Shown one piece after another: positions 1 through 64,000 of a stretch of DNA of 64,000 nucleotides (position 1 is the stretch's first letter; the number at the start of each line of letters is the position of its first letter). Both the position numbers and the translations under genes were made by a program. Source of the stretch: an uncultured Bacilli bacterium (GTDB lineage: Bacteria; Bacillota_I; Bacilli_A; RF39; UBA660); the NCBI GenBank assembly GCA_944363785.1, contig CALVVF010000004.1:459-64458 (forward strand), written 5' to 3'. The notes beneath the pieces were generated by a model, which saw only the letters and a list, made by a program, of their open reading frames with translations, was not told the DNA's origin and ran no database searches.

Positions 1-362
1 TTTTCTAAGCGACATCCAATAGCAAACAATCTAGCTAGAATAAAAATCTTTTGAAAAATATTGTATTCTGTTGTCTCCATACATAAAATAGCCTGTTCAA
101 TACTATAAAAATTATAATAAAAGGCATGATGATATATAGCATTTCCTTCTAACCGTCGCTGTTTTTCCAAGCAAAAATTAGCATCCTTGACAATCACGAG
201 AGCATCATTTAATTGAGCAGAAAAATCATCATCGCAAGTTAGTGCATTTACTTCCAACATCTTTTGGTATAAAGCAATTAATTCATCATACAACGATATC
301 GAATGTACAGTTGAATTTTGTAACTTATCGATAAAACATTGATATACTTCAGTAACTGTCAT
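1..362 (-). CDS. hypothetical protein; N-terminal ~120 aa present, the rest runs off the left edge
   Basis: Minus-strand ATG at 362-360 preceded by a GAGGTGAG RBS. My own translation (MTVTEVYQCFIDKLQNSTVH...) has no stop down to position 1. No family recognised. Confidence 0.45.
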   Translation of the reverse strand, partial: MTVTEVYQCFIDKLQNSTVHSISLYDELIALYQKMLEVNALTCDDDFSAQLNDALVIVKDANFCLEKQRRLEGNAIYHHAFYYNFYSIEQAILCMETTEYNIFQKIFILARLFAIGCRLE

Positions 363-419
363 AATCTCACCTCATTATAAAAGTAGCACACTTAGATAAA
401 GAATGAGTATAAAAATCGT

Positions 420-635
420 TCAACTTAATACGACTAATTTTTTAATTAACATATCGCTATAACTAAATGATTTAATCATCTGATTATCATGAAGTCGAAT
501 AATAAAAACAGCATCATAAGTGTTGATAATCGTTCCCTCAAACTCCTCTATTTGATTACGACTACCATTAAAACGAAACTTTAAATTCTTGCCCTTGTAG
601 GAATTAACCTTATCCTTTACTTTTTCTATTGTCAT
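420..635 (-). CDS. veg: Veg family protein
   Basis: The track ORF resembles B. subtilis Veg. Start moved to the internal ATG (MTIEKVKDKV), which overlaps the yabG stop as ATGA. The yabG-veg synteny matches B. subtilis. Confidence 0.75.
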   Translation of the reverse strand: MTIEKVKDKVNSYKGKNLKFRFNGSRNQIEEFEGTIINTYDAVFIIRLHDNQMIKSFSYSDMLIKKLVVLS

Positions 636-1414
636 CTTGGATACCCCACAAACATACAACCTTTCGTGGCAACCCCACCGATACCTTCGGCACCATATTT
701 AGTTTTCTCTAAAAGATGGATTAAATCGATCGTTTTATTACGATCAAACAAAGCAATACCAGAGGCAATTATTGCTGGATCTAAGGCATGAATATTAATT
801 CGTTTCGGACTAGAAGCAAACGTAGCTCCTGATTTAATCAATTCTTCATAATTACTCTGACAAGCCCCCGCAATGATAATTAACTTGTCTTGGTCCTTTT
901 CATACTTTCTAGCCATTTTAACTGCTTCAATAAAATTTGCTGTATTTTTATAACTAGTTAATTCTTTAATCGAACCCTTTCTCTTATAATACGCATCATG
1001 TCCCGTTATCACTAAAATATCTGGATTTAATTTCGTTAAATAACTGACAATTTCTGATTGAATATCCGCTTCTTGTAAACATACACCATATGCCATAATA
1101 TTCAATTTCTTGTATAAATTCATACAACGTCTTAAATAATCTTCATCCCCATCAATATGTAATACTTTACCAGGTAGATAGAAATATTCACTTCTATCCA
1201 ATTTAAGTTCCTTATCCATTCGATCAAAAACTACATCATCATCTTCAATTTTCTGATTTTCAACCCTATTTAAATCTTCTAGTTCACTATCCGCATATAA
1301 TCTCAAATTAATCCCTTTCAAATAAGCAGTATTTCCGACTATATCAATAATCTTAAAGAAAGTATCATTCTGATACGACTCTCTAGTAACAATATCTCCT
1401 ATATGAAAAAGCAT
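632..1414 (-). CDS. yabG: sporulation-specific protease YabG (peptidase U57)
   Basis: Colinear similarity to B. subtilis YabG (HIGDIVTR, PGKVLHIDGDEDYL, ILVITGHDAY, IIAGACQS, FASSPKRINIHALDP). Start set at MLFHIGD, with a GGGTGAAG RBS. Confidence 0.85.
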   Translation of the reverse strand: MLFHIGDIVTRESYQNDTFFKIIDIVGNTAYLKGINLRLYADSELEDLNRVENQKIEDDDVVFDRMDKELKLDRSEYFYLPGKVLHIDGDEDYLRRCMNLYKKLNIMAYGVCLQEADIQSEIVSYLTKLNPDILVITGHDAYYKRKGSIKELTSYKNTANFIEAVKMARKYEKDQDKLIIIAGACQSNYEELIKSGATFASSPKRINIHALDPAIIASGIALFDRNKTIDLIHLLEKTKYGAEGIGGVATKGCMFVGYPR

Positions 1415-1490
1415 ATTCTTCACCCATAAAATTATATGTAAAATAGGAAATAAATTATGCGTATTATTCAAATAAAAGATAAATTAAATT

Positions 1491-2285
1491 TTAAGAAATA
1501 AGAGAATACGTATACTCTCCACACATCAAGTAATGATTCTTTATATGATAAATACATGTAGATGCCTGATAATCACCTGGTTCAGTAGGCAAAGTATTGT
1601 ATAGATTCTCTTTCTCAAAATAAGTTAAACAATAAGTATCTTCTGATAAACTTAGTTCACTAGCTAAAGGAATAGGAAGTGAATCTCTCATAGAAAAAGA
1701 ATAATCCGCACTTAATATCCAATTTTTATTTTGAATTAACTGTTGTTCAAATTCTTTAGCCTGTTCATCATCTTTAAATTTGGCAACATAAATACCACCA
1801 TCTTTTGTATCAGCCGTATCAAAAGGTAGCTGACGGTATTTTCCAAAGGAAGGAATTTCTATTCCTATGATATCCTGAAAATGAGCGATATCATGATAAG
1901 TAGCTTTACAGTTTAAATGAAAATCTAAAGACAAACGACCAAAAAGTAAAAATAATATAATAAAAATACACCCAACAACAATATTTTTCTGACATTTTAT
2001 TCCTTGTTTTTTATATTTAATTCCTAAAATAAGTGATAAAAGAGGAACAGGTAAAAATAAGTAAAAATACCAATAGTATTCTGGCGCCATAAAAAAGGGA
2101 ATTCCCATCATATTAGGAACAGCTGCCATAAATAGGAAAACAAAATACGAAAACAATAATGTAAAGACAAATAACACAATCATCCTAATCCGAATTTTAT
2201 CTTTTCTATCTTTTCTTTTCTTTTTACTTGAAGTCTGTTCAGTTACTACTGTTTTTTCTGATTCTAATATAACTTCTTTTTTCAT
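1491..2285 (-). CDS. hypothetical multi-pass membrane protein
   Basis: Track ORF with hydrophobic segments. Start moved to the MKKEVIL ATG, 7 nt after a GGAGGAG RBS. Confidence 0.6.
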   Translation of the reverse strand: MKKEVILESEKTVVTEQTSSKKKRKDRKDKIRIRMIVLFVFTLLFSYFVFLFMAAVPNMMGIPFFMAPEYYWYFYLFLPVPLLSLILGIKYKKQGIKCQKNIVVGCIFIILFLLFGRLSLDFHLNCKATYHDIAHFQDIIGIEIPSFGKYRQLPFDTADTKDGGIYVAKFKDDEQAKEFEQQLIQNKNWILSADYSFSMRDSLPIPLASELSLSEDTYCLTYFEKENLYNTLPTEPGDYQASTCIYHIKNHYLMCGEYTYSLIS

Positions 2286-2408
2286 AGTAAACTCCTCCAT
2301 CATATAAAAATATTTTGTAAATATTCCAATCCAGTCAAAATACTAGTTATTTCATACAAACTTTGTTTTTTAAAGTTTCATCGCAAATTATAATATTAGA
2401 ATTTTTCT

Positions 2409-2927
2409 TTAAAAGATATTGAACAATTCTTTGATAATTTTCATCTGTATGAAAAAAATAGAAGTAGAAGTATCTGTTAAAATTTTAAATTCAGTATTAT
2501 CTTGTAGTATAAAGTGTAAATATAGTTCAAGGTAATTACAAAATCTAGCCGCATTAATATTAAATTTGTTCCAATATTCTTTATATATCTTTTTTATTTT
2601 TGAATACTTAAAGCATAAGATCCTTTTATCCAGACAAACAATCAAATAATTCTCCGCAAAGAAATAACTTTTCTCATCTGTGAAAACAATATTACCAATT
2701 TTATCTACCAACTTGTTTTCTATCAAATAATTATCTATTTTCTTTAGTTTATGATATTTTTTCACCACATTAACAGATAATATAAACATAACTATTACTA
2801 AGCTAAGCAACGCATAATTATCAAGTTTATTACCGATGTACAACATTAACAAAACTAAAAAAAACGTAGCTATACAAAAAATATATACTTTTTTTCTTGT
2901 TTTATCTATAAATCCATTGAACATCAT
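2409..2927 (-). CDS. hypothetical membrane-anchored protein
   Basis: 172-aa track ORF with an AGGAGTGA RBS and two N-terminal hydrophobic helices. Confidence 0.55.
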   Translation of the reverse strand: MMFNGFIDKTRKKVYIFCIATFFLVLLMLYIGNKLDNYALLSLVIVMFILSVNVVKKYHKLKKIDNYLIENKLVDKIGNIVFTDEKSYFFAENYLIVCLDKRILCFKYSKIKKIYKEYWNKFNINAARFCNYLELYLHFILQDNTEFKILTDTSTSIFFIQMKIIKELFNIF

Positions 2928-2952
2928 TTTTTCACTCCTACTTCACCTTAGT

Positions 2953-3281
2953 AGCTTACGATTTGACTATAACATAAATCTAATATTTCGACAATATCTC
3001 CTCGTAACTTATCCAACTAAAAAATAAACACTATAAAAAGAAGTTCAGAATGCTCCAAACTTCTCATTTTCTATTTTGTTTGATCAATCAATATATTCTC
3101 TTCCTCTGCTTCTTGTAATGCCCTAACTATACCGTAATCTAAATTATTTATATTTGGTCAAGGAATGTCTACAAAACTATCCACAGTCCCGTGTTTGATA
3201 ATATAATCATAATCATCATCTTCAGTATACCGAAAAATCTAATAGATTCAACTCATTACGATTGAAAATGAACGTATCCAT
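2953..3281. repeat. copy 1 of a ~325-bp direct duplication (partner 4091-4415)
   Basis: By-eye alignment is near-identical over the first ~170 bp (ATTTGACTATAACATAAATCTAATATT..CGACAATATCTCCTCGTAACTTATCCAACTAAAAAATAAACACTATAAAAAGAAGTTCAGAAT...). It then diverges. Confidence 0.8.
3071..3281 (-). pseudogene. truncated, stop-interrupted relic of a paralogue of the 4209-5084 gene (C-terminal ~68 codons only)
   Basis: My own translation gives MDTFIFNRNELNLLDFSVYTEDDDYDYIIKHGTVDSFVDIP*PNINNLDYGIVRALQEAEEENILIDQTK*. This aligns with the C-terminus MRIFNLRRNQLKLMNLLVVAEDENYISKHGIVTDPVGISWGNERNLDYDIVRALQEAEEENILIDQTK of the 291-aa protein. There is an in-frame TGA and no 5' part. Confidence 0.7.
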
Positions 3282-3350
3282 TTTATCTATTTTCTTTCTA
3301 AAAATATTAATTTCTTATATTAAATACAATTTAGCAACTTACAATCACTA

Positions 3351-3932
3351 CTAGATTTTAAAGTTCATTAATTTTTCAAATAATTTCAAATGATTAAAAT
3401 CCTCTTTTTTTAATTGCTTTTGCCTAGCAATATCCTGTAAATTAATAAGCCATTCATCATCATTAGTTGCAAAAGCCTGAACAATAGCATATTCCAACCC
3501 AACAACAAATTCATTCATTGGAAAAGATAATAATAGACTAGTAATCTCTTCCGCACCAGGCCAATTCAAATCCTGTAGCCATCTAAATAAATAACTAATA
3601 GAATCTTTTACTTTAGGATATCCCTTTTTAACTAAAATTTCTGCCTCTACTTCCCAAAAAATTTTCAAACCCCTTTGACAAAACATCAGATTATCATATT
3701 GATCAATAGCATACTGTTCAACTAAATTAGAAATTTCTTTACTACCTTCACATTTCAAAACGCTTAAGTAAAATTCAGATTCAACTCTAGAATAAATTCT
3801 ACTAAAAATCTTTTCTAATAAAACAAAACGATACTCACCCTTATATTCATACACTATATTAATTAAAATTTCATTTATCTCAGAATTAGATAACTTATCA
3901 AATTCGAATTCAAAAGTATTTTTATTCATCAT
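3351..3932 (-). CDS. hypothetical protein, possibly DUF5071-like
   Basis: 193-aa track ORF. The LNWPGA motif region is reminiscent of DUF5071. The family call is from memory only. Confidence 0.55.
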   Translation of the reverse strand: MMNKNTFEFEFDKLSNSEINEILINIVYEYKGEYRFVLLEKIFSRIYSRVESEFYLSVLKCEGSKEISNLVEQYAIDQYDNLMFCQRGLKIFWEVEAEILVKKGYPKVKDSISYLFRWLQDLNWPGAEEITSLLLSFPMNEFVVGLEYAIVQAFATNDDEWLINLQDIARQKQLKKEDFNHLKLFEKLMNFKI

Positions 3933-4090
3933 TACCCTCTAAAAAGCACAATATCTACCATTAAAGTCACACAAAACTAAATTTAAAGCAATGTCCAAAA
4001 CAGATTAATTAAATCTACATGAAAAGTTTCTATAATCTTACTATTCTGGTACTTCTCATGCTTAAAATATTTTTCAGCTTTCATATTTTT

Positions 4091-4415
4091 AGTTTACAAT
4101 TTGACTATAACATAAATCTAATATTCCGACAATATCTCCTCGTAACTTATCCAACTAAAAAATAAACACTATAAAAAGAAGTTCAGAATACCCCAAACTT
4201 CTTTTTCTCTATTTTGTTTGATCAATCAATATATTTTCTTCCTCTGCTTCTTGTAATGCTCTAACTATATCATAATCCAGATTCCGTTCATTTCCCCAAG
4301 AGATTCCTACAGGATCAGTCACAATTCCATGTTTACTTATATAATTTTCATCTTCAGCAACAACTAAAAGATTCATTAATTTTAATTGGTTTCTTCTCAA
4401 ATTAAATATCCTCAT
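4091..4415. repeat. copy 2 of the ~325-bp direct duplication (partner 2953-3281)
   Basis: See copy 1. It covers the 3' end of the 4209-5084 gene, its terminator hairpin and ~100 bp downstream. Confidence 0.8.
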
Positions 4416-5084
4416 CATATTAGTCTTTTTGCTCAAACCATTAATTTCTTTTAAAAATTCCACCTTTTCTAATATTCCTAAATCAATTTCTTTTTCACCA
4501 ACCCAATTATATAGTCCAACAATATTCATTTCATGATAATATTTATCCATTGGTAAGCTCCCAATATTAAAAGTAGCTACCCCCATTACTCTAAACATAA
4601 CATACTTATGATTCCATTTACTATTTGTAACAATTTCATGCTTTATTATATCAGCATTATTAATTCGATATAGTAATACATCTCCTATTTTCCATTTAGC
4701 TTTACGAATAACTAACTTAGAAAGTTTTTTCTCTGGCGGTAGAGGACTATTCAATCTTTCTTCTAATTCTTCCAACACCTTTTTTCTCTTTTCATACTGT
4801 TTCTTATTTTCTTTCCACTTTTCTAAATCAGTACCACTTCGAATATACTCTAACGCAATTTCTTTTATTTCAGGAAGTAATCTACCATACTTCCACTGCG
4901 TATCCGCTAACGCTAACCAAAATAGCGGACCGTCATCCGGATCTTCAATAAAGTCCAAATTTAATTCGATTAAATCCTTAGTGGCATCAATATTAGATAA
5001 GCCAACTTTTAAACGATTGACATAATCACTTCTAACATCACAAGTTACATCATCTTGATATAAACCTACTCCCCATGCTCCCAT
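4209..5084 (-). CDS. hypothetical protein with a DUF4259-like N-terminus (MGAWGVGLYQDD)
   Basis: 291-aa track ORF with a GGAGGTAG RBS. The N-terminal GAWGxG motif is recalled from DUF4259. Confidence 0.6.
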   Translation of the reverse strand: MGAWGVGLYQDDVTCDVRSDYVNRLKVGLSNIDATKDLIELNLDFIEDPDDGPLFWLALADTQWKYGRLLPEIKEIALEYIRSGTDLEKWKENKKQYEKRKKVLEELEERLNSPLPPEKKLSKLVIRKAKWKIGDVLLYRINNADIIKHEIVTNSKWNHKYVMFRVMGVATFNIGSLPMDKYYHEMNIVGLYNWVGEKEIDLGILEKVEFLKEINGLSKKTNMMRIFNLRRNQLKLMNLLVVAEDENYISKHGIVTDPVGISWGNERNLDYDIVRALQEAEEENILIDQTK

Positions 5085-5195
5085 TTTTTCTACCTCCTTG
5101 AATCATATGAACTTTTACTTCATAATATCTTTACTATCAAAATAGGAATTATTATTTAAATATTCTCAATATCTTATTAATAACTAAATATACAA

Positions 5196-5456
5196 TTAAT
5201 TATTATTAAAGATTTCATAATATAAATTCTTCTTTTCTTCTTCAGAAAGTGGTATAAAATAATCTTCTTCAAATTCAATACCTATTGATCTTAAATAATC
5301 ATATTCTTCTTCATTCTCACAATAAATATCACATATTTTCTCGTGAGCTACAGAATATAACCAACAATATCCATCTTTAAAAACACATAAATCTTCTAAT
5401 GATGTTGGGAAAATAAAATTATATATTGACTTTCTGTTTAAGATCTCATTTTTCAA
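5196..5456 (-). CDS. small hypothetical protein
   Basis: 86-aa track ORF, same strand as its neighbours. No family recognised. Confidence 0.45.
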   Translation of the reverse strand: MKNEILNRKSIYNFIFPTSLEDLCVFKDGYCWLYSVAHEKICDIYCENEEEYDYLRSIGIEFEEDYFIPLSEEEKKNLYYEIFNNN

Positions 5457-5501
5457 TTCAAATCCTGGTTCTAAATAATATGTTGTACTATGACGAATTT
5501 T

Positions 5502-5798
5502 TTAAGAAAGATAACCTTCTTTGATAATAGGATCTTTTTCGAAAATTATATGTTTTTGATATTTGTAGATCCATGAATTAAATACAGACTCATATATCAA
5601 CCACATTATACTGTTTTTAATCACTATTACTTGATTATTTCTATCTAAATGTTCAAAATTTTTCTTATTAAATTCCTTAGCTATTTCATCTTTAAACTGA
5701 TTATATATATCATCCAAAAAACTATCAGAGTATCTTTTTAAAATATCACTTTCTGAATAATTAGATACGGATAAAACAATTTTTTGTATTTCACTCAT
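5502..5798 (-). CDS. small hypothetical protein
   Basis: 98-aa track ORF. No family recognised. Confidence 0.45.
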   Translation of the reverse strand: MSEIQKIVLSVSNYSESDILKRYSDSFLDDIYNQFKDEIAKEFNKKNFEHLDRNNQVIVIKNSIMWLIYESVFNSWIYKYQKHIIFEKDPIIKEGYLS

Positions 5799-5801
5799 GC
5801 T

Positions 5802-5912
5802 TTATTTTCTCTGACAATAACACTTTTTTAACGCAATAATATCACACTTCGGAAGTATATATTTCATTAAATTAATATATGATTCATCAACTATACTTTT
5901 TTTTACTAACAT
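5802..5912 (-). CDS. possible 36-aa peptide gene (MLVKKSIVDESYINLMKYILPKCDIIALKKCYCQRK)
   Basis: Not in the track. ATG at 5912 lies 8 nt after an AAAGGAG RBS, and the stop is 3 nt before the next gene start. Confidence 0.3.
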   Translation of the reverse strand: MLVKKSIVDESYINLMKYILPKCDIIALKKCYCQRK

Positions 5913-5991
5913 AATACTATGCTCCTTTTATAATGTAGGATAAAACCAAACATATCCTTTGTGTTTATAGCATCAGACTATCTACATAAAT

Positions 5992-6570
5992 TTATCTTAC
6001 ACTTTTATATTCAGTACCTATAACAACACCATCGGTATCCAAATATAAACAATAAAAATCATTTCTCATCATCGCCTCATATGTCATATAGCAAATCTCG
6101 GTATCATTCTCATGATCATATGGGCATATTTGATTATCAATTTTTCCTAAAATACTATAAACGTCTTCTTTATTTTTTCCTACAAAAGAATACTTTTTTT
6201 CTAGTGATTCAATCATCCTATATCTTAAATTACAATAATCACTATTATTCCATTTTTCATAAGAAAAATCTTCAAAATAATTAACAGTTAAATGACCGAC
6301 TATTATGGTTATAATACTAAAAAGTATAAAAATTAAAAAACTATAAATAATAGAATTAAACAGCCCTACATGTAATATTCTCTTTATAATATTAGGTAAA
6401 AACACAAAAATTAATGGACCTATAGCAAATATTATTAAAAAAATATCAGAATAACTAACAATTGTATCAGAATAAGGAAGAAAAAGAAGAAAATATATTA
6501 CTGAAACATAATATAATCCTATTACTAATACTTTACCGATATCATTAATTGATTTTTTAAACCTTACCAT
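5992..6570 (-). CDS. hypothetical membrane protein (about 4 TM helices plus a Cys-rich soluble tail)
   Basis: 192-aa track ORF with an AGGGAGAAG RBS. Confidence 0.55.
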   Translation of the reverse strand: MVRFKKSINDIGKVLVIGLYYVSVIYFLLFLPYSDTIVSYSDIFLIIFAIGPLIFVFLPNIIKRILHVGLFNSIIYSFLIFILFSIITIIVGHLTVNYFEDFSYEKWNNSDYCNLRYRMIESLEKKYSFVGKNKEDVYSILGKIDNQICPYDHENDTEICYMTYEAMMRNDFYCLYLDTDGVVIGTEYKSVR

Positions 6571-6965
6571 TATACTTCTCCCTAAAAAAATAATTTATTA
6601 ATATATTAATACAGCATTACTTAGTTCCTTTTCAAATTTATCAAGTTCTTTTCTAGTATGTTTCTTTAAAAAATAGTAATACATCATTTTCAATATCAAG
6701 ACTACTTCTATTAACAAAATAAAATAAGAAATAAATTAATAAAAAAGCCAAAAACAAACAGTGGCGAAAATAATGTAATAATTAACAAATATATTATAAG
6801 TATCTTTATTTTATATTTTTTAAAAGCAAAATCCATTATTCTATCTCTACTATATACATCCCATTATCTATTTACCTCATAATATAATATTATTTATAAA
6901 AATTCAATAATTTTATCTAGTAAATAAAAAAATTAGGAATTAATTTATATAATAATCCCTATATT

Positions 6966-7757
6966 CTAAGCTAACGCATTACTCAACTCTACAAAAATCT
7001 CTAAAGGAAGGGCTTCAGCACGTACGGATAAATCTAAAGAATAACGAGAAAGTACCTGTTCAATAATAGCTAAATCGTATTTTTTTAAATTATTTTTTAA
7101 TGTTTTTCTCTTATATTGAAAAGCATCACGCACCAATTGAAAGAAAAGTTCTTGATCTTTAAGAGGTAACTGTTTTTCTTTTTTTGTAAACGATAAAATT
7201 ACACTATCGACATTAGGCTTAGGAACAAAACAGTTTCTACTAACATCAAAAAGTTTCTTTAACTGAAAATAATAATGGAAAAATACTGTAATCGAACTAT
7301 AATCACGACTTCCCGGTTCAGCACTGAATCTTATTCCAACCTCTTTTTGTACCATGACGACAATTTTATCGACCGAAATATGTTCCTCAATTAACTTAAG
7401 TAAAATAGGGGTCGTAATATAATAAGGAAGATTGGCAATCACATAAAGATGAGAATAAGAATAGTTCTTTAAATCTTCTTTAATATTTCTCGTCAAAAAG
7501 TCACCATAAATAATATCAATATTAGAGTACATCTTTAAATTATCTGCCAAAATAGGAGATAATGAATCATCGATCTCATAAGCTATTACTTGTTTACAAC
7601 ATGGAGCTAACTCCTTCGTCAATGCCCCTGTACCAGGTCCAATTTCTATGACTAAAGTATCTTCAGGGATCTCACTATAAGCTACAATTTTTTTAGGAAT
7701 AGAATCATCCTTTAAAAAATTCTGTCCATATTTCTTCTTAAATTGAATATTCTTCAT
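6966..7757 (-). CDS. rsmA: 16S rRNA (adenine1518/1519-N6)-dimethyltransferase RsmA/KsgA
   Basis: KKYGQNFL and EIGPGTGALT motifs. The ATG at MKNIQF is preferred over the upstream GTG. Confidence 0.9.
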   Translation of the reverse strand: MKNIQFKKKYGQNFLKDDSIPKKIVAYSEIPEDTLVIEIGPGTGALTKELAPCCKQVIAYEIDDSLSPILADNLKMYSNIDIIYGDFLTRNIKEDLKNYSYSHLYVIANLPYYITTPILLKLIEEHISVDKIVVMVQKEVGIRFSAEPGSRDYSSITVFFHYYFQLKKLFDVSRNCFVPKPNVDSVILSFTKKEKQLPLKDQELFFQLVRDAFQYKRKTLKNNLKKYDLAIIEQVLSRYSLDLSVRAEALPLEIFVELSNALA

Positions 7758-7821
7758 TCTTCTCACTTCCCATCAAAAGTACTCAATATTATATCACAAA
7801 TTACATAACAAAAAAGAGAAA

Positions 7822-8445
7822 TTAAATTTTCTCATCTTCCTCTTTATCTTTATTATCTCCATTATCTGGCAATTCTTTATTAGAAGTTTTAACTAAACCA
7901 ACTAATTTTCCAATATCATAAATAATCACACAGACACAAGGTAAAACAACAATTAAGAACCATCCTAATTTACTAGTAACAAAAGTACGAACATAACCAA
8001 TCATAGGGATTCGAAATAAAACTTTACCAATTACTTCATCTTCCATAATTAATGCATTATCTTCAGCATTATTATTATCCCCCTTCGTACGATAACCACG
8101 TTTACCATCTTCTGTTTCAACAATACCAACTACACGATGGGTAATTGGGGTACCATGTGTATCAATATCCTTTGATAAAAAAGTAATTACATCATACATC
8201 TCTATTTTATCAGTCGGAACTCGCATCGTCACAACTGCATCATAAACATTAATATTTGGTACCATACTAGGACTAATAATCACATAAACTCCAAAAAGTG
8301 GAGATCTATCTTCATGATTTTTCATTCCGATCATCTGATCAATAAAATAAGCACCAAAAAAGACAGCAATAATTAGGACAATAACTAAGAGAGAGTACAA
8401 AAGTACCGTAGATAAAAAATGTAAAATTTTACGAAAAGTAGCCAT
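7822..8445 (-). CDS. signal peptidase I, SipW/archaeal (S26B) type
   Basis: N-terminal TM helix plus SPSMVP, THRVVG and TKGDNN motifs. Confidence 0.75.
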   Translation of the reverse strand: MATFRKILHFLSTVLLYSLLVIVLIIAVFFGAYFIDQMIGMKNHEDRSPLFGVYVIISPSMVPNINVYDAVVTMRVPTDKIEMYDVITFLSKDIDTHGTPITHRVVGIVETEDGKRGYRTKGDNNNAEDNALIMEDEVIGKVLFRIPMIGYVRTFVTSKLGWFLIVVLPCVCVIIYDIGKLVGLVKTSNKELPDNGDNKDKEEDEKI

Positions 8446-8567
8446 ATTATCACCTACACAATCCTAACTATTATAAAATAATCATACCACAGTCAAGTAA
8501 GGGAAACAACAAAAATAAAAAGAATATCTTTCCACTTGACAAGAAAAAAGAAATAGTTACCTACTTC

Positions 8568-9155
8568 TTACCATCCCCAGCGTAAAATTTCATACTGAAC
8601 ATTTTTCTGTCTTCCAACTACATTCGGATCATCGGTCTCTGCAATTAAAAAATCCATAATATTTCCTTTTATCGCACCGCCTCTATCTAAAACAATCCCA
8701 ATAATTGGTTCATTAGAGAAAGTGACATTAGACACCTTAACAATACTTCCACAAGGAATAGCCATATCTGCAGCTAATATACGAACTGTTCCATAAGTAG
8801 TATCTTCAAAATAAATATTATTATTCCGTACATCTTGACGTGGTGGACAACCAACTCGTCCAGAACAACCAACACAATTTGCTTGATAAGCTGTCATTTC
8901 TCCAACAAAAGAAATTGGATTAGTAGGACCATATAAACTAGCTTCCGCCATCGTATTAACTGCTATAACATCTAATTGTTTTTCATGATTATCATATTTA
9001 CTGACAATATGAGTTGCTTCGATCGAACGAACACCATTAATATTATTCACAAAATTATTCGTTTTGTGATTACCATTTGCAACAACAAGTAATAGAAATA
9101 AAAAGAATAAAACGAAAAAAGTACGATTCAAGATTACTTTATAAAATTTTTTCAT
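8568..9155 (-). CDS. 3D-domain (YabE-like, RlpA/MltA fold) secreted protein
   Basis: Signal anchor. C-terminal TAYQANCVGCSG...VLDRGGAI region typical of 3D domains. The position matches yabE. Confidence 0.65.
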   Translation of the reverse strand: MKKFYKVILNRTFFVLFFLFLLLVVANGNHKTNNFVNNINGVRSIEATHIVSKYDNHEKQLDVIAVNTMAEASLYGPTNPISFVGEMTAYQANCVGCSGRVGCPPRQDVRNNNIYFEDTTYGTVRILAADMAIPCGSIVKVSNVTFSNEPIIGIVLDRGGAIKGNIMDFLIAETDDPNVVGRQKNVQYEILRWGW

Positions 9156-9205
9156 AACCCACCTTTACGCTTTCGACTATCTATTATGCCTATACTATAA
9201 CATAT

Positions 9206-9970
9206 TTAAATGGGTAAGTCAAATACTCTTCTTGCGTTATCAGTAGTAGTCTGAGCAACCTCAGAAACATCTATACATTTAATCTGAGCAATTTTAGCTG
9301 CAATCAAAGGAATATACTTTGATTCATTTGTTTCTCCTCGATGAGGCTCTGGAGTAAGATAAGGACTATCCGTTTCTAAAACAATACTAGAAAGAGGAAT
9401 TTTCTCAACTACTTGATATAACTTACTATTCTTAAAGGTAAGTACACCTCCTATTCCTAACACAAAACCAAGTTCAATAAAACGGAGAGCCATTTCATAA
9501 CTGCCACTAAAGCAATGAATTACCCCTTTCACTTTCCCCTTATATTGAGATAAAATGTCATAAAGTTCTTGAATAGCATCACGACAATGAATAACAACAG
9601 GCATCTGATATTTAACCGCCAAATCGAGTTGTTTTTGAAACAGATCACGTTGTTTCTCTTTATTATCCTTCCGCCAATAATAATCTAAACCTATTTCTCC
9701 AATCGCAACAATCCTAGAAGAAGAAACAAGCACCTCATCTAAACATTCTAGATCTTTATCGGTAATGATATCGGCATCTTCTGGATGAAAGCCAAGAGAT
9801 ACAAAGACATCCGAATACTTTTCTAAAAACTTTATTCCTGCCCGATAGCAATCCTGATTACAAAAAGAAAAAATAAGGCCTTTAACATTAGCCAAATAAG
9901 CATTTTGAATATATTGATTTACATCAATCTCTTTAGACATATCGATATGACAATGAGTATCTATAAACAT
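9206..9970 (-). CDS. tatD: TatD family metal-dependent DNase/hydrolase
   Basis: MFIDTHCHID, GEIGLDY and ETDSPYL motifs. Synteny next to metG. Confidence 0.9.
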   Translation of the reverse strand: MFIDTHCHIDMSKEIDVNQYIQNAYLANVKGLIFSFCNQDCYRAGIKFLEKYSDVFVSLGFHPEDADIITDKDLECLDEVLVSSSRIVAIGEIGLDYYWRKDNKEKQRDLFQKQLDLAVKYQMPVVIHCRDAIQELYDILSQYKGKVKGVIHCFSGSYEMALRFIELGFVLGIGGVLTFKNSKLYQVVEKIPLSSIVLETDSPYLTPEPHRGETNESKYIPLIAAKIAQIKCIDVSEVAQTTTDNARRVFDLPI

Positions 9971-10037
9971 ATTTTCACCCCTTATCCATTATTTTATCAC
10001 AGAAAAAAATCCTACAAAATAGGATTTTTATTACAGC

Positions 10038-11582
10038 TTACTGATTTGAAGCTAACTCTTGTAACTTCTTCTCTTTATCGATTCTTAAAAATAATGGTTC
10101 TGGTTTAGAAACGGTATAAACTAAATCCGTAGCAAACTTTCTAGAATCACATTCCGTATTTAATTGTTTTTGAATATTTAATGCCGTATCTGGTAAGAAT
10201 GGCGCTAAGAATAAACTAGAAACACGAATTGATTCCAATAAATGATATAAAACCGTAGCTAATCGATCCTTTTTCGTTTCATCTTTGGCTAAAGCCCAAG
10301 GTAAAGTTTCATCGATATATTTATTACTACGACGAAGTAAATTAAATATCTCATCAAGGGCTGATCCAATTTCTAACTTCGCCATCTTTTCTTCTACTCT
10401 GTCTTCTAATTGATCGATCATCGTTAATAGTTCTTGATCAATTTCTTCGGTAACTTGTTGATTACTTACTTTTCCATCAAAGTATTTCTGTACCATCGAA
10501 ATCGTTCGATTAACCAAATTACCTAAAATATTCGCCAAATCACTATTTGTTCTTTCAATCAATAAATCATAAGTAAATACACCATCACTACTAAAAGGAA
10601 TCTCATGTAGTAAATAATAACGAACAGCATCTACACCAAAATGTTCAACTAAATCATCGGCATAGATAACATTTCCTTTTGATTTACTCATCTTTCCATC
10701 CCCTACAATTAACCATGGATGACCAAATACTTGCTTAGGAAGTGGTAAATCCAAACTCATCAAAAAGCAAGGCCAATAAATTGTATGAAAACGAATAATA
10801 TCTTTACCGATCAAATGTAAATCAGCTGGCCAATATTTTTGGAATTCCTCTGTACTTCCATCAGGATCATAGCCAATATTCGTAATATAATTCGTAAGTG
10901 CATCTAACCATACATAAACAACATGCTTAGGGTCAAAATCTACTGGAATTCCCCAATCAAAAGAAGTTCTAGATACACATAAATCCTGTAAACCTGGCTT
11001 CAAAAAGTTATTCAACATCTCATTTTTTCTAGCTTCTGGTTGAATAAAGTCAGGATGAGTTTCAATATACTCAATTAGACGATCCTGATATTTAGAAAGT
11101 CTAAAGAAATAAGCTTCCTCACTTTTCCTATTTACCTCTCTACCACAATCAGGACACTTACCATCCACTAATTGACTTTCCGTAAAGAAAGATTCACAAG
11201 GTGTACAATACCATCCTTCGTATTTTCCAAGATAAATATCTCCTTGATCAGTCATTTTTTTAAATATCTTTTGAACGATCTTCTCATGATGTGGATCAGT
11301 AGTTCGTACAAAACGATCATAACTAGTATTCATAACATCCCAAATGCGTTTGATTTCTGTTGCTACTTCATCAACGAACTGTTTTGGTGTAGTACCAGCT
11401 AATTCTGCTTTCTGTTGAATTTTCTCCCCATGTTCATCAGTACCAGTTTGAAAATAAACTTCATACCCTTTAAATCTTTTATAGCGCGCAATCGCATCAG
11501 CTAAAACAATCTCATAAGTATTTCCAATATGAGGTTTCCCAGAAGTATAAGCAATTGCGGTCGAAATATAATATTTTTCCAT
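10038..11582 (-). CDS. metG: methionine--tRNA ligase (short form)
   Basis: HIGN and KMSKS motifs. Start set at MEKYYISTAIAY (GAAGGG RBS) rather than the 13-codon upstream extension. Confidence 0.92.
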   Translation of the reverse strand: MEKYYISTAIAYTSGKPHIGNTYEIVLADAIARYKRFKGYEVYFQTGTDEHGEKIQQKAELAGTTPKQFVDEVATEIKRIWDVMNTSYDRFVRTTDPHHEKIVQKIFKKMTDQGDIYLGKYEGWYCTPCESFFTESQLVDGKCPDCGREVNRKSEEAYFFRLSKYQDRLIEYIETHPDFIQPEARKNEMLNNFLKPGLQDLCVSRTSFDWGIPVDFDPKHVVYVWLDALTNYITNIGYDPDGSTEEFQKYWPADLHLIGKDIIRFHTIYWPCFLMSLDLPLPKQVFGHPWLIVGDGKMSKSKGNVIYADDLVEHFGVDAVRYYLLHEIPFSSDGVFTYDLLIERTNSDLANILGNLVNRTISMVQKYFDGKVSNQQVTEEIDQELLTMIDQLEDRVEEKMAKLEIGSALDEIFNLLRRSNKYIDETLPWALAKDETKKDRLATVLYHLLESIRVSSLFLAPFLPDTALNIQKQLNTECDSRKFATDLVYTVSKPEPLFLRIDKEKKLQELASNQ

Positions 11583-11586
11583 TTTT

Positions 11587-12075
11587 TTACCCTTCTTTCC
11601 TATCGGTAGAGCCAAAACCATTCACTCTTTTCCGAGTAATTTCTTCTTCATCATCTACCGTTAAATATTTAATAAATATCATTTGACAAATCTTGTCTCC
11701 TCGATGGACCACATAATCAGTATCTCCACAGTTCTGTAAACATATCCATATATGCCCTTCATTCTCTATATTATTATAATAATCAGAATCAATGACACCA
11801 ACCTGATTACACATTCGCACCCGCGACTTAATTCCCTGACTACTACGAATCATCAACAATAATACTTCATCAGGATTCATACAGGCCTTAATACCTAACG
11901 GAATTTTCTTCACCTCGCCTGGAGCTAAAACAAAATCGATTATTGCTTCTCCATCATAACCAGCACTTTTCTTAGTTGCCCTTTGTGGTAAAGAATACCC
12001 TTGATATAAAGAAATATCATCACTAATATCTTGTTTAAATTGCTCAAAACTAATCTTTTCAAAAAATCGTGCCAT
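11587..12075 (-). CDS. dut: dUTP diphosphatase (trimeric dUTPase family)
   Basis: SAGYD, RSSQG, GVIDSDYY and GFGSTD motifs. AAGGTGGTGA RBS. Confidence 0.8.
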   Translation of the reverse strand: MARFFEKISFEQFKQDISDDISLYQGYSLPQRATKKSAGYDGEAIIDFVLAPGEVKKIPLGIKACMNPDEVLLLMIRSSQGIKSRVRMCNQVGVIDSDYYNNIENEGHIWICLQNCGDTDYVVHRGDKICQMIFIKYLTVDDEEEITRKRVNGFGSTDRKEG

Positions 12076-12093
12076 AACCCATCACCACCTTAT

Positions 12094-12320
12094 AAAAAAA
12101 ACGACTTTCTCGCCTATAAGGACGAAAAAATCGCGGTACCACCTTACTTTATGAATAAATATCCATACTCTCAACTTCTTAACGCGAATAACGGATAAAC
12201 CTACCTATCGATCTATCAGTTCCAGAACCATCTATCATACTTCCTTTATATCTCTTTTCACCCACTGAGACTCTCTTCTTATAAAATCCATATGACTCTT
12301 TCTTTCAAAACTTTTATATC
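12094..12320 (-). promoter_or_regulatory. T-box leader (probably Met-specific) with intrinsic terminator, upstream of dut-metG
   Basis: Minus-strand T-box sequence AAAGUAAGGUGGUACCGCG at 12150-12132. Terminator CGAUUUUUUCGUCC-UUAU-GGCGAGAAAGUCG plus U8 at 12133-12094. Promoter TTGAAG-17-TATAAT at 12354-12326. Candidate specifier AUG at 12238-12236. Confidence 0.8.
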
Positions 12321-12343
12321 TAGAGATTATATCATAAAGATTT

Positions 12344-12871
12344 CTACTCTTCAATATTTTTTGTCAAAAACGCATTAAACATCTTTACCGTCAACATCTC
12401 TTGTTCTGATAACGGATTATCATCAAAAATAATTACAGAACCCAAAACATCACTATCCACAATGACAGGACTAATCATATAATAGCCATTTTCTTCCTCT
12501 TCATCCACAAAAGAAAACGAAGACTCTTGATTTTCTAAATAATCCATACGATCCATACACTTATCTTGTACCAAAGAAGTAATTTCCTTGCTTAAATAAC
12601 GTTTTTCTAACTCCTTAGAACAAGCAATTACCTTATCATGATCAGTAATTAATAACTTCTTTTTCAATAATTGATCACTAATTCCTACCAATTTAGTAGC
12701 CATATCACTAAATTCATTAATTAAAGAAAACTTCTTTAAAATAATTTCACTGCCACTAATATAAAACTCTAACGTATCTCCTTCCCTAATCTTCAAATTT
12801 TTTCTTATTTCTTTGGGAATAACAATACGTCCTAAATCATCAATCCTACGAATAACACCAGTAGATTTCAT
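12344..12871 (-). CDS. spoVT: stage V sporulation protein T (AbrB-type N-domain plus GAF-like C-domain)
   Basis: MKSTGVIRRIDDLGRIVIPKEIRKNL is a SpoVT/AbrB swapped-hairpin motif. Length is ~175 aa, and the gene lies downstream of mfd as in B. subtilis. Confidence 0.85.
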   Translation of the reverse strand: MKSTGVIRRIDDLGRIVIPKEIRKNLKIREGDTLEFYISGSEIILKKFSLINEFSDMATKLVGISDQLLKKKLLITDHDKVIACSKELEKRYLSKEITSLVQDKCMDRMDYLENQESSFSFVDEEEENGYYMISPVIVDSDVLGSVIIFDDNPLSEQEMLTVKMFNAFLTKNIEE

Positions 12872-12937
12872 ATATAACCTTCTTTCTATCATTAGTCTTA
12901 CTAAGATTAAAAAAGATTATACAAAAATATATAAATT

Positions 12938-13597
12938 TTATAATTTTTCTTCTGTCTTGGCACAAATTTCTTGATAACGTACATAACCTTCTTTAGCTTT
13001 ATTAATTAAATTATTATCACGAAGCATAATTTCCATATGAAGTTTGGTTTCTAATTTACCATAAAGACGATTTTTCAAATAATCTTGAATTCTTTTTATC
13101 GTAAGTTCTCTTTTTTCTAATACAATATTTTTTTGAATATGTCGTTCAAACAAAACAATCGCATCCTTACATACAGAATCAAAAGCTAAACGACAAAAAG
13201 AATCTTTTAATTGTTTTGTTGTTTCTAAAACAAAATCATAATACTCTGTCATTTTATCTTCAGTAAATTCTAAATGACTAATTTTCTCTTCCAAATCTAT
13301 TTTCTTCTTTTCTAAGAGAACTTCAACTTCACGGTAACTATCCATCTTCATTTGATTAATAGTATCTGTAATAAATCGATAATGACCAACATAAGCACTA
13401 TCTTCATAGATAGAAATAATATTTTTAATCGCAATATCAAACTCATGATTAAAAATATTAATCAATGTTTCTAAAAGAGAAGTAATATTCTTTTCAATAT
13501 CATATTTTAAACTACTAATGAGGATGTTCTTATTTTTCTCCTTAAACATATTTAAAATATCATGATCCATTCCTATCACCCTTATTGTATTCATCAT
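12938..13597 (-). CDS. hypothetical protein
   Basis: 219-aa track ORF. No family recognised. Confidence 0.5.
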   Translation of the reverse strand: MMNTIRVIGMDHDILNMFKEKNKNILISSLKYDIEKNITSLLETLINIFNHEFDIAIKNIISIYEDSAYVGHYRFITDTINQMKMDSYREVEVLLEKKKIDLEEKISHLEFTEDKMTEYYDFVLETTKQLKDSFCRLAFDSVCKDAIVLFERHIQKNIVLEKRELTIKRIQDYLKNRLYGKLETKLHMEIMLRDNNLINKAKEGYVRYQEICAKTEEKL

Positions 13598-13670
13598 AAC
13601 AGGTTATAAAAAAATAGTCAATTATGAGTAAATAAAAAGAAATTTGAAATTTAAAAAAAAATATCCACTA

Positions 13671-14078
13671 TTATACTAGAGGATATTTTTCTTGACACAT
13701 ATATAAACGTTTACGCTTCTGATAATCATGAGCTGATTCTTCTGGTAAATGGTACATAGAAGCATAAGCTATAGGATAAGCAAGCAAATCTTTTTCTATT
13801 AAAATTGAAAAAATTGTTGGATCAATATAAATACTAGAAACCATCGTAGAATTCGTAAGAGAATCACAATTTCCAAAATGTATAACTTCTTCGGTATCTT
13901 TTAGTTGCATAAGACAGTCAGGTTGTAAAAATATCTTCTTAACATCTAATTGAAGAGATTCCGAATGTAGATAAAACTCATCATTGTCTAAATCTTTTTT
14001 TAATTCAAACATATAAGGAATAATATTAAAATCAAATAAGATTAGTGTCGAAGTACCTTTTAAACTGTTATTTAACAT
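13671..14078 (-). CDS. hypothetical protein
   Basis: 135-aa track ORF with an AAAGGAGAAG RBS. Confidence 0.5.
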   Translation of the reverse strand: MLNNSLKGTSTLILFDFNIIPYMFELKKDLDNDEFYLHSESLQLDVKKIFLQPDCLMQLKDTEEVIHFGNCDSLTNSTMVSSIYIDPTIFSILIEKDLLAYPIAYASMYHLPEESAHDYQKRKRLYMCQEKYPLV

Positions 14079-14210
14079 TTACTTCTCCTTTCTTTAATAT
14101 AATTGTGGCTTTGTGCAAATAAAAACACAGAAAACCACTAATCCAGTGACTCCGTGTTATAACGTGTAGGTTTCCCCTGTGCAGCTTAAATATGCACACT
14201 CACTTGACAA
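14079..14210 (-). promoter_or_regulatory. candidate structured 5' leader with a terminator-like hairpin
   Basis: Minus-strand promoter TTGACA(14245-14240)-17-TAATAT(14222-14217). Hairpins UGUGCA-N9-UGCACA and ACACGGAGUCACUGGAUUAGUGGUUUUCUGUGU plus a U-run (14157-14112), lying ahead of the RBS. No known riboswitch class recognised. Confidence 0.3.
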
Positions 14211-14351
14211 CTTATTATATTACTATAAAAATAAGATTATGTCAACTATTATTTCTTTTGATTAAGATAAGCCCAAAAATCAAGAATATTTGATTTAGAC
14301 TTAGATATCTTTCATAAAAGATTTCTTTCATTCTCTACACATGCATATTTC

Positions 14352-17300
14352 CTAATTTTCATTATCCATAGCACTAAGTAGATCTACTAAATAATAAATA
14401 TAATGCTTTTCCAATTTAATAATATCTAGAATAATCATTAAATGCCCACTTAGTAATTTAAAGCGAAACATTGGACTAATTTTAAAACTTATACGGAATA
14501 CTTTTTCTCCATCTATTTTTTTAGTCATATTTTCACTAAAGATCAATTCAACTGAGTTTCTAGTTTTATTTACCTTTTCAATTTCAAATTTTTTGGCTAG
14601 TTTTTCAAACCATTCTTCATACATATAAATCAAAATATCATCATTGATTTTACCAAAACGATCACTAAGTTCATTCTTAATTTCTTCTAATTTTTCATAA
14701 GAATCGATCTCATTAATTTTACGATGAATTTCAATCTTCAAATTATCATCATCCGTATATTCATCAGAAATATGAGTAGAAACATCCAATAATGGTTTCT
14801 CATTAAGATTTTCTTTCTCTTCTTCCAAATCATTTCCTTTTAATCGTTCAATTTCTTCATTTAAAATTTTCAAATAAAGATCTATTCCTACACTATCAAT
14901 AAAACCTGCCTGCTCACTTCCTAAAATATCTCCAGCACCACGAATAGAAAGATCACGAGTAGCTATAGAAAAACCACTACCTAACTCTGTAAAATCTTGA
15001 ATAGCATGTAGTCTCTTTACTGCGGTTTCTGTTAAAACTTTACTAGGATGATACATTAAGTAAGCATACGCAATTTTATTACTTCTACCTACCCTTCCTC
15101 TAATCTGATACAATTGACTAAGTCCAAACCGATCAGCATCTAAAATAATAAGAGTATTTACATTAGGAATATCTATTCCTGTTTCTATAATCGTCGTACA
15201 TAATAAAATATCATACTCATGATCGATAAAATCGAGCATCCTAGATTCCAATTCTTCTTTAGATAATTGTCCATGTGCACATATTATTCTAGCTTCAGGA
15301 ACCAATTTTTGAATTTCAAAAGCTTTTTGTTCAATTGTTTCAACACGATTATATAACAAGAAAATTTGTCCATCACGGGATAACTCTTTATAAATAGCAT
15401 CTTGAATAATTTGTTTACTCTCTTCAATAACATAAGTTTGAATTGGATAACGATCTACGGGAGGAGTTTCAATCAAAGAAAGGCTTCTAATACCGATCAT
15501 CGACATCTGCAAAGTTCTTGGTATTGGTGTAGCAGTTAAAGTCAAAACATCGACATTACTTTTATATTCTTTTATTTTTTCTTTATGCGTAACGCCAAAT
15601 CTTTGCTCTTCATCAATAATCAATAAACCTAAATCCTTAGGTTGAACATCAGAGCTAAGAAGACGATGAGTTCCAAAAACCACATCGATTGTTCCTTCTC
15701 TTAAACCAACTAAAATCTCTTTTCGTTCTTTTGCCGTCGTAAATCGATTTAAAAGAGCAATATTAACAGGAAAGCCATGAAATCTTTTTAAAGCATTTTG
15801 ATAATGTTGATTAGATAATATAGTAGTAGGACAAAGATATAAAACTTGTTTAGAATCCATTACAGCTTTAAAAATTGCTCGAAAAGCAACTTCCGTTTTT
15901 CCATAGCCTACATCACCACATAACAGACGATCCATAGGATGAGAAGACTCCATATCTTGCTTAATTTGCCTAATGGCGATTAATTGATCTTTAGTCTCCA
16001 TATATTCAAAAGCTTCTTCGAATTTTTCCTGTAAATCAGTATCTGCATGAAAAGCATACCCTTGTTTCATCTCTCGAAGTGCATAAAGCTTAATCAACTG
16101 ATCAGCAATATCATGAACTTTACTCCTAACACGATTTTTAATTCTATTCCAATCAGAACCACCTAACTTATTAACCTTAGGTGCCACTCCTTCTTTTCCA
16201 GAATACTTACTAATCAAATCAATTTTTTCAACTGGAATATAAAGTTTATCATGACCAGAATATAATACTTCAATATAGTCTTTAACTAAATCACCTACTT
16301 TTAAAGTACGGATTCCATTATAGATACCAATTCCATGAGCATGATGTACAACATAGTCACCAACAGATAATTTATGAATATCTTTAATTTTTGAAGTATA
16401 TTTAAAATGAGTTTTATACTTTTTCTTAGAAGTAGTAGCAATAAATAAGTCCTGATCAGATAAAATAACAAAATTAGAATAAGTAAATCCCTTTCCAATT
16501 GTCTTAGTAATAATATTTACTTTATCAGGAAAAATATTTTCTTCATCAGTTAAAACATAAGAAACAGATAATTCTTTTATAAAATTCTTAATTTGATAAT
16601 CTTTTAGACAAATAACAACAATCTTATTTAAATATAGCTGTTCCTTTAAATAGGAATTAATTGCCTCTATATTTTCTTTAAAAGGAGCAATTTCCTTACT
16701 TTCAAAATAATGTAATTTAATGGATGAGTCTTCTAAAAGATTATCAATAGTTAAATACTGAATTAAATGTGAAGGAGACATTTTCTCAAAAGAAAACATA
16801 TAATCATCATGAAATGTACTATCTTTCTCACTGCGATATTGAAAGCATTCTTGCATAATCATCTCATAACTTTTCTTCAATACTTGTTGATCTTTATATA
16901 TCACAATAGGATCATCAATATAGGAAAGGATAGAAACAACAGTATTAGAATACTGTTTTAAATATTTTTGTTTTTTTACAACATTTTCTGGATAAACCTC
17001 TAATAAAAAATCAGTATAAGGATATATAGAAATGGTAGATATTTCTTCAATTGACTTTTGTGTTTCTTCATCAAAATAACGAATAGACTCAATCATATCA
17101 CCAAAAAACTCTAAACGAATGGGGTGGTTTAAGCCAAGTGGAAACACATCAATAACGAAACCACGAACCGCAAATTCACCAGTTCTAGTAACGATAGATT
17201 CACGATGATAACCCATATTAGCCAAATATTGTACTAATTTTTTAGGTTCAATTTCATAATTTAAAGATAAAGCTAAACGATGATTCTGATAAACTTCCTT

Positions 17301-17663
17301 AGTTGGTAAATAACGCAAATACCCCATTAAATTAGTAACAACGACATTAGGTTGGTTATTTTCAAGCAAAGCATTAATTGTTTCTAATCTCGTTATCATT
17401 AAATCTGGGCTAATCGCAATAGCTTCACTCGTTAAAAAATCATCCATAGGAAACAAAAAAGTTCTATCATAATAAGTATTAATAGAATTATATAACTGGT
17501 TAGCCTCATACAAAGTAGATGTAACAATAAGAATCGATTTGTTAGTCTGACAAACAAGATCATTTACATAAATGCCAAAAAGCTCATCTGTCAAACCAGA
17601 CAAGCCTATATGATCAACATTAGATATCTTGATTATTGAATCAAAAAAACGCAAAGTAATCAC
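14352..17663 (-). CDS. mfd: transcription-repair coupling factor Mfd
   Basis: 1103 aa with helicase motifs GDVGYGKTEVA and DEEQRFG. Sits between pth and spoVT. Confidence 0.95.
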   Translation of the reverse strand: MITLRFFDSIIKISNVDHIGLSGLTDELFGIYVNDLVCQTNKSILIVTSTLYEANQLYNSINTYYDRTFLFPMDDFLTSEAIAISPDLMITRLETINALLENNQPNVVVTNLMGYLRYLPTKEVYQNHRLALSLNYEIEPKKLVQYLANMGYHRESIVTRTGEFAVRGFVIDVFPLGLNHPIRLEFFGDMIESIRYFDEETQKSIEEISTISIYPYTDFLLEVYPENVVKKQKYLKQYSNTVVSILSYIDDPIVIYKDQQVLKKSYEMIMQECFQYRSEKDSTFHDDYMFSFEKMSPSHLIQYLTIDNLLEDSSIKLHYFESKEIAPFKENIEAINSYLKEQLYLNKIVVICLKDYQIKNFIKELSVSYVLTDEENIFPDKVNIITKTIGKGFTYSNFVILSDQDLFIATTSKKKYKTHFKYTSKIKDIHKLSVGDYVVHHAHGIGIYNGIRTLKVGDLVKDYIEVLYSGHDKLYIPVEKIDLISKYSGKEGVAPKVNKLGGSDWNRIKNRVRSKVHDIADQLIKLYALREMKQGYAFHADTDLQEKFEEAFEYMETKDQLIAIRQIKQDMESSHPMDRLLCGDVGYGKTEVAFRAIFKAVMDSKQVLYLCPTTILSNQHYQNALKRFHGFPVNIALLNRFTTAKERKEILVGLREGTIDVVFGTHRLLSSDVQPKDLGLLIIDEEQRFGVTHKEKIKEYKSNVDVLTLTATPIPRTLQMSMIGIRSLSLIETPPVDRYPIQTYVIEESKQIIQDAIYKELSRDGQIFLLYNRVETIEQKAFEIQKLVPEARIICAHGQLSKEELESRMLDFIDHEYDILLCTTIIETGIDIPNVNTLIILDADRFGLSQLYQIRGRVGRSNKIAYAYLMYHPSKVLTETAVKRLHAIQDFTELGSGFSIATRDLSIRGAGDILGSEQAGFIDSVGIDLYLKILNEEIERLKGNDLEEEKENLNEKPLLDVSTHISDEYTDDDNLKIEIHRKINEIDSYEKLEEIKNELSDRFGKINDDILIYMYEEWFEKLAKKFEIEKVNKTRNSVELIFSENMTKKIDGEKVFRISFKISPMFRFKLLSGHLMIILDIIKLEKHYIYYLVDLLSAMDNEN

Positions 17664-18233
17664 CTATTTCTTATTTTTTGTATTGTATTTAGAGATTAGC
17701 GTATCAAATGGTAAAATAAAATAATCATCTAAGACCAACATAATTGTATCTATAACTGTATTCAAAACCTGATTATCTTCTTTAGATAAATGACCTAACA
17801 CATAATCTTTAGTATCTATTGTTTTATCATTAGATATACCAATTTTAATTCGTTTATATTCTTGAGTTTTTAAATGTAATTCGATATTTTTTAAACCATT
17901 ATGTCCTGCCGAAGAACCCTTTTTCTTAATCCGAAAATTACCTAATGGTAAATCCAAATCATCATGAATAATTAAAATATCATCAATAGAAATATTAAAA
18001 TAATTGACATATTGATGAATGACTTCCCCACTTAAATTAATATAAGACTGAGGTTTCAAAAGGATAACTTTCTCACCATGAATAAAACATTCCCCATATA
18101 ACCCAGAAAACTTTGACTGCCGAATAGGACACCCAATTTTTTCTGCAAAAGCATCAATTGTCAAAAAACCAATATTATGTCTTGTATTTTGATATTCCCT
18201 TCCAGGATTACCTAAACCAACAATCAATTTCAA
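17664..18233 (-). CDS. pth: peptidyl-tRNA hydrolase
   Basis: MKLIVGLGNPG...TRHNIGF motif. Confidence 0.95.
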   Translation of the reverse strand: MKLIVGLGNPGREYQNTRHNIGFLTIDAFAEKIGCPIRQSKFSGLYGECFIHGEKVILLKPQSYINLSGEVIHQYVNYFNISIDDILIIHDDLDLPLGNFRIKKKGSSAGHNGLKNIELHLKTQEYKRIKIGISNDKTIDTKDYVLGHLSKEDNQVLNTVIDTIMLVLDDYFILPFDTLISKYNTKNKK

Positions 18234-18306
18234 ATTATCACCTCATTATAATACTAATTATTAATCTTTCAAAATCAATAACTATCCTCATTCTTTCCTC
18301 TTAAAT

Positions 18307-18322
18307 TATTTCCCGGGAAATA
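18307..18322. promoter_or_regulatory. Noc-binding site (NBS), isolated copy, in the rsmI-pth intergenic gap
   Basis: TATTTCCCGGGAAATA inside the palindrome AATTATTTCCCGGGAAATAATT. It matches the B. subtilis NBS consensus exactly. Confidence 0.7.
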
Positions 18323-18373
18323 ATTTCTAAGGTTATATTCATATTTTTGTATCATTTATACATTTATAAAAAC

Positions 18374-19219
18374 TTATTTTTTAAAATGATATTCACGATA
18401 AATCACAGATTTTGGTAAATCACGTTCAACAGCTACTTTTTTGATCGCCTCTTTTTCAGTAAGACCATCTTCTAAATATAATTTTACATGATCAGAAATA
18501 GCTAACATAGAAAAGTCCTCTTGTTCATAGTTACCCTCTACTACTAGAACCATCTCACCTTTTAACTCTGAAACTACAGTTAATACTTCTGTGATTGTAC
18601 CACGAATAATTTCTTCATATTTCTTACTAATTTCTCGACACAAAGCTATTTTACGATTTCCTAAAACATCATAAAAAGAATGAAGAGTTTCTTCTATACG
18701 ATGAGGAGATTCATAAAAAATCATAGTACAAGGATAGTTCTTTAATAGACTTAATTCTTGCTCTCTTTTTGTTTTTTTACTATTTAAAAATCCATAGAAT
18801 AAAAAAGGAGATGGGGATAAACCAGACATCGTAAGGGCAGGAACAAATGCGGTTGCCCCCGGTAGACTAACAACTGGATAACCTGATTCAATCACATGAC
18901 GACTAACACGATAACCAGGATCACTAATAATAGGAGTTCCACGATCAGTAACTAAGCCAACTACCGCACCATTTTCTAATTCCGAAACAACCATGTTCTT
19001 TACTTGTTCTTCATTATGGTCATCGCAATGAATTAATTTCTTCTTAATATGTAAATAATTTAATAATTCTCTAGTTACTCTTGTATCTTCACATAGTAAA
19101 AAATCTACGCGTTCTAGTAAATGAATTGCACGTAAAGTAATATCTTCCATATTCCCAATTGGAGTAGGAATTAAATATAAAATAGATTTCTCTTGAGCAT
19201 AACTTTTCTGTCTCATCAC
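18374..19219 (-). CDS. rsmI: 16S rRNA (cytidine1402-2'-O)-methyltransferase RsmI
   Basis: LYLIPTPIGN and EDTR motifs. The position matches yabC. Confidence 0.9.
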   Translation of the reverse strand: MMRQKSYAQEKSILYLIPTPIGNMEDITLRAIHLLERVDFLLCEDTRVTRELLNYLHIKKKLIHCDDHNEEQVKNMVVSELENGAVVGLVTDRGTPIISDPGYRVSRHVIESGYPVVSLPGATAFVPALTMSGLSPSPFLFYGFLNSKKTKREQELSLLKNYPCTMIFYESPHRIEETLHSFYDVLGNRKIALCREISKKYEEIIRGTITEVLTVVSELKGEMVLVVEGNYEQEDFSMLAISDHVKLYLEDGLTEKEAIKKVAVERDLPKSVIYREYHFKK

Positions 19220-19226
19220 ATTCTCC

Positions 19227-19556
19227 TTATTTTAACCGTTTCAATTCCTTAATTAATCCGCGTTTACGTGCATAAGGATACAAATTAAAATCATATAAAT
19301 GAGAATTATCACTTTGTTCACTAGTTAAATTACCATGAAAAGCATTTCTTAATTGCTTAAGATATTCATTATGTAGACCATCATAGACAATATAATGCTC
19401 AGATGGTAAAGTCTTTTTTAAATGGTATAGAACTGACACGGTATCCTTAGAACTTAATCCAAAAAAAGCTTCTGTCACTTGTACTTTACCGGCCATACAT
19501 GGAAAAGCATATTTTCTAATTAATTCTTTTTCTTCATTTCGATCCATTAGTTTCAC
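19227..19556 (-). CDS. hypothetical protein (occupies the yazA position but has no GIY-YIG motif)
   Basis: 109-aa track ORF. Confidence 0.5.
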   Translation of the reverse strand: MKLMDRNEEKELIRKYAFPCMAGKVQVTEAFFGLSSKDTVSVLYHLKKTLPSEHYIVYDGLHNEYLKQLRNAFHGNLTSEQSDNSHLYDFNLYPYARKRGLIKELKRLK

Positions 19557-20277
19557 TCTCCTTAAACATATTTAAGACTTCATCAGTATAACTTCCATCT
19601 GAATGATGTACATATAATGGCGGTAATATTTTTAATCCCGTTCTTCCATTTTTACGAAACTCAATTAATACCAAATTAGAATCCGTATTTTCTTTTGGAT
19701 AAACCAAACGAAGTCTTTTGACCTCTAAATGATACTGATTAGCTAAATGAATAATTTCGATTAAGCGATCAGTTCTATGAACCATTCCCAGTACCCCTTG
19801 ATTTTTCAAAAGATAAAAAGATAAGGAAAAGATATCTTCCAAAGTAATGAATTTTTCATGACGAGCGATCACCTTATGTTCATCATCATTCAAATGACTA
19901 GTCTTATGATACTTAAAATATGGTGGATTACAAGTAATTACATCAAAAGTATCAGGCAAATAAATATCTCTTAACTTCTTCATATCTAAATGAAGTAACT
20001 CTATTCTATCACGTAAATGATTATAATCAATGTTTTTTTGTGCTAAACGATACAGGTCTTCTTGAATCTCTACTGCCACAATCTTCGCTTTTGTTTTCAA
20101 AGATAAAATCATAGGAATAGGTGCATTTCCAGTTCCTAAATCTAAAACTCGATCAATATTATGATTTAAAGTAACAAAGTTAGGTAACAATACTGAATCT
20201 AATGAAAAAGAAAACCAATCTGTATTTTGAAAGATTTTAAAATTTTGAAATCCAACTAAGTCATGTAATACTTCCAT
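19534..20277 (-). CDS. trmN6: SAM-dependent tRNA (adenine37-N6)-methyltransferase, YabB/TrmN6-like
   Basis: DLGTGNA and NPPYF motifs. Synteny with yabB. Confidence 0.7.
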   Translation of the reverse strand: MEVLHDLVGFQNFKIFQNTDWFSFSLDSVLLPNFVTLNHNIDRVLDLGTGNAPIPMILSLKTKAKIVAVEIQEDLYRLAQKNIDYNHLRDRIELLHLDMKKLRDIYLPDTFDVITCNPPYFKYHKTSHLNDDEHKVIARHEKFITLEDIFSLSFYLLKNQGVLGMVHRTDRLIEIIHLANQYHLEVKRLRLVYPKENTDSNLVLIEFRKNGRTGLKILPPLYVHHSDGSYTDEVLNMFKESETNGSK

Positions 20278-20278
20278 T

Positions 20279-21058
20279 CTATTCTACCTCTACTTCAACT
20301 TGTACATGATTTTTCTGTTCAATAGTCACTGTACGTTTCCATACATTAATACTAACCACTTTACCTTTTATTTCTGAATTATCATATGTATCTCCAATTT
20401 TAGGTAATCCTCGTTTCATTTCTGAATAAAGTTGATCTTCATAATTTAAACAACACAATAAGCGACCACAAACCCCATTTATTTTACCAGGATTTAATGC
20501 TAACATTTGATTCTTAGCCATATTAATAGATACGCTATTAAAATCAGTCAAAAAAGTATTACAACACAAAAACCGACCACAAGGGCCTAAACCACCTATC
20601 TCTTTAGCCTTATCACGTACTCCTATTTGTCGCAACTCAATTCTAGTTTTATAGATTTGAGCTAATTTTTTAGCCAATTCTCGAAAATCAACTCGATCAT
20701 CTGCTAAAAAATTAAAAAGCAATTGATTACGATCAAAAGTAAAATTAGCATCAATTATTCGCATAGGAAGTTGATACTTCTTAGCTAATCGTTTAGCATC
20801 AGCCAAAGCCTTAGTCGAATCTTTTTGATTCTTATCATGTTTCTGCCGATCATCATCAGTAACAAGACGTACTATTTTCTTCAAAGGAAATCCAATATCT
20901 TCCTCTTCAAACTCTTTAATATATAAAATAGTCCCATACTGTAAGCCTTTTTCTGTCTCTACAATAACTTCATCTCCAACTGAAGCAGAGATCTCATCAA
21001 GCAAAAATAAATAAACTTTACTATTTTTTTTTAAAGAAACTCCTGCAACTTTATACAT
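20279..21058 (-). CDS. ricT: PSP1-domain regulatory protein RicT/YaaT
   Basis: PSP1 domain with a Cys-rich GPCGRFLCC...GRLLCCL region. Start set at MYKVAGV. Confidence 0.85.
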   Translation of the reverse strand: MYKVAGVSLKKNSKVYLFLLDEISASVGDEVIVETEKGLQYGTILYIKEFEEEDIGFPLKKIVRLVTDDDRQKHDKNQKDSTKALADAKRLAKKYQLPMRIIDANFTFDRNQLLFNFLADDRVDFRELAKKLAQIYKTRIELRQIGVRDKAKEIGGLGPCGRFLCCNTFLTDFNSVSINMAKNQMLALNPGKINGVCGRLLCCLNYEDQLYSEMKRGLPKIGDTYDNSEIKGKVVSINVWKRTVTIEQKNHVQVEVEVE

Positions 21059-21935
21059 AACTATACTCACCTCCAGAAAAATCAATAACAAAAGAATCTA
21101 ACATTAAAGAAAGATTCAAATTAAATGCTAATCTCTGAATGTAGGAATGAATCACTTCAATTTTTCTTAAACAATCCTTTGTCGAATTATAAGATAGCAC
21201 CTGCTTAATTAAGTCATCATAAGGTGAGGAAAAATTAGATAGAACACTTTTACGAAGAGATTGCTCATAAATAACTTCTAATTGTTGAAAAATAGAAAGC
21301 CAATCTTCTTTGTTTAGATATTCATTAGAAAAAAAACTAGGTAAAAAAGCAATAGCAGCTTCCCTTTTTGTTTCAAGAATATCGATAAAATCATGAAAAA
21401 AGTTCTCATCTTCTATCTGAATTAAAGTCTGTTCTCCAAGAAGGGATAATAACTGGCATCGACTTTGTAAAGTTTCCAAAACCTGATAACGATTACGACA
21501 AACTAAAATGCCAATCAATTGGTTATCTGGTTCTTCTAAAAATTTTAACAAAGCATTAGCGGCTTGTTTATTCAGCTTGTCCGCTTCTTTAATAATATAA
21601 ATTCTCACATGGTTGTCCAATGACTTTGTCATAAACTTTTCCTTAATTTCTTGAATCTGATCTTTTTTTATCCAAGAACCATCAGGAGAGATTGTAATAA
21701 TATCACTATTATTAGCCAAATCAATTAAATGACAACTATTACAATCCTCACAATGACTAGAATCAGTATAATGATATGGACAATACAAAAATTTAGCAAA
21801 TGCCAAAACAAGATTATCTGTATCAGCATAATCTTTAGTTTCAATCAAATATGCATGACTAAATTTTTGATGAAGCCCAAATTGAACAACTTCATGATAA
21901 AAATTCTCCTGAGACGATTTAAAATCATCTAACAT
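21051..21935 (-). CDS. holB: DNA polymerase III subunit delta prime
   Basis: HAYL, the C-x-x-C zinc module, and LLKFLEEP and SRCQ motifs. Start at MLDDFK after a GAGGAGGGGG RBS. Confidence 0.85.
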   Translation of the reverse strand: MLDDFKSSQENFYHEVVQFGLHQKFSHAYLIETKDYADTDNLVLAFAKFLYCPYHYTDSSHCEDCNSCHLIDLANNSDIITISPDGSWIKKDQIQEIKEKFMTKSLDNHVRIYIIKEADKLNKQAANALLKFLEEPDNQLIGILVCRNRYQVLETLQSRCQLLSLLGEQTLIQIEDENFFHDFIDILETKREAAIAFLPSFFSNEYLNKEDWLSIFQQLEVIYEQSLRKSVLSNFSSPYDDLIKQVLSYNSTKDCLRKIEVIHSYIQRLAFNLNLSLMLDSFVIDFSGGEYSYV

Positions 21936-21949
21936 AATTCCCCCTCCTC

Positions 21950-22144
21950 TCAATACACTAATACAAATAGCAAAACCAAAGAAAAAAGTGCTGGAAAACC
22001 TAATAATGAAACTAAAGAAACCGTAATAATGTTAATAGGAATAATAATATTGAAATCACTAGCAATCATATTAAAACCATATAAAATAAAAAAACTAAGA
22101 ATTACTTTTTTCAATAAAGATAATAATTTTTTCATTTCTATCAC
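21950..22144 (-). CDS. bofA: BofA-like pro-sigmaK processing inhibitor
   Basis: 64-aa two-TM protein. IPINIITVSLVSLLGFPALFSLV aligns with B. subtilis BofA IPINLVTAAISGLLGIPGIAAL. Sits downstream of recR as in B. subtilis. Confidence 0.65.
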   Translation of the reverse strand: MIEMKKLLSLLKKVILSFFILYGFNMIASDFNIIIPINIITVSLVSLLGFPALFSLVLLFVLVY

Positions 22145-22173
22145 CTAATAAAAACTATGGTGTTATAAAAAAA

Positions 22174-22770
22174 TTATTCTACATTTTTACGATCTCTAAG
22201 AGCACGCTCCAAAGTCATTGCATCTATATACTCCATATCAGCGCCAATAGGTACACCACTTGCAATTTTAGATATTTTTATATCTAAATCACCTAACACT
22301 CTTTTGATATATAAAGCTGTAGTTTCTCCCTCAATACTTGGACGAAAAGCTAAAATAATCTCTTTAGGATGCACATTTCTAACGCGATCAACCAATTTTT
22401 CTAATTCAATGTCCTCAGGATTAATTCCCATAGCCGGCGAAATCAACCCTTTTAAAACATGATATTTTCCTTTGAATAAACCCAAACTTTCAAATAAAAA
22501 TACAGAACGTGGGTCTTCAACAACACATAATACTGAATCATCACGTAATTCACTCGAACAAATGTTACATACTGAAGAATCAGTAAAAGAATTACAGATT
22601 GAACATAAACAGATATTTTCTTTTACATTTTCAATACTAGAAGAAAGCAAATGTACCCTTTCTTCAGACATATTCATAACTGCAAAAGCCATACGTTCAG
22701 CCGTTTTTCTTCCCACACCCGGAAAAAACTCAAATGATTCAATTAAATTTTCTAAATCAGCAGGATACAT
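22174..22770 (-). CDS. recR: recombination protein RecR
   Basis: FPGVGRKTAERMAF motif, C4 zinc finger and Toprim domain. Confidence 0.95.
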   Translation of the reverse strand: MYPADLENLIESFEFFPGVGRKTAERMAFAVMNMSEERVHLLSSSIENVKENICLCSICNSFTDSSVCNICSSELRDDSVLCVVEDPRSVFLFESLGLFKGKYHVLKGLISPAMGINPEDIELEKLVDRVRNVHPKEIILAFRPSIEGETTALYIKRVLGDLDIKISKIASGVPIGADMEYIDAMTLERALRDRKNVE

Positions 22771-22772
22771 AA

Positions 22773-23066
22773 TTAAAATACACCTGGTATAGCATTAGCA
22801 TAACGTCCAAGCTTTTGTTCCATCATTTTATCTACTTTTTTAAACGCATCGTTTATAGCGATCATAATCATATCTTCTAACATATCTTTATCAATATCAG
22901 ATAAATCTTCATCAATTGTAATTTTGATAATTTCTTTCGTACCTTTCACTTCTACTTTAACAAAAGAACTTTCTCCTGTAAAAACAGTATTATCCACTTC
23001 TTCTTTTGCTTTCATCATATCTTTTTGCATAGCTTGCGCTTGCTTCATAATAGCTTGTAAATTCAT
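22773..23066 (-). CDS. ybaB: YbaB/EbfC nucleoid-associated protein
   Basis: ~97 aa, MNLQAIMKQAQAMQKDM motif, located between dnaX and recR. Confidence 0.9.
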   Translation of the reverse strand: MNLQAIMKQAQAMQKDMMKAKEEVDNTVFTGESSFVKVEVKGTKEIIKITIDEDLSDIDKDMLEDMIMIAINDAFKKVDKMMEQKLGRYANAIPGVF

Positions 23067-23081
23067 ATATTATCATCCTTT

Positions 23082-24758
23082 CTAATCTAAACTTACCATA
23101 TTTTCTCCAAATAATTTAATAGCCTCCTCTACACTTGTAGATTCATCTAATAAATCATCCTGTATATTAGGATTACTTTGTTCTAAATTAGGAACCTCCT
23201 GATAATGATAAGAAATACCATTATTCTTATTTTCTATATACTTTTTCTTTTCTTGTTCCCATTCAGAACTTGTCAACAATGCAATCCTAATTTTTCTTCC
23301 AAAAATAATTTCAAATAACTCCTCAAGTTTAGTTAATAAACGATATCCCCTATTAACCATTGACTCATAATCAAAAGTAATTATAACAGAATCAAGACTT
23401 GCTGCGCGTATAGTACCATCATAAATATAACAAGCAACAGCTCCATAATGTGCATCTAAAGCATAATCATTTAATCGATTCCAATTATTTTTTACTTCCA
23501 TCAAAACTTGCTTAGTAGCTCCAGAAAAACAATTATTTATAATAATCGCATTAATTTGCTTATATTTAACTAAGTTATTAGAATCAGAAACTAAATTCTG
23601 AGAAGTTTTTCTAATATCTTTTACATCAGACTTTTGATCGTCTTGCTTATCATTTTCATGAAAATCAGTATCCTTAACATCCAAAGATTTATTTTCATTT
23701 TTCACTGCTTTAGGAACTTCTGAATGATGATAGATAAAAGAAAGAATCCTCATTTCAAAAACAATTTTCATATTACTAGATTGTTTTACTTCATTTAAAG
23801 TAATATTTAAAAAATCAGCAAATTCTAGTAAAAAAGCAATATCAAAATCAATTTCTTCATCAGAATAATAATCAATAACCAAATTTCTGCATAAAACTAA
23901 TAGATCTTGATTAAAAACAACTAAATCTTTACCTGATTCGTATATAGAATCAATAAAAGAAATAACATCAGAAATATTTTGCTTAGATACCATAGACAAA
24001 AATTGTTTCTTTTCAGAAGTAGAAACAATTCCATTTAACATTTCAAAATCAGTTAAAGAAATCTTTGGTTCTGAAGAATAAGAGATTGCTTTATCTAACA
24101 TACCAATAGCATCTCTCATTCCGCCATCAGATAATTCAGCTATACGAGTAAGAACACCATCTTCTACTTCAATTTGTTCTTTTTCAATGATATAACGCAA
24201 TCTAGATTCAATTTCTTTTTCAGTTAATCTTTGAAAATCAAAACACTGACATCTAGAAACAACAGTAACCGGAACTTTATGTAAATCAGTAGTAGCAAGT
24301 ATAAAAATAATATGTTCCGGAGGCTCTTCCAATGTTTTTAATAAAGCATTAAAAGCACCAATAGATAACATATGTACCTCATCGATGATATAAACCTTAT
24401 ATTTCACTTCAGAAGGAACTAAATTAATTTTATTTTTAATTTCACGAATTTCGTCTACACCATTATTAGAAGCAGCATCAATTTCTATAATATCTGAACA
24501 TTCATTATGTATAATAGAAAGACAATTTTTACACTCTCCACATGCTTCACCATTAATTGGGTTTAAGCAATTCACATCTTTCGCAAATATTTTAGCTAAA
24601 GTCGTCTTACCAGTACCACGTGGTCCTGAAAATAAATATGCATGATTAATTTTATGATATTGAATCGCATTACGAATAATTTTAACAATTGCTTGTTGAC
24701 CGACAACATCTTCTAAATTAGAAGGTCTATATTTTCTATATAAAGCTTGATAACCCAT
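23082..24758 (-). CDS. dnaX: DNA polymerase III subunit gamma/tau
   Basis: GPRGTGKTT and the zinc module CGECKNC, plus LLKTLEEPP and SRCQ motifs. Confidence 0.95.
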   Translation of the reverse strand: MGYQALYRKYRPSNLEDVVGQQAIVKIIRNAIQYHKINHAYLFSGPRGTGKTTLAKIFAKDVNCLNPINGEACGECKNCLSIIHNECSDIIEIDAASNNGVDEIREIKNKINLVPSEVKYKVYIIDEVHMLSIGAFNALLKTLEEPPEHIIFILATTDLHKVPVTVVSRCQCFDFQRLTEKEIESRLRYIIEKEQIEVEDGVLTRIAELSDGGMRDAIGMLDKAISYSSEPKISLTDFEMLNGIVSTSEKKQFLSMVSKQNISDVISFIDSIYESGKDLVVFNQDLLVLCRNLVIDYYSDEEIDFDIAFLLEFADFLNITLNEVKQSSNMKIVFEMRILSFIYHHSEVPKAVKNENKSLDVKDTDFHENDKQDDQKSDVKDIRKTSQNLVSDSNNLVKYKQINAIIINNCFSGATKQVLMEVKNNWNRLNDYALDAHYGAVACYIYDGTIRAASLDSVIITFDYESMVNRGYRLLTKLEELFEIIFGRKIRIALLTSSEWEQEKKKYIENKNNGISYHYQEVPNLEQSNPNIQDDLLDESTSVEEAIKLFGENMVSLD

Positions 24759-24814
24759 AACTCACCTCCTATTAATAACTTAATTATAGCATAAAAAAGA
24801 GTATAACAAACAGG

Positions 24815-25264
24815 TTATGAACGTTTTTGACGAAAAAAATCTTTTACTAAATTAGATGTTTCAACTTCAAGAACTCCGCCAACAATTTCCACAGGATTAC
24901 CATATGAATGACTAGAAAAAATTTTATCTACTAATTCAACATCATTTGTATTGGCAACTGTTCCATATACAACTTTTGCTATTCTAGATTGAGCAATAGC
25001 ACTTGCACACATCGGGCAAGGCATCATAGTTACATATAAAGTACAATCAAGTAAACGCCAGTTTTCTAATTTCTTAGCTGCTTCAATAATACATTCAATT
25101 TCAGCATGAAAAACTGAACATTTTTTAGAATCTTTCTGATTGTGAGCACAAGCAATTACCTGATTATCCTTAACCAAAACAGCTCCAACTGGTACTTCAC
25201 CTATTTGATATGCTTTTTTTGCTTCTTTCAAAGCTAAAATCATATATTTTTCATCACATAACAT
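24815..25264 (-). CDS. tadA: tRNA-specific adenosine deaminase TadA
   Basis: HAE and PCPMC deaminase motifs. Start moved to MLCDEKYMIL (GGGAGAAAA RBS) because the upstream 28 codons of the track ORF overlie the SRP RNA. Confidence 0.9.
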   Translation of the reverse strand: MLCDEKYMILALKEAKKAYQIGEVPVGAVLVKDNQVIACAHNQKDSKKCSVFHAEIECIIEAAKKLENWRLLDCTLYVTMMPCPMCASAIAQSRIAKVVYGTVANTNDVELVDKIFSSHSYGNPVEIVGGVLEVETSNLVKDFFRQKRS

Positions 25265-25279
25265 AATATTTTCTCCCAA

Positions 25280-25359
25280 AAAAAAGTGCACATAAATATG
25301 AAAAATGTTAAGGCTGCTATCTTCCGATCCTGACCTGGTTCCATCCATATTTATTGCAC
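25280..25359 (-). ncRNA. ffs: small (~80 nt) signal recognition particle RNA (4.5S/scRNA type)
   Basis: The minus strand reads GUGCAAUAAAUAUGGAUGGAACCAGGUCAGGAUCGGAAGAUAGCAGCCUUAACAUUUUUCAUAUUUAUGUGCAC plus U8. It has the conserved domain IV (CCAGGUCAGG..GGAA..AGCAGCC), and the 5' and 3' ends pair. Promoter TTGAAA(25394-25389)-17-TAGAAT(25371-25366). Confidence 0.8.
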
Positions 25360-25426
25360 ATCAATATTCTAATATATTTTATCCACAATTTCAATAGAAA
25401 TGCAAAATTTTCTATTATTTTTACAA

Positions 25427-25442
25427 TGTTCCACGTAAAACA
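25427..25442. promoter_or_regulatory. parS-like site 1 (one mismatch)
   Basis: TGTTCCACGTAAAACA, with ACAA..TTGT flanks. Confidence 0.6.
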
Positions 25443-25533
25443 TTGTAAAAATATCAAATAACAATCTATTTTCGTGTATAAACAAGCCGAATTATATACT
25501 TAAAATTAATTTAACTTAGAGAATACACTTTAA

Positions 25534-25549
25534 TGTTCCACGTGGAACA
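25534..25549. promoter_or_regulatory. parS site 2
   Basis: TGTTCCACGTGGAACA, a perfect palindrome. Confidence 0.85.
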
Positions 25550-25561
25550 TTGTGTATAAAT

Positions 25562-25577
25562 TATTTCCCGGGAAATA
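25562..25577. promoter_or_regulatory. NBS 1 (paired with parS 2)
   Basis: TATTTCCCGGGAAATA, 12 nt after the parS. Confidence 0.75.
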
Positions 25578-25751
25578 ATTCTCATAAAAAATCCAAAACT
25601 AAAATATGGATAAATCTCATTTAAGACTTTACTTATATAAAGTAATAATCAAAAAAACATGAAGTCATATAATCAAATAAAGGAGAATTTTTTTCATAAT
25701 CTCTATTATTTATGCAATAAAAACAACATAATTAAATAAATATTTCAACAA

Positions 25752-25767
25752 TGTTTCACGTGGAACA
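25752..25767. promoter_or_regulatory. parS site 3
   Basis: TGTTTCACGTGGAACA, the reverse complement of the canonical TGTTCCACGTGAAACA. Confidence 0.85.
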
Positions 25768-25778
25768 TTGTGCAAAAT

Positions 25779-25794
25779 TATTTCCCGGGAAATA
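25779..25794. promoter_or_regulatory. NBS 2 (paired with parS 3)
   Basis: TATTTCCCGGGAAATA, 11 nt after the parS. Confidence 0.75.
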
Positions 25795-25942
25795 ATTACT
25801 AGATGCAAATTTGAACAAATAGTTTTCAACAAGAAAACAAAAACTTTTCAAACCAACCACTGAATAAATAAACTATATGCACAAAATAAATAATTCTCTT
25901 TCTTATTAATAAGATTGTAATTCTATTGTTAATTTCTAACTA

Positions 25943-25958
25943 TGTTTCACGTGGAACA
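25943..25958. promoter_or_regulatory. parS site 4
   Basis: TGTTTCACGTGGAACA. Confidence 0.85.
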
Positions 25959-26140
25959 TATAATTCATATATAAAAATATAATAATTAATATACAACTTC
26001 AACACATATTAATACTTACAAAACTAGTAAAAAATCAAAAGAAAAATAGCATTATCTAATTAAAGAAACTATAATCCCTAGCTCAATATATAACTGCAAA
26101 TATCATTTAATTTCTCATTTCAATTACTTATACCCTACAA

Positions 26141-26156
26141 TGTTCCACGTGGAACA
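26141..26156. promoter_or_regulatory. parS site 5
   Basis: TGTTCCACGTGGAACA. Confidence 0.85.
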
Positions 26157-26168
26157 TTGTGTATAAAT

Positions 26169-26184
26169 TATTTCCCGGGAAATA
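26169..26184. promoter_or_regulatory. NBS 3 (paired with parS 5)
   Basis: TATTTCCCGGGAAATA, 12 nt after the parS. Confidence 0.75.
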
Positions 26185-26362
26185 ATTTTCCTATATCAAC
26201 ACTAATTTTCAACAGAAGAAGAACTAATAGAATACAGTAAAGCAAAACTAATAAATTTAAAAAGTTTATTCATAAACTAAGACAAAAGCAAAATAGAAAC
26301 ACACTGATATCTCTTGCCTATATTACAATAATATAATTTAAGATTTCGATCACAACCAGTAA

Positions 26363-26378
26363 TGTTCCACGTGAAACA
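26363..26378. promoter_or_regulatory. parS site 6
   Basis: TGTTCCACGTGAAACA, the canonical sequence. Confidence 0.85.
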
Positions 26379-26598
26379 TTGTGTATAACATACTCTATTT
26401 TCTTAATATAAAATACCCAGACTTTTTATTTACTGAACTAAATAAGTAATAGAAAAAAATATTTTTATCAAATAAAATAATAATAAATATAGACTATCAA
26501 TTACTCTTTCGAAATATACCTTTAAATTATTGTTTGATAATTAAAAACTATAATTTAAATTCCACTTACTGGTTATTTAAGCAGTTATATGATGTTAA

Positions 26599-26614
26599 TG
26601 TTCCACGTGGAACA
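26599..26614. promoter_or_regulatory. parS site 7
   Basis: TGTTCCACGTGGAACA. Confidence 0.85.
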
Positions 26615-26625
26615 TTGTGCAAAAT

Positions 26626-26641
26626 TATTTCCCGGGAAATA
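26626..26641. promoter_or_regulatory. NBS 4 (paired with parS 7)
   Basis: TATTTCCCGGGAAATA, 11 nt after the parS. Confidence 0.75.
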
Positions 26642-26748
26642 ATTTTTTTTTTACATCAACAACCAATTTTCAATAAAGAAAGAAACTAATAGAATATAAT
26701 AAAACACTACTGATAAATAAAAGAAAAACCTATTCGTTCTCTAACCAC

Positions 26749-26828
<80 letters not shown>

Positions 26829-26886
26829 GTACTGCTGCTTTATTCATTCAATAATATTATCAACCACAATTATTTACAATCGACAA

Positions 26887-26902
26887 TGTTCCACGTGAAA
26901 CA
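26887..26902. promoter_or_regulatory. parS site 8
   Basis: TGTTCCACGTGAAACA. Confidence 0.85.
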
Positions 26903-27129
26903 TTGTGTATAAAATATATACTATTTCCTTGATCCAAATTATTCAGGATATTTACTAAATTAAATAAACAATAGAAAAAGTATTCTTTCTTATCAAATAA
27001 AATAACAAAAATATAGATCATCAGCTATTCTACTAAACTAATAAATACCTTCTTGAATTTAAAATTTTATAGAGCAAGCAAAACTGTATGATATGAAATT
27101 CTTCAAAAATTATTAAATCACTCACACAA

Positions 27130-27145
27130 TGTTCCACGTGGAACA
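27130..27145. promoter_or_regulatory. parS site 9
   Basis: TGTTCCACGTGGAACA. Confidence 0.85.
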
Positions 27146-27156
27146 TTGTGCAAAAT

Positions 27157-27172
27157 TATTTCCCGGGAAATA
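27157..27172. promoter_or_regulatory. NBS 5 (paired with parS 9)
   Basis: TATTTCCCGGGAAATA, 11 nt after the parS. Confidence 0.75.
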
Positions 27173-27394
27173 ATTTTTAATACAAAATATTAACATATAT
27201 ATAAATTAAAATGATTATTAGATATAAAAGTCATATTTTAATAAATTTTAAACATCTCAGAAAAATTAATATAAATAAATTACTACTAAGTATAATAAAA
27301 AAATTTATTCTACATTCTCTACTAAATTAAAAAAGTAATAATTACAACTATAAAAATATTCCAAATAATTATCTTAGTCTAATTATCTGTGCAA

Positions 27395-27410
27395 TGTTCC
27401 ACGTGGAACA
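27395..27410. promoter_or_regulatory. parS site 10
   Basis: TGTTCCACGTGGAACA. Confidence 0.85.
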
Positions 27411-27694
27411 TTGTGTATAATTATCTATTTAAAATTAATTATACACAATTATTCTTCTGTAAGTATTACTTTATATTAACTAAAAAAATCTAGCATCATA
27501 ACTAATCATATCAAAACTCAGCAAACATCAATTGTCATTTTCTAGATTACCTATAAATATCCACCAACTAAAAAGGCAATACTCAGTATATATAAACTCC
27601 AAAATAAATTCTACTCATCTCTTCATTAATTACTATATAAAACATTTTAAATTATGCACATACTAAAAATATTTCCATACATCTTAATCCATAA

Positions 27695-27710
27695 TGTTCC
27701 ACGTGAAACA
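27695..27710. promoter_or_regulatory. parS site 11
   Basis: TGTTCCACGTGAAACA. Confidence 0.85.
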
Positions 27711-27856
27711 TTGTGTATATTTCTTCCGTTTATAGCGCCAAACATAACACAATTACCATCTATATAAATAAAAATCATAAATTTAATAAGTAACTTCATA
27801 GAACATATGTTTGTATTAATGAGTACATATTTCAATTAACAACATAAATCAAAACA

Positions 27857-27884
27857 TTATAAAAGAGTGATTTTCATCACTCCT
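27857..27884 (-). terminator. intrinsic terminator downstream of gyrA
   Basis: Minus-strand GGAGUGAU-GAAA-AUCACUCU followed by UUUUAUAAUGUUUU. Confidence 0.6.
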
Positions 27885-27922
27885 TTATAACAAATTTAAA
27901 ATCAGAAAAATTTATTACTTAA

Positions 27923-30358
27923 TTATTCTGAAGCTTCTTCTTCTATTTCTGAAGTTCCATCTATTACAGATACTGTAGCCACACGCTGTGCATCTTTTAA
28001 ATGAATTAATCTAACACCTTGTGTAGCACGTTTTAAGGTTGAAATTTGATCCATTGGCATCCTCATAATAATACCATTATCCGTAATAATAATTAAATCA
28101 TCAGCATCAGTTACAGCCTTTAAAGATACCATATTTCCATTTTTCTCAGTTATATGTAAAGCCATAACACCTTTACTACCACGATGAGTCAAACGATATT
28201 CACCAACTTCAGTTTTCTTTCCATAACCATTAACAGTAACAACTAAAATCTTTTGTGAATTATCTACAACTTCACCACCAACAGTAATCGCACCATCTAA
28301 TTCGATACCTTTTACACCAGAAGCTATTCTTCCCATCACACGAATTTCTTTTTCAACAAAACGAACCATACGACCATTTGAAGCACCTATAATTACTTCA
28401 TTTTCACCTGTTGTCTTACGTACTGATATCAATTCATCATTATCTTTTAAAGAAATGGCTAATTTTCCACTAGATCTAATATTGTCAAATTCCGATAAAT
28501 TAGTACGTTTTACTAAGCCGTATTTAGTAATGAACAATAAATATTTAAATAAGTGTTCACCACTTTCCAAAGTAATAACAGAACTAATATATTCTTCCTT
28601 CTCAAGAGGAAGTAAATTAATAATTGGTAATCCTTTACTCTGACGACTAAATTCTGGAATTTCATAGCCCTTCATTCGATAAACTTTACCCTTATTAGTA
28701 AAGAATAAAATATAATCATGAGTGCTCATATTAATCATTTTCTCTACAAAATCTTCTTCATTAGTTGTCATACCTTTAATACCAACACCACCACGATTTT
28801 GCGTACGATAAGTATCGACTGGCATTCTCTTGATGTAACCTTTATTTGTCAACGTAATTAATGTTTGTTCAACTGGAATCAAAGATTCATCTTCGATATA
28901 TTCAATGGCTGTCATATCAATAGTAGTTCTTCTCTCATCACCATATTTATCTTTAATTTCCAATAACTCATTTTTAATAACTTCTAAAATCTTTTCATCA
29001 CTGCTTAAAATCAAACGTAACTCCCCTATTAGCTTTAACAATTCAGCTAATTCATTTTCAATCTTTTCACGTTCTAAACCTGTTAATCTTCGCAATTTCA
29101 TTTCCAAAATAGCATTGGCTTGATTTTCAGTTAAACCAAACTTTGACATTAAACCAGAACGTGCATCATCATCAGATTTAGCAGCTTTAATCAACTGAAT
29201 AATCGCATCAATATTATCAAGAGCAATCTTTAACCCTTCTAAAATATGAACTCGTTTCTCAGCATTTTCTAAATCAAACTTAGTACGACGGATAATAACT
29301 TCCTTTTGAAAATCAATATATTTAACTATAATATCTTTCAATCCTAAAGTTTTTGGAACACCTTGATCCAACATCAAAAGAATAATTCCATAACTTACTT
29401 GAAGTGAAGTATGCTTATATAATTTATTTAAAACAACCTGAGCATTAGCATCTTTCTTCAATGTAATAGTAATTTTAATACCATCCTTTAAATCAGAATG
29501 ATAATCTGATATACCTTCAATCATTTTATTATGTACAAGCTCAGCCACTTTATTTTTTAAATCTAAAGTGTTAATTCCATATGGAACTTCCTCAATAATA
29601 ATAAATTGCTTACCATTTTTTTCTTCAATATGAGCCTTACTTCTAATTGTAATTGATCCCCTACCGGTTTCATAAGCTTTTCTAATTCCACTATTTCCTA
29701 AAATAACCGCACCAGTAGGAAAATCTGGACCCTTGATATATTGCATTAATTCCGTCAAATCAATATCTGGATTATCAATATAAGCAACACAACCATCTAT
29801 TACTTCACTCAAATTATGTGGGGGAATATTAGTAGCCATACCGACTGCTATTCCTGTCGTACCATTTACTAAAATATTAGGAAATCTAGAAGGTAAAACA
29901 ACTGGTTCTTTAGCAGATTCATCAAAGTTAGGAACAAAATCAACCGTATTTTTATTAATATTTCTAAGTAATTCCAAAGAAATCTTAGAAAGTCGTGATT
30001 CAGTATAACGCATAGCAGCAGCACCATAACCTTCAATATTTCCAAAATTACCATGACCATCAATTAGTAAATAACGATAAGAAAAATCTTGTGCCATTCT
30101 TACCATTGCTTCATAAATAGAAGAATCTCCATGAGGATGATAGTTACCCATAACCTCACCAACTGTTTTAGCACTTTTCTTATGAGGTTTATCTGGGGTA
30201 TATCCAGATTCAAACATCGAATATAAAATTCGGCGATGAACAGGTTTTAAACCATCTCTAAGATCAGGAATTGCACGTGCAGTAATAACACTCATTGAAT
30301 AATCTAAAAAGGAATCCTGAACCTCTTTAACAATATTATTATGTTCTAATCTATCCAT
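27923..30358 (-). CDS. gyrA: DNA gyrase subunit A
   Basis: 811 aa with AAAMRYTE around the active-site Tyr and the [20 protein letters not shown]. Confidence 0.97.
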
Positions 30359-30369
30359 AGCTTAACCTC

Positions 30370-33421
<3,052 letters not shown>

Positions 33422-33536
33422 AAAATATACCCTAAAATCATTTATAATCACCTTTTTTCAAAACTAGTACTCCCATACTTGCATATATATTATACCATAA
33501 TAACTGCCTAAAACCATAAAAAAAAAAGAAAAAGCT

Positions 33537-33989
33537 TTAACTTTTTTCTATTTTTCTAGAATCTAATAAACACTGTAATCTGCTCGCTCTTAAAATTTGA
33601 TTTTCTATTGAAAGTTTAGATATTGGAATCAATAAATCTTTTCCATTTTTAAAGATAACTCTCGTTCCCTTAGAATCTGATAATACTCTCTCTATAGAAT
33701 GTAAAGAAAGCCAAATACAATCATCAGAACTAGGTGAAGTAGTAGGAAAAAATATTATTCCCATCGACTCTTCTACAATAATAGGTAATTTATAGTTAAA
33801 TCCCAACATTTTCTTACTTCCTTCTGTCCTTCCCTGATAACTACTTCCAAAATAACAACAACTGTAATCCATCACTTCATAGGCATTTTCTTCCAAAATA
33901 CTATCTGTTTGATATTCCATAATTTTGGTTTTATTACCTTTTAAACCAATTACTGCCATTGTTTCTGCATTAACTTCATACTTATCCAT
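33537..33989 (-). CDS. comK: ComK-family competence transcription factor-like protein
   Basis: YEVNAETMAVI..SCCYFGSSYQGRTEGSKKMLGFNYKLPIIVEESMGIIFFPTTSPSSDDCIWLSLHSI aligns with B. subtilis ComK YEVNGATIAVL..SCRFFGSSYAGRKAGTYEVTKISHKPPIMVDPSNQIFLFPTLSSTRPQCGWISHVHV. Confidence 0.75.
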   Translation of the reverse strand: MDKYEVNAETMAVIGLKGNKTKIMEYQTDSILEENAYEVMDYSCCYFGSSYQGRTEGSKKMLGFNYKLPIIVEESMGIIFFPTTSPSSDDCIWLSLHSIERVLSDSKGTRVIFKNGKDLLIPISKLSIENQILRASRLQCLLDSRKIEKS

Positions 33990-34102
33990 AATAATTTCCC
34001 CCTATATATTTACCCATCTGTTGATGAATGCCCACTATTTTAACAGACAAAAAGAACGAAAAAAGTCGAAAAAAAAGAAAATAGCATAAAAACTAATTTC
34101 TT

Positions 34103-35224
34103 TTAATAAGTACGAATTGGTAATACTAATTGTACTAATCCTTCATCTTTTACTGATTTTAAAATAATTGGTTTAATCTCTCCAACAAAAGAGATTTCCA
34201 CTTCATCATCTTCAAAAGATTTTAATGCATCCATCATATATTTCGCTACAAATGAAATTTTTAAATTTTCCTCGTTATTTTTCTCAATATTCATTTTTTC
34301 CTCTACTCTACCAATTTCAGCACTACTACTTTTTACATAAAGTTTATTTCCATCGATTTCAAAGGTAACGATGTTCTTTTCTTTATCAGAAGTTAAAATA
34401 CTAGCTCTATCTATTACATTATATAACTCATTAATATTTGTTTTAATAGATAATAAGAATTCATCTGGTAATAAATTAGCTGTATTTGGATAAGTACCAC
34501 TAATTAAACGTGATTGAAATAATAAATTTTGATATTGAATTAATACTTTATTACTAAAAACATGTAATTCAATATTATCTTCACTATCATTCATAATTTT
34601 GATGAATTCTAATAAATTCTTACTAGGAATAACAATATTATAATTATCTTCAATGACATCGTTTAGAGGAATCATCTTTCTAGCTAAACGATAAGAGTCA
34701 GTAGAATTACATTCTAATAAATTACCTACAATTTTGAAGTTAATTCCCGTTAAAATAGGTCTAGATTCATCATTACTAGAAGCAAATGAAGTTTGACTAA
34801 TAATACTAGCAAATACTTTAGAAGAAATAAGAATTGGATTTTTACTTCTTTCTAAATTAATATTAGGATATTCATTTTTATTAATTCCATTTAAGTTAAA
34901 TTCACTATTTTCAGTATAGATAATAATTTTTAATTCATCCACTACTTCAATATTAATATATTGATCAGGTAATTTTCTTACAATATCTAAGATATATTTT
35001 CCTTGAATAATAATACTACCTACACTATCAATAATCATATCATCGTTTTTCTCTAAAAAAACTTGAATCGTAATATCATTATCACTAGCCGTTAGTGTTA
35101 ATCCCTTTTCTTCTAAATCAAATTTTATTCCTGCTAAAACAGGAACTAAATTTTTAGTAGATATCGCTTTAGAAACTTTACTTAATCCATCTAACAATAA
35201 TTCTTTTTTAATTTTTAATTTCAT
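34103..35224 (-). CDS. dnaN: DNA polymerase III subunit beta (sliding clamp)
   Basis: 373 aa, MKLKIKKELLL...LVPVLAGIKF N-terminus, directly downstream of dnaA. Confidence 0.95.
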   Translation of the reverse strand: MKLKIKKELLLDGLSKVSKAISTKNLVPVLAGIKFDLEEKGLTLTASDNDITIQVFLEKNDDMIIDSVGSIIIQGKYILDIVRKLPDQYINIEVVDELKIIIYTENSEFNLNGINKNEYPNINLERSKNPILISSKVFASIISQTSFASSNDESRPILTGINFKIVGNLLECNSTDSYRLARKMIPLNDVIEDNYNIVIPSKNLLEFIKIMNDSEDNIELHVFSNKVLIQYQNLLFQSRLISGTYPNTANLLPDEFLLSIKTNINELYNVIDRASILTSDKEKNIVTFEIDGNKLYVKSSSAEIGRVEEKMNIEKNNEENLKISFVAKYMMDALKSFEDDEVEISFVGEIKPIILKSVKDEGLVQLVLPIRTY

Positions 35225-35244
35225 ATTTATTCCTTCTTTCTTAT

Positions 35245-35345
35245 ATAATTATAATTATTATTATTATTACTGTGGAAACTGTGGATAACTTGTTTTTTCC
35301 TATATTATAACACGTTTTTTTTGTTTTTCCACTTGTGGATAACAT
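35245..35345. promoter_or_regulatory. oriC part 2 (dnaA-dnaN spacer): DnaA boxes plus an AT-rich trinucleotide tract
   Basis: Perfect boxes TGTGGATAA at 35280-35288 and 35334-35342, and TGTGGAAAC at 35271-35279. A (TTA)5 tract at 35255-35269 abuts the tandem boxes. Confidence 0.75.
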
Positions 35346-35372
35346 TGTTAATAAAAACAAGTTTTCAACAGG

Positions 35373-36749
35373 TTATACAATTTCTTTCTTCAATTTTTCG
35401 ATAATATTCGCAAGTTCTCGATTAGTTAGCATCTCCTTTTCCACTTTTTCTACAGAATGCATAACTGTAGAATGATCTTTTCCACCAAACTCTATTCCTA
35501 TTTTAGGAAAAGACTCATTGGTAAGTTTTCGGCAAAGGTACATCGCAACTTGCCTTGGAAAAGCTAGATTTGCACTTCGTTTTTTACTTTTCATGTCATC
35601 AACAGATATTTGAAAGTGTTCAGCTACTATTCGTTGAATTCTATTGATATTATTCTTTTCACTATATCCTTTATTTACATAATCTTTCAATACTTCTATC
35701 GCTAAATCAAGAGTAATATCAGCACCTCCCATGATAGTGGAATAAGCTAATAATCTAGTAATTGATCCTTCCAAATGTCTAACATCACTACCTACATTCG
35801 AAGCGATATAGTCGATTACATCATCAGGAATATTTTTATCGATCGAATCTCCAATGATTTTCTTCTTGATAATAGCTACTCTAAGTTCAAAATCTGGTGG
35901 ATAAATATCTGCTGTTAGTCCCCAACAAAATCTAGTTCTCAGTCTATCTTCTAACAGTTTTAAATCGTCTGGAGATCGGTCAGAAGATATAATAATCTGC
36001 TTGTTTTCATTATATAATGTCGTAAAAGTATGGAAAAATTCATTTTGGGTTTGTGTTGCTCCTTGGAAAAATTGAATATCATCGATTATTAATACATCAA
36101 TATTTCTATATTTGTCTTTAAAATAGCTAACATAGTCAAAATTTTGTCCAAATTCATCCTTTTTATTAATTCCTAAGAAATCATTAATAAACTGATCACT
36201 AGGTACATATAAGACTTTCTTGTTAGAATGCTGTTCAATATAATTGCCAATGGCATGCATCAAATGTGTTTTTCCCAACCCGCTATTTCCATAAATAAAT
36301 AAAGGATTATAAATATTTCCTGGATTTTCTGCAACATCCATCGCAGCAGCTTGAGCAAATTTATTACTATTTCCTACAATGAAATTTTCAAATGTATAAT
36401 TAGGATTTAAATTGGATTGATGTCGCCTCTCTATTTTATTTTCATTAATTCCCCTACTTTCTTCAAATGTAGGATTCACCGTTGAAGGCGCATCTTCCTC
36501 CAACTCTTCTTTCAAATAAAATTGAATATCAACATTATCCCCTATGATTTCACTCAATGTATTGACAATCAAATCATAATATTTTGTGGCTAAATGTCTT
36601 TTAAACATCCCCATGGGAACAATAATTTTAGCAACCCCATCTTTATATTCATACAATTCAGTATCTTTAAACCAAGTATTATAAGAAAGAGGGGTCATTT
36701 CATTTTGAATACTATTTAAAAAATTAGCCCAAATCATTTTGACATTCAT
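35373..36749 (-). CDS. dnaA: chromosomal replication initiator DnaA
   Basis: 458 aa with GNSGLGKTHL Walker A, the IDDIQF box and a C-terminal DNA-binding domain (KDHSTVMH). Confidence 0.97.
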   Translation of the reverse strand: MNVKMIWANFLNSIQNEMTPLSYNTWFKDTELYEYKDGVAKIIVPMGMFKRHLATKYYDLIVNTLSEIIGDNVDIQFYLKEELEEDAPSTVNPTFEESRGINENKIERRHQSNLNPNYTFENFIVGNSNKFAQAAAMDVAENPGNIYNPLFIYGNSGLGKTHLMHAIGNYIEQHSNKKVLYVPSDQFINDFLGINKKDEFGQNFDYVSYFKDKYRNIDVLIIDDIQFFQGATQTQNEFFHTFTTLYNENKQIIISSDRSPDDLKLLEDRLRTRFCWGLTADIYPPDFELRVAIIKKKIIGDSIDKNIPDDVIDYIASNVGSDVRHLEGSITRLLAYSTIMGGADITLDLAIEVLKDYVNKGYSEKNNINRIQRIVAEHFQISVDDMKSKKRSANLAFPRQVAMYLCRKLTNESFPKIGIEFGGKDHSTVMHSVEKVEKEMLTNRELANIIEKLKKEIV

Positions 36750-36794
36750 ACTACCCCTCCACTTCTAAACAAATTGCAAGAAATATTGTAACTT

Positions 36795-36990
36795 AAAACT
36801 GTGGAAAAATAAACTCCCAATTTTAAAAAATTTTAAATCCACAGCTAATCCACAAGTAATTCACAGGTTTTTCCACAACTTTTTGCTAGAAAATAAAAAA
36901 GAAACGGGAATTTATCCACAATTCATAAAAATATCGAATTCACATGGTGGAAAAAGTTATCAACACCATGTGGAAAGTGTGGAAAACTAT
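36795..36990. promoter_or_regulatory. oriC part 1: DnaA-box cluster upstream of dnaA
   Basis: Perfect TTATCCACA at 36912-36920. At least 9 more boxes with 1-2 mismatches: TGTGGAAAA 36800 and 36978, TAATCCACA 36846, TTTTCCACA ~36869, TTATCAACA 36957, AAATCCACA 36834, TAATTCACA 36857, GAATTCACA 36936, TGTGGAAAG 36970. Confidence 0.85.
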
Positions 36991-37041
36991 ATAATTTCTC
37001 TTTTCTAGAAAAAAAGCCAATAAAAATTGTAACTAATTCGG

Positions 37042-37070
37042 TTGACAAAGTTTGCTAATTTTATTATACT
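37042..37070 (+). promoter_or_regulatory. sigmaA-type promoter of rpmH
   Basis: TTGACA-17 nt-TATACT, about 30 nt upstream of the rpmH start. Confidence 0.6.
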
Positions 37071-37101
37071 AATGTAGATTTTTATGTCTGGAGGTGGAAA
37101 T

Positions 37102-37224
37102 ATGAAAAGAACTTATCAACCAAACAATAGAAAAATGAAAAAGAAACATGGATTTTTTGCTCGTGTAAAATCTAAAGTTTTGAATAGTCGTAGAGCGAAA
37201 GGTCGTAAAAGATTATCAAAATAA
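37102..37224 (+). CDS. rpmH: 50S ribosomal protein L34 (40 aa)
   Basis: Not in the track because it is too short. My own translation is [51 protein letters not shown], classic position next to rnpA. Confidence 0.9.
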
Positions 37225-37228
37225 AATG

Positions 37229-37250
37229 CCACTGAATACAGTGGTTTTTT
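37229..37250 (+). terminator. intrinsic terminator/attenuator after rpmH
   Basis: CCACTG-AATA-CAGTGG followed by TTTTTT. Confidence 0.7.
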
Positions 37251-37279
37251 GTATTATATAAATGATTGTAGGGTTAGAA

Positions 37280-37618
37280 ATGAAAAAATACGAAATTGTA
37301 AAAGAAAATAGAGATTTTCAGAAAATAATTAAAGAAGGTACATGTATTAAAAGTAAGTATATTATTGCTTATTACTTAGAAAATGATTTAAACTATAATC
37401 GTTTTGGAATCTCTGTTGGAAAAAAAATCGGAAATGCCGTAATTAGGAATAAATGGAAGAGAAGATTACGGAGTATAATTGATAAAGATAAAAAACTATA
37501 CCAAAATTATCGAGATTATATTATAATATTAAGAAAGAACTGTCAAAATCTAACTTTTAAAGATTTGGAAGATAGTTTTTTGTATTTAAAAGAGAAAATA
37601 AATAAAAATCCAATATAA
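37280..37618 (+). CDS. rnpA: ribonuclease P protein component
   Basis: Basic ~112-aa protein with the RFGISVGKKIGNAVIRNKWKRRLR motif. The ATG at MKKYEIV is preferred. Confidence 0.9.
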   Translation: MKKYEIVKENRDFQKIIKEGTCIKSKYIIAYYLENDLNYNRFGISVGKKIGNAVIRNKWKRRLRSIIDKDKKLYQNYRDYIIILRKNCQNLTFKDLEDSFLYLKEKINKNPI

Positions 37619-37627
37619 GGAGAGTTT

Positions 37628-38554
37628 ATGAAGCAAAAGAATAAAAATAAATTGTTAATACTTATCGCAGTAGTACTACTGTTTACAGGATGTACAACTA
37701 CGTTAAAAACTGAAGATAAAAAAGTAGTAAAAAATCCTGAAACAGGGCAAAGCTTAACTGCTAATATATTGTGTAAGCCAACCAATGAAGAAACCATCAA
37801 AGCATACGAAGAAAATGGTGTTGATCTAGCGGCTTTACCTAAGTGTAGTGAATTTACTGTGACGAGTGGGGGATATGAAGGTTTATGGACTTCATTGTTT
37901 GTTAAACCACTAGCATTTATCATATTATTTATTATGAAATTTGTGAAAAGTGCAGGTCTTTCATTGATTTTAACTAGTCTTGCCTTAAGATTAATTTTAT
38001 ATCCAGTTACGAAAAAAACAGCTATGCAATCAGAGTTAATTAAAAAGGCAAAGCCAGATCTTGATCGCTTAGAGAAAAAATATAAAGATAAAAATGATCA
38101 AGACTCGTTGATGAGAAAAAGTCAAGAAATGACTATGATTTATAAAAAGTATAATATTAATCCTATTTCAGGATGTTTATATTCATTTATTCAACTTCCA
38201 TTATTTATAGCATTCTTAGAAGCAATAAATCGAGTTCCAGCATTATTTGAAGAAACCTTTTTGTCTTTACAATTAGGAACTACACCATCAATTGGTATAT
38301 TCAGTAATGGAAATTTAATCTATATATTACTAATAGTAATTGTTGGTATTACTACATACTTTTCTTTTAATCTAAATAAAACAACAGCACAAACACAAGA
38401 TGATCCAATGAAAAACATGACCAATATTATGACAGGTATGATCGTTGTTATGTCATTCTTCATGCCAGCTGCTTTATGTATATACTGGATAACGACTAAT
38501 ACCTTTACAATTGTTCAAAATTTAATCGTAAAAAGGAGTAAGGAAGTATGTTAG
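37628..38554 (+). CDS. yidC: membrane protein insertase YidC/SpoIIIJ (lipoprotein type)
   Basis: LLFTGC lipobox and the YidC/Oxa1 core (LYPVTKK...MQ..QPEL-like). Synteny supports the call. Confidence 0.9.
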   Translation: MKQKNKNKLLILIAVVLLFTGCTTTLKTEDKKVVKNPETGQSLTANILCKPTNEETIKAYEENGVDLAALPKCSEFTVTSGGYEGLWTSLFVKPLAFIILFIMKFVKSAGLSLILTSLALRLILYPVTKKTAMQSELIKKAKPDLDRLEKKYKDKNDQDSLMRKSQEMTMIYKKYNINPISGCLYSFIQLPLFIAFLEAINRVPALFEETFLSLQLGTTPSIGIFSNGNLIYILLIVIVGITTYFSFNLNKTTAQTQDDPMKNMTNIMTGMIVVMSFFMPAALCIYWITTNTFTIVQNLIVKRSKEVC

Positions 38555-39168
38555 ATATGATCGTAAAAAGTAAATATACTGGTAAAACTAAAGAGGAAGC
38601 TATAAATCAAGCCAAAATAGCGCTTCAAGAAACAGAAGATAATCTCTATATTAAGGAAATAGAAGCAAAGAGTAGTCTTTTTGGGAAGAAAGTAGAAATA
38701 GAAGTAATTACAAGGGATGATTTAATCATATTTGTAAAAAATTTCCTAAAAGATTTAATTAATAATATGGGATTAACTGCAAATATTGAAGTAAAAAAAC
38801 GGGATGACACAGCATTGTTTACGATTTACTCAGATCATAACTCAATCTTAATAGGAAAAAATGGTAAAACATTAGATGCGTTAACGCTAATAACGAAACA
38901 GGTATTACAAAATTTAATTTCTCGTTCATTTTATTTTACTATTGATATTGGAGAATATAAACAACAACAAGAAAATCGCTTGTTACGTTTAGCTAAAAAA
39001 ATTGCTCGTGAGGTTGCATCGAGTAAGATTGAAGCTAAATTAGATCCGATGAATTCCTATGAACGTCGAATTATCCATACTGCTTTAGCAGAAGATAAAC
39101 GCGTTAGAACGGAAAGTGAAGGGGAAGAACCAAATCGTTATGTAGTAATCAAACCTCGCGAAGAATAA
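38548..39168 (+). CDS. jag: Jag/KhpB RNA-binding protein (KH plus R3H domains)
   Basis: C-terminal LDPMNSYERRIIH R3H motif. Synteny after yidC. Confidence 0.85.
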   Translation: MLDMIVKSKYTGKTKEEAINQAKIALQETEDNLYIKEIEAKSSLFGKKVEIEVITRDDLIIFVKNFLKDLINNMGLTANIEVKKRDDTALFTIYSDHNSILIGKNGKTLDALTLITKQVLQNLISRSFYFTIDIGEYKQQQENRLLRLAKKIAREVASSKIEAKLDPMNSYERRIIHTALAEDKRVRTESEGEEPNRYVVIKPREE

Positions 39169-39172
39169 TACA

Positions 39173-39197
39173 AAACTAGTTTCCACTAGTTTTTTTA
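39173..39197 (+). terminator. intrinsic terminator after jag
   Basis: AAACTAGT-TTCC-ACTAGTTT followed by a T-run. Confidence 0.7.
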
Positions 39198-39260
39198 TTA
39201 TATGAATTCATACTAAAAAATGTATTATCTAATCAAAAAAAAGAATTAGAACTACAAAAT

Positions 39261-39276
39261 TATTTCCCGGGAAATA
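39261..39276. promoter_or_regulatory. Noc-binding site (NBS), isolated copy, in the jag-mnmE gap
   Basis: TATTTCCCGGGAAATA within AATTATTTCCCGGGAAATAATT. Confidence 0.7.
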
Positions 39277-39377
39277 ATTTGAAGGCAAAATTCAAAGAAA
39301 AATTCGCTATTATTCAAAAAAGTGATATAATATAGTCGCTTTTTCAACACGAAATAAAAAAAGAAAGGAATATTGTT

Positions 39378-40733
39378 ATGAATGATACAATTGCTGCCAT
39401 CTCTACTGCTTTAGGAGTAGGGGCAATATCGATTATAAGAGTAAGCGGAGATTCTGCTGTTTCCATAGTAAATAAAATTTTTAAGGGCAAAAACTTAGAA
39501 GAGGTACCTAGTCATACGATTCATTATGGTCAAATTGTTGATCATGATACACCAATTGATGAAGTTTTAGTAACAGTAATGAGATCACCAAAAACTTTTA
39601 CTCGAGAAGATATTGTAGAAATTAATTGCCATGGAGGAATAGCTCCAACCAATAAAGTACTAGAGTTAGTACTAAAAAATGGAGCTCGATTGGCAGAAGC
39701 AGGAGAATTTACAAAAAGAGCTTTTTTAAATGGAAGAATTGATCTTACTCAAGCAGAATCGATCATGGATTTAATCTCTTCAAAGACAGAAAGTAATCGT
39801 AAAGTAGCTATGAAAGGATTGACTGGTCATGTGAGTAATATGATTAGATCCTTAAGACAAAAGATATTAGAGTTACTAGCTTCAATTGAAGTAAATATTG
39901 ATTATCCAGAATATGAAGATGCTGTTGTGATGACAACAGAGAAAGTAGCTCCAGAAATAAAAAAGATATTAAATGAACTTAATCATATTATTCAAGAATC
40001 AGAAAATGGGAAAATATTAACTAGTGGAATTAAAACGGTAATTGTAGGGAAACCTAATGTCGGAAAAAGTAGTATTCTAAACCGTTTGTTAGACGAAGAT
40101 AAAGCAATTGTTACATCAATTGAAGGAACAACGAGAGATATAATTGAAGGAAATATTACGATAAATGGAGTAGCTTTAAATCTAATTGATACTGCAGGAA
40201 TTCATGAAACAGAAGATATTATTGAAAAAATAGGGGTGGATAAAAGCCTACAATTAATTCCAGAAGCCGATCTAGTAATTTTAGTACTTAATCAAAATGA
40301 AAAATTAAGTGATGAAGATCGTCGAATTTTCTCTGTTTGCGACAATAAAAAAACAATTATTGTATTAAATAAAAGCGATCTTGAAAAAAGAATAGAGGAA
40401 GATCAGCTTCCGTATTCCAATATTATTTATACAAATACTGTAGAAGATACGGGAATAGAACCATTAAAGAATAAAATTTGTGAATTATTTCATTTAGAAC
40501 AATTAGATCAACAAGATTTTTCTTATTTAAATAATATTAGACAAATCTCTTTGGCCAAAGAAGCCTATTCAATTTTAGAAGAAGTAATGGATGGTATTCA
40601 ACAAGAGATACCAATTGACATGATTGAAATTGACATCAAACGAGCATGGGAAAAACTAGGGGAAATTTTAGGAGAAAGTTATAGTGAAGAATTGATTGAT
40701 CAGCTATTTAGTCAATTCTGTCTTGGAAAATAA
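39378..40733 (+). CDS. mnmE: tRNA modification GTPase MnmE
   Basis: 451 aa with the GKPNVGKSS and DTAG G-motifs and the C-terminal FCLGK. Confidence 0.95.
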   Translation: MNDTIAAISTALGVGAISIIRVSGDSAVSIVNKIFKGKNLEEVPSHTIHYGQIVDHDTPIDEVLVTVMRSPKTFTREDIVEINCHGGIAPTNKVLELVLKNGARLAEAGEFTKRAFLNGRIDLTQAESIMDLISSKTESNRKVAMKGLTGHVSNMIRSLRQKILELLASIEVNIDYPEYEDAVVMTTEKVAPEIKKILNELNHIIQESENGKILTSGIKTVIVGKPNVGKSSILNRLLDEDKAIVTSIEGTTRDIIEGNITINGVALNLIDTAGIHETEDIIEKIGVDKSLQLIPEADLVILVLNQNEKLSDEDRRIFSVCDNKKTIIVLNKSDLEKRIEEDQLPYSNIIYTNTVEDTGIEPLKNKICELFHLEQLDQQDFSYLNNIRQISLAKEAYSILEEVMDGIQQEIPIDMIEIDIKRAWEKLGEILGESYSEELIDQLFSQFCLGK

Positions 40734-40793
40734 AGAAGAATGATACAAAAAAGTGTATTAGTAAAACAAAAATACAAACATAATAACAAAAAT

Positions 40794-40809
40794 TATTTCC
40801 CGGGAAATA
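40794..40809. promoter_or_regulatory. Noc-binding site (NBS), isolated copy, in the mnmE-mnmG gap
   Basis: TATTTCCCGGGAAATA within AATTATTTCCCGGGAAATAATT. Confidence 0.7.
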
Positions 40810-40862
40810 ATTTTCTTCTGTCAAAAAGCAAACTATAGTATAATATTAAACGATAAAAAGGA

Positions 40863-42731
40863 GTGATGAAGGTGAAGTACGAGATCATCGTTGTTGGTGG
40901 CGGTCATGCGGGTTGTGAAGCAGCTTTAGCTTGTGCACGATTAGGCCATGAAACATTATTAATCACTGGAAATAAAAAAAATATAGCAGATATGCCTTGT
41001 AATCCTTCAATAGGAGGTCCTGCAAAAGGGATTATTGTTAGAGAAATTGATGCCTTAGGTGGAGAAATGGCGAATACAATTGATCATTCCTGCCTTCAAG
41101 TAAAAATGTTAAATACCAAAAAAGGACCAGCTGTAAGAGCCTTAAGAGCCCAAGCAGATAAAATAACTTACCCTAAAGTAATGTTAGATACTTTGGAAAA
41201 TCAAGATAAGTTAACAATATTAGAAGCTATGGTAGAAGATTTACTTGTTGAAGAGGAAAAAATAAATGGTGTAATTCTTTCAAATGGTGAAAAGATTGCA
41301 TCTCAAGCTGTTATTTTGACAACAGGAACTTATCTAAAAGCAACAATTTTAAGAGGTTCATCAAAAACAGCAAGCGGACCTCATGGCGAAACACCATCTC
41401 AACATCTAAGCGACAATCTAAAAAAATTAGGTTTTACGATACAACGATTAAAAACAGGAACCCCACCTAGGATTGCGAAAAGTACAATCGATTATTCCCA
41501 AGCTAGTCTAGAACCGGGCGATAACATTGCTTATACTTTTTCTTTTGATAATGAGCCATTATACCAAGTAGAAGAGCAAATTCCTTGTCATTTAATTTAT
41601 ACAACACCAGAAACTCATCAAATAATCTTAGATAACTTAGAAAAATCTAGTATGTATGGAGGATATGTTGAAGGAATTGGACCAAGATATTGCCCATCTA
41701 TCGAAGATAAAATTGTTCGTTTTAAAGATAAAGAACGTCATCAATTATTTTTAGAGCCAGAAAGTATTTATTACGATGATATTTACATCCAAGGTTTTTC
41801 AACAAGTATGCCTGAAGAGATTCAAGAAAAAATGGTACATAGTTTGCCAGGTATGGAACATGCAAAAATATTAAAGTATGCTTATGCTATAGAGTACGAT
41901 GCAATTGATCCACTTCAGTTAAAACAATCATTGGAAACAAAACTAATTGAAAACCTATATACAGCAGGACAGATTAATGGAACTAGTGGTTATGAAGAAG
42001 CAGCAGGACAAGGATTAATCGCTGGAATCAATGCTTCATTAAAACTAGAAGGAAAAGAACCACTTATCTTAAAAAGAAATGAAGCCTATATTGGTGTTCT
42101 TATCGACGATCTAGTCACGAAAGGAACAAAAGAACCATACCGAATGTTAACTTCTCGTGCCGAATATCGATTACTTTTACGCCATGATAATGCTGATTTA
42201 CGACTTCGTGATTATGGAAGAAAAGTAGGGTTAATCAATGATGAAAAATATCAAAAATTTAGTATCAAGAAAGAATGCATGCAAGAAGTAAAAAATATTC
42301 TTCAACAAATAAAATTAACGCCAACAGAAGAAGTCAATCGTGAGCTTATCGCTTTAAATTCAGCACCATTATCTGATGGAATAACTTTGTACGACTTGTT
42401 AAAAAGAACAGAGATCACTATTGAAAAAATCCAAAAATATCTTCCAAAATCCTATCCAAAAGAAGTAACAGAACAAGTAGAAATTCAAATCAAGTATGAG
42501 GGATATATCAAAAAGGCTAATAAGGAAGCAGAAAAAATGTTGGATCTAGAAAAATTAAAAATACCTGAAGATATCGATTACCACCAAGTCCATAATTTAG
42601 CAAGTGAAGCCTTACAAAAATTATCTACTGTGCGTCCATCAACCATTGCGCAAGCATCACGAATTAGTGGGGTAAATCCTGCTGATATTTCGATATTAAT
42701 GATCTATTTAAAAAAGGAACATAAATTATGA
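40863..42731 (+). CDS. mnmG: tRNA uridine 5-carboxymethylaminomethyl modification enzyme MnmG
   Basis: IVVGGGHAGCEAA FAD motif. The true start is probably ATG 40866 or GTG 40872, downstream of the AAGGAG RBS. Confidence 0.95.
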   Translation: MMKVKYEIIVVGGGHAGCEAALACARLGHETLLITGNKKNIADMPCNPSIGGPAKGIIVREIDALGGEMANTIDHSCLQVKMLNTKKGPAVRALRAQADKITYPKVMLDTLENQDKLTILEAMVEDLLVEEEKINGVILSNGEKIASQAVILTTGTYLKATILRGSSKTASGPHGETPSQHLSDNLKKLGFTIQRLKTGTPPRIAKSTIDYSQASLEPGDNIAYTFSFDNEPLYQVEEQIPCHLIYTTPETHQIILDNLEKSSMYGGYVEGIGPRYCPSIEDKIVRFKDKERHQLFLEPESIYYDDIYIQGFSTSMPEEIQEKMVHSLPGMEHAKILKYAYAIEYDAIDPLQLKQSLETKLIENLYTAGQINGTSGYEEAAGQGLIAGINASLKLEGKEPLILKRNEAYIGVLIDDLVTKGTKEPYRMLTSRAEYRLLLRHDNADLRLRDYGRKVGLINDEKYQKFSIKKECMQEVKNILQQIKLTPTEEVNRELIALNSAPLSDGITLYDLLKRTEITIEKIQKYLPKSYPKEVTEQVEIQIKYEGYIKKANKEAEKMLDLEKLKIPEDIDYHQVHNLASEALQKLSTVRPSTIAQASRISGVNPADISILMIYLKKEHKL

Positions 42732-43414
42732 ATATAGAAGTTTTTAAAGAAGAAGTAGAAAAGTTAGGAATTTCCTTAACTGATGACCAATTAAATCAAC
42801 TAACGTTATTTTATCAATTATTATTATCATGGAATGAAAAAATGAATCTAACTAGAATTACTAATCAAGAAGAAGTATATCTTAAACATTTCTATGATAG
42901 TTTAACTTTATATAAAGAAATCAAATTAGAAACAGTAGATACTTTATGTGATGTAGGAAGTGGAGCCGGTTTTCCTGGTATTGTTTTAAAAATTGCTTTT
43001 CCTAACCTCAATATCACACTGATTGATTCTCTACAGAAGAGAGTGAATTACCTCAATGAAGTCATAAAAGAATTAAAACTATCTAATATTAGAGCTATTC
43101 ACATGAGATGTGAAGATTATGCGCGAGTAAATAGAGAAAAATACGAAGTGGTAACTGCAAGAGCAGTGGCTAACTTGAAAGTGTTATCAGAATTATGTCT
43201 TCCTCTTGTTAAAGAAAATGGTTACTTCATCGCGATGAAAGGAAAAGCAACCGAAGAACTAGACGAAGCCAAAGCCATGATTGGTACTTTAGGTGGGAAA
43301 ATAGAGCATATTAATGAATTCAGCTTACCATTAGAAGAAAGTAGTCGTACATTGATAAAAATAAAAAAGGAGAAGAAAACCGACAAAATCTATCCTAGAA
43401 AGAAAATAAAATAG
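42728..43414 (+). CDS. rsmG: 16S rRNA (guanine527-N7)-methyltransferase RsmG
   Basis: DVGSGAGFPG SAM motif. Synteny after mnmG. Confidence 0.92.
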   Translation: MNIEVFKEEVEKLGISLTDDQLNQLTLFYQLLLSWNEKMNLTRITNQEEVYLKHFYDSLTLYKEIKLETVDTLCDVGSGAGFPGIVLKIAFPNLNITLIDSLQKRVNYLNEVIKELKLSNIRAIHMRCEDYARVNREKYEVVTARAVANLKVLSELCLPLVKENGYFIAMKGKATEELDEAKAMIGTLGGKIEHINEFSLPLEESSRTLIKIKKEKKTDKIYPRKKIK

Positions 43415-44001
43415 GGAATAAAGGGAAATAGCATGCTAAAATACTATAAAAATGTAGTAAAGTATAATGAAAATGTCCAGTATGGCCTTGGTATCATTAC
43501 CGGTTGGAAATCGACAGATATGATTTTGAAACATCTAAGTGAAGAAGATGAATGAAAATATTTTACTGTAACGATAGAAAATAAGTAAATTCAGGTTACT
43601 TTCTATAGTATAGCAGGCAAAAATTACGTAGATTTATAGGAAAAAATGTACTTGAGTTGAGAAATCAATGTACTTTTTATATCAGTAATATCAACCATTA
43701 TTCTATTTAGGTCAAGAGTTAATGAAAACAGAACTAGCCCTAAAAAATCAACTTAGTTAGTACAAGATACCCAATTAGATTTAAAAGTAAAAAGAAAAAC
43801 ATTAAATTCACTCAATTGCCGTAGTACATGAATAAATAAAACCTCCAAAAAATCTAATTTTATAGTATTATTTAATGAATAAAATCATTAAAAATTCTGC
43901 AGAAGTCAAAGTAAAATTTGGCTTTTTTCTTGTCTAGACAAAAAAATATGATATAATGAGTATGATAAAGAATAAGTAAAGAATGAAAAGAGGGTTAATT
44001 T

Positions 44002-45099
44002 ATGGATAGAGAAGTAGTAGATTTATATTTAGATGACATTATCCCTAACCGTTTTCAACCACGTGAAGTATTTAATGAACAAGCATTACGTGAATTAGCT
44101 GATTCTATTAGAGCTCACGGAGTTATTCAGCCGATAATTGTTCGTAAAATAGGGGATAAATATGAAATTATAGCCGGAGAAAGAAGATATAAAGCTTCTG
44201 CCATGGCAGGATTAACCAAAATTCCAGCAATTATTAGAAATTTAGATGATAAAGAAACTTCAAAAGTTGCGTTACTAGAAAATCTACAACGAAAAGATTT
44301 GACTCCGATTGAAGAGGCAAGAACTTATCAAAAAATATTAGAATTAGATTCGATGACTCAAGAAGAATTAGGGCGTACCATGGGTAAATCACAAGCCGCT
44401 ATTGCGAACAAAATGCGTTTATTGTCTTTACCAGATGAAGTACAAGAAGCTCTTCTTCATGATCAAATTTCCGAAAGACATGCAAGAAGTCTATTAAATT
44501 TAGATACGAGTGAAGAACAAATTAGCATGCTTCATGCTATCATCGAAAAAAGAATGACAGTTAGAGAATTAGATCAAGAAATCAGAAGAATAAAAGGAAT
44601 TCCTGAACCTATATCTGAACAAGAAACGACAGGCATAAACAAAGATTTCAGTGATTCTCCTGATATCGCCCCAACACCGGTAAAGATTCCAGATGCTATC
44701 AGTTCAGCACCAACATCGCCGATAAACAACAAAAATGATTCACCAATCGACTTACTAGCTTCTGCTCATAAGACTACTTCTACTCCTGCTACGAAAATGG
44801 ACTCTTCTTTCCCACAAGTGGAAGAAGAAGAGGATATAATGAGCAATATATTTACTTTGGATGATAATGAAGATAATCGTTCTTCTGTAGCTCAATCAGA
44901 AATGATTACCGAGAAAAAAATAAATGATCCAATTGAAGAGTTATTGGATGATGAAGAATTATATTCTTTACGTGATGCAGTAAGTGAGTTACGTAGAACA
45001 GTTACTAACCTAGAGAAAAAAGGCTTTGTAATTAAAGTAGAAGAATTGGATTTTGAAAAAACTTACCAAGTCGTAATAAAAATCAATAAAGATATCTAA
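44002..45099 (+). CDS. noc: nucleoid occlusion protein Noc (ParB paralogue), atypical architecture
   Basis: ParB N-domain (IPNRFQPR, GERRYKAS). The HTH has a Noc-type signature, GKSQAAIANKMRLL...SERHAR. The C-terminus EELDFEKTYQVVIKINK matches B. subtilis Noc EEEFEEYIQLTIRIPK. The rsmG-noc-soj-spo0J synteny also supports the call. Confidence 0.8.
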   Translation: MDREVVDLYLDDIIPNRFQPREVFNEQALRELADSIRAHGVIQPIIVRKIGDKYEIIAGERRYKASAMAGLTKIPAIIRNLDDKETSKVALLENLQRKDLTPIEEARTYQKILELDSMTQEELGRTMGKSQAAIANKMRLLSLPDEVQEALLHDQISERHARSLLNLDTSEEQISMLHAIIEKRMTVRELDQEIRRIKGIPEPISEQETTGINKDFSDSPDIAPTPVKIPDAISSAPTSPINNKNDSPIDLLASAHKTTSTPATKMDSSFPQVEEEEDIMSNIFTLDDNEDNRSSVAQSEMITEKKINDPIEELLDDEELYSLRDAVSELRRTVTNLEKKGFVIKVEELDFEKTYQVVIKINKDI

Positions 45100-45100
45100 A

Positions 45101-45123
45101 AGTAGAGAGTTCTACTTTTTTTT
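45101..45123 (+). terminator. intrinsic terminator after noc
   Basis: AGTAGA-GAGT-TCTACT followed by T8. Confidence 0.7.
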
Positions 45124-45196
45124 AACAAGAGGTTTCCTAATTCTTAGTTTTCTGTTAAAATAGAATAGTATAAAATCAAAAAAAGGTGGTAAGAGC

Positions 45197-46006
45197 ATGG
45201 GAAAGATAATATCATTAGTAAATCAAAAAGGTGGAGTAGGAAAAACGACAACAAGTATCAATCTTTCTGCATCTTTAGCTTACTTAGGAAAAAGAGTATT
45301 GTTAATTGATTTAGACCCACAGGGAAATGCAACAACAGGTGTTGGAATTAATAAAGGAGATATTAGTAAGAGTGTTCATGATGTTATGACAGAAAAGTGT
45401 AATATCGTAGAAGCAATTATTAAGACGAAATATAAAAATCTTTATCTTTTGCCTGCAACGATTAATCTAGCTGGTATTGATATAGAATTGATGGAGATGA
45501 GTAAACAAGATCAAAATTTTTCTAAAAACGTCCAATTGAAGAAAGCTTTGGATCCAATTAGAGATTCTTTTGATTATATAATTATCGATTGCCCACCTTC
45601 TTTAGGATTAATTACAACTAATGCTTTAACAGCTTCTAATTCAGTAATTATTCCAGTTCAATGTGAATTTTTTGCCCTAGAAGGAATTACCCAGTTGTTA
45701 AATACAATTATGTTAGCGCAAAAAAACTTAAATCCAAATTTGGACATTGAAGGTGTACTATTAACGATGCTTGATTCAAGAGCAATTCTCTGTTTGGAAG
45801 TAGTTGAGGATATTAGAAGATTTTTTAAAGAACGTGTATACAACACAATTATTCCAAGATTAGTAAGAATTGCTGAGGCACCATCACATGGTACGCCAAT
45901 CATTGCATATGATTCTAAACATCGTGGCTCGATTGCTTATTTAAATTTAGCAAAGGAAGTGATTGAAAGAAATGGAAACTCAAACACAAGCACAAGCACA
46001 AACTAG
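45197..46006 (+). CDS. soj: chromosome partitioning ATPase ParA/Soj
   Basis: Deviant Walker A, NQKGGVGKTTT. Confidence 0.95.
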   Translation: MGKIISLVNQKGGVGKTTTSINLSASLAYLGKRVLLIDLDPQGNATTGVGINKGDISKSVHDVMTEKCNIVEAIIKTKYKNLYLLPATINLAGIDIELMEMSKQDQNFSKNVQLKKALDPIRDSFDYIIIDCPPSLGLITTNALTASNSVIIPVQCEFFALEGITQLLNTIMLAQKNLNPNLDIEGVLLTMLDSRAILCLEVVEDIRRFFKERVYNTIIPRLVRIAEAPSHGTPIIAYDSKHRGSIAYLNLAKEVIERNGNSNTSTSTN

Positions 46007-46886
46007 AAGAAAAGCCTTAGGAAGAGGCCTAGAAGAATTATTTAATAATGAACCAATGAACTATGAACAAATAGAAGAAAAAATTGTTACAACAACCCCA
46101 AAAGAACAAATCGTCGAATTGAACTTATCTGAATTACGTAGTAATCCTTACCAACCACGTAAAAATTTTGACGAAAAAGCCTTACAAGAATTAGCCAATT
46201 CAATCAGAGAATATGGTGTATTTCAACCGATTATTGCCAAAAAAAGCATTAAAGGATATGAAATTATAGCCGGAGAAAGAAGAGTAAAAGCATCTACTCT
46301 TGCCGGACGTGAAACTATACCAGCAATTCTTCGTGATTTTACTGATCAAGAAATGATGGAAATTGCGCTTTTAGAGAACCTTCAACGAGAAAATTTAAAT
46401 GCTTTAGAAGAAGCGCTTGCGTATAAAAAATTAATTGAAGAATTATCATTGACGCAAGAAGCATTGGCTAATAGAATTGGAAAAAGTAGAAGCCATATTA
46501 CGAATATGTTAGGACTTTTGTCATTACCAGAAGAAGTAAAAGATTTAATCATGGAAAACAAATTAACTATGGGGCACGCACGTGCTTTGAGTAAACTTGA
46601 AAATCCAACGAAAATTAAAGATTTAGCCCAAAAGGTAGTAATGGAGAACTTAAGTGTTCGTCAAGTTGAAAATCTTGCTACCGAACCAACGACAGAAAAA
46701 ACAAGAAAAAATAGAAAAGCAAATAATTTATCCCTTGAATATCGAACTGTAGAAGAAACATTATCTGAAAAATTAGGAACAAAAGTAAAAATTAATCATA
46801 ATAAGCTAGAAATTTCTTTTACTAATCATAATGATTTAAATCGTTTATTAGAAATAATGGGGATAGATAAGGAAAAAGCCATCTAA
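45972..46886 (+). CDS. parB: chromosome partitioning protein ParB/Spo0J
   Basis: N-terminal RKALGRGLEELF ParA-interaction motif, then NPYQPRK and GERRVKAS. The HTH GKSRSHITNMLGLL...MGHAR is ParB-type. The track ORF starts at TTG 45963; ATG 45972 after AAGGAAG is preferred. Confidence 0.92.
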   Translation: METQTQAQAQTRRKALGRGLEELFNNEPMNYEQIEEKIVTTTPKEQIVELNLSELRSNPYQPRKNFDEKALQELANSIREYGVFQPIIAKKSIKGYEIIAGERRVKASTLAGRETIPAILRDFTDQEMMEIALLENLQRENLNALEEALAYKKLIEELSLTQEALANRIGKSRSHITNMLGLLSLPEEVKDLIMENKLTMGHARALSKLENPTKIKDLAQKVVMENLSVRQVENLATEPTTEKTRKNRKANNLSLEYRTVEETLSEKLGTKVKINHNKLEISFTNHNDLNRLLEIMGIDKEKAI

Positions 46887-46901
46887 TGAGGAAGTGAAAA
46901 A

Positions 46902-47711
46902 ATGATAGAAAAGATAATGATTCCTGAAATCTATTTACCAATTATCTATATCTGTATTGCTATTATTTTAAATAGTATCTGCAAAAAAGTAATTGGAACA
47001 ATTATTGAGAATAAACAAAAAACATTAAAGAAAAACAGTTATAATTATAAAAAAACAGAAACCTTTCGTGTTTTAGTAAATAATATTATTAAATATGTAA
47101 TTATCTTATTCTTAATTTTAGCTATTTTAACAGTATACGGGGTTGATGTTACATCGATCTTAGCAGGATTAGGAATTGCCGGTGTCGTTGCAAGTTTAGC
47201 TCTACAAGATTTAGCGAAAGATATAATTGCAGGAATTAGTATCATTTTAGAAAATCAATATGCAATGGGAGACACCATCTCAATTAATGGTTTTAAAGGT
47301 GAAGTAGTATTTTTAGGATTAAAAACAACCCGTATTAAAAGTTGGGAAGGGGAAATAAAAATTCTCGCTAACCGAAATATTACGGAAGTAATCAATTATA
47401 GTATTTCTAGTTCCTTAGCTATCGTCGATGTCGGCGTAAATTATGGGGAAGATTTAGAAAAGGTAGAAAAAGTATTAAATGATGTAGCAAGTGAGTTGAC
47501 CAAAAGTCTCCCAAAGTTAAAAGGAGAAGTAGAAGTATTAGGAATTGATCAGTTTTCTGATTCAGCACTAGTCTATCGAATTATTGCCCCAACAGTTAGT
47601 ATGGAACATTATGGTATCGCACGTAAAATTAGAAAAGAGATCGTTCTTAGTTTTGAAAAGAATAACATAGAGATTCCTTATACTCAGATTGAGGTGCACA
47701 ATGGAAAATAA
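46902..47711 (+). CDS. small-conductance mechanosensitive channel (MscS family)
   Basis: Three TM helices followed by the MscS beta-domain region QYAMGDTISINGFKGEVVFLGLKTTRIK. Confidence 0.8.
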   Translation: MIEKIMIPEIYLPIIYICIAIILNSICKKVIGTIIENKQKTLKKNSYNYKKTETFRVLVNNIIKYVIILFLILAILTVYGVDVTSILAGLGIAGVVASLALQDLAKDIIAGISIILENQYAMGDTISINGFKGEVVFLGLKTTRIKSWEGEIKILANRNITEVINYSISSSLAIVDVGVNYGEDLEKVEKVLNDVASELTKSLPKLKGEVEVLGIDQFSDSALVYRIIAPTVSMEHYGIARKIRKEIVLSFEKNNIEIPYTQIEVHNGK

Positions 47712-47895
47712 AGAATATACTCTAAATAGTAAAGTAATCATGAAAAAACAACATCCCTGTGGCAGTAATGAGTGGGAAATTGTAAGACTTGGTGCTGATA
47801 TTAAAATTAAATGCTGTAACTGTGGAAGAACGATCATGATGCCTCGAATCGAATTTAATAAAAAACTGAAAAAAGTAATCGAGAGTGAGGAATAA
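47701..47895 (+). CDS. DUF951 (YyzM-like) small protein
   Basis: KKQHPCGSNEWEIVRLGADIKIKCCNCGR is typical of DUF951. Start at MENKEY after a GAGGTG RBS. Confidence 0.7.
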   Translation: MENKEYTLNSKVIMKKQHPCGSNEWEIVRLGADIKIKCCNCGRTIMMPRIEFNKKLKKVIESEE

Positions 47896-47898
47896 GCA

Positions 47899-49491
47899 AT
47901 GAAAGAAAAGAAGAAATTAAAGTTGAAACGATTTCACTTTCACCCTGTTACTACATTTATATTACTGACGATTTTAGTAGTTATCTTAAGTGGAATTTTT
48001 TCAGCCCTAGAAATTCAAGCAACATATAGCAATTTAAATTTAGCAACGTATGAGATTGAAAATACTTTGGTAACCGTAAAAAATCTTTTTAATTATGACG
48101 GCTTAAAATATATAATTAGTAATGCTACTCGTAACTTTATCAGTTTTACAACCTTAAGTACTTTGTTAATCTCCTTGATAGGGTTATCTGTAGCACAAGC
48201 AACAGGCTTTTTAGATACTTTTATCAAACGTGTATTAGTAAAAATAGATAATAAGAAGATTACATTTATGTTAATCTTTATATCGATTATCTCTAGTTTG
48301 ATTAATGAGATAGGTTATGTTATTTTAATTCCATTATCGGCGATCATTTTCATGAAAAATAAGCGAAATCCATTAGCAGGAATTATTACCGCTTTCTGTG
48401 GAGTAGCTTTTGGATATGGAGTAACTTTATTTGTCGGTTCGATGGAAGTAAATTTAATTCCCATTACAGAAGCGGCAGCTAGAATGATTGATCCTACTTA
48501 TCATGTAGCCTTGAGCTCTAACTTGATTATTATTATTTTAACTTCATTAATTTTATCAGTAGTAGGAACAATTATTATTGAAAAACTAGTTATTCCTAAA
48601 TTAGGAAAATATAAAGATCAAAATGAAGTTACTGTCGAACTAGAAGTGATTGAAGATGTAGAAGAAGCAGAGCAGAGAAAATTAGAAGAAGAATCTCGAG
48701 AAAAGAAAGGACTTAATAATGCCTTTTTCGCAACCATTATTTTTGTGGTTCTCTTTGTCTACTCTTTATTACCTAATTTACCATTTTCTGGAATGTTGTT
48801 GGATATGGAAGAAACAACTTATCTAGGACAAGTATTTGGTAGTAATTCTTATTTTCAAGATGGGTTTACGTTCCTAATTGCCTTATATTTCTTAGTAGTA
48901 GGTATTGCTTATGGAATTGGTGCTAAGACGATAAAAAATGATAAACAATTAATTATGGATTCAGGAAAATATATTGCTGATATTGGAAGTTTAGTTATTT
49001 TAATATTTTTTGCTTCTCAATTTATTGCTATATTTAAAGAAACAAATATTGGTACAGTAATCACGGCTTGGGGAGCGAATATTATTAACAGTCTAAACTT
49101 TACTGGAATTCCGTTATTATTATTAGTAATTATTGTTATCGCAATTGTAAATATCTTCACGACGACACCAGTTGCCAAATGGACAATTTTAGCGCCCGTT
49201 GTCGTACCGAAATTAATGCAGGCTAACATTACTCCAGAATTTGCACAATTTATATTACGTGCTGCTGATTCAATGACAAAAGGAATTACGCCTTTACTTG
49301 CTTACTTCGTTATCTTTGTTGGTTATTTAAATATGTATAATCCAAACAAGAAGAAACCAATAACCATCTCTTATGCATTAAAATTAGTAACACCTTTTTG
49401 CTTAATCATCAGTTTAGCATGGATTGCCATTATTTTATTATGGTATATATCAGGTTTACCAATTGGTCCTGGTGTTTACCCTACACTATAA
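47899..49491 (+). CDS. AbgT-family (p-aminobenzoyl-glutamate type) transporter
   Basis: 530-aa polytopic membrane protein. The family call comes from its overall pattern and length and is recalled, not computed. Confidence 0.6.
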   Translation: MKEKKKLKLKRFHFHPVTTFILLTILVVILSGIFSALEIQATYSNLNLATYEIENTLVTVKNLFNYDGLKYIISNATRNFISFTTLSTLLISLIGLSVAQATGFLDTFIKRVLVKIDNKKITFMLIFISIISSLINEIGYVILIPLSAIIFMKNKRNPLAGIITAFCGVAFGYGVTLFVGSMEVNLIPITEAAARMIDPTYHVALSSNLIIIILTSLILSVVGTIIIEKLVIPKLGKYKDQNEVTVELEVIEDVEEAEQRKLEEESREKKGLNNAFFATIIFVVLFVYSLLPNLPFSGMLLDMEETTYLGQVFGSNSYFQDGFTFLIALYFLVVGIAYGIGAKTIKNDKQLIMDSGKYIADIGSLVILIFFASQFIAIFKETNIGTVITAWGANIINSLNFTGIPLLLLVIIVIAIVNIFTTTPVAKWTILAPVVVPKLMQANITPEFAQFILRAADSMTKGITPLLAYFVIFVGYLNMYNPNKKKPITISYALKLVTPFCLIISLAWIAIILLWYISGLPIGPGVYPTL

Positions 49492-49561
49492 ACAACTGCC
49501 AAAGTTGTTTTCTTTTTCATTTAAATTATGTTATACTAGTACTAGAAATGAGGTAATATTT

Positions 49562-50662
49562 ATGAGTTTAACAGCAGGAATAGTAGGACTTCCTAATGTA
49601 GGAAAGAGTACCTTGTTCAATGCAATTACAAAAAATAGTATTTTAGCAGCTAATTATCCATTTGCGACTATCGATCCTAATGTTGGTGTTGTTACAGTAC
49701 CCGATGAACGTTTGGAAAAATTAAATGTGATGTATCAACCAAAACAAAAAATACCAACGGCTTTCGAATTTACGGATATAGCTGGACTTGTAAAAGGAGC
49801 AAGTAAGGGAGAAGGATTAGGAAATAAGTTCTTGTCTCATATTCGCGAAACTGATGCTATCGTAGAAGTAGTAAGATGCTTCGAAAATAAAGATATTGTT
49901 CATGTTGAGGGAAAAATCGATCCCCTTCGTGATATTGAAATAATTAATCTAGAATTAATATTAGCAGATCTAGAGAGTATAGGTAATCGTATTGAAAAAA
50001 TAGGTAAAAAAGCAAGAACATCTAAAGTAAAAGAAGATCAGATTGAACTAGAAGCCTTAGAAAAAGCAAAGGATGCTTTAGAAAAAAATCAAACTTTAAG
50101 GACTGTAGACTTTACCAAAGAAGAAAAACATGCATTAAAGTCTTATAACTTCTTAACGATAAAACCAATTATCTATTTAGCCAATATAGATGAAGAGGAA
50201 ATAACAGAATCAGATAATGAGTATGTTAAACAAGTTAAAGACTATGCAAGTAAAGAGAATTCTAAAGTGATCAAAGTCTGTGCTAAAATTGAAGAAGAAT
50301 TAAGTCAACTAGATGAAAATGATAAGGCTGAAATGCTTCAAGCATTAAAAATACCTATGAGTGGTCTTGATCAATTAATTAAAGCTACTTATGATCTATT
50401 AGGATTAGCTACTTATTTTACAGTAGGAAAAGACGAAGTGAGAGCTTGGACATTTAAAAAAGGAATGAATGCTAAAGAATGTGCTGGAATTATACACAGT
50501 GATTTCGAAAGAGGATTTATTCGCGCTGAAGTAATGTCTTATTCTGACTTAATAGAATTAGGAAGCGAACAAAAAGTGAAAGAAGCAGGAAAAGCTAGAT
50601 TAGAAGGTAAAGATTATCTAATGCAAGATGGAGATATTTGTCATTTTAGATTCAATGTATAA
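49562..50662 (+). CDS. ychF: redox-regulated ATPase YchF
   Basis: GIVGLPNVGKSTLFNA G1 motif. The C-terminal TGS-like domain ends DGDICHFRFNV. Start at MSLTAG (GAGGTAA RBS); the 46 upstream track codons are discarded. Confidence 0.93.
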   Translation: MSLTAGIVGLPNVGKSTLFNAITKNSILAANYPFATIDPNVGVVTVPDERLEKLNVMYQPKQKIPTAFEFTDIAGLVKGASKGEGLGNKFLSHIRETDAIVEVVRCFENKDIVHVEGKIDPLRDIEIINLELILADLESIGNRIEKIGKKARTSKVKEDQIELEALEKAKDALEKNQTLRTVDFTKEEKHALKSYNFLTIKPIIYLANIDEEEITESDNEYVKQVKDYASKENSKVIKVCAKIEEELSQLDENDKAEMLQALKIPMSGLDQLIKATYDLLGLATYFTVGKDEVRAWTFKKGMNAKECAGIIHSDFERGFIRAEVMSYSDLIELGSEQKVKEAGKARLEGKDYLMQDGDICHFRFNV

Positions 50663-50885
50663 GTGGTAAAATAATATTAGATAATAAAGCAAAAAAACAA
50701 TTATGAACAACCATGATTGTTACTAAGATAGGTTAAAAATTACTACTTATTATCTCATTTAAACAGCATTGATGAATCTTAAGCAATGAATAATAAAAAA
50801 TATATTGCAGCAAGTATTTCTATCATGAGAATAAATAATGATAGAAAAACAGCATAAAATTAAGTAAAAGAAAGAAGGTTTAAAT

Positions 50886-51527
50886 TTGAATAATAAGATA
50901 TTTTCTAAAGTATTTTTATGGATGTTTATTGGTTTGCTAGTAACATTCTTAACTGGTATTTATACCTCTACAAATGTCGATGCCTTAGAAGTTATATTTA
51001 CCAAAAGTGGATATTGGATATTACTGATTATAGAAATCGGTTTAGCGATATTCTTAGCAGCAAGAATTCATAAAATGAGTCCCGCAACGGCAAAATTATG
51101 CTATTTACTGTATACATTTTTTACGGGTTTAACTTTTTCCTCGATTTTTATCGCCTATGAAATAGAATCTATCATGTTGGTCTTCTTAGTAAGCGCAGTT
51201 CTATTCTTGATTTTTGCTCTTATCGGCAAAGTAACCAAAATTGACTTAACAAAAGTAGGAACCATTTTACTTATGGCCTTACTGGGAGTAATTTTATGTA
51301 CAATAATCAATATTTTCCTACAAAATAGTACGTTTGATATGATTCTATCTGGCATTAGTGTCTTAATCTTCTTAGGATTCATTGCTTATGATATTCAAAA
51401 AATAAAAAGATTAGACGGAATATTAAGAGAAGAAAATCTAGCTATAATTGGTGCCTTTGAATTATATTTAGACTTTATTAACATCTTCTTAGATTTGTTA
51501 AATTTGTTTGGAAATAGTAAAGAATAG
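50886..51527 (+). CDS. BAX inhibitor-1/YccA family membrane protein
   Basis: 213 aa, 7 TM helices, typical N-terminus FSKVFLWMFIGLLVT. TTG start. Confidence 0.7.
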   Translation: MNNKIFSKVFLWMFIGLLVTFLTGIYTSTNVDALEVIFTKSGYWILLIIEIGLAIFLAARIHKMSPATAKLCYLLYTFFTGLTFSSIFIAYEIESIMLVFLVSAVLFLIFALIGKVTKIDLTKVGTILLMALLGVILCTIINIFLQNSTFDMILSGISVLIFLGFIAYDIQKIKRLDGILREENLAIIGAFELYLDFINIFLDLLNLFGNSKE

Positions 51528-51561
51528 AAAAAATAGTAAAAAAAATACCTGAGAAATCAAA

Positions 51562-51588
51562 AAAGCATTTACAAGAATGCTTTTTTTT
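51562..51588 (+). terminator. intrinsic terminator
   Basis: AAGCATT-TACAAG-AATGCTT followed by T8. Confidence 0.7.
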
Positions 51589-51658
51589 GATATATTACTA
51601 CCGAGTATTTAATACTCCTTGCCAAGTATTGGCCTTAAGTCCAGAAGGAGGTGTAAAA

Positions 51659-51949
51659 ATGAAAAAGTATGAGATTATGTTCATCGTAAAGCCTGATTTA
51701 GAAGAAGAAAACATCAAAAAAATAGCAAACAGTATGAAAGAAATGTTAGAATCAAATGAGGCTAAAGTATTAGAAGTAAAAGAAATGGGACAAAGAGAAC
51801 TTGCCTATGAAATCAAAAAATACAAGACTGGTTATTACTTCTTATTTGTCATTGAAACTGAAACAGTGACAGCTACTAAAGAATTTGAACGTCTAGCATT
51901 AATTAACGAAAATATTATTCGTCATTTAATTGTAAGAGTAGAAGATTAA
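51659..51949 (+). CDS. rpsF: 30S ribosomal protein S6
   Basis: MKKYEIMFIVKPDL N-terminus after a GAAGGAGGTG RBS. The track ORF is over-extended by 24 codons. Confidence 0.95.
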   Translation: MKKYEIMFIVKPDLEEENIKKIANSMKEMLESNEAKVLEVKEMGQRELAYEIKKYKTGYYFLFVIETETVTATKEFERLALINENIIRHLIVRVED

Positions 51950-51961
51950 GAGAGGGTCAAA

Positions 51962-52444
51962 ATGAATAAAGTATTTTTAATCGGAAGATTAACAAAAGAT
52001 CCAGAACTACGTTATACGAGTAATAATACTGCAGCAGCTTCATTTAGTATTGCAGTAAATAGAAATTTTACTAATCAAAATGGAGAACGTGAAGCAGACT
52101 TTATTAATATTGTTGTATGGCGTAAACAAGCTGAAAATGTAAAACAATATTTAACCAAAGGAAGTCAAGTAGCGATCGATGGAAGAATTCAAACAAGAAC
52201 TTATGATGCCCAAGATGGTAGTAAGCGTTATGTAACAGAAGTAGTAGCAGACAATGTACAATTTTTAGATACCAGATCTTCGTCTACTCCAAACGCAAGC
52301 TCATCAATGTCATCAGTAAATAATAACCCATCTCCATATGATTTTGCTACCTCATCTGAAACACCAACTACAGATGTTTCGTCTGATCCATTTGCAGATT
52401 TTGGTTCTAGTATTGAAATAAGTGATGATGAATTACCATTCTAA
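51962..52444 (+). CDS. ssb: single-stranded DNA-binding protein
   Basis: MNKVFLIGRLTKDPELRYT OB-fold N-terminus and an acidic DDELPF tail. Confidence 0.95.
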   Translation: MNKVFLIGRLTKDPELRYTSNNTAAASFSIAVNRNFTNQNGEREADFINIVVWRKQAENVKQYLTKGSQVAIDGRIQTRTYDAQDGSKRYVTEVVADNVQFLDTRSSSTPNASSSMSSVNNNPSPYDFATSSETPTTDVSSDPFADFGSSIEISDDELPF

Positions 52445-52459
52445 AGAAGGAGGGAAAGT

Positions 52460-52675
52460 ATGGCAGAATTTTATAGAAAAAAGAAAAAAGTATGCTACAT
52501 GTGTACAGGAAAAAGCATTAACTATAAAGATGTAGATACTTTAAAAAGATATATCAATGACCGTGGTAAAATTTTACCAAGAAGAATTACAGGTAATTGC
52601 GCAAAACATCAACGTTTTATTGCAGAACAAATCAAACGTGCTCGTGCAATTGCTTTATTACCATATACAAAATAA
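52460..52675 (+). CDS. rpsR: 30S ribosomal protein S18
   Basis: [24 protein letters not shown] motif. Confidence 0.95.
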
Positions 52676-52680
52676 AAAAA

Positions 52681-52711
52681 AGACTACCAACTATTTGTTG
52701 ATAGTCTTTTT
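52681..52711 (+). terminator. intrinsic terminator after rpsR
   Basis: AGACTACCAAC-TATTT-GTTGATAGTCT followed by TTTT. Confidence 0.7.
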
Positions 52712-52783
52712 AAGAATACTGAGGTAAGATGACAGAAAATAAAATTTGTAGTATAATGTAAATGGGTTTTCTAAGGAGGAAGA

Positions 52784-53749
52784 ATGAACATACTAGATAA
52801 AGCCAAAGAACTAAGGAGAAAGATTAAATTCCATCAGACAATTTTTATTGTTGGTCATCAGAACTTAGATCTAGATGCGATTGGAAGTGCCTTAGGACTA
52901 TACAGTATTATAAAAAAGTACAGAAGAGAATCATACATTATTATTGATGATCAAGTTCACGAATTAGGAGTTCAAAAAATAATCAATGAACAACCAAAGA
53001 AAATATTTATTACAAGTGATGAAATAGAAACGAAAAAAAATAAAAAGAACTTGTTAATCATCGTGGATACCAATAAAACAAATTTGTTATCTAACCCTGA
53101 GATATTGACACATTTCGATGATATAGTAATTATCGACCATCACCAAACGAATAAACAAACGATTGATCGAGGCTTACTAATTATTGATCAAGAAGCATCT
53201 TCTACCTGTGAAATGATAACACAATTACTATCGCATTATCGAATCAAAATTTCACCTGAAATGGCAACGATTGTCTTATCGGGTATTGTATTAGACACTA
53301 GTAATTTTGTTTTAAAGACTCAGGCAAAAACATATTTTTCCGCCTATTATCTCGCTTCATATGGAGCTAATCCTAAAAAGGTACAGTATTACTTAAAACA
53401 AGATATCAAAGAATATATAGCTAGACAAAAAACAATTACTAATATTGAAGTAATTAAAGAAAAATATGCTGTAACTTCAGGAGGAGAAAAGGTTAAATAT
53501 AAAAGAGAAGAATTGGCCAAAATTGCCTCGACTTTACTGCAGTTTAACGGTATTGAAGCAAGCTTTGTAATCGGTAAAAGCCAAGATAATAAAATTGGCA
53601 TCAGTGCGCGCAGTGAAGGACGTTTAAATGTAGGAAAAATCATGGAAAAATTAGGTGGTGGTGGTGATCATCACGATGCCGCAACACAAATTGAAGGAAG
53701 TTCAATACAAGAAGTAAAAGAAAAATTGTTGGGAATATTAAACGAATAG
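52784..53749 (+). CDS. stand-alone DHH/DHHA1 phosphoesterase (GdpP catalytic-module-like or NrnA-like)
   Basis: DLDAIGS, DHHQT and GGGGDHHDAA motifs. It occupies the gdpP (yybT) position between rpsR and rplI but lacks the TM, PAS and GGDEF parts. Confidence 0.8.
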   Translation: MNILDKAKELRRKIKFHQTIFIVGHQNLDLDAIGSALGLYSIIKKYRRESYIIIDDQVHELGVQKIINEQPKKIFITSDEIETKKNKKNLLIIVDTNKTNLLSNPEILTHFDDIVIIDHHQTNKQTIDRGLLIIDQEASSTCEMITQLLSHYRIKISPEMATIVLSGIVLDTSNFVLKTQAKTYFSAYYLASYGANPKKVQYYLKQDIKEYIARQKTITNIEVIKEKYAVTSGGEKVKYKREELAKIASTLLQFNGIEASFVIGKSQDNKIGISARSEGRLNVGKIMEKLGGGGDHHDAATQIEGSSIQEVKEKLLGILNE

Positions 53750-53759
53750 GGGGATCTAA

Positions 53760-54200
53760 ATGAAAGTAATATTTATCAAAGATATGAAAAAGCAAGCCAA
53801 AAAAGGGGATATTAAAGAAGTAAAAGATGGGTATGCCAAAAATTATTTGATAAAGAATGGGTATGCCATTCAAATGACCGAAAAAAACTTAGAAGTCTTT
53901 AAAGAAGAAAAAAAACAACTTCAACAAATCGAAGATGAAAAAAGACAAAAAGCAATAGAGGAAAAAGAACAATTAGAAAAGTTAACCTTATTATTTAAAG
54001 TAAAAACAGGTGAACAAGATAAAGTATTTGGTAGCGTCAGTCCTAAACAAATTAAAGATGAATTACATAAAAAAGGATATAAAATAGAAAAAAGACAGAT
54101 AGAATTACTTAGTAATTTAACTACATTAGGTTATCATCAAGTAAAAGTAAATCTCTTTAAAGAAATAAACGCAACCATAAAAGTACAACTAGTCAAATAA
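53760..54200 (+). CDS. rplI: 50S ribosomal protein L9
   Basis: MKVIFIKDMKKQAKKGDIKEVKDGYAKNYL N-terminus. Confidence 0.95.
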   Translation: MKVIFIKDMKKQAKKGDIKEVKDGYAKNYLIKNGYAIQMTEKNLEVFKEEKKQLQQIEDEKRQKAIEEKEQLEKLTLLFKVKTGEQDKVFGSVSPKQIKDELHKKGYKIEKRQIELLSNLTTLGYHQVKVNLFKEINATIKVQLVK

Positions 54201-54216
54201 CATCAGGAGGTGTAAT

Positions 54217-55578
54217 ATGGCTACAAAAACTATACCTAATGATATCGTAGCAGAGCAATCCGTTTTGGGTGCTATGTTCTTGTCTAAACTAGCAATCGAA
54301 AAAGCAACAGAAAAGCTAACAACAAGAAGTTTTTACAGTGAAAAGAATGGAATTATTTTTTCTGTACTAGCTAATCTCTACGATAGAAAAGTTCCGATCG
54401 ATTTGACAACAGTTACTGCTGAATTAAATCAAACTAGTAAATTAAATGAAATTGGTGGAGTTGAATATTTAACAGAAGTTATTGATACTGTTCCAACCGC
54501 AGCTAATGTAGATTACTATATAAAAATAGTTGAAGATAATGCAATGCTTAGGGACGTTATTGAGACTTCTACTGAGATTGCTACTTTAGCTTACGAACAC
54601 GAAGGAGAAGTAACAGAAGTATTAGATCAAGTAGAAAGAAAAATCGTTGGGATTATCAAAAACCGTCGTAGTAGTGAATTTAGAAAAATTCAAGAAGTAT
54701 TAAATGACGTTCAAAAAAATTTAGAAAAATTAGCTCAGTCCAAAGGAGAAATTACTGGTATTCCAACAGGTTGGTACGAACTTGATAAACTAACCTCGGG
54801 ACTTCAAGAAAATCAACTAATTATTTTAGCAGCTCGTCCAGCAATGGGAAAAACCGCTTTTGCTTTGAATTTGGCTACTAATGTTGCGATCAATACGAAT
54901 AAAAGTGTTGCCATTTTCTCTTTAGAAATGGGAGCAGAGCAATTGGCTAGTCGTATTATTTCTTCTTTAGGACAAATTGAAGGCCAAAAACTAACGAATG
55001 GTAATTTACTTAACAATGATTGGAAACGAATTACTGAAGCCAAGAGTCAATTATCAGGAGCTAAATTATTTATCTCTGATGATGCCGGTGTAACCGTTGG
55101 AGAATTAAAAACGAAATGTCGTCGTTTAGCGACAAGCGAAGATGGTCTAGACTTAGTAATCATCGACCACTTACAACTCTTAACCATGGGTGGAAACTAT
55201 GGAAATAACCGTCAAGCAGAAATGACAGATATTTCTAGAAGTTTAAAAAAGATGGCTATGGAATTAAATATACCGGTAATTGCTTTAGCACAGCTTTCTC
55301 GTGGTGTAGAAAGTAGAGAAGACAAGCGCCCTAAAATGAGCGATTTAAGAGAATCTGGTTCGATAGAACAAGATGCCGATATCGTTGCTTTATTATATCG
55401 TGATGATTACTATCAAACGGTAAAAGATAGTAACGAAGCTCCTGATCCTAGTTTAAGTGAACTAATCATTGGTAAACATCGTAACGGTCCAACTGGAAAA
55501 ATAGATTTATTATTCCGAAAAAGCACTAGTACATTCTTAAACTTCATTAAAGATAGTAGAGGTGAAGAAAATGGATAA
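54217..55578 (+). CDS. dnaB: replicative DNA helicase (DnaB family; called DnaC in B. subtilis)
   Basis: ARPAMGKTAFALN Walker A, then IIDHLQL and SRGVESREDKRPKMSDLRESGSIEQDAD. Confidence 0.95.
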   Translation: MATKTIPNDIVAEQSVLGAMFLSKLAIEKATEKLTTRSFYSEKNGIIFSVLANLYDRKVPIDLTTVTAELNQTSKLNEIGGVEYLTEVIDTVPTAANVDYYIKIVEDNAMLRDVIETSTEIATLAYEHEGEVTEVLDQVERKIVGIIKNRRSSEFRKIQEVLNDVQKNLEKLAQSKGEITGIPTGWYELDKLTSGLQENQLIILAARPAMGKTAFALNLATNVAINTNKSVAIFSLEMGAEQLASRIISSLGQIEGQKLTNGNLLNNDWKRITEAKSQLSGAKLFISDDAGVTVGELKTKCRRLATSEDGLDLVIIDHLQLLTMGGNYGNNRQAEMTDISRSLKKMAMELNIPVIALAQLSRGVESREDKRPKMSDLRESGSIEQDADIVALLYRDDYYQTVKDSNEAPDPSLSELIIGKHRNGPTGKIDLLFRKSTSTFLNFIKDSRGEENG

Positions 55579-57112
55579 AAAAACAACTGCTTTGACTATA
55601 ATCGCACTCATAGTTACAGGTTTAATTGTGTATATGGGATCTAATCCCACTACCGCATTTGCTAAAATCTTAGGAATGTCCGCAAATACGAATCAACCAC
55701 GTCAACTTTATCATATTTATCTTGGTGGAGAATCGTTAGGTTTGATAGAATCACAAGAAGAATTGGAAAAATTTATTGATGAAAAACAGAGTGAAATCAA
55801 GAAGAAATATCAGGTAGACAAAGTATATGTTCCAAATGATTTGGACATTGTTCAAGAAATTACTTATAGTCAAGATATTTCAACTATCGAAGAAATTTAT
55901 CAAAAAATCCAAGAGAAAAAAGGTAGTGAAGCATTCACCATCGATGGCTATAAAATAGTAATTAATGGGATCGAAAAAGAAAGTGAAGGCGGAGAGACCA
56001 TTAAGACAGAGGATATAGTTCTATACGTCTTAGATAAAGAGATATTTACTAATTCCGTAGAGAAAACAATTACATCTTTTATCGATAATGAGAGCTATCA
56101 GAAATTTTTAACAGATACTCAAGAAGAAATTCAGGAAACCGGAACAATTATCGAAGATTTATATATTCAAAATAATATAAGTATCCATAAAGGTAGAATT
56201 CCAACTGAAGAAAAAATATATCTAACGGAAGATGAATTAAGTAAATACCTGTTATTTGGTACAACAGAAGATCAAGCGACATACGTTGTTCAAGAAGGGG
56301 ATACCATTGAAGATATTGCCTTTAATAATAAATTATCTCCTGAAGAATTTCTAATTGCTAATGCGGAGTACAGTTCATCATCAGACTTGTTATATCCTGG
56401 AAAAGAAGTAGTATTAGGTATTATTCAACCTCAGTTTGATACAGTTGAAGAGACCCATGTCGTATCTAAGAAAACAGTTGAAATTCAAACGGTTTATGAA
56501 GATGATCCTAATCAATATGTTGGCTATGAAAAAGTAAAACAAGAAGGTTCTGAAGGTTTAAGTTTAGTAACAGAAAAACAAAAACTTATAAATGGAGAAA
56601 TTACTACTGTCGTTCCTGTTTCAGAAGAAGTTTTAGTTCCAGCCGTCAATAAGGTTATCGTTCGTGGAACTAAAAAGCGTTCAAATACTTCTTCTCTTCC
56701 TAATCAAGAAGTACCAGTTGGTGTTGGTAGTTGGGTATGGCCAACAGTAGTGCCATATACAATTTCTAGTAGCTTTGGTTATAGATGGGGTAAATTACAT
56801 GAAGGAATCGATATTAGTGGTATCGGTCGTGGTTCCCCAATTAAAGCTGCCAATAATGGACTTGTTGTTCAATCAGGATATACAAGAACAAACGGAAACT
56901 ATATTGTTATTGCTCATAGTAATGGTTATTATACGATGTATGCACACATGAATTCTCGTATTCGTAAAGCTGGAGATGTCGTTATGGCAGGAGATCAAAT
57001 TGGAACAGCCGGAGATAGTGGTTTTGCAACAGGAGTTCACCTTCACTTTGCTATCTATCGAGGAATGCCATATCGTGGTGGAGTACCAATTAGTCCATTT
57101 ACTATTTTCTAA
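55571..57112 (+). CDS. secreted M23 peptidase with LysM and G5-like domains
   Basis: N-terminal TM anchor. LysM (YVVQEGDTIEDIAFNN), a G5-like segment (VGYEKVKQEGSEGL) and C-terminal M23 motifs (HEGIDISG, HLHFAIY). ATG 55571 after GAGGTG is preferred. Confidence 0.8.
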   Translation: MDKKTTALTIIALIVTGLIVYMGSNPTTAFAKILGMSANTNQPRQLYHIYLGGESLGLIESQEELEKFIDEKQSEIKKKYQVDKVYVPNDLDIVQEITYSQDISTIEEIYQKIQEKKGSEAFTIDGYKIVINGIEKESEGGETIKTEDIVLYVLDKEIFTNSVEKTITSFIDNESYQKFLTDTQEEIQETGTIIEDLYIQNNISIHKGRIPTEEKIYLTEDELSKYLLFGTTEDQATYVVQEGDTIEDIAFNNKLSPEEFLIANAEYSSSSDLLYPGKEVVLGIIQPQFDTVEETHVVSKKTVEIQTVYEDDPNQYVGYEKVKQEGSEGLSLVTEKQKLINGEITTVVPVSEEVLVPAVNKVIVRGTKKRSNTSSLPNQEVPVGVGSWVWPTVVPYTISSSFGYRWGKLHEGIDISGIGRGSPIKAANNGLVVQSGYTRTNGNYIVIAHSNGYYTMYAHMNSRIRKAGDVVMAGDQIGTAGDSGFATGVHLHFAIYRGMPYRGGVPISPFTIF

Positions 57113-57114
57113 TC

Positions 57115-57873
57115 ATGAAAATAAAAGTATTAGCGAGTGGTTCTAAAGGAAATGCCACTTATATTGAAACAAAAAAGAGTAAAATCTTAATTGACATTGG
57201 TATTACTTATCAGCATCTATCATCAGAACTATCCGCCATAGATCGAACACCAAAAGATCTAGATGCGATATTGATTACTCATACCCATTCTGATCATATT
57301 AAAGGGTTACAAGTACTTGTAAAAAAAACCAATATTCCTGTTTATGTGAGCGAAAAGATGATCGTCGAACTAAAAGAAAAAATTCCGATTACATCATGTC
57401 ATTACTTAGAAGAACACTTTTTCTTAAATGATATTGAAGTAGAACTTATCCATACTTCACATGATGTAGATTCTGTTGGTTATATATTATCTAATGAAGA
57501 TAAAAGTATTGTATATGTAACTGATACTGGCTATATCAATCGTCGTTATCTAAAACGAATGAAAAATAAAGATTTATACATAATGGAGAGTAATCACGAT
57601 GAGAAAATGTTAATGGATGGCCCTTATCCTTTTATACTTAAACAACGGGTTCTAAGTGATAAGGGTCACTTATCTAATCATACTACTGCCAAATATTTAC
57701 AAGAAATTGTTGGTGAGAAAACAAAGTGTATTGTTCTTGCTCATATCAGTGAAAATAATAATACTGAGGAATTAGCTTATCAAACGACTAAAGAAGTTTT
57801 AGATGAAAGTCATATAGATAAGCCAATTATCATTGCTCAACAGAATAAATCTTTAGAAGTAATAGAGGTATAA
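57115..57873 (+). CDS. MBL-fold metallo-hydrolase, YycJ/WalJ-like
   Basis: HTHSDH metallo-beta-lactamase motif. Confidence 0.8.
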   Translation: MKIKVLASGSKGNATYIETKKSKILIDIGITYQHLSSELSAIDRTPKDLDAILITHTHSDHIKGLQVLVKKTNIPVYVSEKMIVELKEKIPITSCHYLEEHFFLNDIEVELIHTSHDVDSVGYILSNEDKSIVYVTDTGYINRRYLKRMKNKDLYIMESNHDEKMLMDGPYPFILKQRVLSDKGHLSNHTTAKYLQEIVGEKTKCIVLAHISENNNTEELAYQTTKEVLDESHIDKPIIIAQQNKSLEVIEV

Positions 57874-57874
57874 A

Positions 57875-58330
57875 ATGATTAAAATAATTTGTGTTGGAAA
57901 ACTAAAAGAAAAATATTGGCAAGAAGCTTGCCAAGAATATCAAAAAAGAATGCAGAAATATACCAAACTAGAAATAATTGAAGTCATGGATGAAAAGAGT
58001 GATGATAAAGCGGTAGCTTTAGTAAAAGAAAGAGAGAGAATTGAGAAAGTATTAACCCCTAAAGATTATCTAATTACATTAGAAATTGAAGCACCACAAA
58101 TCGATTCTATAACTTTTTCTGAAAAAATAGATCAACTTCAAGGACAAAACAGTAATATTACGTTTCTAATTGGTGGTTCACATGGAATACATGATGATCT
58201 AAAGAAAAAAGCAAAAGAAAAACTTTCTTTCTCTAAGATGACATTCCCTCATCAACTATTTAGAATAATATTACTAGAACAAATCTACCGTAGTTATAAA
58301 ATCATGCATCATGAAAAGTATCACAAATAA
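57875..58330 (+). CDS. rlmH: 23S rRNA (pseudouridine1915-N3)-methyltransferase RlmH
   Basis: SPOUT-family protein of ~151 aa. MIKIICVGKLKEKYW N-terminus and IGGSHG motif. Confidence 0.88.
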   Translation: MIKIICVGKLKEKYWQEACQEYQKRMQKYTKLEIIEVMDEKSDDKAVALVKERERIEKVLTPKDYLITLEIEAPQIDSITFSEKIDQLQGQNSNITFLIGGSHGIHDDLKKKAKEKLSFSKMTFPHQLFRIILLEQIYRSYKIMHHEKYHK

Positions 58331-58336
58331 AAGACT

Positions 58337-58371
58337 AAGAATATAATTCTCATTGGATTATATTCTTTTTT
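58337..58371 (+). terminator. intrinsic terminator after rlmH
   Basis: AAGAATATAAT-N9-ATTATATTCTT followed by TTTTT. Confidence 0.7.
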
Positions 58372-58471
58372 ATATACTAGGAATTTGCTTAGCTAAAGGA
58401 TGAAATCAAGAAAAAAATTGAATTGGCATAATAAGAGGCTTACCTACATAAAATGTTACGGGTGATTGTAA

Positions 58472-59797
58472 ATGGAATTCTTGTTGGATATTCTATGGAG
58501 TGTCGCTACTGTTTGCCTCCTAGGAGGAGGATTTTATTTTTCGTGTTGTTTAAAGTTTCCACAACTTCACCTAATAAAAATTTTAAAAACATGCAAAAAT
58601 AAAAGTAAAAATACTATCTCCCCATTAGCAAGCCTAAGTATATCTTTAGCAGCAAGAATTGGAGTAGGCTCTTTAGCAGGAATTGCCATTGCTATATATA
58701 TCGGAGGACCTGGATCAATCTTTTGGATGTGGATAATCACTTTTATTACAGCAATTAATGCTTACTGTGAAAGCTACTTAGGAGCTAAATATCAAAAAAA
58801 AGATGGGGATGAATATAAAGGAGGACCAGCTTATTATATAGATAAGGGCTTAAAAAACAAACTTCTGGCAAAATGCTATGCTATTTTTATTATTTTAGCT
58901 TATGTTTTTGGCTTTATGACGATACAAGCGAATACTATTACTAAATCAATCAGTGATTTCTTACCCATTTCTCCTCTTATCATTGGAATATTGATTGCAA
59001 CACTATCAGGCATGATTATCATAAAAGGTTTAGACGGCATTGTCTCTGCAACTAGTAAAATTGTACCTTTAATGGGGATAAGTTATATTGCTGTATCCTC
59101 TTTTATTATCTTTAAGAATATTGACCAATTACCCGCTATTTTTAACTTAATTATTACTTCTGCTTTTAATGTTAAAGCAGCTGGTATGGGAATATTTTCT
59201 ACTTTTATCATTGGCATTCAGCGCGGAATTTTTTCAACGGAAGCAGGTTTAGGAAGTGGTGCAATCGCATCATCTACTTCCGCCGTAAATGATAAAGTTG
59301 GCTTAGGTTTATTACAAATATTAGGAATCTATTTTACTAGTTTTGTAATATGTACTTCTACAGCTCTATTAATACTTCTATCTGACTATCAAACCCTAAA
59401 CCTTACTAATTTAAATGGAATTGAACTGACTCAATATGCGTTAACTGAACACTTAGGTCAATTTGGAAATATATTTTTAATTCTATCTATTTTCTTATTT
59501 GCTTTTTCTACGATTATTGCAGGATATTATTATGGGGAAAGTAACTTAAAATATCTATTAAAAAAAGATAATCCAACTATGGTTAAAGCCCTAAAAGGAA
59601 TAACCATATTACTTCTACTTATAGGTAGTATTATAAGTCCTACTATATTATGGACAACAATAGATCTATTGGTCGTTTGTTTAGCGATTATGAATATGTA
59701 TAGTCTTTTAAAATTACGAAAAGAAATTATCCAAGATTATCGAAAATCACTATCCAAGTCCCAAGAATTATATTATAATAAAAACATTAGAAGTTAG
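58472..59797 (+). CDS. alanine/glycine:cation symporter (AGCS family)
   Basis: 441-aa polytopic protein with the GGPGSIFWMW motif. Confidence 0.8.
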   Translation: MEFLLDILWSVATVCLLGGGFYFSCCLKFPQLHLIKILKTCKNKSKNTISPLASLSISLAARIGVGSLAGIAIAIYIGGPGSIFWMWIITFITAINAYCESYLGAKYQKKDGDEYKGGPAYYIDKGLKNKLLAKCYAIFIILAYVFGFMTIQANTITKSISDFLPISPLIIGILIATLSGMIIIKGLDGIVSATSKIVPLMGISYIAVSSFIIFKNIDQLPAIFNLIITSAFNVKAAGMGIFSTFIIGIQRGIFSTEAGLGSGAIASSTSAVNDKVGLGLLQILGIYFTSFVICTSTALLILLSDYQTLNLTNLNGIELTQYALTEHLGQFGNIFLILSIFLFAFSTIIAGYYYGESNLKYLLKKDNPTMVKALKGITILLLLIGSIISPTILWTTIDLLVVCLAIMNMYSLLKLRKEIIQDYRKSLSKSQELYYNKNIRS

Positions 59798-59806
59798 GTG
59801 AAAAAG

Positions 59807-60469
59807 ATGATAGGAAATGATTGGGATACTGTTTTAAAAGAAGAAATGGAAAAAGATTATTTTCGAGAATTGATTGAAAAAGTAAAACTAGAATATAAGA
59901 AGCATACTGTATATCCACAATTAACAGAAATTTTCAAAGCTTTTCGTAATACCAGTTATAAAAATACTAAAGTAGTTATCTTAGGACAAGATCCTTACCA
60001 TGGAGAAAATCAAGCGGAGGGCTTATCTTTTTCTGTAAAAATTGGTATTCAACCCCCACCATCTCTTAAGAATATTTTTAAAGAATTACATGATGATTTA
60101 GGTTGCCCAATTCCGCCAAATGGTAGTTTAGTCTCTTGGACTAATGAAGGAGTACTCCTATTAAATAGTGTATTAACGGTAGAAGCTCATCAACCGATGT
60201 CACATAAAAATATCGGTTGGGAAAAATTTACTGATGCAGTAATTGAAAAATTAAATGAAAAGCAACAGCCAGTTGTCTTTATCCTATGGGGAAGTTACGC
60301 AAGAAGTAAAAAAAGTCTAATTACCAATCCTAATCATTGTATTATTGAATCGCCGCATCCATCACCTTTTTCCGCATACAATGGCTTTTTTGGTAGTAGA
60401 CCATTTTCTAAAACAAATAAATTTTTAGTCAGTAAAGGATTAACTCCAATTAATTGGGAAATCAAATAA
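59807..60469 (+). CDS. ung: uracil-DNA glycosylase
   Basis: VVILGQDPYH and HPSPFSA motifs. ATG 59807 after AGGTGA is preferred over GTG 59798. Confidence 0.93.
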   Translation: MIGNDWDTVLKEEMEKDYFRELIEKVKLEYKKHTVYPQLTEIFKAFRNTSYKNTKVVILGQDPYHGENQAEGLSFSVKIGIQPPPSLKNIFKELHDDLGCPIPPNGSLVSWTNEGVLLLNSVLTVEAHQPMSHKNIGWEKFTDAVIEKLNEKQQPVVFILWGSYARSKKSLITNPNHCIIESPHPSPFSAYNGFFGSRPFSKTNKFLVSKGLTPINWEIK

Positions 60470-60471
60470 AA

Positions 60472-60498
60472 AGAAAGTTAAACACTTTCTATTTTTTT
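60472..60498. terminator. bidirectional terminator between the convergent ung and lemA genes
   Basis: AGAAAGT-TAAAC-ACTTTCT flanked by A5 and T8 runs. Confidence 0.6.
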
Positions 60499-61034
60499 TC
60501 CTTTAAAATCTCAAAAATTTCTACTTTTTCATCGGCATAAAATTCTTTTCTTGAATAATGAAAGATGAGCGCAACTAAATTAGAAGGAAAACACTTAACC
60601 AATTTATTGTAAGAAATAATCGTATCATTATAATATTTTTTGGCTGCAACTAGATCATTCTCAATATCTGTCAAATCAAAATTAATTGTATTTAGATTTT
60701 CAATTTCTTTTAATCTAGATTCTAAATCAAGTAATCCCTTATATTCAGCCATTTCTTTTTCTAATTCTTTATTTAGCTCAAAATTATTTAAATTCTTATT
60801 CTTAATTTTTAATAGTCCCGAAAAAATTTGATCTTCTTGATATTTTGGATCAAATTCTTCAATAATTTTAGCTGTTCGTTCCAACAAAGTTAATTTCTTT
60901 TGTAAAAGAATATCAATATTGTTTTCCGCTTCACTGATTCTTATCCTAGCCATTTGAAATTTATTATAATAAATTACTTCGATTAAAAATAAGATAAGTA
61001 TTAATATTAATACACCAACGATTATATAATACAT
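60489..61034 (-). CDS. LemA family protein
   Basis: N-terminal TM helix and the YYNDTIISYNKLVKCFPSNLVA LemA signature. Confidence 0.8.
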   Translation of the reverse strand: MYYIIVGVLILILILFLIEVIYYNKFQMARIRISEAENNIDILLQKKLTLLERTAKIIEEFDPKYQEDQIFSGLLKIKNKNLNNFELNKELEKEMAEYKGLLDLESRLKEIENLNTINFDLTDIENDLVAAKKYYNDTIISYNKLVKCFPSNLVALIFHYSRKEFYADEKVEIFEILKEKK

Positions 61035-61133
61035 TGAACATCCCCTCGTATCCTATATCAAACATTTTAGCATTGTTTTCTAAATTAGTAAATTAGTTTA
61101 TAAGAAAAAGTGAATTCCTTAAAAAATTCACTT

Positions 61134-61481
61134 TTAAAAGTTAATATCTCCATCAAAAATTGCATAATTGATATAAACTAACCATAGTAGAATTGTTCTA
61201 CCATCATCATCTTTCAATAATAAATAATCTCTACCGTCCGCTAAAATAGTTCCTACAAAAACACGATCACGCCATTCTACTGAATCAGGATAAGAAAAAT
61301 AAACTGAAACTCGTTTACCATGGTTTTTAGAAAAAATAGTTTCTGCATAAGGAGGATTAGTCATCGGTTGTTGATTACCATTGTTATAACCTGGAAAATC
61401 AGTATAAGGTGGGTAAGTGCTTTGACTAGGAATTACATTGGGGTTGGTTGTTGCCATACGTGTGGAAAAATCTGGATTCAT
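61134..61481 (-). CDS. gerQ: spore coat protein GerQ/YwdL-like
   Basis: P/N/Q-rich N-terminus. The C-terminus KRVSVYFSYPDSVEWRDRVFVGTILADGRDYLLL...LVYINYAIF resembles GerQ. Confidence 0.55.
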   Translation of the reverse strand: MNPDFSTRMATTNPNVIPSQSTYPPYTDFPGYNNGNQQPMTNPPYAETIFSKNHGKRVSVYFSYPDSVEWRDRVFVGTILADGRDYLLLKDDDGRTILLWLVYINYAIFDGDINF

Positions 61482-61537
61482 TAAATCACCTTCCTATAAA
61501 ACTATATGAAGAAGGTAAAAAAATAATACAAAAATGA

Positions 61538-63493
61538 TTAATTTTGTTCTAGTAATTCATCAAATACCATATCAGTACTAGAGGGTTCAGTACCTTTGAT
61601 ATAATACATAATTTTCTTTTTCTCATCGCTTTCTACAGCAGGTTTACCGGTGATTGGATTGACTAGAACTCCAACGACATTACTTGGTTGTTTGTACCAG
61701 GCATCTTCTTGATCTTGTAAATAATTTTCCATGGATTCCACCCAAATATTACGAGAATATTTATAATCTGAAGCACTGATATCTCGATTATCATCGTATC
61801 CTACCCAAACAGCAGTAACTAAATTATGATTGTAGCCAATTGACCAATGGTCGGTATTGGTAGTTCCACTTTTTAGTGCCAATTTGTGTTTTATTTTTGG
61901 CGCTATACCAATTGCCGTAGGATAATTATAATCAATAAAAGTAGAATCATAAGTAGTTGTTAATAATTCACTTAAAATATAAGTTAAACTCTTATTCAAA
62001 ATATTTTCTTTTTCTTCTTTATATTCATAGAGAACATTTCCTTTTAAATCCTCTACCTTAGAGATTAAATGCCCCTTTACTTTGTATCCCTCGTTAGCAA
62101 AAGCGGAATAGGCGGCTGCCATTTCGATAATATTAATACTAGCTGTTCCTAATGGTAACGAAGGAATCTCTTCTAATTCTGCAGTAATTCCTAATCGTTT
62201 AGAGATATTAACTAAAGCATCTTCTCCTAAAAACATATGAGTTTTAACTGCATAGATATTATCGGAATAAGAAATCGCCGTAGCAAGAGAAATAGGTTTA
62301 TTTCCATACTGATCACCATAATTTTGAGGGGAATATGTTTGATTATTAGAAAAAGTAAAAGTAGTTGCTTCACTAGTAAAAGTAGTACTAGGGGTAAAAC
62401 CATTTTCTAAAGCTGCATAATATAAAAGTGGTTTCATCGTCGAACCAACTTGCCTTGCTGATTGATAGGCACGATTATATTGACTCTTATTATAGTCCTT
62501 TCCCCCAACTAAAGCGATTATATTTCCGTTATTAGGATCCATCATTACACTAGCTACTTGTAATTCAGTATCTTCTGTTAAATTATTTTTAATACTGTTT
62601 TCCAAAACGGATTGAGCTTTCATATCTAGATTTGTATAAATTTTAATTCCACCAGTTTCTAATAGTGAGTCAGGTATTTCTTCTAATGAGTTTAACTCCC
62701 GCATAACCGCATCTTGATAATACATAATATTCGCTAGTTCTTGAGAATTTTTCTCTCCAATAATATGTAACTCTTCATCGACCGCTTGATTATATTCTTC
62801 TTCTGAAAGTATTTCATTTTTATAAAGATTATATAAAATATTTACTTGTCTTTCTTTTGCTAATTCAAAATTGACAATTGGTGAATAATTAGAAGGAGAC
62901 TTTGGAATTCCTGTAAGCATAGCTGCTTCAGCCCAGTCAAGTTCTGAAGCATCTTTATCAAAATAAAACTTTGAAGCATTCTGGATACCATACATACCAT
63001 GACCATAATTAATTGTATTCAAATATCCTTCTAGGATTTCGTCTTTATCATAGTGTACTTCTAATTGTAAGGTAATCCACATTTCTTTTAACTTTCGCTC
63101 CCAGGTTTTATCAAAATCAAGGAATAGATTTCTCGCATACTGTTGAGATATAGTACTTGCTCCTTGACTTTTTGATTTTGAAGTAATATTGACATACATC
63201 GCTTTCGCAATCCGTAAAAAATCAAATCCAAAGTGCTGATAGAAGTGTTTATCTTCTGTATAGATAGTGGCTGTAATTAACTTATCTGAAATATGATCTA
63301 AATTTACCCATTCCTGTGAACCACTACCTTGAAAAAATAATTCATTTTGGTTATCATACATCAAAAAAGCATTCGCACTTTTAATTTCTAATTTTGGAGA
63401 CATTTTAATATAAAGAATAACTCCACCAAATGCTAAAAGACAAATAATGATCAATATAGAAAACCATTTGATTACTTTCTTTAACTTCTTCAT
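61538..63493 (-). CDS. bifunctional class A penicillin-binding protein (GT51 transglycosylase plus transpeptidase)
   Basis: N-terminal TM helix. EDKHFYQHFGFD and RKLKEMWITLQLE transglycosylase motifs, and STMKP transpeptidase active site. Confidence 0.9.
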   Translation of the reverse strand: MKKLKKVIKWFSILIIICLLAFGGVILYIKMSPKLEIKSANAFLMYDNQNELFFQGSGSQEWVNLDHISDKLITATIYTEDKHFYQHFGFDFLRIAKAMYVNITSKSKSQGASTISQQYARNLFLDFDKTWERKLKEMWITLQLEVHYDKDEILEGYLNTINYGHGMYGIQNASKFYFDKDASELDWAEAAMLTGIPKSPSNYSPIVNFELAKERQVNILYNLYKNEILSEEEYNQAVDEELHIIGEKNSQELANIMYYQDAVMRELNSLEEIPDSLLETGGIKIYTNLDMKAQSVLENSIKNNLTEDTELQVASVMMDPNNGNIIALVGGKDYNKSQYNRAYQSARQVGSTMKPLLYYAALENGFTPSTTFTSEATTFTFSNNQTYSPQNYGDQYGNKPISLATAISYSDNIYAVKTHMFLGEDALVNISKRLGITAELEEIPSLPLGTASINIIEMAAAYSAFANEGYKVKGHLISKVEDLKGNVLYEYKEEKENILNKSLTYILSELLTTTYDSTFIDYNYPTAIGIAPKIKHKLALKSGTTNTDHWSIGYNHNLVTAVWVGYDDNRDISASDYKYSRNIWVESMENYLQDQEDAWYKQPSNVVGVLVNPITGKPAVESDEKKKIMYYIKGTEPSSTDMVFDELLEQN

Positions 63494-63678
63494 AAAATTC
63501 CTCCAATCTTATTTTTAATATGGATAATCATACCGAAAATATGTATAAAAACGCTTATTCTAAAAAAGAATATCGACATATTTTTTATAGTAGAAATTAA
63601 AAATAAGAAATATTAAAAAAGAAGTAGGAAAATTGATAAAAATATGATACAATGAAGCATAGATTTTTAGGTGATGGA

Positions 63679-64000
63679 ATGAAAAAAGTAAACTTAGCAA
63701 TTACATTGATAACACAAAATGCACACGAAGAATATAATTTAATAGGTAAACAGGATGAAATAAACGATCGTTTGATCTATAGAGAACCTTCTACAAATAT
63801 TGAAATGATTATCAATAAAAGAAAAAAACAGATGATAAGAGATAGTGATAATTATCGGATGATTATGTATTTTGATAATTCTGAACGAATAGAACTAATA
63901 TTAAAAGAAGAAAATAAAATGTTAGAAATAAAAATAAAAACAATAATATATGATGATCAAAAAGATCATTTTCATGTAAAATATCTTTTAGCAGAAAATA
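63679..64000 (+). CDS. hypothetical protein, possibly DUF1934/YwiB-like; 3' end beyond the window
   Basis: ATG 63679 after an AGGTGATGG RBS. My own translation is MKKVNLAITLITQNAHEEYNLIGKQDEINDRLIYREP..., open to the window end. Confidence 0.45.
   Translation, partial: MKKVNLAITLITQNAHEEYNLIGKQDEINDRLIYREPSTNIEMIINKRKKQMIRDSDNYRMIMYFDNSERIELILKEENKMLEIKIKTIIYDDQKDHFHVKYLLAEN

Follow-up and report, generated by a model that had tools for sequence, protein, structure and literature searches.

Among Gram-positive bacteria, the textbook factor for nucleoid occlusion is Noc, which stops division through DNA, and the defining feature of its mechanism is a CTP-gated N-terminal amphipathic helix that draws DNA to the membrane. 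The amphipathic helix was reported in all homologues examined in published alignments, and in B. subtilis the truncated NocNdelta10 stayed in the cytosol and did not function (PMC4331003). NocNdelta10 binds CTP, without membrane binding and with impaired nucleoid occlusion (Adams 2015, PMC4331003; Jalal 2021, PMC8429893). N-domain crosslinking of NocNdelta10 (E29C) with CTP and NBS DNA was as in the wild type, and the NocNdelta26deltaCTD crystal was described as an N-domain-engagement conformation (PMC8429893). The specificity positions are Q173, K179, K184 and R201 in Caulobacter ParB numbering, with a single Lys at 179 or 184 being enough for NBS binding (PMC7383237). In S. aureus, Noc is a spatial division inhibitor whose consensus site was built from 41 major binding peaks (PMC5540599), and it provides a precedent for an origin-related role, the restraint of replication initiation besides division control (Pang 2017, PMC5540599). 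No description of an anchorless Noc or of parS/NBS arrays was found in the literature.

The locus compared here with these systems lies in a 64-kb stretch of DNA from an uncultured Bacilli bacterium, referred to as the window and numbered from its first letter. Judged by its sequence, the product of 44002-45099 is a true Noc orthologue, encoded in the gene order rsmG-noc-soj-spo0J:

44002..45099, + strand: noc orthologue, 365 aa plus stop, ATG start
45197..46006, + strand: soj/parA, downstream of noc
45963..46886, + strand: spo0J/parB, with a ParB-type HTH (R, M, S, G), an N-terminal KALGRGLEELF peptide and a ParB_C domain

The gene occupies the same position as noc of B. subtilis and G. thermoleovorans, and the synteny mnmG-rsmG-noc-parA-parB-mscS was found in nearly all of the closest 80 loci with contigs long enough. 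In an NJ tree of the 194-aa core, Noc-like proteins together with Bacillaceae Noc split from all ParB in 50/50 bootstraps, and a broader tree (without bootstraps) still placed the window protein inside a Bacillota-wide Noc-type clade. Its best PDB matches were the Noc structures 7ng0, 7nfu and 7ol9. The TIGR04285 score was 287.6 bits over profile positions 1-198, below the curated cut-off of 315 bits, with the match split because of a long linker; the downstream ParB paralogue scored 239.4 bits. The window protein differs from ParB/Spo0J at positions 173 and 201, which are Q and R and not R173/G201. Unlike ParB/Spo0J, it has Noc-type residues, a C-terminal domain that is unrelated at profile level, and neither the LG(K/R)GL ParA-stimulating peptide nor the ParB_C Pfam domain, both of which are present in the separate, normal ParB encoded two genes downstream. 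An earlier note on this DNA had called that paralogue ParB-type, and its HTH, GKSRSHITNMLGLLS...MGHAR, indeed gives R, M, S, G. An independent ParB duplication was ruled out by the NJ tree together with the C-terminal domain profile.

The window Noc is composed of three folded domains and one disordered segment, the latter described previously as a low-complexity S/T/P/D/E-rich stretch between the HTH and the C-terminal segment:

44002..44292, + strand: residues 1-97, ParB/Noc N-terminal CTP-binding domain (PF02195, E 8.7e-35)
44293..44592, + strand: residues 98-197, HTH DNA-binding domain (PF17762, E 4.6e-33)
44593..44952, + strand: residues 198-317, disordered acidic S/T/P/D/E/N-rich linker, 120 aa, net charge -17
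44953..45096, + strand: residues 318-365, Noc-type C-terminal dimerisation domain, helix plus two strands (hhalign)

The CTP boxes are intact, with FQPR, GERR (GERRxRA) and ENLQR invariant in 46 sequences and located here at F18-R21, G59-R62 and E93-R97. The HTH domain was modelled by AlphaFold with a pLDDT of 83-94 and superimposed on the Noc DBD-NBS complex 6y93 with a TM of 0.90 and an rmsd of 1.2-1.5 A. It reads GKSQAAIANKMRLLS...SERHAR, that is Q131, K137, S142 and R159, which agrees with the Noc-type pattern Q, K, -, R noted earlier and matches the Noc specificity residues at 3/4 positions, S standing at the K184 position. The signature of the clade is Q-K-[SNTA]-R, in which Q173, K179 and R201 are kept clade-wide and K184 was never found; the replacement of K184 by S/N/T/A thus distinguishes the clade from B. 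subtilis and G. thermoleovorans Noc, with which it shares the ParB-fold CTP N-domain, the Q173/K179/R201 HTH and the C-terminal domain. By hhalign, the C-terminal domain matched that of Bacillaceae Noc with a probability of 98.6% (E 1e-15) and gave no match to the ParB C-terminal domain. It also matched TIGR04285 positions 215-255 of 255 (E 0.012) and was predicted confidently by AlphaFold (pLDDT 81-88) as a helix plus two strands.

The part of Noc that is missing is the membrane anchor. The protein starts MDREVVDLYLDDII-PNRFQPR, with 14 residues ahead of the ParB box, as the translation and the alignment of relatives both gave in agreement with the earlier count, and its N-domain opens directly at strand beta1. 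Query residue 1 lines up with position 24 in G. thermoleovorans Noc; against the solved structures, residue 4 corresponds to residue 27 of G. thermoleovorans Noc and residue 3 to residue 28 of B. subtilis Noc. Compared with Bacillaceae Noc, which starts MKHPFSRFF... and has 34-48 residues before the motif, the first ~23 residues are absent, which span alpha1 (membrane targeting), alpha2 (autoinhibitory) and the greater part of the loop, and the N-terminus that is left has a net charge of -4. The region upstream of the start contains the following elements:

43930..43957, + strand: promoter-like site of noc, TTGTCT, 16-nt spacer and TG-extended TATAAT (10/12 matches, the region's best)
43990..43998, + strand: RBS GAGGG at 43990-43994, then in-frame stop TAA at 43996-43998 (direct sequence reading)

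Only the codon TTT (43999-44001) lies between the TAA and the ATG, and the frame therefore cannot be extended upstream, as the earlier note had claimed. The promoter-like site lies 45 bp 5' of the ATG, so that its transcript cannot encode an N-terminal extension. In 80/80 closest related loci the noc frame is likewise closed, 14-48 codons 5' of the PNRFQPR motif, the codons between the upstream stop and the start being merely the translated RBS region. An upstream non-canonical start adding an amphipathic N-terminus, which is ruled out here by the TAA one codon upstream, was looked for in the 80 relatives and none was found. The sole candidate for a separate ORF supplying a membrane helix encodes 20 aa (43875-43937, MNKIIKNSAEVKVKFGFFLV); it was rejected, as it overlaps the -35 element and cannot be conserved, the rsmG-noc gap being ~100-150 bp in most relatives. 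A relocated membrane-targeting helix was rejected as well, since a hydrophobic-moment scan found cationic amphipathic 11-mers confined to the folded domains or the DNA-binding-domain/linker junction. The earlier claim that the protein has no N-terminal membrane-targeting segment thus stands, and we infer that the window Noc would be unable by itself to tether DNA to the membrane. The engineered NocNdelta10 and NocNdelta26deltaCTD resemble a protein that starts at the residue 24 equivalent; unlike them, the window's clade has the truncation as its wild type, kept by selection, together with an acidic linker and relocated sites.

The membrane-targeting helix and alpha2 are absent in 80/80 closest related loci and in ~147 of the best 150 cluster representatives, taken at 50% identity. 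In these relatives an acidic N-terminus of 13-23 residues precedes PNRFQPR, and the short N-terminus and the long linker occur together in the same 80/80 loci and ~147 representatives, which makes the combination a clade trait and not the product of chance or assembly error. The clade is a large group of uncultured low-GC gut Bacilli, which includes entries named Tenericutes/Bacilli bacterium, Candidatus (Allo)scybalousia, Mycoplasma sp. CAG:611 and similar. The loss of the anchor and the gain of the linker are real relative to Bacillaceae Noc, and this architecture is no oddity of one gene, being typical throughout a very large clade. Annotation sources call such proteins generic ParB/RepB/Spo0J partition proteins. 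Anchorless Noc-type proteins were also found in Erysipelotrichales (Longicatena, Amedibacillus), Clostridiaceae, Eubacterium and Defluviitaleaceae. These share Q-K-x-R, an N-terminus of 13-23 residues and the lack of an amphipathic motif with the window's clade, and differ from it in being 252-310 aa long with almost all linkers short (239-257 aa, one 291, from motif to stop, versus 302-527 aa in the window's clade). Outside the window's clade, none of the sampled Noc-type proteins had the long acidic linker. Because the anchorless proteins of Clostridiaceae and Erysipelotrichales have short linkers, anchor loss and linker gain are separable, and the two may differ in meaning.

The linker of Bacillaceae Noc (71 sequences) is basic, 11-18 aa long with a net charge of about +3, in contrast to the 120 acidic residues of the window Noc. 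Across the clade family, linkers range from 43 to 547 aa with a median of 230 and a median charge of -28. AlphaFold modelled residues 201-310 with a pLDDT of 38-47 and without secondary structure, in line with the low complexity pointed out before. The linker evolves much faster than the neighbouring genes, Noc being 72-74% identical where ParA is 97% identical.

The window contains 8 perfect NBS, compared with 0.3 matches expected at <=2 mismatches, and no further NBS was found across the 64 kb at up to 2 mismatches. Their form is a perfect 22-bp palindrome, AATTATTTCCCGGGAAATAATT, with the core ATTTCCCGGGAAAT shared with B. subtilis and G. thermoleovorans Noc, and every CCCGGG of the 64 kb falls within an NBS. 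The sites and the array to which most of them belong are as follows:

18308..18321, unstranded: NBS, pth/rsmI intergenic region
25427..27710, unstranded: non-coding parS/NBS array between SRP RNA/tadA and gyrA, 11 parS-like sites
25563..25576, unstranded: NBS paired with parS at 25534
25780..25793, unstranded: NBS paired with parS at 25752
26170..26183, unstranded: NBS paired with parS at 26141
26627..26640, unstranded: NBS paired with parS at 26599
27158..27171, unstranded: NBS paired with parS at 27130
39262..39275, unstranded: NBS, jag/mnmE intergenic region, position recurring in relatives
40795..40808, unstranded: NBS, mnmE/mnmG intergenic region, kept in place in 26 of the closest 80 related loci

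The array spans 2.6 kb of non-coding DNA adjoining gyrA; no ORF of 90 aa or more was present in 25349-27922, and an Rfam scan of 24.5-46 kb returned nothing beyond the SRP RNA. A simple tandem repeat was rejected as an explanation, TRF giving nothing more than an (AAAT)20 microsatellite and one weak repeat of 11 bp, with only the sites conserved. Of the 11 parS-like sites of the array, five each have an NBS 13 bp after them. The window NBS cluster within some 20 kb of oriC, most of them interleaved with parS. The proposal that the protein reads NBS is strengthened by the residues conserved clade-wide, the 8 perfect sites and the retained mnmE/mnmG NBS, and the window Noc probably does so.

A survey of relatives used an exact 18-bp pattern in 8-kb blocks and was thus blind to weaker or differently flanked sites. 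Among the matches listed, 77/85 (91%) low-GC NBS-bearing blocks carried at least 2 homologues of origin-window genes, 64/173 NBS in low-GC blocks lay <=150 bp from a parS, and the commonest NBS position was between tadA and gyrA. Arrays comparable to that of the window are present in relatives; in the complete genome OZ006970.1, NBS and parS alternate next to gyrA with a period of 126 bp. In Listeria, Planococcus and similar hosts of Bacillus-type Noc, NBS blocks among the matches listed were mostly without window homologues and therefore serve as a built-in control for dispersed sites. The NBS of Bacillus-type Noc are spread over the chromosome and spare only the region near the terminus; judged indirectly, from the 77/85 syntenic blocks among the matches listed, those of the window's clade would instead be origin-clustered and parS-interleaved. 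The association of NBS with parS, already suspected, was thus seen both in the five pairs of the array and in the relatives' blocks. The NBS-parS spacing differs between genera, 13 bp here and about 43-55 bp in L085, which argues against a fixed Noc-ParB contact.

Taken at the level of sequence, these data support the suggestion of the earlier note that this Noc was repurposed as an origin or centromere component, and the probable role of Noc in this clade is one at the origin, not that of a tether from DNA to membrane. The reading that we prefer, with a probability of about 0.5, is that the orthologue is an anchorless second CTP clamp of the origin complex and does not serve chromosome-wide membrane occlusion. 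Since the domains for CTP binding, NBS reading and Noc-type dimerisation are all kept, the protein would be expected to load at NBS and then form a sliding clamp that closes with CTP, as Bacillus Noc does. Noc and ParB would then co-occupy the origin-proximal domain, Noc being the second, paralogous CTP clamp of a centromere/origin nucleoprotein complex that would resemble the ParB/Spo0J-parS complex in its CTP-dependent clamp and its origin-proximal palindromes, with NBS next to parS in a single array. The acidic linker may serve as a bristle, entropic or electrostatic, or else as an arm for docking, and could shape the partition complex or flag the origin region to another partner. Chromosome-wide, membrane-based nucleoid occlusion would not be performed by this protein.

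The conserved CTP switch, NBS reading and dimerisation domain would also suit a Noc that keeps classical nucleoid occlusion and is tethered in trans, through a membrane or division protein docked on the long linker that would bring Noc-DNA complexes to the membrane or the divisome. A short linker motif that looks like a docking site, roughly [DN]-phi-x-x-phi-[KR]-x-x-[AST]-x-[DEN]-phi, and that could recruit a membrane protein was present in 64/147 family representatives versus 0.6 in shuffled linkers; however, it occurred in just 2/120 close homologues (the window's genus group) and not in the window protein. The strongly anionic linker would moreover be repelled by anionic membranes, and NBS concentrated at the origin are ill-suited to occlusion over the bulk nucleoid, so that we regard a trans tether as unlikely.

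Control of replication initiation, proposed by analogy with S. aureus, is about as improbable. Clamps loaded at NBS flanking oriC would spread over dnaA-oriC and restrain DnaA, and the geometry would allow this, the NBS at 39262 and 40795 being 2.5-4 kb away from dnaA to one side, with the parS/NBS array 8.6-11.3 kb away from it to the other. Against this, the dnaA-flanking intergenic regions of the window are without NBS, the tight interleaving with parS favours a partition complex over an initiator, and the mechanism of S. aureus Noc is itself unsettled. A functionless or decaying noc remnant would fit small, fast-evolving genomes and the rapid divergence of the linker, with peptidoglycan predicted absent in some families of the related order RFN20, in which the window organism was not placed here (PMC10868615), but it is very improbable given the strong conservation of three folded domains, with numerous invariant residues for catalysis and DNA contact, in at least 150 clusters at 50% identity, perfect NBS palindromes maintained in conserved position, and a noc with its own promoter-like site and RBS.

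Returning to the second origin clamp, a bolder version is offered tentatively and at less than even odds. The centromere of the clade would consist of two paralogous CTP clamps, one being ParB and the other a Noc with a polyanionic tail and no anchor; both would sit at the interleaved parS/NBS of the gyrA-side array and jointly form the origin partition complex. Membrane tethering would then be one lineage-specific use of Noc, and the anchorless proteins of Clostridiaceae, Eubacterium and Erysipelotrichales would point to an unstudied membrane-independent core function. For annotation, the clade carries a warning, as such Noc proteins score under the TIGR04285 cut-off. A very large natural clade keeps all other Noc parts and perfect NBS, yet lacks the helix. 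If an origin role without the anchor is correct, Noc would have a second, membrane-independent job at the origin, the laboratory Ndelta truncation would already exist in nature, and the interleaved parS/NBS arrays would offer a system for how two paralogous sliding clamps share DNA.

The window Noc, a polypeptide of 365 amino acids, is encoded by the plus-strand ORF 44002-45099 with an ATG at 44002. The gene is located in a canonical Firmicute origin cluster with the following features.

35373-36749, minus strand, dnaA
minus strand, dnaN, recF, gyrB and gyrA
plus strand, rnpA, yidC, jag and mnmG, upstream of noc
from 39378, plus strand, mnmE
42728-43414, plus strand, rsmG, the gene preceding noc
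43930-43957, plus strand, promoter-like TTGTCT-16-TG-TATAAT, 10 of 12 matches, the best of the region
43990-43994, plus strand, noc ribosome binding site GAGGG, read from the DNA
from 45197, plus strand, soj, the gene after noc
from 45963, plus strand, spo0J, after soj
plus strand, MscS-like channel gene, after spo0J

The DNA before the ATG reads TTT in frame, preceded by TAA at 43996-43998, and the position of the promoter-like site leaves no space for a coding extension upstream. The frame is likewise shut 14–48 codons upstream of the ParB box PNRFQPR in 80 of 80 related loci, which have a Met about 13–31 residues (mostly 14–18) ahead of this motif, in agreement with the earlier note, which had taken the in-frame stop to block any extension. 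The rsmG-noc gap (43415-44001) is 588 bp in the window, about 1.6 kb in the closest species (loci L001-L004 and L006, approximately 2400-4000) and only about 100–150 bp in most relatives, implying insertion or loss; no conserved ORF or Rfam match was found in the 588 bp. A 20-aa ORF in this gap was rejected as a separate N-terminal piece because the short gap of most relatives makes it not conservable. Elsewhere in the cluster, the listed parB ORF begins with TTG and shares 44 bp (45963-46006) with the end of parA; its true start may be the ATG three codons further down (MKEM...). ParA has an unusual C-terminal tail, NGNSNTSTSTN. A 150-aa ComK-domain protein (33537-33989, minus strand; PF06338, E 2.9e-40) between recF and dnaN is an unusual occupant of the dnaA-dnaN-recF-gyrB cluster; homologues of it occupy this position in related genomes.

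The window Noc contained ParB_N and HTH_ParB Pfam domains, and its top NCBIfam model was TIGR04285 (nucleoid occlusion protein) at 287.6 bits, below the cut-off of 315 bits, with the match ending at position 198 of the 255 in the profile; ParB, encoded nearby, scored 239.4 bits against this model. The closest solved structures were Noc of G. thermoleovorans (216 bits) and B. subtilis (190 bits), with Spo0J structures scoring lower (Thermus 185 bits, B. subtilis 167 bits). A neighbour-joining tree of a 194-aa core separated the Noc-like proteins of the window's clade, a large group of uncultured low-GC gut Bacilli, together with Bacillaceae Noc, from all ParB in 50 of 50 bootstraps. The last ~50 residues, devoid of a Pfam match, corresponded to the C-terminal domain of Bacillaceae Noc (hhalign 98.6%, E 1e-15, 52 columns), gave no hhalign match to the ParB C-terminal domain profile and, searched alone, matched TIGR04285 at positions 215–255 only. 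AlphaFold predicted this segment as a helix and two strands (pLDDT 81–88) and the HTH domain at pLDDT 83–94, the latter model resembling the Noc DNA-binding domain in complex with the Noc binding site (NBS) in 6y93 (TM 0.90, rmsd 1.2–1.5 Å). The CTP boxes FQPR, GERR and ENLQR were unchanged across 46 homologues. These family and structure matches, the tree, the C-terminal profile and the invariant boxes indicate a Noc orthologue with an intact clamp core, one that falls under the curated score cut-off and lacks the membrane-targeting helix, the defining mechanistic feature of the family.

Bacillaceae Noc proteins from 71 genomes start MKHPFSRFFSFGEKEQEE..., 34–48 residues ahead of PNRFQPR, and their numbering fits the F9, F11, E13, Q16 and E20 contacts of the G. 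thermoleovorans structure, in which alpha1 is the membrane-targeting helix and alpha2, conserved among Noc homologues and followed by an 8-aa loop, helps to keep alpha1 autoinhibited (PMC8429893). Against this structure, M1 of the window Noc aligns with residue 24, so that alpha1, alpha2 and most of the loop are missing, and the protein resembles the crystallised NocNdelta26 construct. The first 14 residues carry a net charge of -4, and, beyond the folded domains, a hydrophobic-moment scan found no segment that is both cationic and amphipathic, bearing out the suggestion that a membrane-targeting segment is absent. Short acidic N-termini were also found in about 147 of the best 150 representatives clustered at 50% identity, so the truncation is shared by orthologues. 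In B. subtilis, NocNdelta10 was cytosolic and non-functional, and an N-terminal amphipathic helix was reported in all Noc homologues examined (Adams et al. 2015, PMC4331003).

The low-complexity insertion described from the first reading proved to be a linker of 120 aa with a net charge of -17 between the DNA-binding and C-terminal domains, predicted by AlphaFold to be disordered (pLDDT 38–47, no secondary structure). By comparison, linkers are 11–18 aa, K/R/P-rich and of charge about +3 in 71 Bacillaceae Noc, and 14–25 aa with a similar charge (about +3) in 78 Bacillaceae ParB. Long linkers are family-wide (43–547 aa, median 230, N/E/P/S/D-rich, median charge -28) and evolve fast: with the closest species ParA is 97%, ParB about 90% and Noc merely 72–74% identical. 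A short motif such as VDINKIKENAIDI occurred in 64 of 147 family representatives (P0122-P0156 and others) versus 0.6 in shuffled linkers; within the genus group of the window it has been lost (it remains in 2 of 120 close homologues), and the linkers there keep small islands instead (PIDLLAS, NIF[TV]L[DN]D, [IV]EELLDD). That the linker supplies a membrane tether in trans is an unlikely alternative.

Noc specificity is set by Q173, K179, K184 and R201, the corresponding residues of Caulobacter ParB being R, T, A and G, and one Lys at 179 or 184 suffices to license Q173 and R201 (Jalal et al. 2020, PMC7383237); the earlier note gives the same two sets. The window Noc has Q, K, S and R at these positions and its paralogue, the spo0J product, R, M, S and G, as expected of a Noc-type and a ParB-type protein. 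The signature is Q-K-[S/N/T/A]-R clade-wide, its R being the invariant one of SERHAR. These residues agree with the NBS content of the window, which holds eight perfect copies of ATTTCCCGGGAAAT (0.3 matches expected at up to two mismatches) and no further NBS at up to two mismatches. All eight are intergenic, each inside the 22-bp palindrome AATTATTTCCCGGGAAATAATT, and account for every CCCGGG of the 29%-GC window; the mnmE/mnmG intergenic site is retained in 26 of 80 related species. Computation therefore supports NBS reading. Separately, locus L134, from a high-GC Bacillota MAG, has an exact 18-bp NBS at 4848 within a noc-type gene (4520-5386, minus strand).

Five of the eight NBS lie within a 2.57-kb stretch (25349-27922) between SRP RNA/tadA and gyrA that has no ORF of 90 aa or more. 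In addition, 11 sites there resemble parS (TGTTyCACGTGrAACA), and every one of the five NBS comes exactly 13 bp after a parS. The sites are irregularly spaced (about 110–300 bp); their spacers show no relation to one another and conservation is limited to the sites, which indicates selection on the sites themselves. The array includes a perfect (AAAT)20 microsatellite (26749-26828) and adjoins a small bacterial SRP RNA (25277-25365, minus strand; RF00169, 52.9 bits), whose annotated span overlaps the 3' end of a tadA-like ORF (24815-25348). Many related genomes have comparable arrays in this position, some of them strictly periodic; in the complete 1.52-Mb genome OZ006970.1, NBS and parS alternate regularly with a 126-bp period beside gyrA, gyrB, dnaX and tadA. 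A collection-wide scan with the 18-bp NBS yielded at least 119 blocks of 8 kb, 85 of those listed being low-GC; of these, 77 had at least two homologues of window genes and 81 at least one. Since the window would be about 5% of a 1.2–1.5-Mb genome, dispersed NBS would give about 5%, versus the 91% observed among the matches listed. Within the same matches, the commonest position was between tadA and gyrA, and for 64 of 173 NBS the distance to a parS was 150 bp or less. Blocks of high GC, from Listeria, Planococcus, Psychrobacillus and other carriers of Noc of the Bacillus type, were mostly without window homologues and served as an internal control for dispersed sites. Suggestively, 16 low-GC contigs of 100 kb or longer (4.8 Mb together) had one block each among the matches listed, always origin-syntenic. 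As judged from these sites, NBS are origin-proximal and interleaved with parS, which, as far as computation allows, supports the origin or centromere role suggested previously. That the protein controls replication initiation, a role reported for S. aureus Noc (PMC5540599), is improbable by comparison, and a functionless noc remnant is very unlikely because conservation is strong.

By sequence, the protein has an intact core for a CTP clamp, an HTH that reads NBS, a dimerisation domain of Noc type and a polyanionic disordered linker, with no anchor. The window Noc would load at NBS, slide as a CTP clamp and share the origin domain with ParB, making it a second component of the complex at the centromere/origin; it would not bind membrane alone, and the linker might serve as a bristle, electrostatic or entropic, or as an arm for docking.

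Another scan, which started from a Noc-type protein of a high-GC Bacillota MAG, gathered Noc-type (Q-K-x-R) paralogues across Bacillota (L280-L347). These were widespread in Clostridia, Peptococcia, Halanaerobiales-like and Erysipelotrichales genomes, with a patchy anchor-like N-terminus. Anchor-like N-termini ([FL]S[KR][FL]FG and variants) were found in Bacillaceae, Peptococcia, Halobacteroidaceae, Christensenellaceae and some Oscillospiraceae, and anchorless short ones in Clostridiaceae (for example, C. thermobutyricum), Eubacterium, Defluviitaleaceae and Erysipelotrichales (Longicatena and Amedibacillus, signatures QKNR and QKQR). Outside the clade, anchorless proteins are 252–310 aa, with 239–257 aa from motif to stop in almost all (one Clostridiaceae: 291), whereas this distance is 302–527 aa in the 80 related loci and 351 in the window Noc, whole proteins of the family reaching 798 aa. 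In the sampled Noc-type proteins, a long acidic linker turned up in this clade alone. Candidatus (Allo)scybalousia is placed in Bacilli incertae sedis by NCBI, and RFN20, a related order, includes families predicted to have no peptidoglycan (PMC10868615). A literature search found no description of anchorless Noc or of parS/NBS arrays. 'Atypical', as the protein had been called, needs correction: the anchorless form is usual throughout the clade, and absence of an anchor recurs in several other lineages of Bacillota. A patchy anchor of this kind is at odds with the published report of the helix in every Noc homologue examined.
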